The notes beneath the pieces were generated by a model. That model was not told where the DNA came from and made no database searches. It saw nothing but the letters and a program-made list of their open reading frames with translations. Below, one piece after another: positions 1 to 64,000 of a DNA stretch of 64,000 nucleotides. Source of the stretch: Mobula birostris. Lineage: Eukaryota. Within the stretch, counting starts at the first letter, position 1. Every line of letters starts with the position of its first letter. A program made the position numbers and the translations under genes. The DNA lies in contig NC_092375.1 in NCBI RefSeq assembly GCF_030028105.1, forward strand, positions 158,967,415 through 159,031,414. The letters are read 5' to 3'.

Positions 1-915
1 TTTCTGATGGTTTGCTGCTAAAGGACTCCAGATTCATCTTTCCTGCTTCTATGCCTGCCAAAATCATCAGTCAAATCCACCAAGGACATCAACACATTGA
101 GCAATGTTGCCTAAGAGCAAGGCAATCTGTGTGGTGGCCTGGTCTAAGCAGACAGCTGGGAGGTTATGTAAGGAAATGTGAACCATGCAGAAAACTGCAC
201 AAAAAATCATGCTGAACCTTTCTGTCACACATAATTGCCAGACCTTCCATGAAAAATTGCAGGCTCAGACATTCTCAAGCTGAAAAGGGATAAATATCTT
301 CTCACCGTGGATTGCTACTTACAGAATGTTGAGGTGTCCAAGCTGTCCTTTGCATCCACAGCAGCAATTATACAGCACCTCGAAGCTGTATTCACCTGCC
401 ACGGAATACCAGAGACAATGGTCCAGAATTCAAATCCTTTGCTGGAGGCTATGAGGACAAACACCAAACAATCAGTCCACTGTACCCACAGGCAAATGGA
501 GAAGTGGAGAGAGCAGTGCAAAATATTAAGTCTCTGAATGAAGTTAGAAGACCCCTACAGCACTGCTAGCTTATTGCTCCACACCTCTTGTAACTGAATA
601 CAGTCCATCAGAGTTGTCATTGAAGCAGAGACTGAGAACAAGCCTATCCATTCTTCCTTCCCTTCTCCAACCTCACATAACGGACTTAGGAACATAGAAA
701 TATAGAAACCCACAGCACATTACAGGGATGTGATCGTGCGCCTTCAAAGTCCACGAAAGTTAGAGGAAGAAATAGAGTGGCCTGATCCCTATGATGAGGA
801 CTACTTACCTGAGGTGGATGCCCCTGTTGAAGAATCTCCATCCACTCCAACATTTCCAGGTACCCATACCAGATCAGGTTGTTTATTTGTCCCACCACGG
901 AGACATACTCCATAG
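1..915 (+). mobile_element. Gypsy/Ty3 LTR retrotransposon, decayed integrase (element continues left of the window)
   Basis: HHCC zinc finger IHQGHQHIEQCCLRARQSVWWPGL...CEPC (12-215). Core fragments VDCY and [12 protein letters not shown]-terminal TRSG..VPP motif at 730-915. Frameshifts and stops throughout. Confidence 0.9.
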
Positions 916-1090
916 CCGAATAGCTTGTGGCAAGTGACTAAAGAGGCAGAATAATCCTCTCAAATTGTGGTCTACCCTGACATCCATTAGATTTAGTTCT
1001 TTTTAAAAGTGTTCTAATGTTGAAATGATTTCATAACACAAGACTGTTCTTAAAAAAATGAAATGGTATAAAAGAGGAGGAAAACAAAGT

Positions 1091-1116
1091 GAGAGAGAGA
1101 GAGAGAGAGAGAGAGA
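1091..1116 (+). repeat. (GA)n microsatellite
   Basis: Perfect GA run visible in the sequence. Confidence 0.95.
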
Positions 1117-1290
1117 CTTAAAAACAAAGGGAAAGACAGTTATAATGTTGACAATTCTTTTTTACGTTTATGTAAGGAGTATAAGTTATGTGCTGTGGGT
1201 AAAATGAACTGAAAAACTCAATTTCAGTGACTATAATTTCAAGGCAATTCTATGGACAGGAACTACATATCTAGTTTCTCTTTTTCTTCA

Positions 1291-1450
1291 AGAAGGGGAG
1301 ACGTAGTGGTGGTTAATAGTGTTATTCCGATGCCACTCGGTTAGCTACTCCCACATGAGAGGAGCTCACATACCGAACAAGCAGGGTTATCAATAAAGTT
1401 CAGTTCATTATCCTGCATGCTGGTGTCCTGTGCACTATCCCTTAATAATG
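1291..1450 (+). repeat. Polypurine tract and short 3' LTR of the Gypsy element
   Basis: AGAAGGGGAGA (1291-1301) is followed by CGTAGT (TGT-like LTR start). AATAAA at ~1392. The 3' boundary is approximate. Confidence 0.65.
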
Positions 1451-2979
1451 AACTCAATACCTTTTATCTTATCAATTTCTGTGCTTTAATCTCTCCTGGC
1501 TACCATTGTTTCATCTTCTTTCTCCCCTCCAAACATAGCATGTCACTCACAGCACTCTGCGTTCAATTTCATCGACAAGTGAATGCTCGTTTTACAATTT
1601 TGCTAATCACAGTAACAGTTGTTAACATTTATAAAGCGCCATGAGGATGGAAAAAAATCTCAAAGCATGTTATTGCAACTTCGTCTCATCAAACTGTTGA
1701 CCTGCTAAAGTAAATCTTATACTTCTCATTCATGATAAAAAATTTGGAAGTTCAGTGTCACCTGGATATTGCCAACTCAGTCAATAGCCTTGATGTACAA
1801 TCTTGTTGTACATGCAGAAATGTAGTCATCAAATATTGTATATAAAAATCATAGCTTTATCACATTTTCAAACAGCCCTAAATGTTGACACGTTATTGCT
1901 GTTTTGCAAGGGCAAAATGTTTAGTATTTTCATACACAAAGATTAGTTATATTACTAACCAAATGTGGGAAATGTAATATTCTTAACAATGTGGCTCACA
2001 TGGCAAATCTGCTGAGGTACATTAACAGCAGATTATATGGTTATTGTGCATTTATTACTTAATTGTCAGATTCATGTGCACAGAATTATATTAAAGTTAT
2101 TCAGGTGAAATTTATGAGATCAGATCAATTAACTTATTAAAATAGGTTCCACTTGCACGTTATCCCAGAGCTCAAAGAGGCACAACAATGTAGTTTATTA
2201 CATTAAAATTAAACATTGGTATTTTATGTCAGAATATATATCCTACACCAATTTCAATATAGCACTGTCACTGATTATGACTGCAAAATTGTCCCTCCAT
2301 CAATGAACAGGGTGTCACGCTCACATGCACATTTAACAGCATACATGAGAGGACAATGAAACATCCCATCCACATGATATTTGAACAGAATTTAATCTTA
2401 ATTCATTATATTTTATTATAAACTGCACTCTGACATTCATTTATTACAGTGATATAAAATGACCTTCTTGTTAATTATATTAAAGGTAACATTGGCTGGA
2501 TAGACTTATTTCAAATCCAATTCCAAGCAAATATTGAACATGAAACAGATAAATTAACATTTAGGTCTTGGTCCAAACTAGAAAATGAACTAGAACTAAC
2601 AACATGGTGAAAATTAAAATGAATTGCTTTGAGGGAACTTACAGCTGTGATCCTTCTCAATAAAAGATGGAGTGTCACAGTTACTTCATGATGTAAATTA
2701 TACTATGAATGCCTGGAAAAATGTAACCAACATGATCAATGGCAAATTGCATTACTCAGTTAACAGGAAAAGTTTCTGTTTCTCATGTGTAAAACATTAA
2801 AAAATTAATGGGACAATATTTCTGCTAAAATACATGTGAGACTCATTGTTACCTTGGTGCAAATGCTGAAGCAGCTTCAAGTAAGGGAGCTGTGTGAACA
2901 AATGCATAGGTTTGAAAGTGCACTGTTGATTTTAAATATGTGGCAGGAGTATGAAGATATCAGAAGATGCACGTGAACA

Positions 2980-3680
2980 TATTGAATTGAATTGACTTTA
3001 TTACTTACATCCTTCATATATATGAGTTGAAGTCCATTACACCTCCATCTAAATGTGCAATGTGCAATTTATAGTAATTTATAATAAATAGTATGTACAA
3101 TAGGACAGTCAATATAACATAGAAATACAGTTGTGTCAGCATGAATTAAGCAGTCTGATGGCCTGGTGGAAGAAGCTGTCCTGGAGCCTGCTGGTCCTGG
3201 CCTTTATGCTGTGGTACCATTTCCTGGATGGTAGCAGCTGGAACAGTTCATGATTTGGGTGACTCAGGCCCCCAGTGATCCTTTGGGCCTTTTTTATACA
3301 CCTGTCCAGAATAGTGGGAAGTTCACATCTACAAATGCGCTGGGCTGTCCGCACCACTCTCTGCAGAGTCCTGTCATTGAAGGAGGTACAGTTCCCATAC
3401 CAGGCAGTGATGCAGCCAGTCAGGATGCTCTCAATTGTGCTCCTGTGCAAAGTTCTTAGGATTTGGAGGCCCACACCAAACTTCTTCAACCATCTGAGGT
3501 GAAAGAGGCACGGTTGTGCCTTTTTCACCACACAGCCAGTACATACAGACCACATGAGACCATACCGTAGTACATACATGGCCTGTATGTACAGACCACC
3601 ATGTCAAGGTGATAACTTCTTCTCTGTAGGTTGCCTCATTATTATTTGAGATTAGTCCAATCAGTGTAGAGTTGTCAACA
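2980..3680 (-). mobile_element. Rex1/Babar-type LINE, 3' fragment
   Basis: ORF 3136-3579: ESILTGCITAWYGNC...LQRVVRTAQRI...LFQLLPSRKWY...TSRLQDSFFHQAIRLLN, the typical C-terminus. (ATTGA)n tail. Confidence 0.9.
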
Positions 3681-3749
3681 AATCACATATCACAAATGTG
3701 AGGGTGCCAGCAGCTGCACACTGAACTAATGGAGGGAGAAGAGTATAAG

Positions 3750-4800
3750 AATCACAGAGTAATAGAGCACAACAGTACAGAAGCAGACCCTTTTGTGCAT
3801 CTATTCCGTGCTGAATGGCTATTGTGCCTAGCCCCGTCAACAAACACCTGGTCCATATCTCTCCTTACCCCTCCCATCCATCCGTATCCAAACTTCTCCT
3901 ATATGTTGAAATCAAACCTACATCCACCACCTCCTCTGGCAGATGATTCCACACTTACACCACCCTCTGAGTAAAGAAGCTCTCCCTCAGGTTCCCTTAA
4001 ATACTTCACATTTCTGCCACAATGGGGTGCTGGGAACGGACCCAAATGCGAGACACAGACACTGAAGTACTAGGAACAGGACTTGACTAGAATAGGGATG
4101 TGACAGGATACAGACAAGGAGCAGGGACAAGAACGCAGACTTGGGCTAGGGCATGGACAAGACAGGGACCCCCCCCCCCCCGCCCCGCAGGGCAACGGCA
4201 AAACAGCCTGACTTTCCCTCCGTGGGGTAAGAACAAGAAGAGACAAACACCAAAGAACGACAAACAGATCCATCTCTGCTTCGGGGTAGCTCCGAGTCTC
4301 AGTTCAGCCAGCAACCTCAACTGGCTATGGAAACAGCTGGATCCCTACCTAGCTCAGAGTGGCTGGCAGCCACTCAGCTGGCCTGGGAAACAGTCAAATC
4401 TATACCGCAAAGACAGCTCCAACTACTGACAGCAAGGCTCCAAGGGGGGATGATTTGGCCTACATCATCCCCTAAAGATGGCAAATGGCCACTTTAGCCT
4501 TCCATTGGCAGGTTACTCCCAGGGGAACTTGACAAAACAAACCAGCAGCCTACACTTAACCCCAAGGCTACTTATATTCCAAGCCCCAAGATGGGAATCA
4601 GGTGCCTAGGATTAACTCAACCAAACTAGGGACAGCTGGAAGACCCGGAGTCCTGAGTCCACAGACTGGACTGTGAACTGGAATGCAGACTTCATGGAGA
4701 GGACCATGACAATTTCACACTTAATCTATGGCTTCTCATTCTAGTTTCACCGAAACTCAGTGGACTAAGCCTGTTTGCATTAACCCTATCTAAACCACTC
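3750..4800 (-). mobile_element. CR1 LINE 3' end, split by a solo LTR
   Basis: CR1 3'UTR/tail sequence continues on both sides of 4015-4711. Confidence 0.75.
4015..4711. mobile_element. Solo LTR with 5-bp TSD
   Basis: Termini TGCCAC...CATGACA, flanked by ATTTC at 4010-4014 and 4712-4716. Confidence 0.8.
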
Positions 4801-5224
4801 ATCATGTTGAACATGAAACAGGTGTACTTGGAACATCTAGACAGAGGGAGTGTGAGTGATGCACACTGAACATCTGGAATATGTAGAATTGACTAATCTT
4901 GACATTTTTTGATTTATTGATTTCAATTCTGCTTTCAAGTCTACTGCTATAGTGTTGCCACTTAATGCTGCAGCTAAGAATCATGGCCACACAGGGATGA
5001 GCTCATACCAGCTACAGGAAGCACCATGTAAATGGCCACCACCTATTACAGGTTAGTTGCTGGATGATTTACGGTATGGTACAGTTCAATCAGTGTTTGA
5101 TGCTCTGTGATACCAGTGCAGGTTGCTGTTCTCTACAGGGCCATTCAGAAATTCTGCTGATCTCAGGCTTCTGTACAAACATGTTCTTTAATATGCATTC
5201 TCCTCTGAGTACAGTGTGAATTTA

Positions 5225-5700
5225 GGAGATAGAACAGTAAGGTACAAGTACAGGCCCTTCAAGCCACAATGTTGTGCAAAACTAAAATAGTAATTAAATG
5301 CCTAACTAAATTAATCCCTACAATCTACACAATGTCCATATTCCTCCATTCCCTGTACATTGCTGTGCCTCTCTAAGAGCCTGTTCAATGCCTCTATTCT
5401 ATTTGCATCCACTATCACCTCTACGTGGACATTCCAAGCACCCACCATTCTGTAGTGTAAAAATCTCACCCCACACATCTCCTTTGAACTTACCAAGACC
5501 TCACCTTAAATGTTCCCTGGTACTGAGCATTTCAATGCTGGGAAAGATACAACGGCTGTCTATCATTATCTAATAAACCTGTTCTGTCCTCGACCGCTCC
5601 AGAGAAAATAACCCAAGTTTATTCAACCCGTCCTTATAGCACATGCTGTCTGATCCAGGCAACATCAGTTGGCATGCTTTTCAAAGTCTCTATCCTTCCT
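5225..5700 (-). mobile_element. Old CR1 3' fragment
   Basis: RMVGAWN...VDAN...LER...QGMEEYG (ORF 5311-5496). Confidence 0.75.
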
Positions 5701-5933
5701 GTGGCAGTATGATTAGGACCATGGATAGAGAAGGGCATATTGTCAGATGCAGGAGGAGGTCAAGGACAGACACCAGCATACACCTCCATCACAGGGTCTT
5801 CGTGAAGGAATCCTTTGACTTGAACCTAAGTGCCTTTGCATTCATTAGAACAATCTTACCCAAATCTAAAAACCTATTGCAGACACGACTGCAGCATAAG
5901 CTCAGGGACAATTTTACCAATAGTTACTTTGTA

Positions 5934-6886
5934 TGTGATGGTATTGGGTTTGTTGACAAAAGTTCTAAACTCAAGTGAAGACATTAAGCCCTATCTGATA
6001 TTGATAGCTACAGGTACCCTCACTAAACAGAGTTTATATTGTAACTACCCAATCTTCAAAGCCTAGTTCACTTCATGGTAAGTTTTACTGCTAATACCCA
6101 CTAGTTGAATGGTGGGCCAGCACCCACTACGAAAGAGGAGGTGCTTCCAGATAACAAAGTCACTTAAACAGGGTTCATTTATTTTCAGTGGTACACATTT
6201 AAATCCAAACAACATTCTTAAAACATTTTAAAACTCACAAAGGATTTATATCTTATAAAAGATTTCCAAATTACATACCATTTCTAAAATATAAAGGAAA
6301 TCCAAGACACCGGTACAATTCCTATAAAAGTTAAGAAGGCATTCCAATAAATTTTTACCGCAGAAATCAAAGGCAGAGGAATGGATTCCAATTCACCGTG
6401 TCTCTGTCATTCTTCCTGATGTTTCTGGACTATTCTTAAAATGCCTGGACTGCTCTCTTCACTTATACTGTTTCTCTGCCACTTGGTTGACTCCACACAT
6501 ATGACATCAGATACCTTTTAATACAAGAGTTCTCAAACCTTCTGGAGACAGAAGTCCCAGGTGCCCACAATAAATACTGCAAAGCTAACTTCCTGAGCAC
6601 AGAAACCTTCCCACTATTAATAGATTAGCTATTTGATATACTAAGCGATAATATTAGTCTGGTCTGCAAACTTCCTTGAACTAACCAAATAGGCCAATGT
6701 TGTCTGTTTTGAAATGATTCATTGTCTTGCACTGCACCTCTTGAGCAATAAGCCCAGGTGCTGTGGGCCAGCAATTCTGTGGCTCTAGAGACAGTGGGTT
6801 TGCCGCAAAGCTGTCTTTTCAACTTCAAAATGATTACTGCTTGGCCACTTACACGAAGAACTGAAAACTGGCTCCCATTTATGTAT
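5934..6886 (-). repeat. 3' LTR of the foamy-like ERV
   Basis: Starts TGTGATGGTATTG on the + strand, as does 15137. Collinear similarity for ~950 bp. Minus-strand AATAAA (~6178-6183) and TATTAAAA (~6516-6523). The U3 boundary is uncertain. Confidence 0.85.
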
Positions 6887-6957
6887 TACTGTCTTGAGTA
6901 AGGATTAGTAATCTCACATTTCAGTTATAGAAAATTATATTCATCAATTAACTGCTT

Positions 6958-7221
6958 TCACAATATAAAAATAATCTGTACAAAGAAAGTGAAATATTTA
7001 TGGAGATAATCTGTCTCTTTATACTGAATGTAGTAAGATAAGGAAAGGCACAGTTCTCCTATTGAGGATTCTGTCTGTATTTTTAATTTTGAATGCCCAG
7101 AAAAAGATGACAGAACATTGGAGTTGGTTATGTTCTCTTTACATTGGAGAGAACACCCACTGGTATGCTGTAGCTTAGCATTTTGATACCAACCATACCA
7201 TCTGTATAAGTTTCTTGCCAT
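6958..7221 (-). CDS. Possible second accessory ORF of the ERV (87 aa, unknown)
   Basis: ATG-started open frame just upstream of the 3' LTR, in viral sense. No recognised homology. Confidence 0.3.
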   Translation of the reverse strand: MARNLYRWYGWYQNAKLQHTSGCSLQCKENITNSNVLSSFSGHSKLKIQTESSIGELCLSLSYYIQYKETDYLHKYFTFFVQIIFIL

Positions 7222-7264
7222 TTTCTAGTCTCTGGGTATAATCATCCAGCTCTTCCCTCTCTTT

Positions 7265-7820
7265 ATTAAGGACTGGGCCGAAATGAGGAGATTTGATATA
7301 TCTTCCCAACTTCCGTGTTTTCCCAGAGGGCTACTCAGTGTGTTCTGTCAGACCATGGGATTTTATCAATCAAGTATACAAACTGTTCTTGTAGTATTAA
7401 GTCTAACACAAATAGCAGTATTGATAGGCCCTACTCGTAGTGTTGTAGACGTATCACATATACAATATATGCCTATACCCAAATTGAAAGTGAAACACCA
7501 TCAAATAGTTTTACTCTACTCTGTGACAATATAATGCTTTTTAGGCCTTAGGAGCACTAGGATTACATTGCAATTTCCAAAGAAATCGTAACAGAATAAG
7601 TAAAAATGTTAACAAGAATATAGCATTTCCTAGGGTAGCTATCTTTCTGCTCCTGGTAAGACTTTTACCACTATATAACACAATACATAAGATAGAGTAA
7701 GAAAGTAAAAGTGCAAACCACAATAGTATAAACCATCATTAGTAGTGAGCAACATATTTACAAAGAACATCATATAAAGTCTAAACAACCATATAATATA
7801 AGTTAGAAAGTAAATATGTA
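7265..7820 (-). pseudogene. Putative viral accessory ORF, multi-pass membrane protein (frameshifted)
   Basis: Lies between env and the 3' LTR. Consecutive hydrophobic segments: YFLTYIIWLFRLYMMFFVNMLL, WFILLWFALLLSYSILCIVLY, NAIFLLTFLLILLRFLW, and GLSILLFVLDLIL further on. Confidence 0.5.
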
Positions 7821-8045
7821 CTGGAGGTGTTTTTGCCAACACTGTCTGACTGTGGACTTCCTGTCAAGAACAGGAATCCAGTTACAGAGTGAGGTGCTGA
7901 GACCCATTGAGGGCAGTTTATCGAGCAACGCACACAAAGTACTGCAGAAACTCAGCAGGCCAGGCAGCATCGATGAAAAAGAGTACAGTCGACGTAACGG
8001 GCTGAAGTTACCCACCAGCTTCTGAGGGATGATCGTATTAAAAGA
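7820..8045 (-). mobile_element. Internal Rex1 RT fragment with a nested Penelope-terminus fragment (~7925-8005)
   Basis: FNTIIPQKLVG / MGLSTSLCNWI / GSPQSDSVGKNTSST. The nested piece reads CACACAAAGTACTGCAGAAACTCAGCAGGCCAGGCAGCATC. Confidence 0.75.
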
Positions 8046-8049
8046 TTTT

Positions 8050-9860
8050 GAACAACTTTTGTCATGAAATCTCTATCTTCCGAGTGAACCAAAGGACCAC
8101 ATCAATGCTATTATGAGGGAGATCACTATCAAGGCAGGGCTGTACAGGCAGATTTACTCCAATATTTTTTTTAAAATCATGAAAATTGTTAAGGGCAAAA
8201 TTGAATGACTATTACCACCTGTTGACAGTAACATCATGCAATTGAAGACATAGCAAAATGAAGATTTGTCTGTGTGTGTACAGATTGCCTAATTTGAATT
8301 AGTATTATCAGTGCTATCCCAAAATTTAGCATTATCAAATAGTCTGTAAGAGTAAAAATTGTTATAGCTTTATTTCCTGTTTTCCGAGTTGTTGTTGAAA
8401 CCTATTGGAAATATAATTGGATTCGTAAGGACGCCAACAGTTCAGAAATAATCTTCATTATAAAGTATTATTTGCACCATGGCACAAAAGGTTCATGATT
8501 CTTTGATAAAAGGCAAGTAGGAAATGAGGGTAGATACAATCGTCTATTGGACTAAAATCTCTAAAAAGCTTATTGAAATTTATCAGTTTCAGTTTCAAGG
8601 ATGAAAACATTTTTGCTTTATCTTACCTTTTGCTTCAGTGCCTCTTTCCATGTCATCTTCAAGGGCTTCACTGAACCACATAGAAAATAAACCAGAAAAT
8701 TGTCATGTTACCTTAACATTTAACAATGGAGTGGCCATAGTTGGAATAATGGAAATGTTTAAATTCTTTGTGGTAGGTACAGAATGTTCATATATTTTTG
8801 ATCATAAAAGGGGAAGTACAATGTGGTATCAGTCTAATGTAGTAGAGTCTTCATTAAAAAATGGTTTTACACAGTCTTCTAGTCCAATGGTTTTAATGTC
8901 ATGTTTCCATGAGTGGGATCATTCAATGCCATAACAGTATCTATATTTTCCTCAAGTGTACAGGGATCCACATCAATCTATTCTCCTATTAGCTTAACTT
9001 CAATATCTGGACTAGAAACTTTCAGTTTTGTTAGGGTGTTATTAATCATTCTCGCAACTCATTCTTAGTCATGTATCATGTATCAATGATCATTCTGTCT
9101 GCAACATGGTCAGAGTGAATGTTTAAGTGGATGAGAACAATAACTGCCAGAGGGAAGTTTTAAGGGTTCCAGTTTTTTTTTTGCATATGACTAAGGACAT
9201 TTGATGATACTTAAATGAGAATTGTCATTGCTCGCAGAGCTTCTTAATCTAATATTCCCCGAATCATTAAGATTAGGAGTGTGAAAGACAGATGATACAA
9301 TTTCCATACTAAATGTGACTTCATCTACTAAAAAGCCAGTGGTAAGTAAGGCAGCACTGACTAACATTGTTATAAGCACAAATATTAAAAGTAAAGAGCA
9401 AGAGCAACATTTCTTTCGAGAGTTTGAGAGTTTAATTCTTTCTTTGTAATCAAAAAACATATAGAGTCATAGGGTCATAGAAAAGTACAGCACGGAAACA
9501 GGTCCTCCGCCCCATCTAATCCATGCCGAGCCACTTAAACTGCCTAATCCCGTCAACCTGCACGAGGACTATAGCTCTCCATACCCCTACCATGTACCTA
9601 TCCAAACTTCTCTTAAATGTTGAAAACAAGCTCACATGCACATTTTGCATATGTTATCCCTGGGTAATATATCAATGAGATCTTCCTCAAGTGAACAGGA
9701 AATTTTGAGTTAGCTTTCTTTTTCACTAAACATGAGTTTTATCTTTGCAATACATTTCACCCCCACGTTCCTTCAGGGTATAGGAGTTCCATGGCAGACC
9801 CATGTACTGGTCCAATATAAGAGTTCCAGTGAGTCTGGAAATAAATCCTGTTGGACCAGG
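8050..9860 (-). pseudogene. env: Foamy-type env remnant (leader peptide and SU; TM not found)
   Basis: ORF 9191-9460 has a basic/Cys stretch, a long hydrophobic domain (SLLLIFVLITMLVSAALL) and a degenerate furin-like IRLRS. Downstream KTSLWQLLFSS resembles RVLGLSQILMINS, and KYRYCYGIE..SW..LEDCVKP resembles EFANCYLVK..PW..ADQCPLP. Confidence 0.72.
9463..9647 (-). mobile_element. Short CR1 3' end inserted in env
   Basis: GTCATAG repeat tail. CATAT duplicated at 9458-9462 and 9648-9652. Confidence 0.8.
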
Positions 9861-10010
9861 TGTGGTGTTAGCTATGGAGACAGTTTTACTTACAGCCTTA
9901 CTTCCCCTTCTGGTCCCGATTACCACAGTCCTATCATTGATAACCTGAGTGATGAGACAAGGAGGTGGGCGTGATGGGAGATTTCTAATTTCCTCAATAT
10001 TGATTGGCAT
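9860..10010 (-). pseudogene. Integrase C-terminal domain, separated from the core by a CR1 insertion
   Basis: PCLITQVINDRTVVIG..KTVSIANTTP vs PFV PSTVLKVLNPRTVVILD..RTVSIDNLKP. Confidence 0.85.
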
Positions 10011-12272
10011 CTCCCTAGGGCAAGGGGTTTAGAAGGAGTGAAATTTGTTAGATGTGTTCAGGAAGGTTTCCTGACACAATATGTGCATTAGCCTACAAGA
10101 AGAGAGGATGTACTTGACTGGTATTGGGAAATGAACCTGGTCAGGTGTCAGGTCTCTCAGTGGGAGAGCATTTTGGAGATAGTGATCACAATTCTATCTC
10201 CTTTACCATAGCACTGGAAAGGGATAGGAGCAGACAAGTTAGGAAAATGTTTAATTGGAGTAAAGGGAAATATGAAGCTATCAGGCAGGAACTTGGAAGT
10301 AAAAATTGGGAGCAGATGTTCTCAGGGAAATGTATGGCAGAAATGTGGCAAATATTCTCGGAATATTTGTGTGGCGTTCTGCATAGGTACTTTCCAATGA
10401 GACAGGGAAAGGATGGTAGGGTACAGGAATCATGGTGTACAAAGGCTGTTGAAAATCTAGTCTAGGAGTAAAGAAAAGCTCACGAAAGGTTCAAAAAAAT
10501 AGGTAATGATAGAGATCTAGAAAATTATAGGGCTAGCAGGAAGGAGCTTAAGAATGAAATTAGGAGAGCCAGAAGGGGCCATGAGAAGGCCTTGGTGAGC
10601 AGGATTAAGGAAAACCCCAAAGGATTCTACAAGTATGTGAAGAGCAAGAGAATGAGACCTGAGAGAATAGAACCAATCAAGTGTGACAGTGGAAATGTGT
10701 GTATGGAACCGGAAGAAGTAGCGCAGGTACTTAATGAACAAGGTACTTTGCTTCAGTATTCACTAGGGAAAAGGAACTTGGCAATTGTAGGGATGACTTA
10801 CAGCGGACTGAAAAGCTTGAGTACATAGACATTAAGAAAGAGGATATGCTGGAGCTATTGGAAAGCATCAAGTTGGATAAGTCACCGGGACTGGACGAGA
10901 TATACCCCAAGCTATTGTGGGAGATTGATGTGCCTCTGGCAATGATCTTTGCATCATTAATGGGGACAGGTTCCGGTGGATTGGAGAGTTGCAGGTGTTG
11001 TCTCTTATTTGAGCAAGGGAGTAAAGATAGCCCAGTGAGTCTTACTTCAGTGGTTGAGAATGTGACTAAACACATTGATAAAACTGGAGCAGTAGATGTA
11101 GTGTGTATGGATTTCAGCAAGGCATTTGATAAGGTACCCCATGCAAGGCTTATTGAGAAAGTAAGGAGGCATGGAATCTAAGGGGACCTTGCTTTGTGGA
11201 TCCAGAATTAGCTTGCCCACAGAAAACAAAGCGTGGTTGTAGACAGGTCATATTCTCATGGAGGTGGGTGATCAGTGGTGTGCCTCAGGGATCTGTTCTG
11301 GGACACCTACTCTTTATGATTTTTATAAATGACCTGGATGAAGAAGTGGAGGAATGGGTTAGTAAATTTGCTGATGACACAAAGGTTGTAGGTGTTGTGG
11401 ATAGTGTGGAGAGCTGTCAGAGGTTACAGCAGGACATTGATAGGATGCAAAACTAGGCTGAGAAGTGGCAGATGGAGTTCAATCCAGATAGGTGTGAGGT
11501 GATTCATTTTGGTAGGTCAAATATGATGGCAGAATATAGTATTAATGGTAAGACTCTTGGCAGTGTGGAGGATCAGAGGGATCTTGGAGCCCGAGTCCAT
11601 AGGAAACTCAAAGCTGTTGCGCAGATTCACTGTGTTGTTAAGAAAGCATATGTTATATTGGCCTTCATCATTCATGGGATTGAGTTCAAGAGCCAAGAGG
11701 TAATGTTGCAGCTATATAGGACCCTGCTCAGACCCCACTTGGAGTACTGTGCTGAGTTCTGGTCACCTCACTACAGGAAGGATGTGGAAACGATGGAAAG
11801 CATGCAGAGGGGTTTTACAAGGATATTGCCTGGATTGGGGAGCATGCCTTCTGAGAATATGTTGACTGAACTTGGCCTTTTCTCCTTGGAGCGGTGGAGG
11901 ATGAGAGGTGACCTGACTGAGGTGTGTAAGATGATGAGAGGCATTGATCATGTGGATAGTCAGAGGCTTTTTCCCAGGACTGAAATGGCTAACACTAGCT
12001 GCTTAGTTTTAAGGTGCTTGGAAGTAGGTACAGTGGAGATGTCAGGGGTAAGTTTTTTATGCAGAGAGTGGTGAGTGTGTGGAATGGGCTGCCGGCGACA
12101 GTGGTGGAGGCGGATACAATAGGGTCTTTTAGGAACTCTTGGATAGGAACATGGAGCTTAGAAAAATAGAGGGCTATGGGTAACCCCAGGTACTTCTAAA
12201 GTAAGTATATGTTGGGCACAGCATTGTTGGCCAAAGTGCCTGTATTATGCTGTAGGTCTTCTAAGTTTCTAT
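10011..12272 (+). mobile_element. CR1 LINE, 5'-truncated and internally deleted, inserted in the viral integrase
   Basis: GDSDHN (endonuclease), [35 protein letters not shown], and a 3' tail. Confidence 0.95.
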
Positions 12273-12279
12273 AGAAACT

Positions 12280-13300
12280 AGAGTCACATTTATTTTTATG
12301 AAATTTCTTTTCTTGGGCTCAGTCCCCATTTTGTAGTATCTAAACTTTCTTGTCAGGTTCGTTGTCATTGTCTTGCTTTCTCTTTATTCCCATAAACTCT
12401 CAATTCCTTGAAGAGAGCTGTATCAGGTGTAGGTGATATTTGGCCTGAGCAAGTGATCAGTGATGTATTTAGGTGGAAACTATACATTAAGAAATAAGGC
12501 ATAACATTTTTGTATACGGTTTTTTTGAAAATGGCACTTTGTTTGGTGACAGTTGCACTTTAGGGCCAGCTTTCAGCATCCAGAGTAGACCAATCTTGCT
12601 AGGCCTCCTTAATCTCTCTCGATTCCTTTGCTCCAGGATGCTACTCAATTGGGGTTTTAATGGAGTGCTGTACCCCTCTTGTATGCCTGTTTGTTCACAC
12701 ATGGATTGAGAGTCTTTAACCTCAGTTGGCATGTATACAGGTGGGACTATAGAGTTTTAGAGTGCTGTGACGGATGCAGCCTCACTACAAGCAGTTGCGG
12801 AGACTAACCAGGTATGTATATCCTGCACAAAGCTCAACTATCGGGAGAATATACTTATTAGGCTTTAAATAAGGTAGGTTGCCTTGGTATGCCAAAAATG
12901 AGATCTATATAATCAACTTGCCACACCTACATTGAAGCAGTTGATTTTGTTTGTCTCATAGGAGGTGATGTTGTCACTGCTCCTTTCTTATAGGCCAAAC
13001 ATTGTTTACAATTTGCAATGAAGCACTTACAATCATTCAACATGTAAGACCACCAGCATAACATGGCTAATTTCACATGAGTGGCTCATCTGCCACCATG
13101 ATCGTGCCTAAGTCCTCAGTGAGCTTCTCAGATCAGTGCTTTGTGCTTGTGGGCAAGAGGTATTTGCTTCTTGTCGTTTTTAGGGTGGCAAACCCAAACC
13201 TTATCTTCACCATCAGCTTCATATGTGTATCATGTTGGAAATCCTTTGGAATTGAGTTTAGTTACATCTAGGAAAATTCTTAAAACGTCATTCTGGTTAT
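12280..13300 (-). pseudogene. Foamy-like integrase (N-terminal extension, HHCC, core)
   Basis: YTYEADGEDKVWV..IP..HKALI*EAH..HGGR*AT..LCWWSYMLND..NCKQCL vs PFV YTYFLEDGKVKV..IP..RQKIVLQAH..HTGREAT..LYWWPNMRKD..RCQQCL. GIQEGYSTPLKPQLSSILEQRN vs [22 protein letters not shown]. Confidence 0.9.
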
Positions 13301-13339
13301 TTTTTATTTGTTGCTTAGTTACTACCAAAACTCTGACCT

Positions 13340-14830
13340 CCCTTACTGAAGTAAGGTCCATCCTGACAGCTTGTTTTGCTTATTCATCAGCTAATTATTG
13401 CTATAGCTGTATAAGTAGCCTGCAGTATGCCCTGGGGTGTGCAACGCCTGTACTAATGGTTGTCAGTAAAAATTCATAAATATTCTTCCACGTGGACAAG
13501 TGTGGAAGCAGTTTACCGAAGCAAAGGAAGAGATTTTCTTAGGTCTCTTGTCTAGGGATCTATTGCTTGCTGAACTGCATTCATCAATGTCACCAGGTCC
13601 TCATAATCTTCTCGGGTATAAACAAAAAGCTATTAATTTTTCAGCGTACATCTGCTGTATAATGTTTTGGCAATTCAGCATAGTTAGATTTGAAAGCTGT
13701 ACCATAACTCAATATGTTTAGCTTTGACTGCAAAGCATTTAGGGTCTTTGGATATCTTACTTGAGTGACTTTTTGTCTCAATTTAGTGTTAAACCACATC
13801 CCTAATTGATAATCATCATCCTTGATTGAAATGTACTTCTATACGACAGAGTTAGTTGAGATGTTCTGTTGTTGATTACATAACCTTCGTCTGTCAACCT
13901 TTTAACGATAGTCTCAATCTGTGTTAAATACTCATCCAGTGTGTTGGCTGTGAAGCATGCACCATCAACACATGCACAAATATCTGGTACTCCCTGTAGA
14001 GGCTGAATGACTCCAGCAGAAAATAGTTGTGGACTATTCCAAAAAAATTGTGGGAGTCTGCTCAACTGATGTCATGAGTCATTGGGTTCTGTAAAGGCTG
14101 TGTAATATCTATCACTTTCAAGAGGTACTGTCGGTGTGACCAGAAGTCATTGGCCAGACTCAGGGAAGACTTATATACTATACAAGTTAATCCTTGCAGC
14201 ATTTTTTTATAACGTCCGTTTCTGGGCTGAACTGGGTTCTGTGCGTTCATCCAGGACGATGTAATAGATGACCAATCATCATCCATCAGGATTTGCTACG
14301 CTGAACATGTGTGAGTTAAATCAAGAAGGGTCTTTTACCAAAATACCTTGTTTACAAAGGGAGTTTACAGTTTCCTGTAGGGATTGCTTTCTGGCCTGGG
14401 AAAGTATTGGATCCTAATTTAATCTGTTCTACGGCAACAATCCTACAGTAGTTAGGATGTTATAGGTCATCATAATACTGTACAAAATATGTTTCAGTTT
14501 TATTCTTATCATTTATCCTGATAATAGTTTAGCCATTTTTGAATATGTATGTCCTACACAATGCTGTTGCATTGGCTGTTTGATAGCAATACGAATCTAA
14601 CAGCAAGTGCTGATTTATTATGATCTACGGCAATCTAGTCTATGAATACTTCCATTCTTTGCTGTACGGGATCTTTATAAGTTGGGCACTCTACCTCGTT
14701 TCCATACATGCATCCATTTTAAATTTTCCCTGTCAGGCCCCCCTAATTTATCTCCTTGAATAATATCAGAATTTAACATTGAAATATCTGCTGCTGTACG
14801 AAAACAGCAGGGTCATAGAGCAGGGCTTGG
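13340..14830 (-). pseudogene. pol: Foamy-like pro-RT-(partial RNase H) pseudogene
   Basis: Protease remnant RTAADISML (DTGA-like). NSLCKQGIL..NSHMFSVANPDG vs PFV DDLLKQGVL..NTPVYPVPKPDG. YKSSLSLANDFWSH vs YKTTLDLANGFWAH. SRLPQFFWNSPQLFSAGV..CVDG vs TRLPQGFLNSPALFTADV..YVDD. YPKTLNALQS vs PPKDLKQLQS. RNase H C-terminus WKNIYEFL..LADE*AKQ. Confidence 0.9.
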
Positions 14831-15116
14831 TCTCTCTAGTCTGCATCCTATTCTATTTTCTATCCCTTCATCATTACTTGAAAAATAAAATATCCATCAT
14901 GTTCAATTTGAGGAGCAGTGAGGTGTTATCTCATATTTCTGCCGTACTATTAACATATTCAAGATATTGACTAACACTTGCCTGCACAACTATTGGAAGC
15001 AAGATGTCAGCTGTTCTGTAGCAGTAAGTGCAGGGCCATAGCACTTGTCAAGAGCATTCTGAATTGGACTACTGTTAAATAATAATTGTTCCTAAAATAA
15101 TACTTTTCGTATAACG

Positions 15117-15134
15117 TGACCACGTCAGCAGCCA
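15117..15134 (-). promoter_or_regulatory. Primer binding site, degenerate tRNA-Lys1,2-like
   Basis: TGGCTGCTGACGTGGTCA lies 2 nt after the LTR. It matches TGGCGCCCAACGTGGGGC at 11 of 18 positions, with the same TGGC-N5-ACGTGG spacing. Confidence 0.6.
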
Positions 15135-15136
15135 AC

Positions 15137-16076
15137 TGTGATGGTATTGTGTTTGCTTACCGCAAAAGTTCAAAATTCAAAAACAAAGACCTTAAACCTT
15201 ATCTGATATAGACAGCTGTGTACCCTCACTAAAACTACCCAATCTACAAAGACTAGCTCCTGTTTATCCTCCCTGATGAGGTTAGCTGCCAATAGCCACT
15301 ATTTGAGCAGTGGGACTCCAATCCCTACCATGGAGGAGATACTTCAGTCTACAAGAAGGTTTAAACACAGTCCATTTATTTTCATTGGTACATTTTTAAA
15401 ACACATTTGAAACTCACAGAGGATTTCTATCTTGTAAAAAAATACCAAATTACAAACCATTTCTAAAACAAAAAGGAATTCCAAAGCACAGTTACAATTA
15501 CTGTAAGCTAAGAAGACACATCAGCAAATTCCTCACTGAAATCAAAGACAGAGGAATGGATTCTAATTTGCCCTGTGTTTCTGTCATTTTTCTTGATGTT
15601 TCTTGATCATTCCACAAAGTCTGAACTGCTCTCGTTATTTATGCTGTTTCTCTTGGTTGACTTCAGACCTATGTAATATATATTTTTCAGATACCTTTCA
15701 ATACAAGTGCTACGAAAGCTTCTGGAGACAGAGTACCCAGGTACCTACCATTATTGCTGTGAAGCTGACTCCCTGAGCACACAAATCGTCCAATTAGTAA
15801 CTGATCAACTATTTGATATGTGCAGTGATAATATCTATATGGCCTGCAACCTGGCTTGAACTAAACTTAGCCAGCATTGCTTGTTCTGAAAAAAGCTGAA
15901 TTACATAAATCATTGTCTTACACTACACCTGTGAGCAATAACCCCAGGTGCTGTTGCCCAACAAGTCTGAGGCTCTACAGACAATGTGTCTGTTTGCGAA
16001 GCTGTCCTTTCAATTTCAACCTGTTTATTGCTTGCTATTTGCTCGGAGAACTAAACACTGGCTGTGGTTTATGACA
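15137..16076 (-). repeat. 5' LTR of the foamy-like ERV
   Basis: Termini TGTGATGG...TTATGACA. Paralog of 5934-6886. Abuts the PBS. Confidence 0.85.
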
Positions 16077-17034
16077 AGAAGCTAAACAATGAGTATTGTT
16101 TGGAAGTTTAACTTATTGAAAAACTGGCTTTTATAAGTGTCACCTGTTGTTATGTTTAGAAAGAAGAGCATTGCAAAAAAGAAAGAGACCTCTTGGCCCT
16201 ATGTAGTAACTATTCCAACAGAAGGTGACCATGATCATGAACTTTGATACATGTAGGTTCCTCTTGGAGCTGCAGGTCTTAATACGTGCCTGAGGCAGAA
16301 GAGATTCCCATCCCATGGCCTCCTGGTTTATGGGAATAGGTGGCAGATAAATATCGTGATGCTTTTATTCTGCAGCAGCTTGTGCCTGATATTCATCAGT
16401 AACTTGTTTATCATTTTTATACAGTACTCCTCAACACAGTCCTTTTTTTTTTGCTGAAACATGAATTTGAGAATGAAATTACTTATAGGCTTATAATGTG
16501 ATTGTTACCCAACTTGGTAATACCCTCTAAATTGAAATTGCTAAGTGCTTACAATTGTAGCATTATCATGAGATGGCACTCTTTACCCCATGTCAGCTGC
16601 AACTTCACAGCACAGACTATCAACCAACAACTTGGCTTACATCCTTTATGAACATATATTCACAGGTGGACAGTGTGCATGCCGCAAAATCTACACAAAA
16701 TCTGTCAAAGAAGTCTGTTGACATGATGAAACAATGTTTTCACTGTAGGGAAGCTCAGGAAGAACAGATCTTGGAGCAGTAAGGTTGAGATGTCTTACTT
16801 CCTACAATGCTCCGCAGCTTTCAAAGGTATTAAGATATAGCTGTCAGCACAATTCTTCAGTGAACAACTGAAGTAATGGAACATGAGGATGAGGAGAAGA
16901 AAGAGGGGGAAAAGTAAGCAGTCCCTTTCTGTCACGCTGTCACCTGAACCTGCTGTAGCAGGTATGGCCCATATCCCCATGAAAACAGAAGGCATGTAGA
17001 AATAAAACCTACCACAAATTAAATCATTCTGAAC

Positions 17035-17515
17035 CACATCAAATTTCAAAGTAAGTTTATTATTAAAGTACATGAAGTATGTCACTATATACATCTCTGC
17101 GATTTGTATTCTTGTGGGCACACACAGTAAATCCAAGAAACATAATAGAATTAATGAAAGACTGCAAACAACCAATGTGCAAAAGGCAGCAAATTGTGCA
17201 AATACAAAAGAGAAAAAAAGAAATAATAATAATCAACAAATAAGTAATAGGTAGTGAGAACATGAGATAACGTGTTTGAAAGAGAGTCCATAGATTGTAT
17301 TGACAGTTCAGTGATGGGGTGAGGGACAGTGAGTGAGGTTATCCTAACTGGCTCAAGAGCCTGACGATTGGGGTTAATAATTGTTCTGAACCCAGTGGGG
17401 TGGGTCCTGAGGCTCCTGTACCTTCTTCCTGATGGCAGCAGAGAGAAGAGGACATCTCCTGGGTGGTGGGGGACCTGAAAGATAGAAGTTACTTTCCTGC
17501 GACAGTGCTTCAAAA
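17035..17515 (-). mobile_element. Rex1-type LINE 3' end
   Basis: HHPGDVLFSLLPSGRRYRSLRT plus the typical 3'UTR. Confidence 0.85.
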
Positions 17516-17519
17516 TCTG

Positions 17520-18660
17520 AAATTGAATATCAGAATCATGATTATTATCATTGACGTAAGTCATGAAAGTTTGCCAACTTTGTGGCAGCGGTACAGTGCA
17601 GGCATAAGGAATTGCTATAAATTACAAAATACTTAAATAGCGAAAAAGAGGAATAGCAAAGAAGTCTTCATGGGTTCATGGATTGTTCAGTAATCTGATG
17701 GTGGAGAGGAAGAAGCTGTTGCTCAATTGTTAAGTGTGTGTCTTCAGGTTCCTGTATCTCCTCCATGATGGTAACAATGAGAAGAGTACAAGTTCCTTAT
17801 GATGATTGTCCTTAATGATCGACAATGCATTCTTGAGGTGTCCACTTTTGGAAGATGTCCTCGATGGTGGGCTGTCTTATGCCCATGATGGAGGTGGCTG
17901 AGACTACTACAACCCTCTGGTGCCTCTTCATGAGAACATCAATATCTTGGGCCCAGGATAGATCCTCTGCGATGTGGACAACCAGGAACATGAAGCATCT
18001 CACCCATCCTATTGCTAACTCCTCGATAAGGCCTGGTGTGTGTTCTACCAACTTCTTCTTCCTGAAGCCTACAGTCAGTTCCTTGGTCTTGCTGAAGCTG
18101 AGTGTAAGGTTGTTGTTGCAATGTCACTGGACGAGCTGATCGATTTCGCTCCTGAACTCCTCCTCGTCCATCTGAGAATCTGCTAACGACAACATCTGCG
18201 AAGTTATAGCTGCCATTTGCGCTGTGCCTTGCCACACGGTCACGAATGCACAGAGAGAAGAGCAGTGAGCAGCTAGGCATGTATCTTTGAGGTGAACCTG
18301 TGCTGATTGTCAGTGGGGAGGTGAAGTTAGTACTGATCCCCACTGACTGTAATCTCCCGATCAGGAAGATAAAGATCCAGTTGCAGAGGGAGGAACAGAG
18401 GCCCAAGTTCTGAAGCTTGTTAATTAGTACTGAGGAAATGATGGTGTTAAATGCAAAGCCTGTGAGATTGTGTCCTATATAGACCTGTTGAGGCATTGGA
18501 CAAATTGCCGTGGGTCCAGGACCTTGCTCGGGCAAGAATTAATTCTAGCCATCACCAACCTCTCAAAGCACTTCTTGACAGTAGTTGTGCCTGTGATCAG
18601 GTTGCTGAGGCAGCTCACCCTGCTGTTCTTGAGCACCGTCCTTTTGATGTCCTTTTGAAG
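17520..18660 (-). mobile_element. Rex1-type LINE RT fragment
   Basis: [30 protein letters not shown], (TCAGAA)-like tail. Confidence 0.9.
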
Positions 18661-19064
18661 CAGATGGGAATCTGGTGCGTTTTCACACTGTCTTCCTCCT
18701 GTTGCTTCACTATCCACCCTGGCTGCAATTCTTATCTGAAAATTGTTATCGTGGAGGAGCGATGGGAGCATGTGTATTGATATTAAAGGCTTAGACTCAT
18801 CTTTGATGATTGTACTCCTGCTGCTTGTCATAGCAGCAACAGGCATACCATCAGCTGCCAGCTACAACTCTTCAACAGAGTTAGACACTCCAGATTGATA
18901 GCTACTGTTATCCAGTTATGTGTTACTCTATCTTCAGACAAAAGGGAAGTATGTGATTAACAATGGTGTGATCTGTCTGATGAGGCTGTATAATCGGCAG
19001 TAGGTGCAAGATGCAGCTATGAAGTCGTGATAAATACTAAATAGTTGGGGCTTCAGTGAAGTAC

Positions 19065-19425
19065 ATGAATGGTACCGGATGCTGTCCTAGTTGCATGCCA
19101 TCTTGGACAATATGTCTCCCATCCACTACATAATCTACTGGGTGGGCACAGGAGTACATTCAGCCAGAGACTCATTCCACCGAGATGCAGCACAGAGCGT
19201 CATAGGAAGTCATTGCTGCCTGTGGCCATCAAACTTTACAACTCCTCCCTTGGAGGGTCAGACACCCTGTGCCAATAGGCTGGTCCTGGACTTTCCTGGC
19301 ATAATTTACATATTACTATTGAATTATTTATGGTTTTATTACTATTTAATTATTTATGGTGCAACTGTAATGAAAACCAATTTCCCCCGGGATCAATAAA
19401 GTATGACTATGACTATGCCTATGTA
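19065..19425 (+). mobile_element. Rex1-type LINE 3' end
   Basis: HPLH..STFSQRLIPPRCSTERHRKSLLPVAIKLYN. (GACTAT)n tail. Confidence 0.85.
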
Positions 19426-21559
19426 ACTATAAGCCCTATTTGGTAGCGACTACTCAAAGCTGAATAATAATGGTGTGCTGACTTGAGCAGTACTTGAACT
19501 TGTGGTGTGGTTGATATTTGAATATGAGTTCATTAACCTTGTCCACGTACGTGCCTACTGAACTCATGTGATGAATCCTAGACTGACATTCAGGGTGCTC
19601 CTCCTGCCTTCCAAGCTTCTGTCATAGGACCTTCTGAAGTTACTGAGCACCACTCCTCTTTCCCACATGCTGGGTTTTGATCCAAAATGTCAACATCCAA
19701 AACGCCCCCCCCCCCAGATACCATTCAACCCATTAAGTTCCTCCAGCAGATTATTTGTTGCTCCACATTCCAGAACCTGCAGTCTCTTCTGTATCAGTTC
19801 TGAAAATGTGCATCTTCAGCTATAATATACACCCCTTGTGGAAATACAAGCTGAACTTAAATGATGGTGCCTGGATTTAAATATTCACAGAGTCACAATA
19901 TTGACCAATCCAATAAAACAAAAAAAAAAGCCTTGTTAACATTTTCTAGATGCCAGAATGTTGAGAAACAGCAGGCAGAAAAATATTGTCACACTACTTT
20001 TATTAAACCTGATGAGTGCTGGCAAATTGCATGTTGCAACCCCGTGCTCATTTTCAACATGACCATAATCTGCCCTTCAAAAAGAAAGCAAGCTTCCCAG
20101 AAGAGTTCATGTGAAGCACTTGTCACATTTTCCAAGACAATGCATTTCCCACATTTCGCAAAGGCTGCATTTTGCTAACAGGCCAGTTTCCAACCAGACA
20201 GTGAGGCAGTTTTCCAAGAATTTGCAGTAATTGGAGAACTTTGGTCAGTTCAAACTATATTTATTGCATCACCTTTACTCTACAGAGAATTAGATGACTA
20301 TCTCTAAGCAGAGAATCAAAGTGGTAAGTACAGGTACCACTCTTTTGTTGCCCACAGTTGTTAAGTGGTGTGGAGTGGTGGGAAATATTTTTCACCCAAA
20401 ATGTTTTTGGATTATGGGCATCATACACACACACACATATATATACACACACATACATATATACATTATATGTCCTAGTCAAGATTTGTGCAACTTAGAG
20501 CTACAACCTGCATGTTCTTCTTTGTGATAAACCTCTTGGAATTGGGAGGTATAGTCAAAGTAGCTTGGGTAAGTAACATCAATGCCTTTTGTAGACAAGA
20601 CACACAGCAGATATTTGTGAACTGGTGGCGAATGGAATGGGTGATGCCAACAAATAAGATGCCCTTTCCTGGATGATGTCAACCTTTTTGATCCTACATA
20701 TATCCAGGTAAGTGGAGCTTATATGCTCCTGACGTGTGCCTACAATTGATGAAAATGCTTTGGGGTGTCAGGAGATGAGGGATTCTCCAAAAGATACCCA
20801 GCCATTGACCTGATCTTATTATAACAACATTTGAAGGGGATTTGGACAGGTATATGGATGGTAATGGGGTACGGGCCAAACACAAGCAAATGGGAGTGGT
20901 TTAGATGGAAGCCTTGGCTGGATGGACCAGTTGGGAAGAAGGGACTGTTTCTTGCTGCAATACTCTACATGACTGGTTCAGTTTTTGGTCAATGGCAACC
21001 TTTAGAATATTGATGGCAATGGATTCAATGGTGATGTTATTGAAAATCAAGGAGAAGTAGATAGACTCACACTTGTTAGGTATGGCCATTGATTGACACA
21101 TTGGAGCAGCGAACTTTGCACTTATCAATCAGTGACTGAATTTGCTTTCGGCCTTGCTCATCCCAGCATCGGCTAATTCCTCTCCTGGACTAAACATTAT
21201 GCATTGTCGCTCTGATCTAGCGCTGAAGCAATTGGAAAATGAGCCAAAGGGATCACAATGAGAAACACCTGCATTGATATGCTGGAGCTAGAATGATTGA
21301 CCTCTGACAACCACCATCATCTTGCTTTGTGTGAGCTATGACAACAAGCATTAGAAGTTTTTTTCCCCCCCATTGACGTCACTTTTACAAAGCACCATGC
21401 TCAGCCAAGTGCTGCCTTAATGTCAAGAGCAGTTATTCTCACTTCTAGAATTCAGCTGATTGTTCTATGATTACACCAAGCTCTTATGAGCTCTGAAGTG
21501 GTTCTGGTGAATCTAGAATGACAATTGATTGGAGAAAAAGGGGTGAGGTATTAGCGAAT

Positions 21560-22525
21560 AAATCTCCCTAGATAATACCATCTATGATGACTTTATAAGT
21601 GCACTCAAGGATGAATGTTCTCTCTGCACTCATGGCTATGTGGCTAGGCATAGCTCAAACACCATCTGTAAACTTACAGATGACAAAGCTGTCATTGGCA
21701 GAATTTCAGATGGTGATGAGGAAGCATAAAGAAGTAAGCTAGTGGGGCTAATTGAGAGGTGCTCCAACAACAACTTTGCACAAAAACATCAATAAAACCA
21801 AGAAATTGATCGTTGACTTCAGGAAGGAGAAGTCAGGAGAACATGCAGCAGTTCTCATGGAGTGATCAGCGGTGGAAAGGGTGAGCAGCGTCAAGTTTAT
21901 GAATGTCAACATTGCAGAGTATCTATCCTGGGACCAACATGTTTTTGCAGTTACGAAGAAGGCATGCCAGGAGCGATATTTTATTAGGAGCTAGAGGAGA
22001 TTTGTTATGTCACCAAAGACTCTAGTAAACTTCTACAGATGTACAGTGGAGAGCATTCTCACTGGTTGCATTACAATGGAGGCACCAATGCATAGAATAG
22101 TAAGAGATTTCAAAGGGCTGTAGACTTAGCCAGCTCCATCACAGACATTAGCCTCTCCACCGTCGAGAACATCTTCAAAAGGCAATACCTTAAGAAGGTA
22201 GTATCCATCGTGAAGAATCTTCACTATCCAGGACATGCCCTCTTCCCATTAGTACCAGGAAAGAGGAGCAGGAGCCTGAAGATTCACACTCTATGTTTTA
22301 AAAATGACTTCTTACCCTCTGCCATCACATTTCAGTCCGGTCCATAAACCCATGAACACTACCTCATTATTTTTGTTCTCTTTTTGTACTCTTAAAATAT
22401 TATTCTTATTGAAATTTATAGTACAGTTTGTATTTTTTATGCATTGCACAGCACTGCTGCCGCAAAATAACAAATTTCATAACATTCTGTATGTCAGTAG
22501 TAATAAACCAGATTCTCATTCTGTC
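21560..22525 (+). mobile_element. Decayed Rex1-type LINE
   Basis: KTKKLIVDFRK and ESILTGCIT motifs, plus tail. Confidence 0.85.
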
Positions 22526-24521
22526 ACTTTGCTGATTGAGAGTAGTCAGATTGAGAAGTAATTAGCTAGATTGGATTTCTCCTGCTATCTGTGAACATGA
22601 AATAGCTGGGCAATTTTCAAAATTTTCAAAGAAATGCCAGTGTTGATAATATTATGTTCACTGACATGCAAGTCCTATTATGCAGACTGAAGGCTTACCT
22701 GCTAGCTTTTAATCTTTAGCCATTATTTATGAAGCTGAGAAGGATAAGTAAAACTCCTTTCATCTTTTCTAATTTAAAGATGCACCATAAAAGGACCAAG
22801 AACTTCAATTGCTGTGTCTATATGTCTACAGAGGCCCAGAACTTTACCCTCTAATAATTCTCTAAAAATTGTGTCATCCCAAGTTAGGATTGTTTTTCTG
22901 CAAGTAAATACTTCATAATAAATGATCCTATGTTAGGAATGCAAAATAAAGAAATGCTGCTTGTGTGCCTCAGTCTCTGGTGCACACATTCAGACTGATA
23001 TTGTCAGAATTCTCTGAAGTGGAAGGCTCGGGATCACTGTGGACTCCGCCCTGCAGGACATGAGACCGATTCAGAAGAATGGACGAAAGAGATCCCTGCT
23101 AAATGCAACCAAGAATTACCTACCCCTGATAAGAAAACGCTGCAAGTGCTACTGATTACATACACAATCTTTTTTTGGTGACTTATTCTTCAGGATGCAG
23201 GCATCGGTAACTGCATGTGGTCAGAGTGGCTTGTTCGAACACTTTCAAGTCGACCATTGTTTTGGATCTGGCGTTACATACAAGATAAGCAGGGCGAATT
23301 TTCTCCTCTGAAAAGTATTGGTGAACCAGATAGATTTTTAGTGATCCAATAGTTTTTGTAGCCTTCACTGCTGCTGACTTCTCAGGGTGCCCCCATGGAA
23401 CTCATTGACAAACAACCACTCACACCCTGAGACATCAGAACCCATTCACTTGGATTAGTTTCAACCAAGAGATGGATCAGACCCACCGGGAACTGGATCC
23501 CCTCCAAGATGTAGGATGGAATGCAGTCCGATCAAAGACCAAATCTCCCCCAGCACTAATTCATGGCATTTTTCCAGGATTTTCATTAAAGTAACAAATT
23601 AACATAGAAATTCAGTTGCTGAATATTCTGCAGCTGGAAAATAAATCTGTGTCAACAATTGACAATGATGTGTGGGCATGTTTGTATGGAAATCAGTGAT
23701 GGATCCAGATAGCACTAGAAGGTTGTATTGTTGGATAGTTAAATACTTCTACCTTTGTTCCTCTAAAATAATTATCATATGCAGCATAAATTGCCCTTAA
23801 AGAACACAAATACAAAGATTAAGAATATGCATGTATAATTCACATGAGAGAGGGATTACAGTATTTAGGTTAAACTGCATGAATACACACCAGGAAATTA
23901 AATATTTTCTCAATTTTCATTGTGATTACCAGGTTTACAGTTCTAATCATTAATTTCCATTGATTATTCGACATGTGGCTAAACAAGAATGTCATAATAA
24001 GGATCAATTTTTCAAGCATGGTTTGACACATTGCCTTCATTTGCAAAACTAAGCTTTCGTTTTGAAATGATGATTAACAAAACTGATCTAAGATTAAAGG
24101 TCATTAGAACAAAAATACTTCAATTGATTCTGTCTGGGACACTTATCAAAGCCAAATCCCAATGGACAGGAAAGGGAATGCAGGCTTCCTCACACTCCAG
24201 GAAGTTCTTTTGAAATATAATTTTTGTAATGAGTAGTTTCTGCTCCTGTTTAATCTTGTCTCAGAAAATTAATTGGTCTGTTTCAACTAATTATGTACAA
24301 TAGGTCTATAGGAACACTAATAAAGTTACTTCCTATATATAATTAGAGTTCAAACATTTATTTTCCTAAAAAAGATCAATGCTAAGACAGTTCACAGTGA
24401 TGCATTGTCCAGTACTTCATGTACAATGAGGGGGCGTACAGAAAGAAATGGGATTCAAATTTTGTAACACACACACACACACGCACTCAGCAGTCCAGAC
24501 AGCATCTCCGGAAAAGAGTAA

Positions 24522-24561
24522 ACAGTTGACATTTCAGGCTGACACCCTTCATCAGGACTGG
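24522..24561 (-). ncRNA. Hammerhead ribozyme motif (Penelope terminal repeat)
   Basis: Minus strand reads CAGTC-CTGATGA-AGGGTGTCAGCCT-GAAA-TGTC-AACTG. Confidence 0.65.
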
Positions 24562-24614
24562 AAAGAAAGAGAAGTCAGAGTAAGAAGGGAGGTGGGGGGA
24601 GAAGTAGTACAAAG

Positions 24615-25700
24615 GTCAATAAGGACATGCCAAATTTCTTTAGCTTCCTAAGGAAGTAAAGGTGCAGAACTCTTCTGGTCCATGTTTGGACCAGGGCAGG
24701 CTGGTTCCTTGGTGAAGTTTTCTCTAAGGAACTTGAAGCTCTCCACCCTTAATACCATTGGCATAGACAGGAGCATGTGAAGTGCCCCTCCCCTCCATCT
24801 TCCGGAAATGAATGACCAGCTTTTTTTCTTTGCTGACATAGAGGAAAAGGTTGTTGTCGTGACACCAGGTCACTGTGCTCCCTAGCTGCTCTTTGTGTAC
24901 TCCGACTCACCATTACCTGTGATATGGCCCACTACAGAGCTAGCATCTGCAAGTTTGTGGATGGGGTTGGAGCAGAATCTGCCCATGCAGTCAGGACAGA
25001 TAGCCTCTCCTGAAAACACACCTCCTCCATAATTACCCTCAACACCAGTACCTGCAAGGTGCATCCTCAGACCCCTACTTTATTCATTGTATGCCTGTGA
25101 CTGTGCGGCTGACTTCTGCTCTAACTGCATCTATGCGTTTGCAGATGACACTATTGAACTGGGGCAAATCTCGAACAATGACATGATGGATTACAGGAAG
25201 GAGACATTGACATGGTGTCAAAACAATGACCTTCTCTCATAGTAAAACAGGTGATCTGGTCATTGATTTCAGGAAGTAGGACAGAGCGCAGTCCTTTAAT
25301 GATGTAGGGGTGGTTGAGAGCTGCAGATTCCTAGGTAGAAAGACCATCAGCAATTTGTTCTGGTCCACCCACATGGACAGTATGGCCAACAAAGCACAGA
25401 AATAACTCATTTTCCTCAAGTTGCTAAGAAAATACAACACATCCCCAATAACTCTCATTCATTTTTAAAGGTGCACCATAGAAATCATACCATACGAAGT
25501 AGCACAGCATGATATGGCAACAGCTCTGCCTGAGTCCACAAGAAATTGCAGGGCAGTATAATTGCCGCTAAGTCCATCACGCACATTGGCTTCTCCTCCA
25601 TTGACTCCGTCTACTCTTCCCGCAGTCTCAGGAAAGAAGCCAACATAATCATGGATCCCTTCCACGCAGTCATTCTCTTTTATCCACCCTTCTTTCAAAC
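24615..25700. mobile_element. Two decayed Rex1 fragments in opposite orientation (minus ~24620-24990, plus ~25050-25700)
   Basis: Both carry FADD-region and VESFKFL-region remnants. Confidence 0.7.
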
Positions 25701-25724
25701 TTCAAAAGCATGAGAACATGTATC

Positions 25725-26050
25725 ATGAGGCACAGTAGCGGGAGGGGGAGGAGCGTTCAATTCCCACCACTACCTATAGGAATTTGTACTTTCCCCATGT
25801 GGCCACATTGGCTTCCTCCAGGTGCACCAGTTCCTTCCCACATTCTGAAGACATATGGGTTGGGGTTACTAAGCTGTGAGCATGCTATGTTGGTGCTGGA
25901 AGCATGATAAGACTTGTGAGTGCCCACCACCACCCCCTCCCCCCAGCATATCCTCAGACTGTGTTGGCCATTGATGCTAACAAAGCATTTCATTGTATGT
26001 ATTGATGTTTCAATGTATATGTGACAAAGAAAGCTAATTTTTCTCTTTAA
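25725..26050 (+). mobile_element. V-SINE-like element
   Basis: B-box-like GTTCAATTCC, then a V-domain-like TCCTCCAGGTGCACCAGTTCCTTCCCACATTCTGAAGAC and a LINE-like tail. Confidence 0.65.
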
Positions 26051-26228
26051 GAGCAGTATCAATCCCACTATTATTAGACTTTTGAACAAACCTTTTATAT
26101 ACTTAAATTGAACACTTGATCTCTCAGGCTATCTCATCATATTCCCTGCATTTTGTTGGACTACCTGCGTTGCACTGTCTCTGCAAATGTAAAACTGTAT
26201 TTGACATTTTGAGTCAAGACCCTTCTTC

Positions 26229-26266
26229 CAGTCCTGAAGAAGGTTCTCGGCCCGAAACATCGACTG
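26229..26266 (+). ncRNA. Minimal type-I hammerhead ribozyme motif in a Penelope-derived terminal repeat
   Basis: CAGTC-CTGAAGA-a-GG..CC-GAAA-C-ATC-GACTG. Stem I is CAGTC/GACTG, with CUGANGA and GAAA cores and an NUH triplet. Confidence 0.7.
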
Positions 26267-28034
26267 TTCATTCATTTCCGTAGACACTGCTGAGATGCTC
26301 CAGCATTTTGTATGTGTTGCATTGGATTTCCAGCAACTGCACAAGTTCTTGTGTTCACCATAATCTACAATGCTTTCCATTTTATACTTCCTTGAATTAT
26401 GTGTGGAACGATCTGTCTGGATAACACACAAACCAAAGCCTTTCACTGTATCCTGGCATAAATGACAATAATAAATTAGCTATTAATCACCAATGTAAAG
26501 TCCTTTGATGTAAATCTTTCTATTGATTGATGAGAGATGCTACTTAGAGATTACTTTGACCTTATTTCTACTCCCTCCCTAAGCAGATTTTCTTTTCTCC
26601 TGGAATTGGGGCCAGTGTGGGTTATACATTAGCTGAAAGATGCTTCTATTGGAGTCCTGAAGGAGGGTCTCAGCCTGAAATATCGACTATCGACATTTCC
26701 ATTGATGCTGCCTGACCTGCTGAGTTCCTCCAGCATTTTATGTGTGCTGCTTTGGATTTCCAGCTTCTGCAGACTTTCTCATGTTTATGCTTCTACATGA
26801 TCTTCTTTGATCTACATGTCTTTTGATTTCCTCATTATCTTATTCTGCATTTGACTGGATAATAAAGGACAGTACTTTAGTTGTATTGAACTCATTAGAG
26901 CAAACTACAAGGCAAATTCATTTCCCTGTTTGAAACTTCAGAACCACATCATGCTAAATCTCTCATAACGGCAGAACTGAAGAAATACTTTACGAATATT
27001 TCAATCAATATTGTCATTTCAGATTGCACAGATACAGACCTGTGAAATCTCACACAGCCTAGGCTGACAAGGCAAGTTAGGCATCTTGTGATCTGTTTTT
27101 AATCTATTTGTTAGAACTTAGCATACAGTACATTTGAGATGTATCTTTGATCATCTAACCACTTATTGATACATTGTTGGCTTGCACTCCCTTGACATGA
27201 TGTTTCTCAGACAAAATACAGCTTAAGATTCAAAAGCTTTGCAGCTTAAAACCCAATACTGGCCAGTCCTTTGCAGTTAAAATCACCTCTAAAGATGATA
27301 TGCAATGGATTCCATTTAACTGGGATACTTTGGGACCAAAACATTTTGGCCTAATTAAGCAGCTGCCCCAACTAGACAGAGTTTCACGGGAATAGTTTAA
27401 AAGGTATAAAAAGACAAGCTACTGTTTAATTCAGTAAGACTTTATGAATTTAAAGGAAGTATAGAACAAATTAGAATACTTTCAATACTATTACAGTACT
27501 ATAACATTGTGTATTAGTAGTTATCAGTGGAGTAATTCATACAGTGTATGTTCCTGTGTTCTTCTGATTGACTGCGAATGAACAAAATCAGCGCAGATAC
27601 CAAGAGTAGATAATGGACTGCCTTCAAACAATACCACCAATAATTGTATCTGCCAAATCTTCATTTTCATTAAACATTCAAGATGGTTATCGATACTTTC
27701 AAGTTCTTCATTGTTCCTAATTTGTTGAAGTAGTGAAGTTTCAGTTATGTTTTGTAACATCAAAGTTATTCAAAAGAAGACTTATTGAGTCCAATATGCA
27801 GTTTAACTTTAGGTTTATTTTAAGTGAAGTGCATACATGTCATGTGGTAGTGTGAAGACATCTTCAATTGACCTATTTAAAAATATGCAGGATAACCCTT
27901 AATGAATTATTTAAACAAACAGGAATACATTCAAACAATATATATATACAAGATTACTCAAATATTATTGAAATACACTACACTCCTTCCTGCTTAGCTA
28001 TAAACTCTGTCTCAATAGAAAAAGCATTTCAACT

Positions 28035-31000
28035 TTTCAGAGTTAGACTGCAACCAATCAGCAGAAGCATGAAAAGAGAGCTACCTTTTCATTTAGGTTC
28101 ACAATCAAAATTAAAAAGGCTGCATTTCATGGCAGTTTATTGGAATTGGACTGCGACCAATCACTGAGCAGGAGCATAAGAACAGAACTACATTTTCACT
28201 TAGGTTTGCAATGAATATTAAAAAGGTAGCGCTTCGGTGTTGGACAGCGACCAATCACAGAGTGGGATTCATCAGAAAGAGCAAATAAAATAAGCCAGCT
28301 GCAAGTGCACCATCTCGGATTGCAAGACCCTGCAGCGGATAGTGAGGTCAGCTGAGAAGATCATCGGGGTCTCTCTTCCCGCCATTACAGACATTTACAC
28401 CACACGCTGCATCCATAAAGCAAACAGCATTATGAAGGATCCCATGCACTCCTCATACAAACTCTTCTCCTTCCTGCCACCTGGCAAAAGGCACCGAAGT
28501 ATTCGGGCTCTCACGACCAGACTATGTAACAGTTTCTTCCCCCAGGTCATCAGACTCCTCAATACCCAGAGCCTGGTCTGACACCAACCTACTGCTCTCT
28601 ACTGTGCCTATTGTCTTGTTTATTATTTATTGTAATGCCTGCACTGTTTTGTGCACTTTATGCAGTCCTGGGTAGGTCTGTAGTCTAGTGTAGTTTTGTG
28701 TTGTTTTATGAAGTTCAGTGTAGTTTTTGTATTGTTCATGTAGGACCATGGTCCTGAAAAACATTGTCTCATTTTTACTGTGTACTGTACCAGCAGTTAT
28801 AGTTGAAATGACAATAAAAAATGACTTGACTTGACTTGAAGTGGAGTGGCTATTGTTGTGAGTGGTCCAGTGGTGGAGTGGTTTTGGCATACACAAGATC
28901 ACGGTTGGGTGAGGTAAGTATCTGGTAAGTTTCTTTTTTTTCCTCTTTATTCTTCATTGTCTGTTAGGGCACTGTTAGTCCAGTGAAAATGGCTCCGGGG
29001 TAGTGTTTTGTTCTGTGTGTGAGAGATAGGAATTCTAGAAGATAGAGACACACAAATGATATGTAGCCTCCCAGGTACCAGGGTGAGGGTTGGGTCCATG
29101 GCATTCTAAAGGGGGAGGGTAAGCAGCTGGAGGTCTTAGTACATATTGGCACCAACAACATAGATAGAAAAGGTGAGGAGGTCCTGCAGAGCAATTTTAT
29201 GGAGCTAGGTAGAAAGCTGAGAAAAAGGACCTCCAGGGTAGAAATCTCTGGATTTCTGCCCATGCCTCGCACCTGTGGGGGTAAGAATAGGAAGATTTGA
29301 CATTTGAATGTGTGGCTAAGGAACTGGTGCAGGGGCCAGGGGTTTAGATTTATGGATCATTGGGATCTCTTCTGGGGGAAAGAACAACCTGTACAAAGGG
29401 GAAAGTTTACACCTGACCCGAGGGGGACCAACATCCTTGTGGGCAAGTCTGTTACAGCTGTTCAGGAGGGGTTACATGCTTGGCAGGGGGATAGAAACTA
29501 AAGTGATAGTGATAGTACTGAAGATAAGATAAGTCAGTGTGTAGTGAGACTGCTAGCAAGGAGGGTCTGGTGATAGGGCAAAAATGCAGTAAACAGGGTG
29601 AGTTGCAATTTAAAAGGCGGACAAAATTGTTGGGGGTGAATACAGGACTGAAGGTATTATTTCGGAATGCATGCAGTGTATAGAATAAGGTAGGTGAATA
29701 TGTAGCACAGTTACAATTTGGCATGTATGATGTTATGGGCATCACTGAATCATAGCTGAAAGCAAATTAGAGCTGAGAACTTAACGCCCATGGATACACA
29801 TTGTACAAAAAGGATTGGCAGGTAGGCAGAGGGGGTGGCGTGGCTCTGTTGGTAAAAAAATGAAATCAAGTCATTAGAGAGAAGTGGCATAGGGTCAGAA
29901 GGTGTTGAATCATGGTGAGTAGACCTAAGGAACTTCAAGGGTGAATAAACCCTGATGGGAGTTATACACAGAACACCCCCCCAAAAAAAACAGTGGTAAA
30001 GATGTGGACTACAAATTACAAAAGGAGATAGAAAATGTATGTCAAAAGGACAATGTTATGATAGTCATAGGGGATTTCCATATGCAGGCAGATTAGAAAT
30101 ATTAGTTTGGTGATGGATCCCAAGAGGGGGAATTTCTAGAATGCTTACAAGGTGGCTTTTTAGAGCAGCTTGTGGTTGAGCTCACTAGGGGATCAGTTAT
30201 TCTGGACTAGATGTTGTGATATAAACCAGAAGTGGTTAAGGTAGAGAGCTTAAGGGAGAGGAACCCTTAGGGGTAATTATCAAATATGATCTGCAATTTG
30301 ATAAGGTGAAGTTAAAGTCAGATATATCAGTATTACAGTGAAGTAAAGGGAATTACAAAGGCAAAAGAGAGGAGCTGGTTAAAGATGATTGGAAGGGGAC
30401 ACTAGCAGGGATGATGACAGAGCAGCAATGGCTAGCGTTTCTGGGAGCAATTCAGAAGGCACAAGCTATATATATCCCAAAGGGGAAGAAGTATTCTTAA
30501 GGCAGGATGACACAAACGTGGCTAACAAGATAAGTCAAAACAAACATAAAAGCCAATGAGAGAGCATATAGTAGAGTAAAATTTAGTGAAAAGTTGGAGG
30601 ATTGGGAAGGTTTTACAGACCAACAGAAGGCAACTAAAAATGTCATAAGGAAGGAAAAGATGGAATATGAAGGCAAACTAGCAAATAATATTAAAGAGGA
30701 TACCAGAAGTTTCTTCAGATATATAAAATGTAAAAATGAGAGTAGATATCAGAGCACTGGGAAATGATGCTGGAGAGGTTGTAATGGGGACAAGGAAATG
30801 GCCAACTAACCAAATAGGTTTTTTGCATTAGTCTTCACTGTGGAAGATACTAGCAGTATGCTGGAGCTTCGAGAGTGTCAGGGTTCAAAAGTATGTGAAG
30901 TTGCGATTACTATTAAGAAGGTTCTTGGGAAACTGAAAGGTCTAAAGTTAGATAAGGTTATACACTGAAGGGTTTTGAAAGAGGTGGCTGAAGAGATTGT

Positions 31001-32115
31001 AGAAGCATTAGTAATGATGTTTCCAGAATCAATTGATTCTAGCATCATTCCAGAGGACTGGAAAATTGTAAATGTCACTCCACTCTTGAAGAAGGAAGAG
31101 AGGCAGAATATTAGAAATTATAGGCCAGTTAGTCCGACCTCAGTGCTTTGGAAGATGTTGGAGTCAATTGTTAAGGATGTGGTTTCGGGGTATTTGGAGG
31201 CACATGATAAAATAGGCTGTAGTCGGCATGGTTTCCTCAAGGGGAAATCTTGCCTGACAAATCTGTTGGAATTCTTTGAAGAAATAACAAACAGTATAGA
31301 CAAAGGAAAATCAGTGGATGTTGTGTACTTGGATTTTCAGAAGGTCTTTGACAAGGTGCCACACATGAGGCTGCTTAACAAGTTAAGAGCCCATGGAATT
31401 CCATGGAAGATATTAGCATGGATAGGGCATTGGCTGATTGGCAGGAGGCAAATATTTGGAACAAAGGGAGCCTTTTCTGATTGGCTGCCATGTTCTCCAG
31501 GAGTCTGTGCTAGGACTGCTTCTAGACATTAGAAGAATGAGCAAAGAAGTGGCCAATGGAATACAGCTCAGTATTTTGAGCAGTTTTGGGCCGCTTATCT
31601 AAGGAAGTATGTTTTCTCACATTGGAAGGGGTTCAAAGGGGGTTCAGGAAAACGATTCCAGGATTGAAAGGCTTGTCATATGAGAAATGTTCAATGACTC
31701 TGGGCCTCAACTCACTGGAATTCAGAAGAATGAGTGGTGACCTTATTGAAACCTATCAAATGTTGAAAGGCCTAGAAGAATTAATTTGGAGAGCATGTTT
31801 CTTATGGTGGGGCTGTTTAAGACCAGAGGACACAGCCTCAGAATAGAAGGGTGTCCTTTTAGAACAGAGATGAGGAGGAATTTCATTAACTACCAAATAG
31901 TGAATCTGTGGAATTTGCCACAGGTGGCTGTGGAAGCAAAGTCATTGGGTATATTTAAGGCAGAGGTTGACGGTTGCTTGATGAGTCAGGGTATGAAGGA
32001 CTATGGAGAGAGGACAGGAGATACAGGCTGAGAGGTAAAATGGATCAGCCATGATGAAATGACAGAGCAGACTCGATGGACCAAATGGCGAAATTCTGTT
32101 TCTATATCTTTTGGC
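28035..32115 (+). mobile_element. Near-full-length decayed CR1 (5'UTR, ORF1 esterase remnant, ORF2 EN-RT, tail)
   Basis: VHIGTNN and NVWLRNWCRGQGFRFMDHWDLFWG (ORF1). GGGVAL, NYRPVS, SCLTNLLEFFEE, DFQKVFDKVPH (ORF2). Internal deletions. Confidence 0.9.
28308..28838 (+). mobile_element. Rex1 3' end nested in the CR1 5'UTR
   Basis: SAEKIIG..KDPMH..LPPGKRHRS..NSFFPQVIRLLN. (GACTT)n tail. Possible AAGTG TSD. Confidence 0.88.
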
Positions 32116-32159
32116 CCACCTGAGGCTGCAGGAAGTGGTTCTGATAGCGGTAGCCACTT

Positions 32160-32710
32160 TTCTTCTTCTTTTTTCTTCCTTTAGTTTGTGCATCTTGATC
32201 TTGTGAAGTTCCATTTAGGTCATTGGAGTATTCTCTTATCAATCTTATCTATTTCCCCCTTATGATCTGATCCCTCTATTGGTATAACATTACTTGATAA
32301 ATCCTCTGTTTTCGTATCTCATTGACTCCTTTCTTTTTGGCCTTCCATTCATCCATTTGACTTTGGTCTTTGTATATACTTTTACAAACAGCTTTTTGTC
32401 TCCTATTTGAAGTTCATGCAATAACTTTAATGCACTTAAAGCAGATTCTGGATCCCTAAACTCACAAAAGCCGAAGGCTTGCAATTTTCCAGAAACTCCT
32501 TGACCTCACTTCCAACTTTAAACATAGCCACATTTCACAAGTAACTGCCTGATTAACACATCAGAAGCTTTCTAAAGCTCCCGTGTTTCCTACAAAAACT
32601 GCTGTAGTCGAACCACTGCTTTCATCACTTTCATGCTTTTTCTAAGCAGCATGGTCCTTTGTTGACCCAATATGCTTTCTAACCAGAGGCACAGAGGTTG
32701 GCACCGACAC
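32160..32710 (-). pseudogene. RBM25: Processed (intronless) RBM25 fragment covering the RRM region
   Basis: VSVPTSVPLVRKHIG..SGSTTAVFVGN..ASDVLIRQLLVKCG..SGKLQAFGFCEFRDPESALSALKLLHELQIGDKKLFVKV..RDQII..LIREYS. Human RBM25 reads VLVPTVSMVGKHLG..GPTTTVFVGN..SGKLQAFGFCEYKEPESTLRALRLLHDLQIGEKKLLVKV. Stops and frameshifts present. Confidence 0.92.
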
Positions 32711-32764
32711 CTGTTTGTCCTCTGTTGAGCAACAATTCATAGTGTAGAGCATGGAGACAGTTAT

Positions 32765-33979
32765 GCCATCATCCAGTACCTTTCTTAATTTGCTTCCAGT
32801 TTAATTTATTGTTGGGAGTATGACATGCAAATGATGGATGGATCTCCAATCTAGTTGTAGTTGTCTCAGCCAATCATGTCCCACAATGCTGGGCCTCCTG
32901 TTTTTACCAAGTACAAGTTAAATGTGACTTGTTGGTTATATTTCACAGTCACGAGTGTCATTATCTCAAGAGTTATCTTTTCTCTAGTATAAGTTCTTAG
33001 TTGGATATATGCAGGCTTCAGTTTAGTATCTTTGAAATGCTGTTCAAACTCATTTTGTGAAACAGCCAAACCAGTGTCTAATTCCATTTTAATTAATTGA
33101 CGCTCACATTTGGGTGTAAGCCATACTGCTTGTTAATTCTTAATTTTCACTCTGTAAATCAAAGGCTACACCATCCAGTGTCACTCTCATCATTATCAGA
33201 TAATTCATCAACAGCGTGCAGATTAGTGCTCTTTCTGAAAATGCACATTGCCTTTTTGCTTTTGCTCTTCCCTGAGCAGTCCATTTATTTTTGTCTACCC
33301 AGCATACTCTTTGTATATGACCTATTTTGTTGCATTTCTGCAAGATTAGCCTTTAAATCTGCATTTGTTTGGTGTATGTGAGCCCCTGCTACTATAGTAA
33401 CACAATTTGTTTGGCCAGGCTAGTTTCTGTTTAGACACCACATTTTATTCACCTTTACTTTCATTCCTGACTGCAACTCAATTGCATCTCTGTCTGTAGT
33501 TTCCACTGAAATAGCGATTCCTACTGCTCTTTTGAATGTAAGTTATGCTTCATTTAGGAGATATTTCTGAATGCTTTAGTTTAAGATTCCATAAACTAAA
33601 CAATCTCTTAGTGTATCAGTATGTCCATTACTGAACAGACAATGCTCAGACAATCTCTTCAATTCAGCTATGTATGCTGAAATGGACTACCCTTCTTTTC
33701 GATACTGCTTATGAAAACCAAAGCATTCTGCAAACAACAATGGCTTTGGTTCTAAATGTTCATGTATTACTTTTACAATTGCAGCAAAGCTCATTTCTGT
33801 TGGTTTGTTTGGAGCAGTTAAACTTTGAAGCAAACTGTATACTTTAATCTCAATGCAATTGGCAAAATTGGCACTGACTTCTCATTGGCTATTTTATTTG
33901 CTTCAAAATACTGTTTAGTATATATGAGCCAATTACCCACCATGTAAACAAACTCAATCTTTCTGATGTAGCTAGCCAT
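32765..33979 (-). pseudogene. Gypsy gag-protease, decayed
   Basis: Start MASYIRKIE at 33979. Zn-knuckle CNKIGHIQRVC. Protease MELDTGLAVS. Ends at KLRKVLDD, before RT. Confidence 0.88.
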
Positions 33980-34737
33980 TTCTAATTTTTTAAAATAATC
34001 ATTATCACCCTCTAGTCACTTTTTCTGAACCCTGAATTATGCCATTTATGCCCTTTTTATAAACTCGATGCCTTTGCACATGCTGGGATGTATTTTTCAC
34101 TCACTGTGTTGTTTTTCGTTGAAATATCTCACTGTGATTTAACAGGTTGGTAACTGCCTCAGCTTTGTATTCAAAAAAATACCTCGTTGCCAGGTTTGTA
34201 ACTTTAAAACATTGAAATAATTCAAAAGAACACAGTAAATCCAAAATGCAGTCTAACTTTGGGTTCACTTTAAGCGAGGCACATATGTATCACATATACA
34301 TATAATCCATAATGAATCATCCAAATGAATATGAATACTTAATCAACCAATATATATTCAAAAGATTACTCAAATATTACTGAAATATTAAATATACAAC
34401 AGTTTCAATTTCACTCCCGACTGATTCTTGCTTCTGCAAGCCTAAATTTTTGAAACTGCAGTGAGCAAAACATTTCTAAGTTGTCCTGCTATTGATTTCT
34501 TGCCAACCTTCAGTGATAGAAATCACTGTTTTTTTTTCCAAACACAAACACACACAACTTACGCTACTTAAAAACTATTTTCTCCAAGCACGCTATAGAG
34601 TCTAACGGCCATACAAATGCACGCATCTGATGCTCGATAGCAACTGTTCAGCAACAGTCTCCTGCCCTAATTAAGTGGCATTGTGTCCCAAATAAACGGA
34701 GGAAATCCTAGCTATTTTCTCGATCAGTCTTTGATCT

Positions 34738-35795
34738 TAGACCATAAGACCATAAGACAAAGGAGCAGAAGTAGGCCATTCGGCCCATCGAGTCTGCTCC
34801 GCCATTTTGTCATGAGCTGATCGATTTTATCCTATTTAGTCCCACTGCCCCACCTTCTCACCATAACCTTTGATGCCCTGGCTACTCAGATACCTGTCAA
34901 TCTCTGCCTTAAAGACACCCAATGACTTGGCCTCCACTGCTGCCCATGGCAACAAGTTCCATAGATTCACCACCCTCTGACTAAAAAAATTTTTTTGCAT
35001 TTCTGTTCTGAAAGGGCGCCCTTCAATCCTGAAGTCATGCCCTTTCGTACTAGACTCCCCCATCATGGGAAACAACTTTGCCACATCCACTCTGTCCATG
35101 CCTTTTAACATTCAAAATGTTTCTATGAGGTCTCCCCTCATTCTTCTAAACTCCAAGGAATACAGTCCAAGAGCGGACAAATGTTCCTTATATGTTAACC
35201 CTCTCATTCCTGGAATCATTCTAGTGAATCTTCTCTGTACCCTCTCCAACGTCAGCACATCCTTTCTTAAATAAGGAGACCAAAACTGCCCATAGTACTC
35301 CAAGTGAGGTCTCATCAGCGCCTTACAGAGCCTCAACATCACATTCCTGCTCCTATACTCTATTCCTCTAGAAATGAATGCCAACATTGCATTCGCCTTC
35401 TTCACTACCGACTCAACCTGGAGGTTAACTTTAAGGGAATCCTGTACGAGGACTCCCAAGTCCCGTTGCATCTCCGAACTTTGAATTCTTTCCCCATTTA
35501 AATAATAGTCTGCCCGTTTATTTTTTCTGCCAAAGTGCATAACCATACACTTTCCAACATTGTACTTCATTTGCCACTTCTCTGCCCATTCTTCCAATCT
35601 ATCCAAGACTCTCTGCAGACTCTTCATTTCCTCAGCACTACCAGCCCCTCCACCTATCTTCGTATCATCAGCAAACTTAGCCACAAAGCCATCTATTCCA
35701 TAATCCAAATCGTTGATGTACAATGTAAAAAGAAGCGGCCCCAACACTGATCCCTGTGGGGTACCTCTGGTAACCGGCAGCCAACCAGAATAGGA
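34738..35795 (-). mobile_element. Young CR1 3' fragment
   Basis: 211-aa open RT C-terminus (35112-35747). GACCATAA octamer tail. Confidence 0.95.
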
Positions 35796-37169
35796 TCTTG
35801 AAGAGTTGTCCCCAATAAGTAGCCACCATTAACTGAATCCATTGTGTTCATACCATTATGTTCAGAAAATAATAATTTACAGGTAAGATAATACATGGTA
35901 TCAGTGTAAAACAATCACTGAATGAACTAGAAAAAGTATAGATTGAAGTCATAATGTGTGAGTTACACATGTGAGTTTGCCAAACTGCAATTTGCACACA
36001 ATTTTTGTACTGCCTTCTGTGTAACCTGACAACAGGGTCAGTCAGTGCCAACATGCTGCTTACAGTGAGTAGCTGCTTGTGCCAGTTGAGGATTGCTGGT
36101 GCTGACTGAAGCAGTTAAAGTCACTGAACAGATTTCAGAGTTTTCTTGAGGTCACAGCAAAGCAGAGCACAGGGCAGCATGTTGATTTTCTGACGTGGCT
36201 GTGTACGCATCAACAGAGGGAAAGAGTCGTAATCCAGCCCAGGGATCTGGTGAGACTTGTCACTAATGAAGTAACTGTGACATGGTCAATAGCCATTGTG
36301 AAGCTCTGCAGTGCTGACACAAGTTTAATGACCTCTCACTCCTGGTTAGAGCTGGGAATAAATCAGTAAATTCACTTCCTAACAGCTGCACCCCATACAT
36401 ATTGAAAGCTGTACACCCGTACTAGTAAAGACCTTGATCAATCAGGACATGTATCACTTATTCTCATACTTCACCTCATCATCACATTTTACAATCATGC
36501 CACACTGCTGTCACAGAGCTCACTCAAAAATGGATGGTCCAACATGAAGTTTGCAATGTACATCATTGACATGTTTCCCCCCATCTTGAAAAATGCGGTG
36601 ACGTACAATCTCCTCCAAGTAGCAGCAGATTGATATGGGCAGTGTGTGATGGTATGGGTCTGGATGCAGAGACTACCAAAAGATACAGCAGGAGGTAGAT
36701 CATTTGCAAGTACGGCAGGGGAATGGCAGATGGAGCTTAATCCGGGCAACAATGAAGTGTTGCACTTTGCAGATCAAATGTGAAGGGAAATAAGCTGTTA
36801 ATGGCAGCACTGATGCACAGAAGAATCTCATATTCCAAGTGCAATGCTTCCTGAAGGACTCCACATAAGTTCAAAGAGAGGTAAAAGGCAGAATATGGAA
36901 TCCATGCCTTTTATTATTCAAGTCATTGAGTGTAAGAGTCTGCCCATTGCCTTCTGTTTTTGGTCTGTGATATGCACATAATTCTCTATTGGAGTTTCAC
37001 AGATTGGCTTCCCATTTTTAACACACTGCGGCTGGCACGCTGTCTGCATTTTTCTATTGAACTGGAGAAAATCCCTAGCTTGACGGGGATTAGAGAAAAA
37101 AAAATGTAGGCTCATTATGGTCAGAAACAGGGGAAGTTGTCATACAGGAGAAACAAATGGCAGAAAAAA

Positions 37170-37375
37170 ATACTTCAAACACGAGGAAATCTGCAGATGC
37201 TGGAAATTCAAGAAACACACACAAAATGCTGGTGGAACACAGCAGGCCAGGCAGCATCTATAGGAAGAGGTACAGGCAACGTTTTGGGCCGAGACCCTTC
37301 GTCAGGACTAACTGAAAGAAGAGATAGTAAGAGATTTGAAAGTGGGAGGGGGAGGGGGAGATCCAAAATGATAGG
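37170..37375 (-). repeat. Penelope terminal-repeat fragment with hammerhead-like motif
   Basis: Minus strand reads AGTCCTGACGAAGGGTCTCGGCCCAAAACGTT. Confidence 0.75.
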
Positions 37376-38019
37376 CTTCAGTTCTTTTTCACAGGATGTA
37401 GGATCTTCCAGGAATACTGGAAAATTTGGAGTCTATGAAAGGTTGGAATTAAGGAAATTTAGTACTTCTAAAAAAAAATGGTGCCGGAAAAAATGTGAGT
37501 CTGAGACAGAAAAATTCATTGAGTCTGATAATCTGAGTAGAAAAAAGCGACAGTGATGGGAATAGTGCTGGATTAGTTGTCATTTGTTTAAACTATAAAT
37601 TTTGGAATGATTCCTGTAGACTGGAGGGATACAAATGTAAACCCACTATTTAAAATGCCATGGAGGGAAAAGTGGGAACTACAGACGGTTAGCTTAAAAT
37701 CTGTAGTGGGGAAAATGCTAGAGATTATTATAAAAGTTGTGGAAAAAAGATGAAAATCAGCAGAATTAAACAAAGTAATATGGATCTGTGAAAGTTTTTA
37801 CAAACTTATTTGGGTTTTATTGATAATGCAAATGGTATAATAAAAAGAAGGGCGTGTATGTATTTTCAGAAGACCTTAGATAAAGTCCCATATTAGAGAT
37901 AGTGTATGAAATGAAATCACAGGGAATTGGGTATAATATATTGGAAATTGGTTAACTGACCAGAAACAGAGAGGAGGAGTAGATGGGGTGGCAGGTGATG
38001 ATTTAGAGTTACAGAGTCA

Positions 38020-39915
38020 CAGAAACATAGAAACAAAGAAAACCCACAGCCCAATAAAGGCCCACAAAGTTGTGCCAAACATGTCCCTACCTTAGAAATT
38101 ACTAGACTTCTTCATAGCCCTCTATTTTCCTAAGCTTTGTGTACCTATCTAAAAGTCTCTTAAAAGACCCTATTGTATCTGCCTCCACCACCGTTGACGG
38201 CAGCCCATTCCACACGCTCACTACTCTCTGAGTAAAAAAATTACCCCTGGTATCACTCTGTACCTACTCCCCAGCACCTTAAACCTGTGTTCTCTTGTGG
38301 CAAGCATTTCAGCCCTGGGAAAAAGCCTCTGACTATCCACATGATCAATGCCTCTCTTCATCTTATACACCTCTATCAGGTCACCTCTCATACTCCGTCG
38401 CTCCAAGGAGAAAAGGCCGAGTTCACTCAACTTGTTTTCATAAGGCATGCTCCTCAATCTAGGCAACATATTTGTACATCTCCTCTGCACCCTTTCTATG
38501 GTTTCCACATCCTTCCTGTAGTGAGGAGACCAGAACTGAGCACAGTACTCCACGTGGGATCTGATCAGGGTCCTATATAGCTGCAACATCTCCTAAATTC
38601 AACTCCACGATTACTGAAGGCCAATATACCCTATGCCTTCTTAACCACAGCATCAACCTGCACAGCTGCTTTGAGCGTCCTATGGACTCAGACTCCAAGA
38701 TCCTGCTGATCCTCCACACTGCCAAGAGTCTTACCATTAATACTATATTCTGCCATCATATTTGACCCACCAAAGTGAACTATTTCACACTTATCTGGGT
38801 TGAACTCCATCTGCCACTTCTTAGCCCAGATTTGCATCCTATCAATGTGCCGTTGTAACCTCTGACAGCCCTCCACACTATCCACAACACCTCCAACCTA
38901 TGTGTCATCAGCAAATTTACTAACCCATCCCTCCACTTCCTCATCCAGGTCATTTATAATAATCACGAAGAGCAAGGTTCCCAGAACAGATCCCTGAGGC
39001 ACTCCACTGGTCACCGACCTCCATGCAGAACATGACCTGTCTACAATCACTCTTTGCTTTCTGTGGGCAAGCCAGTTCTGGATTCACAAAGCAGTGTCCC
39101 CTTGGATTCCATGCCTCCTTACTTTCTCAATAAGCCTTGTATGGGGTACCTTATCAAATGCCTTGCTGAAATCCATATACGCTCCTTCATCAATGTGTTT
39201 AGTCACATCTTCAAAAAATTCAATCAGGCTCGTAAGGCAAGATCTGCCCTTGACAAAGCCATGCTGACTATTCCTAATCATATTATACCTCTCCAAATGT
39301 TCATAAATCCTGCTTCTCAGGATCTTCTCCATCAACTTACTAACCACTGAAGTAAGACTCACTGATCCATAATTTCCTGGGCTATCTCAACTCCCTTTCT
39401 TGAATAAAGGAAAAACATCCGCAACCCTCCAGATTCAAAGATCATCGCCAGAGGCTCCGCAATCTCCTTCCTCGCTTCCCACAGTAGCCTGGGGTACATC
39501 TCATCTGGTCCCGGCAGCTTATCCAACCTGATGCTTTCCAAAAGCTCCAGCACATCCTCTTTCTTAATATCTACATGCTCAAGCGTTTCAGTCTGCTGCA
39601 AGTCAGCACTACAATCACCAAGATCCTTTTCCATAGTGAATACTGAAGTAAAGTATTCATTATGTACCCCTGCTATTTCCTCTGGTTCCATACACACTTA
39701 CCCACTGTCACATTTGATAGGTCCTATTCTTTCACGTCTTATCCTCTTGCTCTTCACATACTTGTAGAATGCCTTGGGGTTTTCCTTAATCCTGCCTGCC
39801 AAGGCCTTCTCATGGCCCCTTCTGGCTCTCCTAATTTTCTTTTTAAACTCCTTCCTGTTAGCCTTATAATCTTCTAGATCCCTAACATTATCTAACTCTC
39901 TGAACCTTTCGTAAG
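38020..39915 (-). mobile_element. CR1 LINE, 5'-truncated (same subfamily as 10011-12272)
   Basis: SCLTSLIEFFEDVT, DFSKAFDKVPH, WQMEFNPDKC. (CATAGAAA)n tail. Confidence 0.95.
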
Positions 39916-39919
39916 TTCA

Positions 39920-40250
39920 TGGAAAAGAACAGCAGAAAACAGGCCCTTTGGCTCATCTAGACAGTGCCAAATTATTTAAACTGCCTAATTACATTAACTT
40001 GTACCAGGACCATACCCTTCCATATCCCTACCATCCATGTACCTATCCAAGCTTCCCTTAAATGTTGAAATCAACCTCACACACACCACTTGTGCTGGCA
40101 GCTTGTTCCATACTCTTACAACCTTCTGAGTGAAGAAGTTTCCCCTCATGTTCCCCTTAAACTGTTCATCTTTCACCTTTAACCCATGACCTCGAGTTCT
40201 AGTCCCACCCAATTTCGTTGGAAGAAGCCTGCTTGCATTTTCCTCATCTA
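39920..40250 (-). mobile_element. CR1 3' end
   Basis: RTRGHGLKV..RGNFFTQKVVRVWN. Confidence 0.85.
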
Positions 40251-40254
40251 TACC

Positions 40255-40850
40255 CTGGCATGGAAACACCAATGCCCTTGAATGGAAGATCCTACAAAAA
40301 GTAGTGTATACGGCCCAGTCCATTATGACTAAAGCCCTCCACACTATTGAGAACATCTACATGAAACACTATTGCAGGTAAGCAGTATCCGTTATCAGGG
40401 ACACCTCACCACTCAGAACGTGCTTTCTTCTCACTGCTAACATCGGGAAGAAGGTTCAGGAGCCTCAGGACCCATACCACCAGGTTCAGGAACAGTTATC
40501 AACCATCAACCATCAGGCTCTTGAACCAAAGGGGATAACTTCACGCAGCTTTATTTGCTGCATCATTAAAGCATTCCTATAACCTATGAACTCATTTTCA
40601 AGGACTCTTTATCTCAGGTTCTCCATATTTATTGCTTATTTATTGTTGTCATTATTTCTCTCTTTTTCTATTTGCACAGTTTATTGATTTTTGTACACTT
40701 TGAAATCTCAAGTTGGTGCAGTCTTTCATTGATTCTGTTATGGTTATTATTCTATAGGGTTACTGAGTATTCCCACAAGAAAATGAATCTCAGTGTCGCA
40801 TATGGCGACATATATGTACTTCGATAATAAATTTACTTGGAACTTTAAAT
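40255..40850 (+). mobile_element. Rex1 3' end
   Basis: FSLLTSGRRFRSLRTHTTRFRNSY plus the shared 3'UTR. Confidence 0.85.
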
Positions 40851-43800
40851 TGCCACCTTCTCATCTTCCCACCTTCTGTGCAGCTCAAACTAACTTGTTA
40901 CTCTCTTTCTCAGCTCTGATAAAAAGCCCCAGTACTGTAATGTTTCTCTTTCCACAGAGCTATGGAGCAGAGGGTGGATGAAGCATCCTCTGCTTTCATT
41001 TCAAATTTCCATTGTCTGTAGTTTGTTTGTTTTTCATTTGCTGCAGTCTAAGGCCAATATTAAACTCCCACAGCTGAATGTGATGTTAATTGGGATGAAG
41101 ACCATCCAGAAAGAAGAGTCGTATTATCCCAGCTAATATTTATCTCTTCAAAACACACCAGAAATCAGAAACCTTTTATTAAAATAATTGCTCTAAAACT
41201 GTTTCAATATCGAGCAAGAGAAACTAACAATTTTATCAACCCAATAAAAGGCCTAATAGACTTTAATTAGAGTACTTAATTACTTAAACATATTGGGGTA
41301 CTTAAAATGCAAGTTTTAACAATATTTATCAGACTAATAGCTTTAGGTGTTAATATTCAAATATGCACTGTTTTACACAACCACCCATGACAAACTGAGC
41401 AAACTGTGTACTAAACAAAAAGATGTCTTACTACAATGCCTCATTTCCACTCTGTTTCCATCCTCAGCTGATACCAACTCCTTCTGTTCAGTGCACTTCT
41501 GTAGATGGAAAGAATTTTGTTGTAAGTGTTAAACCTCGATTTTACCAATTGAAGTGCAATGAAATTAATTACACAGTCAAGATACTAATTATCTACAATT
41601 TGAAATGCCTCGAGTCTGCAAAGAATCAGTTCCATGAATAATAAAAATGATTTGGCTATTACGTCTACTGCTATGCTTTCTTGACCAGTAGCATTGTAGA
41701 AGAAACCTGAATGAAAACGAAGAGTGAAATAACAAAAGTTGAAGAAACCTCTAACTATAATGTAATTCCGGATGTTAATTCAGACCTTTGTCAAGTCATT
41801 ACTCTTCCTTTGACACTGTTTAATTATTAAGATCTTCTCTACTATCAAATTGTGGCAGACCTAAATGTTTTCCTATTCAATTAGAATGCGCTGAAGAAAA
41901 CAAATGGATCTGTAGGCAGTTAAATTATCGGAATGAAGCAAATTCTTCGTAATATTACAAATAGCTGGAAATCAAAGACACTGATTAAAGGGTGCAATTT
42001 TCAGAATCAATTGGAGCAGGAACTGGTATAGTATTTGATCTCCATACTGGAAAATGAGAGAATTATTAATGCTAGATTAAAAAAAATTAAAAGAATGTGC
42101 AGAAAAAAAACCCATCAGAACCACAAATGACAGATGATATGAAATTTCACTGAAGTGCAGCCAGGAGCTAAACTCACTGAGTGATGATACTGCCGTATTT
42201 ATTAACTGAGTTACATCAATACTACATTCGGGGAGACACAGGCTGAAGTTTATAGACTGCAACACTTGGATATAGAAGGCAGGAGGACAATGTCAATGAT
42301 GATGCAGATGCCAACTCGCCTCAGGTTGGCCATTTAAGGTGGCCCAGGGCTGTAATTGTCTCAGGACAAGATACATTATACAGGAATGTAAATCATCCCA
42401 CAAGGTAACTACTTCACAAGAGACAACCAGAAAATTAAATGTTATGGACGTAACAGCTGAAGTTAAATAGAAGAGAAATATCCCAGAGCATGTAACTTAC
42501 TGCAAGTTAGATTATATCTTTTGGAATATTAAGGACATTTTTCAAAACTGCAGAATGTGTGGTACTTAATATTCAGATATTTGCCATCAAGAACTGTGAA
42601 CATGTTTACTTTGCTGTGAGACAGCAGCTTTAATAAAAAAAATGCATATATCTGGCAGGGTGATATATATAACATAGTACAGCACCATAACACACTCTTC
42701 AGCCCATGACAAATGTGGTAAACATAATTCTGAAGTACAATATATTTCTTCTGCCTGTACCTGATCCACATCCATCCATGTGTACACTTACAGCCTCTTA
42801 AATGCCACTATCTGCTTCTACCACCATTCTGGTAATTCAACTACTCCACAGCAAAGTCTCTTCTAGGGACGCCTACCCTGAATAAGATTAAATCTTCCCT
42901 TTGATGGGATTTCAGTGAAGCCCTCTCTCACTGCTGCCACTCTGTGATCTCTCCTGCCCTCCAACTCTTTGACCATGTATTCACCCAGACCCGCTACCGA
43001 TCAACTACTGTACCACATTGTACTTCTTCCACCCCTCCCCCCACCTTCTTACTAGCCTTCTCATCTTTTTTCCCCGGTTCTGATGATGGGTCTCAGCCCA
43101 AAACATCGACTGTTTCCTATTTTCCATAGATGCTGCTTGATCTGCTGAGTTCCTCCAGCATTTTGTATGTGTTGCTTTGATTTCCAGCATCTGCAGATTT
43201 TCTGTTGATCGTGAGCCCTTTCCAGGCACCTCCTGTAGTCTGTGTAAAATGAAATGTGGCCTGCACAACTTATTTACTATTTCCCTCTCTCTCTTTACAG
43301 GTGCATCCTCTTCTATTTGATATTTCCACCCTGGGAGAAAGATTCTGACTGTCTTCCCATCTGTACGATACTTCTGCTGAGATTCTGTTATTGAGGGGTG
43401 TGTGAAGACCACCAGGGGATAGAGTATTGCATCAAGCTATATAGAATTCGTTTTTTTTGGGGGGGGGGGGAGATTTTAGTTCCAAAGCAAAGAGCAATTC
43501 TCTTAGAGTAGTATGGAATCATTGTAGAATTTGTACAGTGATTTGACTTTTTCAAAGCAATAGGGATATTCAGTTCTCAGCAACAAGCAGGTCAAAAAAA
43601 GGACAACATATTTTTTAATTACATAAGACAGCAGTTAATTTTGGTGAAATGCCTCTATTAACCGCAGGAGTGAGAAGCTGGAGGTTCACGAGCCAGTCCT
43701 CGTTAGCGGAATAGAGGTAGAGAGGGTCAGTAGCTTTAAATTCCTTGGCATATTAGAGGCCCTGTCCTGGGAAATGTCATCACAAAGAAGGTACAAAAGT

Positions 43801-45228
43801 CTTAGATGTTTTTGTAGATCTGGTATGTCTCCAAAATCTTTGGCCAACTTCTGTAGATGCACAGTGGAGTTGCATCATAGCCTGGTGTGGAAACATCGAT
43901 TCCTAGGAATAGAAAAGGCAACAGATAGTGGTGGACACAGCCTAGTCTATCACAGCCAAAGCCCTCCCCACCACTGAGTACATCCACATAGAGCCATGAA
44001 CCGTGAATTATGAGTGCCAGGACAATGGATGTACATCAGCACTTTTGGAAGGTGGGGTTCTTGGCATGTGATGTGCAATGAGGTTATCTCAATCAAGTCA
44101 AATGATGCATTTGGGAAAGAGTGTGGTGTCTACAGAACATCAGTTGTTCACAAGAATTATTAAATTGTCAGATCAAGTTCAGGTTGAGTCCTTTGTCTTG
44201 AACAGGAGTTATATTGTGATGTGGATACAGTTCGCAAGATCCAAAGGTCCCACAAATGATGTAACAGCAAGAAGCCTGGCATTGGTTCAACATATGACCA
44301 GGGATTGACAGATAAAGACTAAGTGTTGTTCCAGGTTCAAAGTAAATTTATTGTCAGAGTACGCACAGTATATATCATCATATACAACCTTGAGATTCAT
44401 TTTCTTGTGGGCATCCATCATAGGTACAAAGAAACACCACAGAATCAATGAAAAATCATACACAACAAGATGGACAAACAGCCCATGTGCAAGACAACAA
44501 ACTGTACAAATACAACAAAAATAGGAATAATAAATAAACAAGCAATAAATATCAGGAGCATGAGATGAAGAGTCCTTGAAAGTATGTCCATAATTTGTGG
44601 GAACAGTTCAGTGTTAGGGTAACTGAAGTTAAGTGACATTAACCCCTCTGATTCAAGGGCCTGATGGTTGAGGGGTTGTAGGCTGAAAACAATCCAAAGA
44701 AGGATCAGTAGGGGAAATGATGTTCTAAATTCAAAAGAGGCAGCAGCAAAGAAGATCGGTGCCCATTGGGAAGCTGAAACAGAAATAGAGATATGATACG
44801 GAGTACAGAAATGAGCACAAAGCTGAGTGTTTTTAGGATTCAAGTTATGAAGTATTCATATTAAATTTGCCATATACACAAGAAATGATTCTCATTTCAA
44901 TTACTGCTAATATGGGTGATTGGATTGTATTAAGCTGAATTGCTTTGAATGTTTAGAAATATCTGTAGTACAATGTACTATGATAATACATCATCAAAGC
45001 AACAATTGTACTGCAGTATACATAGATAAAACTTTCTATTGGAAAAATTACCCATTTAATAAATTAGATTTATATTTAAAGTTATGATTGTACTTAAGTG
45101 TCTTAATAAATAATTAGTTTATTGTATCTTTTCGTACTTAATTGTTGTGTGTAGATAGCTTTTGTCTGGTATAGTCTGTCAGTTTTTTCAAAAGGGGAAG
45201 CAGTGAAATATATGTAATTGTATATATA

Positions 45229-46071
45229 TGGTGCCTATAATATGTATTCACCCCCCTTGGAAGTTTTCATGTTTTAATCTTCTACAACATTGAATCATTG
45301 TGGGTTTAATTCAGCTTTTTTGACACTGATCAACAGAAAAGTCTATTCCCTGTCAAGTTGAAAACAAATTTCTACAAATTAGTCTAAATGATTACATTTA
45401 TTAAACACAAAATAATTGATTGCATAATTACTTACCCCCTTTGGGTCAGTATTTTGTAAATGCACCTTTGGCAGCAATTACAGCCTTGAGTGTGTGGATA
45501 TGTCCCTATCAGTTTTGCACATCTGGAAACAGCAATTTTCTCCCATTCTTCCTTACAAAACTGTTCAAGCCCCATCAGATTGCATGGGAATCATGAGTGA
45601 ACAGCCCATTTCCTGACTTGTGCTTTTCAATAATCTTTTTACTGAGTTGCTTGGAGTGTCCTTTTGTTGTCATGGTGTAGTTTTCGCGAGCATTCTGATT
45701 CACCAGCAGTTGGACCTTACAGCTACAGGTGTATTCTTTACTACAATCAGTTGAAACACCTTGTCTGCACACGGTTATCACTATTTAACTAATTATGTAA
45801 CTTCTAAAACCAATTGGCTGCAGCAGTGATGAATTAGTGTGTCATATTAAAGGGGGGGGGGTGAATCCTTACATAATCAATTATTTTGTGTTTTATAATT
45901 GTAATTAACTTAGATCACTTCATAGAGATCTGTTTTCACTTTGACACAAAAGAGTCTTTTCTTGTTGATCAGCGTCAAAAAATGCCAAATTAACTTTGCT
46001 GTGATTCAATGTTGTAAGACAACCAAAGGTGAAAACCTCCAAGGAGGGGTGAACACTTTTTATAGGCACTG
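45229..46071 (-). mobile_element. Internally deleted Tc1 transposon with long TIRs
   Basis: TA-flanked GTGCCTATAA...TTATAGGCACTG, TIRs of ~230 bp. Transposase N-terminus (MTTKGHSKQL..KIIEKHKSG) is joined directly to the C-terminus. Confidence 0.9.
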
Positions 46072-46379
46072 TAACTTTAAGAACAGTGTGTACAGTGTGG
46101 TTTAAACATGTTGTTATAACATCTGTGACTTTTAGTTAGGTGGTGATCGCCTTCAATAAGTAATGTTTTGTCAGTTGTTCTATGTGCTACATTGACAGGT
46201 ACACAGAGAGGAAAGGTTTGGAGGGATCTGAGTCAATGTGACCAGCTAAGATGGGCATCTTGGTTGGCATTGATGAGCTGAGCCATGCTGAATGACTCTA
46301 TGACCCTATCCTTTTCATTTGCCAGAACAATATGGAGGAGACCAAGGATATCATAATTGGTCTTCTGCCTTTTCCTTGG

Positions 46380-47460
46380 TTTTTAAAATCTCATGGGACA
46401 ACCTGCTGTTCCTGTAGTCCTGGGTCCCTGCACCTCCCTCTGCCACCGCATCCTTGATTTCCTCACTGGGAGACAACAGTCATGCAGATCAGAAATAACA
46501 TCTCCTCCTTGTTGACAAATAATGAAGACACACTTCAAGGAAGCATTCTTCGCCCACTACTTTACTCTCTGCGCAGCTAGGCACAGCTCAACCATCACCT
46601 ACAGTATCAATTTGCCAATGACTCAACTACCATTTGCAGAGAATCAGATGGTGATGTGGAGATGTACCAGAGAGAGACAGATTGCCGCAACAACACTACA
46701 TCTAACATCAGTAAGTCTGAGACACTGATCATGGACTTCAGGAAGGGTAAATTAAAAGACCGCATACACACCAGTCCTCTTTGAGAGATCAGCAGTGGAG
46801 AGAGTAAGCAATTTTAAGTTTCTGGGTGTCAACATCTCTGAAGATCTATCCTGACCCCAACATATTGACACAATCACAAAGAAAGAATGGCAGCAGCTAG
46901 ATTTCATAGGGAGTCTGTGGAGATTTGGTACGTCACCAAAGACTCATGCAAATTTCCATAGATGTACTGTGGAGAGCATTCTAACTGGCTGCATCACCAT
47001 GTGGCATAGAGGGCCTACTGCACAGGTTCAGGAAAAGCTGCAGAAAGTTACAACCGCAACCAGCTCCATCATAGGCACTAGCCTCCCCAGCATTGAGGAG
47101 AAAAAGTGATGGCTCAGAAAGGTGGCACCCATCATTAAGGATTGGCTTCACACAGGATATGCCCTCTTCTCATTGCTACCATCAAGGAGTTGATATCAGA
47201 GCTCGCGGTCACACACTTCACATTTTAGGAACAGTTTGTTCCCTCCACCATCAGATTTCAGAATAGACAATAAACCCATTAAAAAAAGACTACCTCACTG
47301 ATTTTTTGTCTCTTTTTGCAGTACTTATTAAATTTATTTATATATACAGTACATATTTCTTATTGTAATTTACAGTTCTTTTATTGCTATGTGTTGCAAA
47401 GTACTACTGCCACAAAACAAAGACATTATGATATATACCGGAGATCCTGATTCTGATTCC
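46380..47460 (+). mobile_element. Decayed Rex1-type LINE
   Basis: ESILTGCIT, ALFSLLPS, and (TCTGAT) tail. Confidence 0.85.
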
Positions 47461-48014
47461 CCAGCAGCCCATGCACTGGGTATCAGCTTACACTCCCAGC
47501 AAATCACTGTGCCAATTATTTTCGAGTTCAGATACAGTATTCAGGAAGAGATTTTAAACACAGCATACACCTCAGGGTTTCCTTCTCCAGTGACTTCTGA
47601 CCCCTTATGTTACTAATTCAGTCAACACACTTTAAACGGGTTTTAGCTTCTTCAGACTAGAAGTATTGCAACATAGCTTTTGTCTAGAATCTGTGATATA
47701 TCAGATTTAACTTTGAGATTTTTCCACCCATAATCTTATTTACCTATTCTTTTATTTCTATTGTCCTTTCAACCAGAAAAGAAAGTACATCTGAAGCTAA
47801 CCAATTGAAACAATAAGGAACAGCTACCCTATTGATACCGGCCTCTTTGTCCATCAGTGACAATCAACCTGCAATCAGTGAATTATGTCCAGGAAAAAGG
47901 TTCTTGCTATTCATTAGTAAAATGCTGCTATTGATTTTATAATTTGTACCCTTGTAAGATTCTTTTCTCCATCACATATATATTATTGTCTCCAATCTTA
48001 ATGTTGCATATTAT

Positions 48015-50620
48015 ATTGGAAGGGCAACCAGGTAGACAGAGGGAGAGGCATGGCGCCGCTAGTAAAAGTTGAAAGCAAATCATTAGAGAGAGGTGATATT
48101 GAATCAGAAGGTGTAGAATCATTATGGGTAGAGCTAACAAGCTAAAAAGTTAAAAAGACCCTGATGGGATTTATATACAGACCTCAAAACAGTAGTAAAG
48201 ATTACAAATTACAATGGGAGATAGAAAATGCATGTCAAAAGTGCAATGTTACTATAGTCGTGGGGTTTTCAATATGCAGTAGATTGGGAAAATCAGTTTG
48301 GTGCTGGATCCCTGGGTGGGGAGTTTGTAGAATGCCAGAGCTGGCTTTTTGGAGCAGCTCACCGCAGAGCCCATGAAGGAAACAACTATTCTGGACTGGG
48401 TGTTGTGCAATAAACCCCGCTTTGATTAAAGGTAAAACCAGTGATCATAATATGATAGAATTCATCTTGCAATTTGAGAAGAAGAAGAAGCTAAAGTCAG
48501 AGGTTAAAGTGGAGTGAATTACAGAGACGTGAGAGAGGAGCTGGCCAAAATTGTTTGGAAAGAAACACTAGCAGAGATGACGGCAGAGTGGCAATGGCTG
48601 GAGTGTTTGGAATCAATTGGAATGATGCAAGATAGATACGTCCCAAGGAAGAAATAGTATTCTGAAGGCCGGATGATGCAACCGTGACTGACAAAAGAAG
48701 CCAAAGCCAACATTAAAATCAAAGAGAGTGTGTATAATAGAACAGAAATTAGTAGGAAGTTAGAGGATTGGGAACATTTTAAGAACCAACAGAAGGCAAC
48801 TCAAAAAGCCATAAAGAGGGAAAAGATGAAATACAAAGGAAAGCTAATCAATAATATTGAAGAGGATACAAAAAGTTTCTTCAGATAGATAAAGTGGAAA
48901 AAAGAGTTGAGAGCAGATATCAGGACATTGGAAAACTATGGTGGAGAGGTAGTAATGGCAGACAACTAATTAAGTTTACTGGATGTTCAAGAGTGGCAGG
49001 GGGCAGAAGAGTGTGAAGTTGCCATTACTAGGGAGAAAGTGCTCGGGAAATTGAAAGGTCTGAAGGTAGGTAAATCACCTGGACAGATGGTATACACCCT
49101 ACGGTTCTGAAAGAGGTGGCGAAAGAGACAGTGGAGCTATTAGTAATGATTCTGGCATGCTTCCAGAAGACTGGAAAAGTGAAAATGTCATTCCACTCTT
49201 CAATAAGGGAGAAAGGCAGAAGAAAATAAATTATGGGCCATTTAGTTTAACCTCAGTGACTGGGGAGATGCTGGAGTCGATTGGTAAGGATGTGGTTTTG
49301 GGAACTTGGAGGCACATGGCGACATAGGTCAAAGTCAGCATGGATTCCTAAGAGAAAAATCTTGCCTGAAAAATCTGTTTAAATTCTTTGAGGAAATAAC
49401 AAGCGAGATAGACAAAGGAGAATCACTGGATGTTAGGAAGTTGGATTTTCAGAAGGCCTTTGACAAGGTGCCACACATGAGGCTGCTTAACAAGTTAAGA
49501 CCTCATGATATTATAGTAAAGATACTAGCATTGATGGAGCATTGGCTGATTGACAGGAGACAAAGAGTATGAATAAAGGAGGCCTTTTCTGGTTGGCTGC
49601 TGATAACTAGTGATGTTCCACAGGGGTCTGTGTTGGGACTGTTTCCTTTTACTTTATATGTCAGTGATTCAGATGATGGAATCGACGGCTTTGTGGCCAA
49701 GCTTGTAGACAATATGCAGTGGCAGGTAGTGTTGAGGATGCAGAGAGATTACAGCAGGGCTTAGATTAAGAGAATGGCCAAAGTGCAGATGGAATACAGT
49801 GTTGGGAAGTGAATGGTCATGCACTTTGGCAGAAGAAAATAAATCATTGCCTATTTTCTAAATGGTGAGAAAATTCAAAAATCTGAATTGCAAAGGGACT
49901 TGGGATTCTCATGCAGGATTCCTTAAAGGTTAATTTGCAGGTTGAGTCTGTGGTGAGGAAGGCAAATACAATGTCAGTATGCATTTGAAAAGGACTAGAA
50001 TATATTAACAAAGATGTAATATTGTGACGTTATAAGGCACAGGTGAGGCCTCACTTGGAGTACTGGGAGCAGTTTCAGGCCCCCTATAAAAGAAAGGGTG
50101 TGCCGACATTGGAGAGGGTTCAAAGAAGTTTCATGAAAATTATCCCGGTATTGACAGGCTTATCATATGAGGTGCATTTGATGGCTCTGGGCCTGTACTC
50201 ATTGTAATTCAGGAGAATGTGGGGGGATCCCATTGAAACCTGTTGAATGTTGAAAGGCCTCAATGGAGTGGATGTGGAAAAGAAGTTTTCTATTGTGTGG
50301 GAGTCTAAGTCCAGAGGATACAGACTCAGGATAGAGGGACATCCATTTCAAATGAAGATGAGGAGGTATTACTTTAGTCAGAGAGTAGCGAACCTGTGGA
50401 ATTTGTTGCCATGAGTGGTGGCGGAGGCCAAGTCATATGGGTATTCTTAAAGCAGAAGTTGATAGATTCTTGATTAGTCAGGGCATGAAGGGATACGGGG
50501 ATAATGCTGGAGATTGGGGCTGAGAAGGAATGGATCAGCCACGAGGAAATAGCAGAGCAGACTTGATGGACCGAAAGGCCTAATTCTGTTCCTCAGTCTT
50601 ATAGTTTTATGGACTTATGA
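48015..50620 (+). mobile_element. Decayed CR1 ORF2 and tail
   Basis: IYRPQNS, SQHGF..SCLKNLFKFFEE, DFQKAFDKVPH. Confidence 0.92.
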
Positions 50621-51469
50621 TTATATAGGAAATTTCCAAATTATGCCTCTGGATGTTGCCAAGAAGGCAACTTTTCCAGTCAGATGAAACAATGGATCAG
50701 ATGTTCATCCAATGATAGGAAGTTTCTTAGTTAACTTTTATCTTCATTCTGGTGGTGTAGAGCAGACTTTATTTATCACTCACTGAAATAGCTTACCTAT
50801 TCTGAGCATAATTTATTCTGGGATTCTGGGACTGTCAATTCATGGAACATGTATCATGAGTCTGACATCTTCCATTGTCAAAATCATCTATTCTTTTCTT
50901 GGTGGCTGTAAATTCTTTGAAAATTTGTGTGATGCTTGGTATGAAATATCACATCAGGTAGTAATTTGGATATTTTAAAAATATTCAAAATTGGTTATTT
51001 ACATCATTTACTTTTGATGCACTTTGCTGTTGATTCAGACACCCTGACAGCTTCAAATATACAGAGAGCTGTGCTTTCGACGGTAATGTGACAGCTGATT
51101 TATAGCTTATGTAGGTTTCTAAATCATTTGGAAGGATTCCTCATGCCAGATTCTTAGCAGGTTTCTTTTCCTGATGATTAAAACTACAGTACATCTCACC
51201 CACCTCACCAGAGGTAGCTGAGGAGTATTTTGTGGTGCAGAGTAAATCACAACACAAATTGCAGAGAAGTATTCACAGCCAAAAATCCAATGCCAACCCC
51301 TCCCACCCCACCTATAACTGGTCAGTATGAAATTTATTGGTTGCCTTAGAATGCATATTAGCTCTCAACGAACTAATATTCTCATAAAAGGCAAAATAAT
51401 TAACCCTTCATTTTTATAGTTGAACTTCAGAAATATAACATTCAAAATTTAAATACTATTGTATCTTTT

Positions 51470-52680
51470 ATAAACCCATGGATTCTCACAGCTACTTGGA
51501 CTATATCTCTTCCCACACTGTCACTTGTAAAAATGTCAACCCTCCTCTCAATTCCTCCGTTTCCATCATATCTGCTCTCAGGTGAGGCTTTTCATTGCAG
51601 AACTAAGGAGATGCCCTCCTTCTTTGCTTCCCTTTTTCCACCATTAATGCTGCCCTCACCAACATCTCTTCCATTTCACGCCACCCCACCAAGGATAGAG
51701 TTACTCTTGTCCTCACTTACCACCCCACCAGCCTTTGCATCCAGCACATAATTCTTCGTAACTTCTGCCATCTCCTACAGGAACCCACTAACAAGCACAT
51801 CTTTCCCTTCCACTCACTTTCTGCTTTCTGCAGGGGTCACTCTCTACGTGACTCCCTCATCTATTCATCCCTCCTCACTAATCACTCTCCTGGTAATTAT
51901 CCTTGCAAGCGGAACAAGTGCCATACCTGCCACTATCTGTTACTACCATTCAGGGCCACAAGCAGTCCTTCCAGGTGAGGCAACACTTCACCTGTGAGTC
52001 TGTTGGGGTCATCTACTGTACATGCTGCTCCTGCTGTAGCATCCTGTATATCGGTGAGACCAGACGTAGATTAGGAGACCGCTTGGCCGAGCATCTACAC
52101 TCTGTCCACCAGTAAAAGCTGGATCTCCCCATTTCAATTCTTACTTCCTATTCCCATTTCGACATGGCAGTCCATGGCCTCTTCTACTGCTGCGATAAGA
52201 CCACACTCAGGTTGGAGGAGCAACACCTTATATTCCATCTGGAATGCCTCCAAACTGATGACATGAATATTGATTTCTCAAACATCCAGTAATTGCCCCG
52301 CCCCCCCTTCATCATTCCCCATTCCCATTTCCCTCTCTGACCATATCTCCTTACTTGCCCATCACCTCCCTCCAGTGCTCCTCTCCATTCCCTTTCTTCC
52401 ATGGCTTTCTGTCCTCGCTTGTTAGATTCCCCATTCTCCAGCCCTTTATCTCTTTCACTGATCGGCTTCCCAACTCTTTACTTCATCGCCTCCCCCTCTC
52501 CCGGTTTCACCTATTGCCTACTACCTTGTACTTCTTCCTCCCCTTTCCCCTCCTCCTTACCCTGACCTCACCTTTTTTTCCCAGTCCTGATAAAGAGTCT
52601 CGGCCTAAAACATCGACTGTTTATTCTTTTCCATAGATGCTGCCTGCTCTGCTGAGTTCCTCCAGCGTTTTGTGTGTGTC
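51470..52680 (+). mobile_element. Penelope-like element 3' part (GIY-YIG endonuclease and terminal repeat)
   Basis: FTCESVGVIYCTCCSCCSILYIGETRRRLGDRLAEH. Terminal repeat with a hammerhead-like motif at ~52583-52620. Confidence 0.9.
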
Positions 52681-55600
52681 ACAATTGCCTAGAAATTGAT
52701 CCTATGTTCAGATCAGTTATGTGTGCAACCACAGGAAAAAGTCAGGGCAGCAAATAACAGCTACGATCAACCACATAATCATTGTATAATTGTCTCATAA
52801 AAGCAAGGAAATCAACTCACAGGAATTGCAAATGAGGTGAGAATACAAGCATCCCCATTTTGACACTAATGTATTATACAGAGCATCTATCAGCTGCATT
52901 TTGCAAATTTCAAGGTAATTGCAAATACATTACCATTTGATTCATCAATAATTACAGGCTCCTTATTTTAAGCAGCTCAAACTGAATGCTGTGATCTCTA
53001 CCTCGTTGATAATTGTCACTCCCTATAAGGACACTTAAAGCATGAGACCTTATCAGGGCAGACAATCAGAGCACACATTAGTGCTGACACTTGCACAGAG
53101 CACTGCAACTTCCTTCCCTACTCCCACCCAACCCCACCTTACACTTCCTTTCACTCCCTGGGAAGCAGTTTAAGCAGTTAGCGTTTCTGTCATGAGGAGA
53201 GGTCTTTTCAGATTTGATGACGGCAAACAATGCGACTGTTCTCAGATTTTTCCTGCACTCCCTTCCCCCCTCAGGAGCAGACAGCTGAGAATTTATCACT
53301 TATTTGAAATATTGCGAAATATTCAGAACTTCAACCAAACCTCCATTTCTCACTTATTTTAAGGTACAAGATACAATGGCACAATTTCAAAGAACCTTTG
53401 CCCCAATTTGTAAACGCAAAAGATACTGCAGATGCTGGAAATCCAGAATAGCACACGCAAAATGCTGGAGGAGCTCAGCAGGTCAGGAAGCATCTCTGGA
53501 GAGGAATAAACAGTCAGTGTTTTGGGCTGAGACCCTTCTGCAGGACTCCAATTAGACCATTCTTATGAGGCAACTTGATCAGAATTAACTTTGCTTCAAT
53601 GCTGTCTTAATGATGTCGGCTGTAGCAAGGACCTCACTTCAAGCCACTGTGTTGCCTGTTTACAGCCGGCCAGGAGAGAGGTGATGGAATCATTGCATCC
53701 ACTGCAGGCAATGTGGCACGGTGTCCAAGCTGGAGTCAGTGCTGCCCCCAGTGTTCGGTCAGCAGAAGACAGGCTGTATTGTGTTCTACTGCAGACTGCT
53801 GCAACATTCATAGACTCAGGCTCTTGGACTATATTCTTTTTGTGTGACTGTATCTTACTGATATGTGCTTGCTGTCTTATATGTGCTGTAAGTGCCTTGT
53901 GCTGTGTGTGACTGTTGGTATTGTGTTTTGTACCTTGGCCCCGGAGTAACACTGTTACATTTGTCTATATTCATGGTGTTCATGTATGGTTGAATAACAA
54001 TTAAACTTGAACTTGAATTTGAAGTCCACTCCAATTTCTAGACTTTTCTGTGCATCAACACAGAACTTTTGGTATTGCTTAATGTAAATGTCATCAAGTT
54101 TCAAGACTCCCCAGCAAAAAGAGAAATCTGCACATACAGGTCACATCCCCCTAATAATTTCACAGCCATTTGGTCAGAGTCCAAAGGTGCTATCAAGTCC
54201 TGTACCAAATACCAAACGTCTCAAGTATTGGGGATCAGGAAGGGAAGTAAGGTCTAGACCAACAGTAATAGTTGGTGTGATCATACTGATTTGCAGCACA
54301 GGTTTAAGAGGCTAGATTGCAAACTCATGCTTTTATTTCTAAGACTCCTGTGATTTTCTAACATTACTGCCTTCCTACCATGATTTCAGTAGTAAATTCA
54401 GATAAATTTGGTGAATTTAAATGCAAAGAGTTAATTTTCAAGTGTCTATTAAAATTCTTTTAATAAGCTATGAATAGGCAGGAACTGGCAGTCTATTTCT
54501 TTAGAGGGCATTGCTCACAAGCAGCCTGACACATTTGGGTTAATTGTGTCTCTCAGGTTGAAGGCAGCTTCAGGAACCCCTGTTATTTTCAGCACATTCA
54601 AACTTTAACCTGTTCTTGATCCCATGCTCTCAATTGTTAAACAAAAATATGCCAGAGGGTCCAAAGTCAGTGGCTTTGTAGAGGCTTAGCAATCCATCTC
54701 TTCAAAAGATCACATCCCGCGGCATTGTCTGAGTCTGCATCTTTCCCACAATGTGAGCACTCATCACAATGCCAAGTTGGTGCTTGATCCAAAGGACCAT
54801 TACCTCCTGCACTCAATCATCTTCAGACAATTTTGCTGAGTTGACTGCATTTGTTTGACCGTGGATGCTTACCAATTAACGGGAACAAAAAAACTACAGT
54901 CTCCTTATTCTGAATGTTCACTATGGAGAGAACAGATCCTCAATCATGCTGAATGGATTTCTTATTTTAAAAATTGCATTTGATAAAAACATTTATTGCA
55001 ATTAGTCACACACTTAACAACTGTTAGATCACATAAATAAACAAATATAAGTTGGATTGTCAACCACATTAATATGTTTCATATGGTGTCCCCAGTTTTA
55101 TATCCTATGATGGGAAAGGGTATTTAAAACAGAGTGGAGAGGATATATCCATTCCTTTCCTGCTCCAGCCTGACTGATAGCAGTTTTAAATTTCAGGACT
55201 CTATTTCTTGCGTTCCTTAATTTCCAAGAGATATAAGCACTTGGCAGCTGCCTAAGTTGGCTCCTCCACCCAACATTTCGGGGCACCACCTATCAAGTTT
55301 GGCCTCTCTCCCTCCAGCGGTGATGTCGCACTCCAGCCTCAGTACGTCACATTCCTTTGATAAGCTCTCCAAAGCGCAAATAAACAAAAACTGTTTTCAG
55401 CACTTTCAATGATTCTGCTAAATCATTGTTTAAATCTTACAAATAAAAAAAAGACAGGATGTAAAAAAAAATTAGTTGCTAATAGTCTTTTCCTGGTATT
55501 CATTCCAACAATTTTAAGTGGTTAATTCAGTCTCTGGGGACTCGTTGAGTCGCAACACATTTATATGGACCACACCACGGATGATGATGGTTGTTGATTT

Positions 55601-56964
55601 TACTGTGACCATTCAACCGTTTACCGTTGGAAATTGATCATTGCTAATGCTTGGCACAGGGGTCAAGTGCTACCACAAAGCTGAATCCTGTGAATGTATA
55701 ACACCACTAATGCTGCCTATTCTCTAGTGCCAGCCTTGGAGATATCAATGGAAGGCAATCAATGACTTGTGTGGCTTAAAGCTGCTCTGCAGTTCTTGAG
55801 GGGTGAGACACATTGTGGTAGTGGACATGATCCTGAGATCACTGGAGAATAGGACAACGTAGGTGTCTTAAATGCCTCTACCAAATCTGCTTCCACAACC
55901 ATTGTTGACAATGCATTCCAAACACCCATCAGTCTTTGTGTAAGAAACTTGCTCCACACACCTCCTTTGGACTTCACTCTCTCATCTTAAATACATGCCC
56001 TTTAGTATTAGACATTTTGACCTTGGAGAAAAGATACTGGCTGATTACTCTCGTTACACCTCTCATAATTTTAAAAACTTTAATCATTTCTCCCTGCAGC
56101 CTCCATCACCCCAGAGTAAACAATCCTAGTTTATGCAATCTACTGGAGAAGAGATGAACTGGGTACTGCAGTAAAGGTTCAGACTACTGCCATTATGCAT
56201 GATTCCATTTTTCGAAGGGTACCTGATGATTTCCATCTATCTCTTCTCCAGTAGATTACTGAGGTACTAACCCAATTGATTGGCTAAGTCTCCATATCAC
56301 CATTCATGATCCACCTTTGCCACACTGCCATTGTGTTTGAAATTCCCCATCAGCACAGCCAGACAGATATCCAATATCAGACTGCAAAATATTTAACCAA
56401 AATAAATCGTTAACATTTTGCTTTCAATAATATTAGTCTTTGTTGTGCAAGCTGCCTCTAAAGTAAACAGAATGGGGCATAAGCACCAGAGATTCTGCAG
56501 ATGCTGGAATATTTGAGCAATGCACAAGAAAATCTGGAGGAACTCAGCAAATTGGCATCTATGGAGGGAAATAGGCAGTCTATACTTTGGGCCAAGATCC
56601 TTCATCAGGACTGGAAAGGAGGGGGGCGGGCACAGATGCCAGAATAAAAAGGCAGAGAAAGGAGTGTGATGAGTACAAACAGGCAGGTAAGAGGTTAAAA
56701 AAGGTGAAGGTGGGTGGGTGGGGCAGGGGGAAGAAGTGAGAAGCTGGGAATTGATAAGCAGAAGACGTAAAGGGATGAAGATCAATTGCCTCTCTTGGTT
56801 CAGCCCTTTACTACTTAAATATGTGAACTTCACATGTTCTTGATCACTTTAAGTTCCCTGGCCCTGATTGCCTCATTTTCACAATGGAAATCCAGTTCCT
56901 ATATATTTCCGTCCTACATCAGGGAGGCCATAGCGGTCTCTGCTTCTTTCTGTACTACTAAACA

Positions 56965-58935
56965 GTTCCCCTTCTCGTCTGGCAGAAATAGTTCTCACTG
57001 TCAACAATGTCTCTTTTGGCTCCTTCCACATTCTCCAAACCCAAGGTCAAGGGCACCTGCAAGGGCCCCAGGTACGCCTGCTTTTATCTGCTATGTGGAA
57101 CTATTCATGCTCCAAGCATACACTGGTACTGCTCCCCAACGCTTTTGGGCCTCATTAATGGCTTCATTGGGGCTGCTTCATGCACTTATGCTGAGCATGT
57201 TAATTTCATCAACTTTGCCTCCAACTTCCACCCTGCCCTTAAATTCATTTGGTCTATCTTTGACATCTTGCACCACTTTTTTTTTGATTTCTCTGTCTCC
57301 ATTTCTTGAGACAGGCTATCTAATGATACCTTTTATAAACATACTGACTCTACAGCTATTTTGACTATACTTCTTCTCACTATGTCACTTGTAAAAATGC
57401 TATTCTCTTTTTCTGGTTCCTCCATCTCTGCCATATTTGTTCACAGGATGATGTTTTCAATTCTAGAACATTTGAGATACAGTGCCTATACAGAGTTTTT
57501 TTGACACGGATCAACAGAAGAGGCTCTTTCATGTCAAAGGGAAAACAAATCTCTACAAAATTCAGGGAAATCCTGGAGGAAAACCTGATGCAGTCTGCAA
57601 GAGAACTGTGACTTGGGAGAATATGTGTTTTCTAGCAAGATAATAACCCCAAGCATAATGCCAAAGCTACATAGGAATAGCTTAAAAACAACAAAGTTAA
57701 TGTACTGGAATGTCCAACTCAGAGTCCAGACCTCAATCCAATTGAGAACTTGTAGCTGGACTTGAAGAGTGTTGTTTGCTTATGATTCCCATGCAATTTG
57801 CCAGAATTTGAGCAGTTGATAGAGACCTATCCACACAGACTGTAATTGCTGCCAAAGGTATGTCTACTAAATACTGACTTGAAGGAGGTGAATACTTATG
57901 CAATCAATTATTTGGTGTTTTATATTTGTAATTAATATAGATCACTTTGTAGAGATTTATTTTCCCTTTGACATGAAAGAGTCTTTTCTGTTGATCAGTG
58001 TCAAAAGAAAAAAAATTAAATCCACTGTGATTCAATGTTGTAAAACAATAAAACATGAAAACTTCCATGGGGATGAATACTTTTTATAGGCATGGTAATT
58101 TCCTTCTTTAAAGAACTTTGTTTCCCTTCCATCATTATCCATGAGCCCCTTGCCCACATCTCCTCCATTTCATACATACCTTCCCATTCCATCCTTCCAC
58201 CACCATAACAGGGATAGGGTACTCTTGTCCTAACTTAATATCCCACGAGGATCAGTATCCAGCACATCATTCTCTGTATCTTCCGCCATCTCCAAAGGGA
58301 TCCTATCACTAAGCACGTTTTTCCTTCTCCCCCCAGCCCCCCACTCTCTGCTTTCTATACAGATTGCTCTCAACACATCTCCCTTGCTCAATCCCCTCTG
58401 GTCTTCCTCTTGGCACTTATTCCTGCAAGCGAGACAAGTGCTACACCTGGTCTTCTACCTCCTCTCTCACCGCCATTCAAAGATCCAAATGTCCTTCAAA
58501 GTGAGCCAACACTTCACCTGCAATCTGTTGGGTTCACCTACTGTATACAGTGCTCCTGCTGTGACCTCCTCTACATCAGTGAGACCAAACGTAGATTGGG
58601 GGATTGATTGATTGAGCACCTTCTCCCCATCTGTCAGAAAAGATGGGACTTCCCAATGGCCACTGATTTCAATTTGGCATCCCATTCTCATTCCAACATG
58701 TTGGTCCATGGCCTTCTCTATTGTTTGGAGGAGCAGCACTTCATATTCAATCTGGGTAGCTTCCAACCTGATGGCATTTTTCTAATTTCTGGAAATTTCT
58801 ATACCCCTTCTTTCATCTTTCATTCCCCATATCTGTTCTTCTCTCACCCTTCACTTTACCTCACCTGCTCAGCATCTCCCTCTGTTGTCCCTCCTCCTTC
58901 GCTTTCTTCCATGGTCCACTGTCCTCTCCTAACCG
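56965..58935 (+). mobile_element. Penelope-like element (RT and GIY-YIG remnants), interrupted by Tc1
   Basis: NFINFASNFHPALKFIWSI and FTYCIQCSCCDLLYISETKRRLGD. Confidence 0.88.
57480..58095 (+). mobile_element. Deleted Tc1 element (same family as 45229-46071)
   Basis: TA-CAGTGCCTATA start, QSPDLNPIEN motif, matching right TIR. Confidence 0.88.
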
Positions 58936-59257
58936 AATAGGGCTGATTTTTAGTGGTCTTCTGCTAATCTCCTAAGACGTAACTAAAGGGAGAGAACTGG
59001 AGCCCCAGTCACCATCTAGACTGGGTTTTACATGTAAAGAAAATGGTACAACTATCCATCGTTAGCAAAACAAGCAGGAGCTGTGAAGTGATGGTGGGGC
59101 CGTGCTGTAAGTTCCCCAGCTGAAGAGTTCTCACTTGTGAGAGTCATTCAGACGCTATAGAAACATCCAGCATGTTGTGAGAATAAAGCAGCTGTAAACC
59201 CAACTGTAGCTGATGTGCACTCCTAAAGGTCCAGGCATAAGTGTGCTCTAAAACAAA

Positions 59258-59886
59258 TGTAACACTCGCTTTGCCTAGTGGCATGACCTCGGGGGTGGTA
59301 ACCCCCTCCTGCCCGGCCAAACGTTAGAATTGCCGTTTGGGTGGATGCTGCGTGAAGTGTCCCCTGTGTCAAATCAGTACCCCGAAATAACAAACAGTAC
59401 ACAATATGTGGTTAAACAAGTAAAATTTTATAACTCTTACTTGGACTATGAGACTAGTAGAAAACAAAATATAAAATAAAAGGCACCAAGGATTTATTTA
59501 ATCAGTTCATACACATTCGTTGGAGCTCACAGTTTTCCATTGCTGCTTCCGATCGTCGTCAACCCTCGGCTCCCGCTGGAGCCCAGAGGGTCGGGCAGCC
59601 CACTGACTCCTCAAGTCGCATCTCTTCTCTTCATTCCCCTCACGCCTTCTACCCCACAGCCCGCGAAAACCAACAGCTTTCACACAAACAAGAAAGAATA
59701 ACATCTCGCCCATTGGCTAGCAACTGAATTCCTAAGTCCCGTTATCCCTACCTATAACCCAAACCTGCTGCTACAGAAAACCCATTACCCCAACAGTTAA
59801 CATCAAAGAGAGTCCATTTTATTATAACACGACAGAGAAGCCATTTTGTTAGCCTTAGCAGTTAACATAAACGAGAAACCCTTACA
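59258..59886. mobile_element. Solo LTR with 4-bp TSD
   Basis: TGTAA...TTACA termini. CAAA at 59254-59257 and 59887-59890. Confidence 0.82.
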
Positions 59887-60249
59887 CAAAAAAAATGTTT
59901 TTAACTATTCTGATCCTTCTTCCAACAAGTTGCTGCTGTCAAGATAAATGAAGGCCTGGAGAACCTGTCTGGCCTCCCCAAATATACACATTGCCATCTC
60001 CTCCCATCACATAGATGATGTCTAAAGGACACAAAAGGTACTGAGGATGCTGGAAATCGAGAGCAATACACACAATGTGCTGGGGAAGCTCAGCATGTCA
60101 GGCAACATCTATGTATAGGACATCTTGGGCAGTCAACATCTTGGGCCAGGACCCTTCAGCTGGACTGTCTAAGTCTAAGGGAATGGCCAGTTGAATCATT
60201 ATTGAAGTGAATGAAATTTTTTTATCATAATATAGAATGGGATGAAAAA

Positions 60250-62410
60250 GAGAAAATCTGCAGATGCTGGGAATCCAAGCAACACACACAAAATGCTGGA
60301 GGAACTCAGCAGGCCAGGCAGCTTCTAAGGAAAAGAGTAAACAGTCGATGTTTTGGGCCAAGACCCTTCAACAGGACTGGAAAAAAGATGAGAAGTTAGA
60401 GCAAGAAGGTATAGGGACGGGAGGAAGAAATACAAGGTGGTAGGTGATAGGTGAAACTGGGAGAGGGGGTGGGGTGAAGTAAAGAGCTGGGATGCTGATA
60501 GCTGAAAGAGGTAAAGAGCTGATGAAGGGGGAATCTGATGGGACAAAGTAGATGACCACAGGAGAAAGGAAAGGGGGAGGAGCACCAGGGGAAGGTGATG
60601 GGCAGTAAGGAGATGAAGTGAGAGAGAGAAACAGGAATGGGAATGGTGAAGGGGGAGGGGGCATGTGGAATTACTGCAAGTTTGAGAAATCGGTGTTCAA
60701 GCCATCAGATATTGCTACCCAAACAGAATATAAGATGTTGCACCTCCAACCTGAGTGTGGCCTCATCACAGCAGTAGAGGAGGCCATGGAATGACACGGT
60801 GAAATGAGAATGGGAAATAGAATTGAAATGGTTGGCCACCGGGAATCCCACATTTCTAGTGGATATAGCATAGGTGCTCGGTGAATCAGTCTCCCAATCT
60901 ACGCCTGATCTCATTGGTATACAGGAGGCCAAGCCAGGAGCACTGAATCTATTAGATGACCCCAACAGACTCACAGGTGAAGTGTCGCCTCACCTGGAGA
61001 GACAGTTTGGGGCCTTGACCGGTGGTGAAGGAGGAGGTGTAGGGGAAGGTATGACACTTGTTCTGCTTGTAGGGATAATTACCAGGAGGGAGATCAGTGG
61101 GGAGGGACGAATGGACAACAGAGTCACATAGGGCAGGGGTCCCCAACCTTTTTGGCACTGCGGACCGGTTTCATATTGACAATATTCTTGCGGACCGGCC
61201 GACCGGGGTGGATGGGTGGGGGGAGGGGTGGCTGCCAGCGGACAAGAGTAGCAGTCAAGTACATTGTGTTTACCCCGAGAAAGACTACAATGACCATGAA
61301 GCCTTGCGCGGGCACCAGTGCGCATGCGTGACTTGCACGTGCCAATTTTCTTTTACAAGTCATTTTTGGCGGTTCTGTTCACGCGGGGGGGTGGGGTAGT
61401 TAATAAAAGGGTTTATCTAACGAATTTAATATTAAACACACAGCGCATATTGTCCTCGCATGAATATAGCGATAAGTTAATTACTGTATCGGGGAGGACA
61501 GGGGAGCTTGAAGTAAGTGTTGAACAAACTTCCAGTAGAAGTGGCAGAAGCAGTTTCAATATTATCATTTAAAGTTAAGTTAGATAGCTATATGGACAGG
61601 AAAGGAATGGAGGGTTATGGGCTGAGTGCAGGTCGGTGGGACGAGGTGAGAGTAGTGTTCGGCACGGATTAGAAGGGCATAGATGGCCTGTTTCCGTGCT
61701 GTAATTGTTATATGGTTATATAAGTAAGTCAATAGTATCATAACATTTTAAGTAACGTTTAGATATTAAGCACACAGCACATATTTTCCCCGTATGAACA
61801 TATAAGATCATTGCAACACAACAATATCGCTGAATCAATGGGAGCCCTGGGCTTGTTTTCCTGCAACAAGATGGTGCCATCGAGGGGTGATGGGAGACAG
61901 AGATACTCGAAGGGGGTCCTTATGTCCAGTCTATTCCGCAATTTAGTTTTTGTTACATTCATCGCAGAGATATGTTGAAAATGGAAGCAACGTTTTCAGT
62001 GCTTTCCTGGCTATCTCAGGATATTCACCCTTGACTTTGATCCGGAATGCCGGCAGAGATGTCAAACATACTTTTCAGCCCACTGTCATTTGCAAGCTTG
62101 AGGAGTTGATCTCCTTCCTGCACTGACATGGATGACGCGCGGGTAATGACCTCGCGTGCGTTCAAGCTCAGCAGTGCGCATGACAGGGAATGAGGAAAGG
62201 TGCAGCTGACTCATATCGCCAAATCATGTCATTTCCTCGCGACCCGGTAGCGCTTGCCTTGCGGCCCGGTACCGGTCCGTGGCCCGGTGGTTGGGGACCG
62301 CTGACATAGGGAGTGATCCCTGCTGAAAGCAGAAATTGGGATGGCAAGAAAGATGTGTTTAGTGGTGGGATCTCATTGGAGATGGTGGAAGTTATGAAGA
62401 ATTATGTGGT
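60250..62410 (-). mobile_element. Penelope-like element 3' part, interrupted by a hAT element
   Basis: QVRRHFTCESVGVI, FPVANHFN, and a terminal repeat. The element resumes after 62311. Confidence 0.88.
61134..62303 (-). mobile_element. Young hAT/Charlie non-autonomous transposon
   Basis: TIRs CAGGGGTCCCCAACC / GGTTGGGGACCGCTG. Perfect 8-bp TSD ACATAGGG. Transposase C-terminal remnant TKTKLRNRLD. CpG-rich. Confidence 0.95.
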
Positions 62411-62793
62411 TTCTCACTTTCTTAGTTTAATTGTTCATTTGCAGCATCTGATACTTAATATCTAAAAACATGAAGGTTTTACTTTTTGTTTCCATTATCA
62501 AGTTATTTATGTTTATTGGTGTTTGCAGAAATCTCATCATGACATTGTGACATACGTTCCTCTGTGTAGGAGCCATGTATCTTTTCTCTATCTGCTTTGT
62601 ATTCTGTGTGGTGCATTTATTGTGCTCATTGTGATAACTAGTCTCATGAGTGGGAGCAAGGTAAAAGCAAAGGGAATAAGTTTCACATTCTTGCTTATTT
62701 TGTGGCAGTTTGTAGCTTGAGACTAGCGGGAGGTCACTTCTTTTGCTGACAGCTGAGATAACACTCAATAATATTTAATTCTATGTTTGCTAG

Positions 62794-62888
62794 TTGCTAA
62801 TAACAGATCGAATAAAGGGTTGGACTTATGGAGAAACCATTGGAGCTGTTGGCGTGTTACACGAGTATGAGCGCCTTTATGGTTGCAG
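62794..62888 (+). CDS. Candidate 95-nt internal exon of an unidentified host gene
   Basis: ttctatgtttgctag acceptor and CAG|gtaagc donor. Open frame LLITDRIKGWTYGETIGAVGVLHEYERLYGC. Four CpGs retained in unique AT-rich flanks. Confidence 0.5.
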
Positions 62889-63342
62889 GTAAGCAGAAAT
62901 TGTTTTGTTTTGATTTTGGATTAGTTTTACCGCTACACTTTCCTTATTATGCATAAGCTGAGCAATTTTTACTTTTGTTAAGAAATTACTGCTGACAGAT
63001 TGTATATATGCTTTTGAATATTCTTCTGTAGGTTATACTGTTCAGCGTGGTAAAATAAAGTAAATAAGTACTCTTCTTTCATGTGGTGGCCATTTTTTGA
63101 AAATAGCTCAAAAGTATATCCTGTTTTCAGTCTTTCATTCATCATTTGATTACCTGCAGAGCAACACTAATAGTTGCTGTTCCTGTTGTGATGAGGCATG
63201 AGACTCTTTATTTTTGCGACTGTGATCGTAAGACATATTGACCCTTAACTCTGCCAGAAATTTATCCTTTTAATAGTAGTAATACTTTGGAAACACAGTC
63301 AAAATTGAAAGCAAAAAATTAAAATGCTATTATGATGAAATA

Positions 63343-63865
63343 CACTCAGTGGCCACTTCATTAGGTGCACCTGCACACTTGCTCATTCATGCAAATATCT
63401 AATCAGCCAATCATGTGGCAGCAACTCAATGCATAAAAGCATGCAGATGTGGTCAAGAGGTTCAGTTGTTGTTCAGAACAAACATCAGAATGAGGGAGAA
63501 ATGAGATCTACATGACTTTGACCATGGAATGGTTGTTGGTACCAGATAGGGTGATTTGGATATCTCAGAAACTGCTGATTTCATGCACACCAATCCCTGG
63601 AGTTTACGGAGAATGGAGCGGATAAGCAAAAAAATCCAGTGAGCAGCACTTCTGTCGCTGGAAACATCTTGTTAATGAGAGAGGTCAGAGGAGAATGTCC
63701 AGACTGGTTCAAGCTGATAGGAAGGTGAGCATAACTCAAATAATTACACAGTGGTGTGCAGTCGAGCATCTCTGAATACACTACATTTTGAACCTTGAAG
63801 TGAATGGGCTACAGCAGCGGACTATGAACATAGATTCAGTGGCCACTTTATTAGGTACAGGACGT
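63343..63865 (+). mobile_element. Tc1-derived non-autonomous element
   Basis: TA-CACTCAGTGGCCACTT start. Transposase N-terminal remnant GMVVGTR..ISETAD. The terminal motif recurs directly at ~63837. Confidence 0.8.
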
Positions 63866-64000
63866 TTGATCCTCATGCTACTTGAGACCAAAATCTATCT
63901 CATTAATCACGTAAGTTGTTGCAAATTCACCAATATTGATTTAACAGGACTAATATCATTCCTTTTCCACCATTATGTATTGAACTGTATTCATTTCTAC

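Follow-up and report, generated by a model that had tools for sequence, protein, structure and literature searches.

The window, the 64,000-nucleotide stretch of Mobula birostris DNA analysed here, carries a provirus with two LTRs on its minus strand. The direct repeats that a preliminary description had read as LTRs do align as such (70.8% over 983 columns; local score 816, where 50 shuffles reached at most 40), and the gene order given there is present: primer binding site (PBS), protease, reverse transcriptase (RT), integrase, and env-like and accessory-like regions. The 5′ LTR (TG...CA, about 1.08 kb) occupies 15137-16220; its start, uncertain by 2 nt, was moved from 16076 to about 16220 because other copies align with the window up to about 16213 and start with TGTGATGG, and family LTRs are about 1.13 kb long with TG...CA ends. 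It is followed by a decayed PBS (15117-15134) and by the leader with the first 60-70 or so gag codons (14812-15116), placed from column maps of natural copies and a lead probe. Near 14810, some 1.5 kb of gag has been lost, which went unremarked before. The junction (14806-14815) lies on 8-9 nt of microhomology and, judged from its letters, recurs with identical ends at 17 loci, the one in the window among them.

The protease (14480-14805) has a decayed catalytic motif, and the RT (13528-14400), traced by tblastn with feline foamy Pol, by profile and in trees, contains stops and frameshifts. The RT motifs LANGFWAH and RLPQGFLNSP had been named as characteristic of spumaretroviruses; the window copy reads SLANDFWSH and RLPQFFWNSP. 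At 13517-13528, a copy-specific deletion took out some 700 nt that other copies retain, among them the connection domain and the greater part of RNase H, the latter earlier listed as present. The end of RNase H and the integrase with N-terminal extension, HHCC motif and core follow at 12273-13517, then a later LINE insertion on the plus strand (9975-12272) and the integrase C-terminal domain (9833-9966; weak Pfam match to SH3_11, E 0.09). The 5′ part of env (8050-9833), consisting of a long N-terminal segment, a hydrophobic helix and a cysteine-rich SU-like part, is interrupted by a short repeat at 9463-9640. Another short repeat (7820-8045) sits where this copy alone has lost about 0.95 kb, a deletion that removed the end of env with its membrane anchor and the start of the accessory region.

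These three later insertions are dispersed repeats, with matches in 35 (about 84% identical), 17 (17 matches) and 36 of the 59 other loci, respectively; all had been called LINEs, a label that suits the large one (RVT_1 match, E 1.5e-4), the other two being short repeats. The accessory-like region (6890-7805) contains short, partly hydrophobic frames that could be assigned to no known family, and the 3′ LTR (5934-6883; K2P distance of the window pair 0.253) lacks its first 150 bp or so together with the polypurine tract (PPT). This copy is less complete than the preliminary description suggested, and not near-complete: gag and RNase H are mostly gone, as are the env end and the PPT. A target-site duplication is absent at the ends of this copy (CTTC versus TACA). 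Catshark PR-domain exons match the window at 86-87% amino-acid identity, in line with an elasmobranch host.

The window provirus belongs to an ancient family of foamy-clade retroviruses, of which it is a decayed member; RT, integrase and Gag place it there. The RT profile matched foamy Pol in the PDB with 146 bits, followed by CaMV (56), Ty3 (48) and MLV (33). An RT tree built from 32 of 56 rows gave support of 99/98 for a foamy clade that includes the window family, and a second tree gave 99. Grouping with gamma- and epsilonretroviruses was rejected (AU p=0.0003), Ty3/Gypsy was separated at 100/99 and the single ERV-L-like reference fell outside the foamy clade. Nesting of the RT inside this clade, in a tree without named loki sequences, and the lack of a Pfam fusion-glycoprotein match on env pieces point away from lokiretroviruses, whose RT is sister to all retroviruses and whose Env resembles paramyxovirus F. 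An AU test also rejected grouping with the teleost-type foamy-like elements (FLERVs; p=0.019). In the second tree, the nearest RTs were those of protein P0052 and of catshark P0001 (SH-aLRT 86). No younger foamy family appeared among the best 12 of 60 listed feline-foamy-Pol matches.

The integrase N-terminal extension aligns with PFV integrase, the best PDB match, from residue 25 (E 2e-10), and Pfam Integrase_H2C2 was matched with E 1.8e-7; the window integrase piece had no match in the protein database. For Gag, Pfam PF20672 (Gag_FV_central) gave E 1.7e-6 at 28.2 bits, below the cut-off of 30, and newt Gag was matched at 93% (E 3.3e-7). A Cys-His box was found in 0 of 17 Gag rows, and the Gag profile had no match in the PDB or the protein database. 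Among 29 natural PBS stretches, the first 15 nt fit host tRNA-Lys(CTT) genes, with CpG decay, while almost all of the stretches deviate at the last 3 nt. The foamy identity and the Lys1,2 PBS of the preliminary description are upheld by these results, the latter as a tRNA-Lys(CTT) type.

Solo LTRs measured 1.11-1.17 kb, and 15 of 16 LTR matches had no adjacent internal DNA. Four-nucleotide target duplications were perfect in 2 proviruses and in 4 of 15 LTRs, with 3 of 4 nt agreeing in another 6 of the 15. A decayed purine-rich tract precedes most of nine 3′ LTR starts, for which a GGGTG border was looked for. LTR pairs differ by about 0.24, and the window insertion is shared with three other organisms (orthologous presence). 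Dating with the ghostshark rate of 2.2e-10 gave more than 500 Myr and was rejected as implausible.

The family was sampled as the window plus 59 other loci, picked by similarity to two copies (40 scored out of 164 candidates, and 40 out of 178), and class frequencies are therefore biased. The dispersed copies form three deletion classes with common ends. Class A, to which the window belongs, is gag-less and comprises at least 17 loci, the deletion having taken about 1.5 kb of gag together with the protease N-terminus; its junction has the same spacing in 10 of 12 scorable copies and is joined in frame. Class B lacks protease and RT (at least 10 copies), and the third class has 3 copies; a motif census of junctions was noisy and was left out of these counts. 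Class B copies have two separate deletions in common and cluster by distance (0 of 500 permutations), whereas distances within class A are not smaller than those to undeleted copies (p=0.12). Tests for selection within classes had little power, the diagnostic changes of class B amounting to 2 N in gag, 6 N and 1 S in pol, and 8 N, 1 S and 1 stop in env; the N/S ratios of singletons, 3.7-4.3, agree with neutral decay since insertion. Short repeats of 3-9 nt are present at every deletion joint. The GT..AG ends of the first class B deletion may point to a copied splice, but its 3-nt repeat accounts for the deletion equally well. Packaging signals of mammalian foamy viruses lie in the 5′ leader and in 3′ pol; the 5′ leader was kept by all classes and the 3′ part of pol by nearly all.

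Majority stops not of the CpG type occurred in 0 of 547 gag and 0 of 1077 pol codon columns and in 7 of 632 env columns, some of these seven lying close to frame changes in the column map. Three env stops, present in 24/29, 13/20 and 14/19 copies, run across deletion classes. Undeleted copies, too, carry common env stops (4/4 and 1/1), but one env stop is missing from both undeleted copies covering it (0/2). Because env stops are family-wide and gag and pol have none, env was likely dead before the family's copy burst. Across copies, the start codon of env overlaps the pol stop (column tallies ATG 19, TGA 20). The env has a long N-terminus with a hydrophobic helix, and its homology comes down to a weak match on a copy other than the window's (Pfam Foamy_virus_ENV positions 346-412, E 0.005). 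Env profiles found no match in the PDB, and accessory frames none in Pfam.

The family-wide env stops make it likely that the family therefore spread by intracellular retrotransposition, of which env-deficient PFV is capable in cells (PMC3185757). Spread would have proceeded without an extracellular phase; template switching would have made the deletions, and copies without deletions would supply Gag and Pol in trans to the deleted ones. Repeated germ-line infection might instead have occurred, with an env-intact helper, exogenous or unsampled, packaging env-dead and deleted genomes in the manner of defective interfering genomes. Env-region DNA is indeed retained in all classes, defective PFV genomes spread in trans (PMC3814592), and trans complementation has been raised for teleost FLERVs (PMC5512871). 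We consider this a serious contender but unlikely, since none of the 60 loci has an intact env, the common env stops extend to undeleted copies while gag and pol have no common stops, and none of 48 env-region gaps contained a common viral segment.

The gag-pol border bears on how Pol was made. In 13 of 17 copies gag ends in a common TAG that is in frame with the protease. Of 13 rows, 8 have 75 nt between the TAG and the protease Asp codon, and in 9 this distance is a multiple of three. No common in-frame ATG was found between the TAG and the protease, although 2 of the 8 rows with 75 nt contain a private one. A single frame runs through gag and pol, with no separate pol frame of the foamy type having its own start codon; all-against-all blastp was unsuited to frame choice, as wrong frames also align. 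Because a single TAG splits this frame, Pol was likely made by stop-codon read-through.

Alternatively, Pol may have come from a spliced mRNA, with a start codon that lies on an upstream exon or is non-AUG, and the TAG would be only the gag stop. Such an mRNA is used by all studied foamy viruses (PMC3185757, PMC3705302), and the AG within the gag TAG could itself be a splice acceptor. Moreover, RNA folding revealed no read-through structure at the border: the fold after the TAG was weak (-5.5 kcal/mol), with double changes at 1 of 20 pairs among 6 copies, lending read-through no support. On the other hand, the sequence upstream of the TAG is purine-rich and has no pyrimidine tract. The window family also shows neither the pattern of teleost-type Pols, which have their own Met some 25-30 residues before DTG, nor that of newt gag and pol, which overlap in different frames (PMC5512871 supplement). 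Splicing thus appears rather unlikely.

It is also conceivable, but improbable, that the ancestral gag-pol frame was continuous and that the TAG is a founder-fixed defect, with Gag made from TAG-bearing copies, Pol from class A, and the two halves complementing each other. Protein P0052, which groups with the window family, joins Gag-like and Pol parts in a single frame of 1687 aa (domain look-up of its N-terminal region yielded nothing beyond generic leads to retrotransposon Gag). Class A copies are joined in frame across a deletion that takes out the TAG, and in-frame Gag-Pol fusions support PFV replication (PMC3185757). However, the class A joint costs about 19 protease residues ahead of the catalytic motif, and the TAG sits exactly at the gag-protease border, the site of read-through stops in class I ERVs and XtERV-S (PMC8278194), where a random defect would rarely fall. 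Finally, it is very improbable that the common deletions spread other than by replication, whether through independent recurrence at the same short repeats, through segmental duplication or through gene conversion: the repeats at the joints and the lack of a detectable class A clade would fit, but class B combines two separate common deletions with clustering, the copies lie on many contigs, about 22% apart at non-CpG sites, with unrelated flanks and their own target duplications, and other deletions in these alignments each belong to one copy only.

Taken together, we regard it as moderately probable that the locus holds a gag-deleted provirus of the foamy clade, from an env-dead family that likely expressed Pol by read-through, likely spread intracellularly and likely carried deleted subfamilies in trans. 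More tentatively, and at somewhat less than even chances, this would be a foamy-clade virus that made Gag-Pol by amber read-through and became a natural env-dead intracellular retrotransposon, with Gag-keeping and Pol-keeping defective subfamilies side by side. The in-frame gag-TAG-pol arrangement, the family-wide death of env and the common deletion classes are new relative to the preliminary description. Separate Pol expression without a Gag-Pol fusion is a hallmark of foamy viruses (PMC3185757). If the tentative reading is correct, spliced Gag-independent pol is not clade-wide in foamy viruses and likely arose or was lost within the clade. The gag-stop-pol family stands beside P0052 with its unbroken frame, which places the change in Pol expression inside the foamy clade, and its timing becomes testable with short natural junction sequences. 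A review asks whether intracellular retrotransposition is a mere effect of env-deleted PFV vectors (PMC3185757); a family whose env is dead, whose gag and pol lack common stops and whose copies are numerous and dispersed likely provides such a case in nature. For the foamy-like viruses of cartilaginous fishes, of which the literature consulted reports only pol fragments and one teleost-type family, the orthologous insertions also supply markers and minimum ages.

Compared with known systems, the window family resembles Spumaretrovirinae (feline foamy virus, prototype foamy virus) in RT clade, integrase N-terminal extension, Lys-type PBS, a Gag central domain without Cys-His box, long LTR, 4-nt duplication, long env N-terminus and an accessory region ahead of the 3′ LTR. 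It differs in its single gag-pol frame with a TAG and no pol AUG, in an env of about 690 codons with common stops against 982 foamy profile positions, in accessory frames that match nothing, and in its very many genomic copies, endogenous foamy viruses being called rare (PMC3705302). Gamma- and epsilonretroviruses and XtERV-S (PMC8278194) have the same stop-split single gag-pol frame, but RT grouping with gamma/epsilon was rejected. P0052 is similar in RT and in its single Gag-Pol frame, without the stop at the border; both P0052 and P0001 are on long branches at about 30-40% identity, and Gag likeness to P0052 was not significant.

AciFLERV, AliFLERV, DrFV, NviFLERV and CmiFLERV (PMC5512871, PMC5210030) are likewise endogenous, of the foamy clade by RT, with 4-nt duplication and a QQGR-rich Gag tail, and trans-complementation has been suggested for the first two (PMC5512871, PMC5210030). 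The window family lies outside the teleost-type FLERV clade and is far older, with an LTR distance of 0.24, than AciFLERV and AliFLERV, which are dated to less than 2 Myr (PMC5512871, PMC5210030). ERV-Spuma.0-Sca of the small-spotted catshark is also a multi-copy foamy-like ERV in an elasmobranch; as far as its description goes (PMC10699275), it is set apart by being reported with AciFLERV and AliFLERV, a clade rejected for the window family. Whereas only pol was found for the ghostshark element (PMC5512871, PMC5210030), all genes of the window family could be mapped.

The element on the minus strand of the window is a real, old foamy-like provirus, and the family of related genomic copies is, judged by reverse transcriptase (RT), a foamy-like endogenous retrovirus (FLERV). 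The two direct repeats from which the preliminary description inferred a provirus at 5934..16076 align as LTRs (70.8% over 983 columns; score 816, at most 40 among 50 shuffles). Comparison with other copies sets the 5′ LTR start at about 16220, and family LTRs are about 1.13 kb long and run TG...CA. The proposed Lys-type primer binding site (PBS) fits host tRNA-Lys(CTT) in its first 15 nt. After it come protease, RT and integrase, then a region resembling env and one resembling accessory genes. The integrase carries the anticipated N-terminal extension; the window piece matches, extension included, only prototype foamy virus (PFV) integrase in the PDB (E 2e-10). On host contigs C17 (95.15-95.28 Mb) and C6 (83.20-83.33 Mb), tRNA-Lys(TTT) genes lie in clusters, as do matches to the 3′ end of tRNA-Lys(CTT).

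An RT profile built from 28 natural single-frame pieces scored 146 bits with foamy Pol, 56 with CaMV, 48 with Ty3 and 33 with MLV. Its best database matches were a catshark protein and teleost elements, with feline foamy Pol and the unnamed protein P0052 also found; long arthropod Gypsy matches ranked high from several summed stretches. In a tree of 32 of 56 rows, none of them a named loki, coelacanth or reptile sequence, five family pieces grouped together (100/99) within the foamy clade (99/98), as first proposed, adjoining feline foamy Pol, P0052 and catshark P0001 (90/91). Placement with gamma/epsilon retroviruses was rejected (p=0.0003), as was placement with teleost-type FLERVs (p=0.019). 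P0052, from a 10,956-nt Logan contig, combines a foamy-clade Pol with a Gag-like region upstream of it; both sit in one called 1687-aa frame, and the protein groups with the family and P0001. Gag pieces from other copies matched Pfam Gag_FV_central below the cut-off (E 1.7e-6) and also newt Gag (93%), and contained no Cys-His box. For env a single weak match in a fitting position was obtained (E 0.005) and none in the PDB; its end presumably resembles the foamy TM end.

The window copy is decayed and incomplete. Its three supposed LINE insertions stand as interruptions, described here more broadly as three dispersed repeats. Missing from it are about 1.5 kb of gag, 0.7 kb covering the connection domain together with RNase H, 0.95 kb at the env end, and the PPT with the beginning of the 3′ LTR; no target duplication was found at its ends. 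The roughly 1.9 kb 3′ of env (window 6890-7805; loci L048, L036 and L056) hold short frames, two or three in number; those that come first are strongly hydrophobic, and none has a Pfam match. Membrane segments are reported absent from teleost FLERV accessory genes (PMC5210030).

First-look searches gave 164 candidates by RT, 178 by gag and 3368 by LTR, 40 of each being scored; 39 loci were fetched by RT and 20 by gag. Internal DNA was absent beside 15 of 16 LTR matches examined; among these 15, four had perfect 4-nt duplications and six had 3 of 4 nt. Two proviruses also had perfect ones. Individual loci showed further rearrangements: a PBS and leader after the 3′ LTR of L014 (near 7017), which suggests a tandem provirus; a tandem duplication of the segment from the gag end to RT in L062 (element positions 3600-5300); about seven repeats of a 37-nt unit where integrase ends in L087 (7970-8200); and, within RNase H of L051 (about 7700-10000), an insertion of another retroelement whose open frames are long. 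Younger retroelements (L146-L157) were class III-like at six loci, gamma/epsilon-like at two and Gypsy at two, with an unplaced retroviral pair (L149, L154).

The window LTR pair differs by a K2P distance of 0.253 (0.238 without CpG sites), and the median difference for nine copies is 0.234. With borrowed rates (PMC4422223 and PMC10699275), from which the real one may differ, the age would be about 55 Myr at a mammalian rate versus about 240-250 Myr at 0.5e-9. Of four other organisms compared, three have contigs that bridge the LTR-host junction, at 97.6, 94.7 and 91.4% identity; this is far above the 70-75% of paralogues, and the window insertion is therefore older than the splits of those organisms. 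The host genome measures 4.0 Gb. In an uncontrolled comparison catshark PR-domain exons match at 86-87%, which makes an elasmobranch host likely.

Copies fall into three deletion classes; five copies are free of all three. Class A, to which the window copy belongs, has lost about 1.5 kb, namely most of gag plus the N-terminus of protease. Its joint is in frame, and its ends are identical in 17 loci, the window's among them; four more are compatible. Class B, found in at least 10 of 20 gag-selected loci, retains gag and lacks protease and 5′ RT (about 650 nt), and has lost about 215 nt more elsewhere in RT; class C (three loci) lacks about 1.8 kb. Repeats of 8-9, 3, 9 and 6 nt at the joints fit template switching. 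The first class B deletion (e.g. L053 near 4157) starts with GT, ends with AG and shifts the frame within the protease site, and could represent a copied splice of the delta-Tas kind. By distance, class B copies form a cluster (0/500 permutations). No such clustering was detected for class A (p=0.12), which fits a burst soon after its deletion, though the deletion may also have arisen recurrently. The leader is retained in all classes and 3′ pol in nearly all; mammalian foamy packaging signals lie in these regions (PMC3705302). The deleted classes would have been mobilised in trans. No report of such classes was found in the freely accessible literature; related elements may be contained in supplementary files of PMC10699275 and PMC5210030.

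In the family, the start codon of env overlaps the stop codon of pol, and env runs for about 690 codons up to its hydrophobic end. Majority stops of non-CpG type are absent from the 547 gag columns and the 1077 pol columns but occupy 7 of 632 in env. Three env stops, found in 24/29, 13/20 and 14/19 copies, span the deletion classes. Some of the seven may be column-map artefacts, and one of the seven is missing from both undeleted copies covering it. No extra shared env segment emerged from any copy (48 gaps checked). Because gag and pol were kept during spread and env was not, the family likely moved inside cells, env probably having died before gag and pol. Intracellular movement of this kind is seen for Env-deficient PFV in culture, and its natural occurrence is described as open (PMC3185757).

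In column counts over natural copies, a single open frame extends from the leader across gag and on into pol. Majority stops in gag and the pol start are all of the CpG-decay kind with the sole exception of a TAG, present in 13 of 17 copies. In 8 of 13 rows it lies 75 nt upstream of the Asp codon of the protease, and no in-frame ATG between the two is common to the natural copies. The simplest reading of these sequences is that Pol would be made by read-through of the TAG, although no supporting RNA structure was found. Alternatively, pol may be spliced, with a start upstream. Since a separate pol was tested for and not found, we do not place the family within Spumaretrovirinae sensu stricto.

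The freely accessible literature yielded no report of a foamy-clade element with an in-frame gag-stop-pol; supplementary files of PMC10699275 and PMC5210030 may show the gag-pol frames of related elements. The foamy-like endogenous retroviruses found there include elements from ghostshark (pol only) and catshark (teleost-type). Teleost-type Pols have their own Met start, whereas the window family shares no in-frame ATG between the TAG and the protease Asp codon; its tree neighbour P0052 carries Gag-like and Pol parts in one frame. In the newt element, gag and pol lie in different frames and overlap (PMC5512871 supplement), and no fused Gag-Pol is produced by mammalian foamy viruses (PMC3185757, PMC3705302). 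An in-frame stop between gag and pol is the layout of gamma/epsilon retroviruses and XtERV-S (PMC8278194).

Follow-up and report, generated by a model that had tools for sequence, protein, structure and literature searches.

A probable accessory coding region of membrane-protein type, now decayed, downstream of env in an old foamy-like provirus of Mobula birostris

We analysed a 64,000-nucleotide stretch of Mobula birostris DNA (the window; contig NC_092375.1, positions 158,967,415 to 159,031,414) and in it the minus-strand segment at 7265..7820, which a first-pass annotation had described as a multi-pass membrane accessory gene in the tas/bet position of a foamy-like endogenous retrovirus (ERV). 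The stop-poor frame and the coded hydrophobicity of the segment agree with the core of that description. We read the segment as the decayed remains of a probable accessory coding region that belonged to an ancient foamy-like retrovirus and that most likely contained two overlapping genes for predicted membrane proteins; our confidence in this complete reading is moderate. That the region was coding and of membrane type seems to us highly probable. The segment lies after the env stop, its frame is stop-poor in the manner of pol and env, its hydrophobicity is coded, and it is decayed in every copy examined.

Results

The provirus and its copies

The provirus occupies the first 16 kb of the window and runs on the minus strand, as do the features below unless otherwise stated. 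Its 5' LTR lies at 15135..16185, with a start that is apparently clipped in this copy. The 3' LTR, at 5934..6883, ends in CA and has lost about 700 nt (the PPT and the LTR start) at 6883/6899. The two LTR-like repeats, 15137-16063 and 5934-6873, are 71% identical. Directly after the end of the 5' LTR there is a stretch resembling a primer-binding site (15117..15133), possibly of the tRNA-Lys type, and in at least 7 copies a decayed site beginning with TGG comes after the LTR. A decayed foamy-like pol spans 9750..14800, both ends being approximate, and is split by a plus-strand LINE, presumably CR1-like, at 9967..12270. A piece of pol near RNase H, about 700 nt long, is absent at 13517/13528 in the window and retained in other copies. 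The decayed env remnant lies at 8047..9700 (approximate start), with a hydrophobic leader segment in the ORF 9191-9466. It is followed by a junction at 7821..8046, where about 930 nt of family sequence have been lost, including the env anchor, the end of env and the start of the gene that we call gene A; within the junction lie part of a SINE (~7914-8005) and a LINE-like fragment.

The genome contains at least 150 decayed copies of this provirus. With 7820-6900 as query, all 40 scored candidates matched, among 3426 candidates in the 4.0 Gb genome, and a protein query of the accessory segment matched 150 of the 150 candidates scored. Thus the possibility that the segment is missing from other copies, which would have spoken against a viral gene, does not hold. 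Identity among the copies is about 76% when measured on core columns, and every examined copy is broken. No long open accessory copy was found among the 150 + 150 scored accessory candidates, and none for pol among 150 scored candidates. A search of the genome with PF03408 for a young or intact relative gave zero matches and is uninformative.

The distance from pol to the primer site is only about 300 nt in the window (14800-15117), and several other copies (L095, L101, L092) are alike in this, so that most of gag seems to be absent from a common sub-lineage. A gag-like piece matching Gag_FV_central at E 0.0035 is retained in another copy, L093. The pattern suggests that the gag-poor sub-lineage consisted of non-autonomous copies mobilised in trans. 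Elsewhere in the window, broken integrase-like frames at 1-915 on the plus strand belong to another LTR element, which we assume to be Gypsy-like and which is unrelated to the foamy-like provirus. Direct and inverted repeats at 29855-32011, 48064-50436 and 34856-35794 are 72-82% identical and are probably copies of a single old transposon family.

Foamy affinity

Judged from its sequence, the provirus is an old foamy-like (Spumaretrovirinae-related) ERV, as the first-pass annotation had assigned it. A pol piece from another copy matched the foamy PR-RT chains 7o0h and 7ksf with E values of 8e-20 to 2e-14 (compared by E value), while the same piece gave 1e-3 against Ty3 and 0.6 against RT p80 chains, which we take to be those of MLV. 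Three of nine env pieces matched PF03408 (Foamy_virus_ENV) at the same place of the profile, at E 0.005-0.03, which is below cut-off significance, and the E value of 0.0035 for the gag piece is likewise short of the cut-off. In several copies (e.g. L032, L137, L157), the PPT meets the 3' LTR in a purine tract that leads into GGGTG or a near variant, a border that the window copy no longer has. The LTR of the family is about 1.08 kb long. PMC5210030 names the GGGTG border and a long LTR as foamy-like features. In the space from env to the 3' LTR the family also carries what were probably accessory ORFs, as a foamy-like ERV should. In the 3' part of env, a TATA-like word occurs in 41-47% of copies about 600 nt before gene A, a frequency at the level expected of AT-rich DNA.

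Position and extent of the accessory region

The segment had been placed in viral sense between env (at or above 8047) and the 3' LTR (5934-6883). This order is kept elsewhere, as 22 of 29 other loci have env/pol upstream or the LTR downstream, colinear with the segment. In other copies, the env anchor and an env stop (common to 25 of 32 pieces) lie about 400 nt upstream of the segment and in a different frame. Both fall in the first gap of the window copy, so that the segment does lie beyond the end of env. That is, env ends just past its own anchor in another frame, and the segment is distinct from it, as had been claimed; identity with the env anchor or env tail is excluded on the same ground.

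A separate transposon inside the provirus was suspected at first, because matches began and ended at the segment edges. It was ruled out, since these edges result from deletions in the window copy, and elsewhere the segment is colinear with env and LTR.

The boundaries 7265..7820 proved too narrow: about 930 nt are lost upstream, and the coding signal runs to about 7000. The coding region begins about 105-115 codons upstream, in the stretch that is absent from the window copy together with the env anchor, and this stretch carries the first 2-3 hydrophobic segments. The roughly 500 nt before the PPT (L033 ~2300-2780; absent from the window at 6899/6883) showed no coding signal, being equalled by 91 of 500 shuffles.

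A stop-poor, probably coding frame

On a fixed column grid of 52 copies, shared stops were present in all three sense frames (14, 24 and 18). A coding reading therefore needs frame switches near 7800 and 7495. We set these switch points post hoc, at sites where the copies vary in length, and the pieces crossing them in frame were 16 of 39 (7800) and 7 of 48 (7495). Within the interval 7265..7820 itself, the chosen frame had shared stops at 3 of its 187 codons, where the two remaining frames had 17 and 12. A null that keeps local composition and allows the best frame for each segment gave 9.3, and none of 300 shuffles was as low as 3. The per-copy stop rates of the chosen frame in its three parts were 0.013, 0.029 and 0.024, compared with 0.020-0.023 for pol, 0.023-0.029 for env and mostly 0.057-0.11 for the off-frames. 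Along the two-switch path the off-frame rates were 0.057-0.086, with the exception of one overlapping frame in the tail.

We also asked how few breaks a reading of the 1155 aligned nt requires, using 73 pieces that reach from the env end to about 7000. The value was 6, against 13.9±2.2 in shuffled alignments (0/500) and 18 in antisense. The 110 upstream codons lost in the window had zero shared stops and needed no switch (1/500). For the interval alone, the free-switching break test was not significant (42/500), and this lenient test gave 9/500 and 21/500 on env controls. Pol showed a single nearly clean frame. Env showed a single stop-poor frame in which several stops recur across about 45-82% of copies and one frame shift is common to them, which indicates that env was probably decaying already in the source elements.

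Purifying selection was not detected: there was no third-position excess, and pN/pS was 0.58-0.77 in every frame, with pol and env included. This test had no power, because pol looks neutral too.

Hydrophobicity

At least three, perhaps five, membrane-length hydrophobic segments had been described. In the family frame, four hydropathy peaks of at least 1.4 occur within the interval (minus strand: 7795-7743, 7708-7668, 7635-7582 and 7424-7370), with a weaker one near 7500-7445, so that the description is confirmed. The mean Kyte-Doolittle (KD) value of the interval was 0.54, against 0.10±0.13 in within-codon shuffles (0/300), and that of the whole path was 0.62, against 0.28±0.11 when shuffled. 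The whole path has seven peaks, while 300 column shuffles and 300 within-codon shuffles gave five at most. Codon position 2 in the interval is enriched in T (0.43 vs 0.34 and 0.32, p=0.004). One off-frame also gives 3-5 peaks, meaning that T-richness contributes. Taken together with the stop rates, these values answer the objection that the hydrophobicity was only a by-product of T-rich DNA: the family frame is as stop-poor as pol and env, and the hydrophobicity goes beyond T-richness.

Probably two overlapping genes

The accessory region probably comprises two overlapping genes. Gene A, a decayed gene for a predicted multi-pass membrane protein, has its 3' half at 7475..7820, its 5' part of about 105-115 codons being lost from the window. 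The model has about 215 codons and six hydrophobic segments with short loops. Gene B, likewise decayed, lies at 7000..7500 (or this stretch is the C-terminal part of a single long gene); its model has about 165 codons, with 1-2 N-terminal hydrophobic segments followed by a hydrophilic tail of about 110 residues. Near 7495 most copies show two overlapping frames. Gene A ends at a stop near 7475 in 41 of 51 copies, and an ATG at 7500 opens gene B in 36 of 46 copies, directly after a shared stop; columns with such an ATG number 38 of 1567. Candidate starts of gene A are an in-frame ATG (17 of 36 pieces) and an upstream out-of-frame ATG in strong context (21 of 35). A stop at 7641, common to 35 of 53 pieces, may be original or inherited; if it is original, gene A had about 165 codons.

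A second stop-poor frame of about 93 codons with a hydrophobic end overlaps the tail of gene B at 6960..7268. Its stop rate is 0.027 (vs 0.024), and 16 of 32 copies have an ATG at 7221; the frame is a candidate for a third small ORF. We also considered a subfamily split marked by the 7495 variant and rejected it, as only 3 of 624 columns were diagnostic and identities were equal within and between the groups.

In the window copy, the hydrophobic stretches and frame breaks described on the minus strand are present where they had been reported. The family frame requires nine frame changes here: those of gene A are near 7729, 7704, 7633, 7508 and 7491, with stops at 7641 and 7543, and those of gene B near 7427, 7327, 7223 and 7137, with a stop at 7337. 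The string SGKSLTRSRK, quoted earlier as a short basic loop, is found at 7672-7643 on the minus strand, but as a loop it falls outside the family frame, which reads VKVLPGAER at this site; the window holds the quoted frame by accident. The 64-aa ORF at 7735-7541 is similarly a chimera of in-frame and out-of-frame parts.

Searches for relatives and folds

A profile of 271 positions from the N-terminal and middle parts gave no match at E<=0.001 in 1.84 billion representatives. No match to Pfam, including Tas/Bet, was obtained among 28 + 23 decayed fragments, and none to PDB sequences with decayed accessory fragments (best E 0.71). A word-index search with the profile of the C-terminal part, a search of the ESM Atlas with one 91-aa piece (best 0.76) and a search of metagenome contigs with one 79-aa piece detected no relative.

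The models for fold comparison were built from incomplete natural pieces in which stops were written as X. AlphaFold predicted a 170-aa piece of one natural copy, a short out-of-frame stretch included, to be all-helical (pLDDT 73, pTM 0.48), and a second partial model of 132 aa reached pLDDT 64. With these two partial models, Foldseek found nothing at E<=0.001 in PDB and BFVD. The best VIA-align score of the partial models was Z 6.6, for generic helical hairpins, which is background level.

Discussion

Alternative readings

Could the segment be a non-coding, T-rich 3' region, in which frame and helices are chance patterns stitched together by frame switches? The shared stops in all fixed frames and the interval break test (42/500) would fit such a region, as would the 3-5 peaks of one off-frame and the lack of a selection signal. 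Against them stand the 110 upstream codons without a shared stop or switch (1/500), stop rates equal to those of pol and env, and composition-keeping best-frame nulls that were exceeded in 300 of 300 runs. We regard the non-coding reading as largely refuted and very improbable. A captured host membrane gene (a receptor, transporter or similar) that later diverged would be compatible with either gene model, and six to seven helices at such a size are usual for cellular membrane proteins. The first-pass annotation had raised this origin; it is unsupported, as the decayed fragments and partial models yielded neither a sequence nor a fold relative. The blank results, above all the zero profile matches at E<=0.001 in 1.84 billion and the missing Pfam and PDB sequence matches, come from decayed-fragment queries, so that they make only a recent capture unlikely. 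We think host capture improbable overall.

The other origin raised, a viroporin-like protein, does not suit the models. Viroporins are small proteins, roughly under 120 aa, with 1-2 helices. Gene A, with about 215 codons and six segments, is too large, and gene B, with 1-2 segments, is modelled at about 165 codons.

The gene number itself is a closer question. The annotation had spoken of one accessory gene. A single long gene of about 380 codons would encode a 7-8 pass protein with a cytoplasmic tail, in a layout like that of a signalling receptor or LMP1, and the split at 7495 would have arisen in the main source lineage. The 7 of 48 pieces that cross 7495 in frame agree with it, and the natural copies L137, L155, L169 and L060 read through that point. 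Other frame-breaking length variants are shared by copies, so that the sources evidently tolerated breaks. Against a single gene, the 7495 junction sits in a slippage-prone run, the two-frame arrangement prevails among the copies and is kept by about half of those in the longer variant class, and an ATG is shared at the head of frame B. Two overlapping genes thus fit most copies better, and we judge a single gene unlikely.

Proposed function and decay

If two overlapping genes were present, A and B may have been expressed from a spliced or internal-promoter mRNA, like tas and bel2, to judge from position and analogy, and their products would have been located in the ER, the Golgi or the plasma membrane. 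A protein with six passes and short loops, together with an anchored partner bearing a cytoplasmic tail, fits a host-modulating scaffold better than a transactivator or viroporin. We tentatively propose a scaffold or adaptor that would bind, retain or reroute host membrane proteins, a guess that leaves out a transactivator and a simple channel and that we put forward with some doubt. Copying in the germ line presumably made env and the accessory genes dispensable; breaks would then have been acquired and inherited by many copies, with neutral decay afterwards.

In a broader form, these sequences could represent a basal foamy-like lineage with a polytopic (6-8 pass) accessory family that has no detectable relative. 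Such a family would add a third kind of product to the tas/bet slot. It may have been receptor-like in signalling or immune-modulating, and it may be intact in younger relatives in related fish. We regard the chances for and against this broader form as evenly balanced. The value of the finding is limited by its being a dead fossil, with no intact copy or relative and a function that is only predicted. A multi-pass accessory protein is nevertheless a specific target to seek in related genomes.

Comparison with known systems

In mammalian foamy viruses the frames of tas (bel1) and bel2/bet overlap, and the region described here resembles them in its genome position and in its two overlapping frames. 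Tas and Bet are soluble. A soluble product without membrane segments does not agree with the seven coded hydropathy peaks, and in contrast to Tas and Bet a membrane protein is predicted here, whose decayed fragments gave no Pfam match to either. HIV Vpu, HTLV-1 p12, JSRV orf-x and EBV LMP1 are membrane proteins encoded by viruses, and several of them modulate signalling or membrane proteins of the host. Their likeness to the present genes is a functional analogy without a sequence link, and in the fold search LMP1 scored no higher than background (Z 5.3, rank 28).

For the foamy-like viruses of fish and amphibians, accessory genes have been described only as ORFs that lack an explanation. In the open literature, taken as main texts apart from supplements (which could hold hydrophobic acc proteins), we found no multi-pass accessory protein described for a foamy-like virus. 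In these reports acc1a, acc1b and acc2 have 253, 251 and 234 aa and no known similarity (PMC5512871), the accessory genes of amphibian foamy-like viruses are without known relatives (bioRxiv 10.1101/2020.12.18.423569 and PMC12690878), and for a shark foamy-like lineage only pol is given as detected (PMC5512871). A reported tuatara accessory gene was an artefact according to PMC6669660, and the same caution therefore applies to our accessory reading.

The present region is like acc1/acc2 of AciFLERV/AliFLERV, ORF-3 to -5 of AcERV and DrFV-2 in having 1-3 orphan ORFs between env and the 3' LTR. It differs from the accessory ORFs of teleost foamy-like ERVs, in which no TM motif was detected according to PMC5210030: six plus 1-2 hydrophobic segments are predicted here, a difference drawn from the descriptions. 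A multi-pass product would mean that the tas/bet slot has been filled quite differently among foamy-like lineages.

Follow-up and report, generated by a model that had tools for sequence, protein, structure and literature searches.

The window, that is, the whole 64,000-nt stretch analysed here, holds on its minus strand a decayed Gypsy element in which spliced RBM25 sequence lies behind gag and protease. Both LTRs, the PBS, the PPT and the GTTTC TSD named in the original prediction are present, the TSD matching at 5 of 5 positions, and the PBS presumably matches tRNA-Ser(GCU). The LTR pair (34401-34193 and 27982-27743) is identical at 153 of 192 aligned bases (79.7%), a K2P distance of 0.24 (0.25 with global alignment); the 3' LTR ends in CT, whereas LTRs of the family otherwise have TG...CA ends. 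These ends, the 5-bp TSD, the order gag-PR-RT-RH-IN, seen in the RT-bearing locus L114, and its reading in one frame are Ty3/Gypsy traits that the family displays. Gag and protease were matched by tblastn at 33979-32819. The span from 27743 to 34401 had been read as one Gypsy element; its ends are real, but a nested plus-strand CR1-type LINE at 28040-32114, which carries its own RT, had been overlooked. This later LINE accounts for 4.1 kb of the 6.66-kb span, uninterrupted Gypsy-RBM25 copies measuring about 2.9-3.2 kb. Its 5' end is collinear with six other places (7 loci, two overlapping), and the 536-bp fragment within its 5' UTR is 89-94% identical to three other copies and missing from the sister copies of the LINE. 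The 64,000-nt window showed neither tRNA genes nor relevant tandem arrays.

Table 1. Features of the Gypsy-RBM25 element and of the insertions nested in it (window positions).
Feature	Position	Strand	Basis or remark
TSD beside 3' LTR	27738..27742		
3' LTR, 240 bp	27743..27982	-	
Gypsy 3' UTR end and PPT (27991-27983)	27983..28039	-	
Nested later CR1-type LINE, 5' UTR to 3' end, decayed	28040..32114	+	RVT_1, E 1.2e-11
Younger 536-bp retroelement fragment within LINE 5' UTR	28303..28838	+	TSD AAGTG
Gypsy integrase C-terminal tail remnant (45-bp)	32110..32156	-	Copy comparison
Purine-rich leftover of downstream RBM25 exons after internal deletions	32157..32186	-	Long-form copies and parent exons compared
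Four more RBM25 exons, spliced, spanning RRM	32187..32710	-	Parent comparison; Pfam RRM_1
RBM25 48-nt cassette exon	32711..32758	-	Parent C1:154450900-947; 42/48 identical; AG/GT borders in parent
5' switch point: TGCCACA microhomology (7 nt) and final 3 nt of preceding RBM25 exon	32759..32768	-	
Gypsy aspartic protease and linker to switch point	32769..33159	-	RT-bearing sisters run on into RT here
Gypsy gag, interrupted by stops and frameshifts	33251..33979	-	tblastn with P0021: 44-54% identity, E 1e-71
PBS	34182..34192	-	Sequence; position common to other copies
5' LTR, about 209 bp, final bases partly lost	34193..34401	-	Matches sister-copy LTRs
TSD beside 5' LTR	34402..34406		GTTTC on +; matches 27738-27742 at 5/5

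RT, RNase H and most of the integrase are gone, as had been predicted, save for the 45-bp integrase tail remnant at 32156-32110, beyond which about 220 nt of the tail and 3' UTR of other copies are missing. In their place the window copy carries about 610 bp of RBM25, rather than the ~550 bp first estimated, with an RRM at 32505-32290 (Pfam RRM_1, E 8.8e-5) and RBM25 as the best protein matches. Comparison with the parent gene at C1:154.44 Mb confirmed that the segment is spliced: it crosses 5 parent exon junctions in the window copy and 8 in long-form copies. The four exons following the cassette exon correspond to C1:154454372-542, 154456280-337, 154458281-441 and 154463239-~395, with 149/168, 48/58, 139/159 and 107/131 identical positions, respectively; the 5' switch point agrees with the parent exon end at 8 of 10. 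The predicted frame across the junction is open, the stretch GSKLRKVLDDGITVSML...KHIG lying in an ORF of 52 aa (32800-32642), but the junction falls at about 32768, after ...KVLDD and not EDKQ. This is some 55 nt upstream of the position first marked, because VSMLYTMN...KQ corresponds to the 48-nt cassette exon. Only this junction stretch is open, the RBM25 part of the window copy carrying 3 stops and 7 frameshifting indels.

The insert begins and ends within coding sequence and lacks the entire 3' half of the mRNA. It substitutes for about 3 kb of pol and does not interrupt it, since L114 has RT-RH-IN between the same points. Microhomology with the RT-bearing sisters was read, with no randomisation test behind it, from 20 RT-bearing and 41 chimeric loci: TGCCACA (7 nt) at the 5' end and GAGAAGAAA (9 nt, as present in long-form copies) at the 3' end, where the purine-rich remnant of the window copy terminates. 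Its occurrence at both ends fits a double template switch. The common 5' junction was found in 50 of 57 copies collected without using the junction motif, the other 7 being unclear, and this sharing points to one origin. A spliced insert that replaces ORFs between two microsimilarities, with both LTRs kept and no L1 hallmarks on the insert, has the traits of an LTR-mediated retrocopy.

A genome search for the 23-nt 5' junction returned 567 sites with at most one mismatch (control 0). As the junction is kept that well in 22 of 70 copies, extrapolation above 567 gives about 1,800 copies and the true number is likely at least that; the hybrid thus occupies more than five hundred genomic places, probably about two thousand. 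The RBM25 protein search gave 5,139 first-look candidates, and the RT-continuing version of the junction occurs at 1,125 sites. Chimeras made up 9 of 30 loci picked by tail, among which no other captured host gene was seen, and represent about a third of the parent Gypsy family. Of 24 two-LTR chimeras, 10 are flanked by TSDs that agree at no fewer than 4 of 5 positions and differ from copy to copy, while the remaining 14 lack a clear one; 17 of 41 chimeric loci have no second LTR within the stretch fetched. Dispersed in many copies with their own TSDs and devoid of RT and integrase, the chimeras have the character of a non-autonomous LTR family, in agreement with the amplification originally proposed.

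The RT-bearing sisters share the LTRs, PBS, PPT and age of the chimeras and match P0024 over RT, RNase H and integrase. Every RT-bearing copy examined is equally decayed and no intact autonomous helper was seen among them. The RT search at first mostly gave another Gypsy family (sister in 1 of 12 loci). Median LTR K2P is 0.247 in short forms, 0.214 in long forms and 0.222 in RT-bearing copies. In the window the RBM25 insert differs by 0.124 from the family's commonest letters and the LTR-LTR distance corresponds to 0.12 per LTR, hence the insert is no younger than the LTRs. The chimeras form a deletion series: the long form has about 890 nt and touches nine exons, whereas the commoner 610-nt short form, to which the window copy belongs, retains the RRM exons and drops later ones. 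Modal lengths preserve the frame in 18 of 36 short and 7 of 18 long copies, but the short form counts as one event and later indels blur the pattern. The tree is star-like, with long forms falling among RT-bearing copies and one clade of at least 3 rows supported at 0.95 or above; because it barely resolves, the order from long to short rests on structure.

The window element is very probably a defunct member of a high-copy Gypsy family whose RT-RNase H-integrase core has given way to spliced RBM25, likely as the outcome of a single double template switch; the family likely spread with the enzymes of its RT-bearing sisters. The spliced insert, the common outer junctions, the two microhomologies, the retained LTRs, PBS and PPT, the dispersed copies in two forms and their neutral decay were observed directly, and it is this structure that points to template switching and mobilisation in trans. 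A co-packaged RBM25 mRNA, with the 48-nt exon included and a 30-nt exon skipped, would have been copied once between the two microhomologies, yielding the long form. The hybrid may then have been repackaged in trans in the same burst as the RT-bearing sisters, slippage within purine repeats would have produced the short form, and the CR1 LINE would have entered the window copy afterwards. Most likely, the RBM25 segment is passenger sequence.

CR1-type LINEs are plentiful here, and in the window copy one lies directly against the insert, so that a LINE-made RBM25 processed pseudogene could have entered, or recombined as DNA with, an existing Gypsy element whose locus then spread; microhomology recombination with cDNA at the DNA level would give similar junctions. 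We consider this highly improbable and largely refuted. The insert has neither the 3' half of the mRNA nor a poly-A or TSD of its own, which also disposes of the independent LINE insertion named in the original prediction as an alternative, and it replaces about 3 kb of pol. Moreover, the neighbouring LINE is missing from 19 other Gypsy-RBM25 copies compared, and no RBM25 retrocopy bearing PWI was found: only the parent gene has the 3' PWI end (3 matches among 9 candidates). Three Pfam PWI matches were rejected as RBM25, having no tblastn match to P0007. Splicing onto a host exon followed by a 3' template switch is the classic model of oncogene transduction, and the obvious RBM25 match starts exactly at the splice acceptor of the 48-nt exon, as if a Gypsy element in an RBM25 intron had been spliced to it and template switching had occurred at the 3' end only. 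However, the three bases preceding this exon are the host ACT in 35 of 50 copies with the common 5' junction and the Gypsy GCA in none, ACT was not seen in 20 RT-bearing loci, and the 7-nt microhomology precedes these bases. The switch therefore falls within the preceding exon, and splice capture, the least probable of the alternatives, was rejected.

Unlikely, though less so than either of these, is a selected cargo, a Gag-PR-RRM protein or a purine-rich RNA that aided packaging, export or escape from silencing and so raised the chimeras to a third of the family. Taken column-wise in the RBM25 frame, the commonest codons include no stop in the 1,260 nt that precede the junction or in the 576-nt RBM25 part, so the frame allows the fusion protein once suggested, and the short forms hold the RRM exons while later ones are lost. 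Selection, in contrast, was undetectable. Within the 576 nt 73 of 74 copies are broken with neutral N/S, and the proposed dN/dS comparison revealed no purifying selection on the fusion among the 74 copies. After a linkage filter on these copies, gag-pro retained 8 subfamily variants, 2 of them synonymous and 6 non-synonymous, and the RBM25 part retained none; unlinked variants were neutral (N/S 2.6-2.8, 155 stop events). One frequency-based test gave N/S 1.4 versus 3.8 in short forms (p 0.02) but failed in long forms and in all copies, and recurrent transitions can produce such a value. Furthermore, an in-frame fusion has a one-in-three chance, the deletions are located in purine repeats, which are prone to slippage, and RT-bearing deletion forms free of cargo recur as well. 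In the 150 top-ranked of the 5,139 candidates the longest open frame was 381 aa, and no copy among those scored combined an intact frame with purifying selection, as a functional chimeric retrogene or domesticated Gag fusion would. The parent differs from the commonest letters by 17-18 synonymous and 2-7 non-synonymous changes; we rejected this excess as selection on the element, as the parent alone is expected to contribute about 14 synonymous changes (127 sites x 0.11, a comparison without outgroup). Contigs bridge the Gypsy-RBM25 junction, but their source runs are not recorded as RNA and contig depth cannot rank expression.

In a second Gypsy family, unrelated at the DNA level, Sds3-domain sequence lies behind the protease; judged by coordinates, the two share a frame in 7 of 10 loci. 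This speaks for selected cargo, and it is conceivable, with similarly low probability, that a Gypsy lineage repeatedly trades pol for in-frame host mRNA (RBM25; Sds3-domain) and that the cargo gives the element an edge. Such elements would be among retrotransposons what gag-onc transducing viruses are among retroviruses, and a splicing-factor fragment in thousands of copies could feed small RNAs back on RBM25.

The family stands close to several known systems. Fish and frog K02A2.6-like Ty3/Gypsy elements (P0021, P0024, P0025), which we take to belong to the Mag clade, have the same gag, protease and integrase tail, but here the pol core is replaced by host mRNA. Transducing retroviruses form gag-onc fusions, with host coding sequence in frame behind gag, and depend on helpers. 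The RBM25 element resembles them in both respects; unlike them, it has no env and gave no evidence of cargo selection or protein expression. The mechanism itself has been published for LTR-mediated retrocopies of animals (Tan et al. 2016, PMC5131818), which, in the sections of that paper considered here, likewise carry partial spliced mRNA for internal ORFs between both LTRs, lack poly-A and undergo secondary retroposition as non-autonomous elements, with a median switch-point microsimilarity of 6 bp compared with 7 and 9 here. Those retrocopies are described as young, with one or few insertion sites (18 for nine retrocopies); the RBM25 chimeras, by contrast, are old, number at least 567, make up roughly a third of their parent family and fall into a deletion series. 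In the account of maize Bs1 in the same sections (PMC5131818), host exons also lie within an LTR element with switch points common to all copies, but Bs1 exists in 1-5 copies, draws on three parental genes and has been reported to be a functional hybrid gene, against one gene, hundreds to thousands of copies and no functional sign here. Pxyfem of Plutella, according to the portion of the preprint consulted (bioRxiv 10.1101/2022.04.04.486979), is a multi-copy partial cDNA tied to an LTR element with switch-point microsimilarity; it comprises 11 tandem W-linked copies producing silencing RNAs, in contrast to the dispersed, sense-oriented RBM25 chimeras. A literature search found no publication on an RBM25-carrying Gypsy family.

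Thus the mechanism is known, and the scale is far beyond the published cases as described in these sources, which have 1 to 11 copies. One capture likely gave rise to roughly a third of this large Gypsy family, and this share implies that LTR-mediated retroposition can turn a block of host exons into a major repeat of a vertebrate genome. The copies, hundreds to thousands in number, also provide a sample for asking whether captured cargo is neutral. In addition, the family is a record of an old RBM25 splice form, with the 48-nt exon included and the 30-nt exon skipped, and it will confuse RBM25 annotation and read mapping in this lineage.

The structure originally predicted for the element was borne out. 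In the window copy, the PBS directly follows the 5' LTR and the PPT lies directly before the 3' LTR; as a TSD, the two flanks agree at 5 of 5 positions. Relatives of its gag and protease are K02A2.6-like polyproteins from fish and frog, while the RRM ORF returned 19 protein matches, of which all named ones are RBM25 or RRM proteins. Reading the whole span as a single element held for the Gypsy parts but missed a nested CR1-type LINE with a 536-bp insert of its own; where the LINE sits, the Gypsy tail lacks about 220 nt. The 536-bp element is young, ends in (CTTGA)n, shares 89-94% identity with copies elsewhere, of which two lie within RBM25 introns (L036, L039), and gave no match in the Pfam search. 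Further CR1-like LINE copies in the window (10479-12232, 34836-35828, 38059-39915 and 48064-50436; pairwise 72-91% alike) are ordinary.

Features of the RBM25-carrying Gypsy element (window positions) and sister loci with internal deletions
Feature	Position or loci	Strand	Evidence or remark
RBM25-carrying Gypsy element	27743-34401	minus	LTR pair, PBS, PPT
5' LTR; 3' LTR	34401-34193; 27982-27743	minus	153/192 aligned bases identical, K2P 0.24
Gypsy gag and protease	33979-32819	minus	tblastn with K02A2.6-like polyproteins P0021 and P0024
RRM ORF	32505-32290	minus	Pfam RRM_1 match
CR1-type LINE inside element span	28040-32114	plus	
536-bp insert	28303-28838		younger than enclosing CR1-type LINE
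Deletion-form sisters at AGAAGAAAGG site	L107, L118, L119, L124, L127, L197, L199, L205, L216		

A search with the C-terminal PWI region gave 9 candidates; 3 of them matched, all in a single RBM25 gene located at G000:C1:154.44-154.49 Mb. Aligned to this parent at 82-89% identity, the insert is collinear and intronless and represents six exons: the end 10 nt of the first, a cassette exon of 48 nt and four others. It thus crosses exon-exon joins as predicted. The peptide VSMLYTMN...KQ, previously assigned to the Gypsy side, turned out to be the 48-nt RBM25 exon, bordered by AG/GT in the parent gene, and the 5' junction had to be moved to ~32768. Two cassette exons, of 30 nt (G000:C1:154446024-154446053) and 48 nt (154450900-154450947; L038), lie between two conserved exons. 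A contig of sequencing run X20 includes the former and skips the latter; the captured form is the opposite. Neither is present in the three fish RBM25 proteins compared.

To define the 5' junction we compared the chimeras with 20 fetched RT-bearing sister loci. Here the sisters have ...GAT GCC ACA GCA GTG, against ...CCT GCC ACA ACT GTC in the host mRNA; the chimeras are Gypsy up to the common TGCCACA and host RBM25 thereafter, with codon phase unchanged. This junction is common to 50 of 57 copies located without the junction motif, 35 of which keep the host ACT, none the Gypsy GCA and 15 other letters. At the 3' end, long forms (~890-nt RBM25 part) exit the tenth coding exon at GAGAAGAAA, a sequence also in the integrase tail, which continues beyond it in a frame different from its own. 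The window copy is a short form (~610 nt) with both outer junctions present and internal exons lost, and intermediates exist. Among 30 loci chosen by the 5' junction alone, 5 contain exon 8 (long) and 19 exon 7 without exon 8; the remaining 6 are interrupted inside the 1.5 kb examined. Recurrent internal-deletion forms of the sisters rejoin the integrase tail at AGAAGAAAGG, the same site as the RBM25 capture; this site is a switch hotspot.

The proposed amplification of the chimera agrees with its dispersal. In a search with window 32100-32900, protease and insert were spanned together at 39 of 39 other top places (77-81%, one in pieces). The 23-nt chimeric junction was found at 567 sites with ≤1 mismatch (control 0) and its RT-continuing version at 1,125. 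Because the motif is preserved to this degree in 22 of 70 copies, there are likely ~1,800 or more chimeric copies; chimeras made up 9 of 30 loci chosen by the Gypsy tail. The 5,139 first-look candidates of the RBM25 protein search are not copy numbers. Both LTRs lay inside the fetched stretch in 24 of 41 chimeric loci; 10 of these 24 have a TSD matching at 4 or 5 of 5 positions, every one different, and the other 14 are without such a match. One chimera/RT-bearing pair (L066 and L128), on different contigs, has identical flanks (gtaagggg / gggggaag), as if the same repeat position had been hit. Furthermore, contigs in runs of two differently coded organisms (X14 record 3, X8 record 26) bridge the 5' junction and therefore the family is not limited to one organism label; joints fitting the short form are present in them as well, and the runs, guessed to be RNA, show presence, not expression.

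Median LTR-LTR K2P was 0.247 in the short set (15 copies), 0.214 in the long set (9) and 0.222 in RT-bearing copies (6). Distance from the commonest letters of the other copies is 0.113 for the RBM25 part (0.124 in the window copy), half of the LTR-LTR distance, and therefore insert and LTRs are of equal age, consistent with the predicted integration as a unit. The gag-pro tree (51 rows) is star-like, with median terminal and internal branches of 0.154 and 0.005. Long forms are intermixed with RT-bearing copies, and the one supported clade comprises 10 short or intermediate copies, the window copy among them.

Taking the commonest codons column by column across copies, the RBM25 frame is free of stops over the 1,260 nt that lead up to the junction (54 and 37 stops in the other two frames) and has none across the 576-nt common RBM25 part. 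Since these codons are stop-free on both sides of the junction, the active element would likely have had the open Gag-PR-RRM frame originally suggested; this does not extend to present copies, of which 73 of 74 (13 of 87 rows with cover under 80% removed) are broken by a stop or frameshift within the 576 nt. The longest open frame among the best 150 of the 5,139 protein matches is 381 aa. Variants among the copies were neutral (N/S 2.75, 155 stop events). Short forms gave a weak signal (p 0.02), which was absent in long forms and in all copies together, and linked subfamily variants were too few for a test. Selection on the RBM25 cargo appears improbable.

Anatomy, junctions, dispersal, age and decay are established by the data, and we hold it very probable that a single double template switch onto co-packaged RBM25 mRNA would have created the hybrid, for which RT-bearing sisters, in the course of their own burst, would have supplied repackaging in trans. 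The short form probably arose by slippage deletion in purine repeats, with the LINE presumably inserted afterwards. The structure, microsimilarity and secondary retroposition of such elements are described at one to few sites in excerpts of Tan et al. 2016 (PMC5131818), which give 1-5 copies for Bs1; 11 are given for Pxyfem in similarly partial text, and passages of two reviews (PMC5470649, PMC13317346) concur on the mechanism. In contrast to the cases excerpted from Tan et al., RBM25-Gypsy occupies 567+ sites. Literature listings and abstract openings, with repeat databases and most subscription journals outside reach, yielded no publication about an element that carries RBM25, and the available main text of a recent ray-genome preprint has no mention of RBM25, retrocopy or pseudogene. 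The observation is real and well supported; its mechanism is known and its scale unusual.

A second Gypsy family carries Sds3-domain sequence right behind gag-protease, the same architecture as the RBM25 family when compared by domain order. The genome has 114 Sds3-domain matches, and Gypsy gag or protease lies upstream in 12 of 12 fetched loci (L232-L243; e.g. G000:C26:1294442-1294900), which had no DNA match with the RBM25 carrier. This family is younger (copies ~90% alike) and, by coordinates, in frame in 7 of 10 loci with a protease-side match. In addition, another Gypsy family has seven RT matches at G000:C21:790515-970720, where their spacing of ~26-33 kb and long open frames (400-842 aa) suggest a tandem segmental array.
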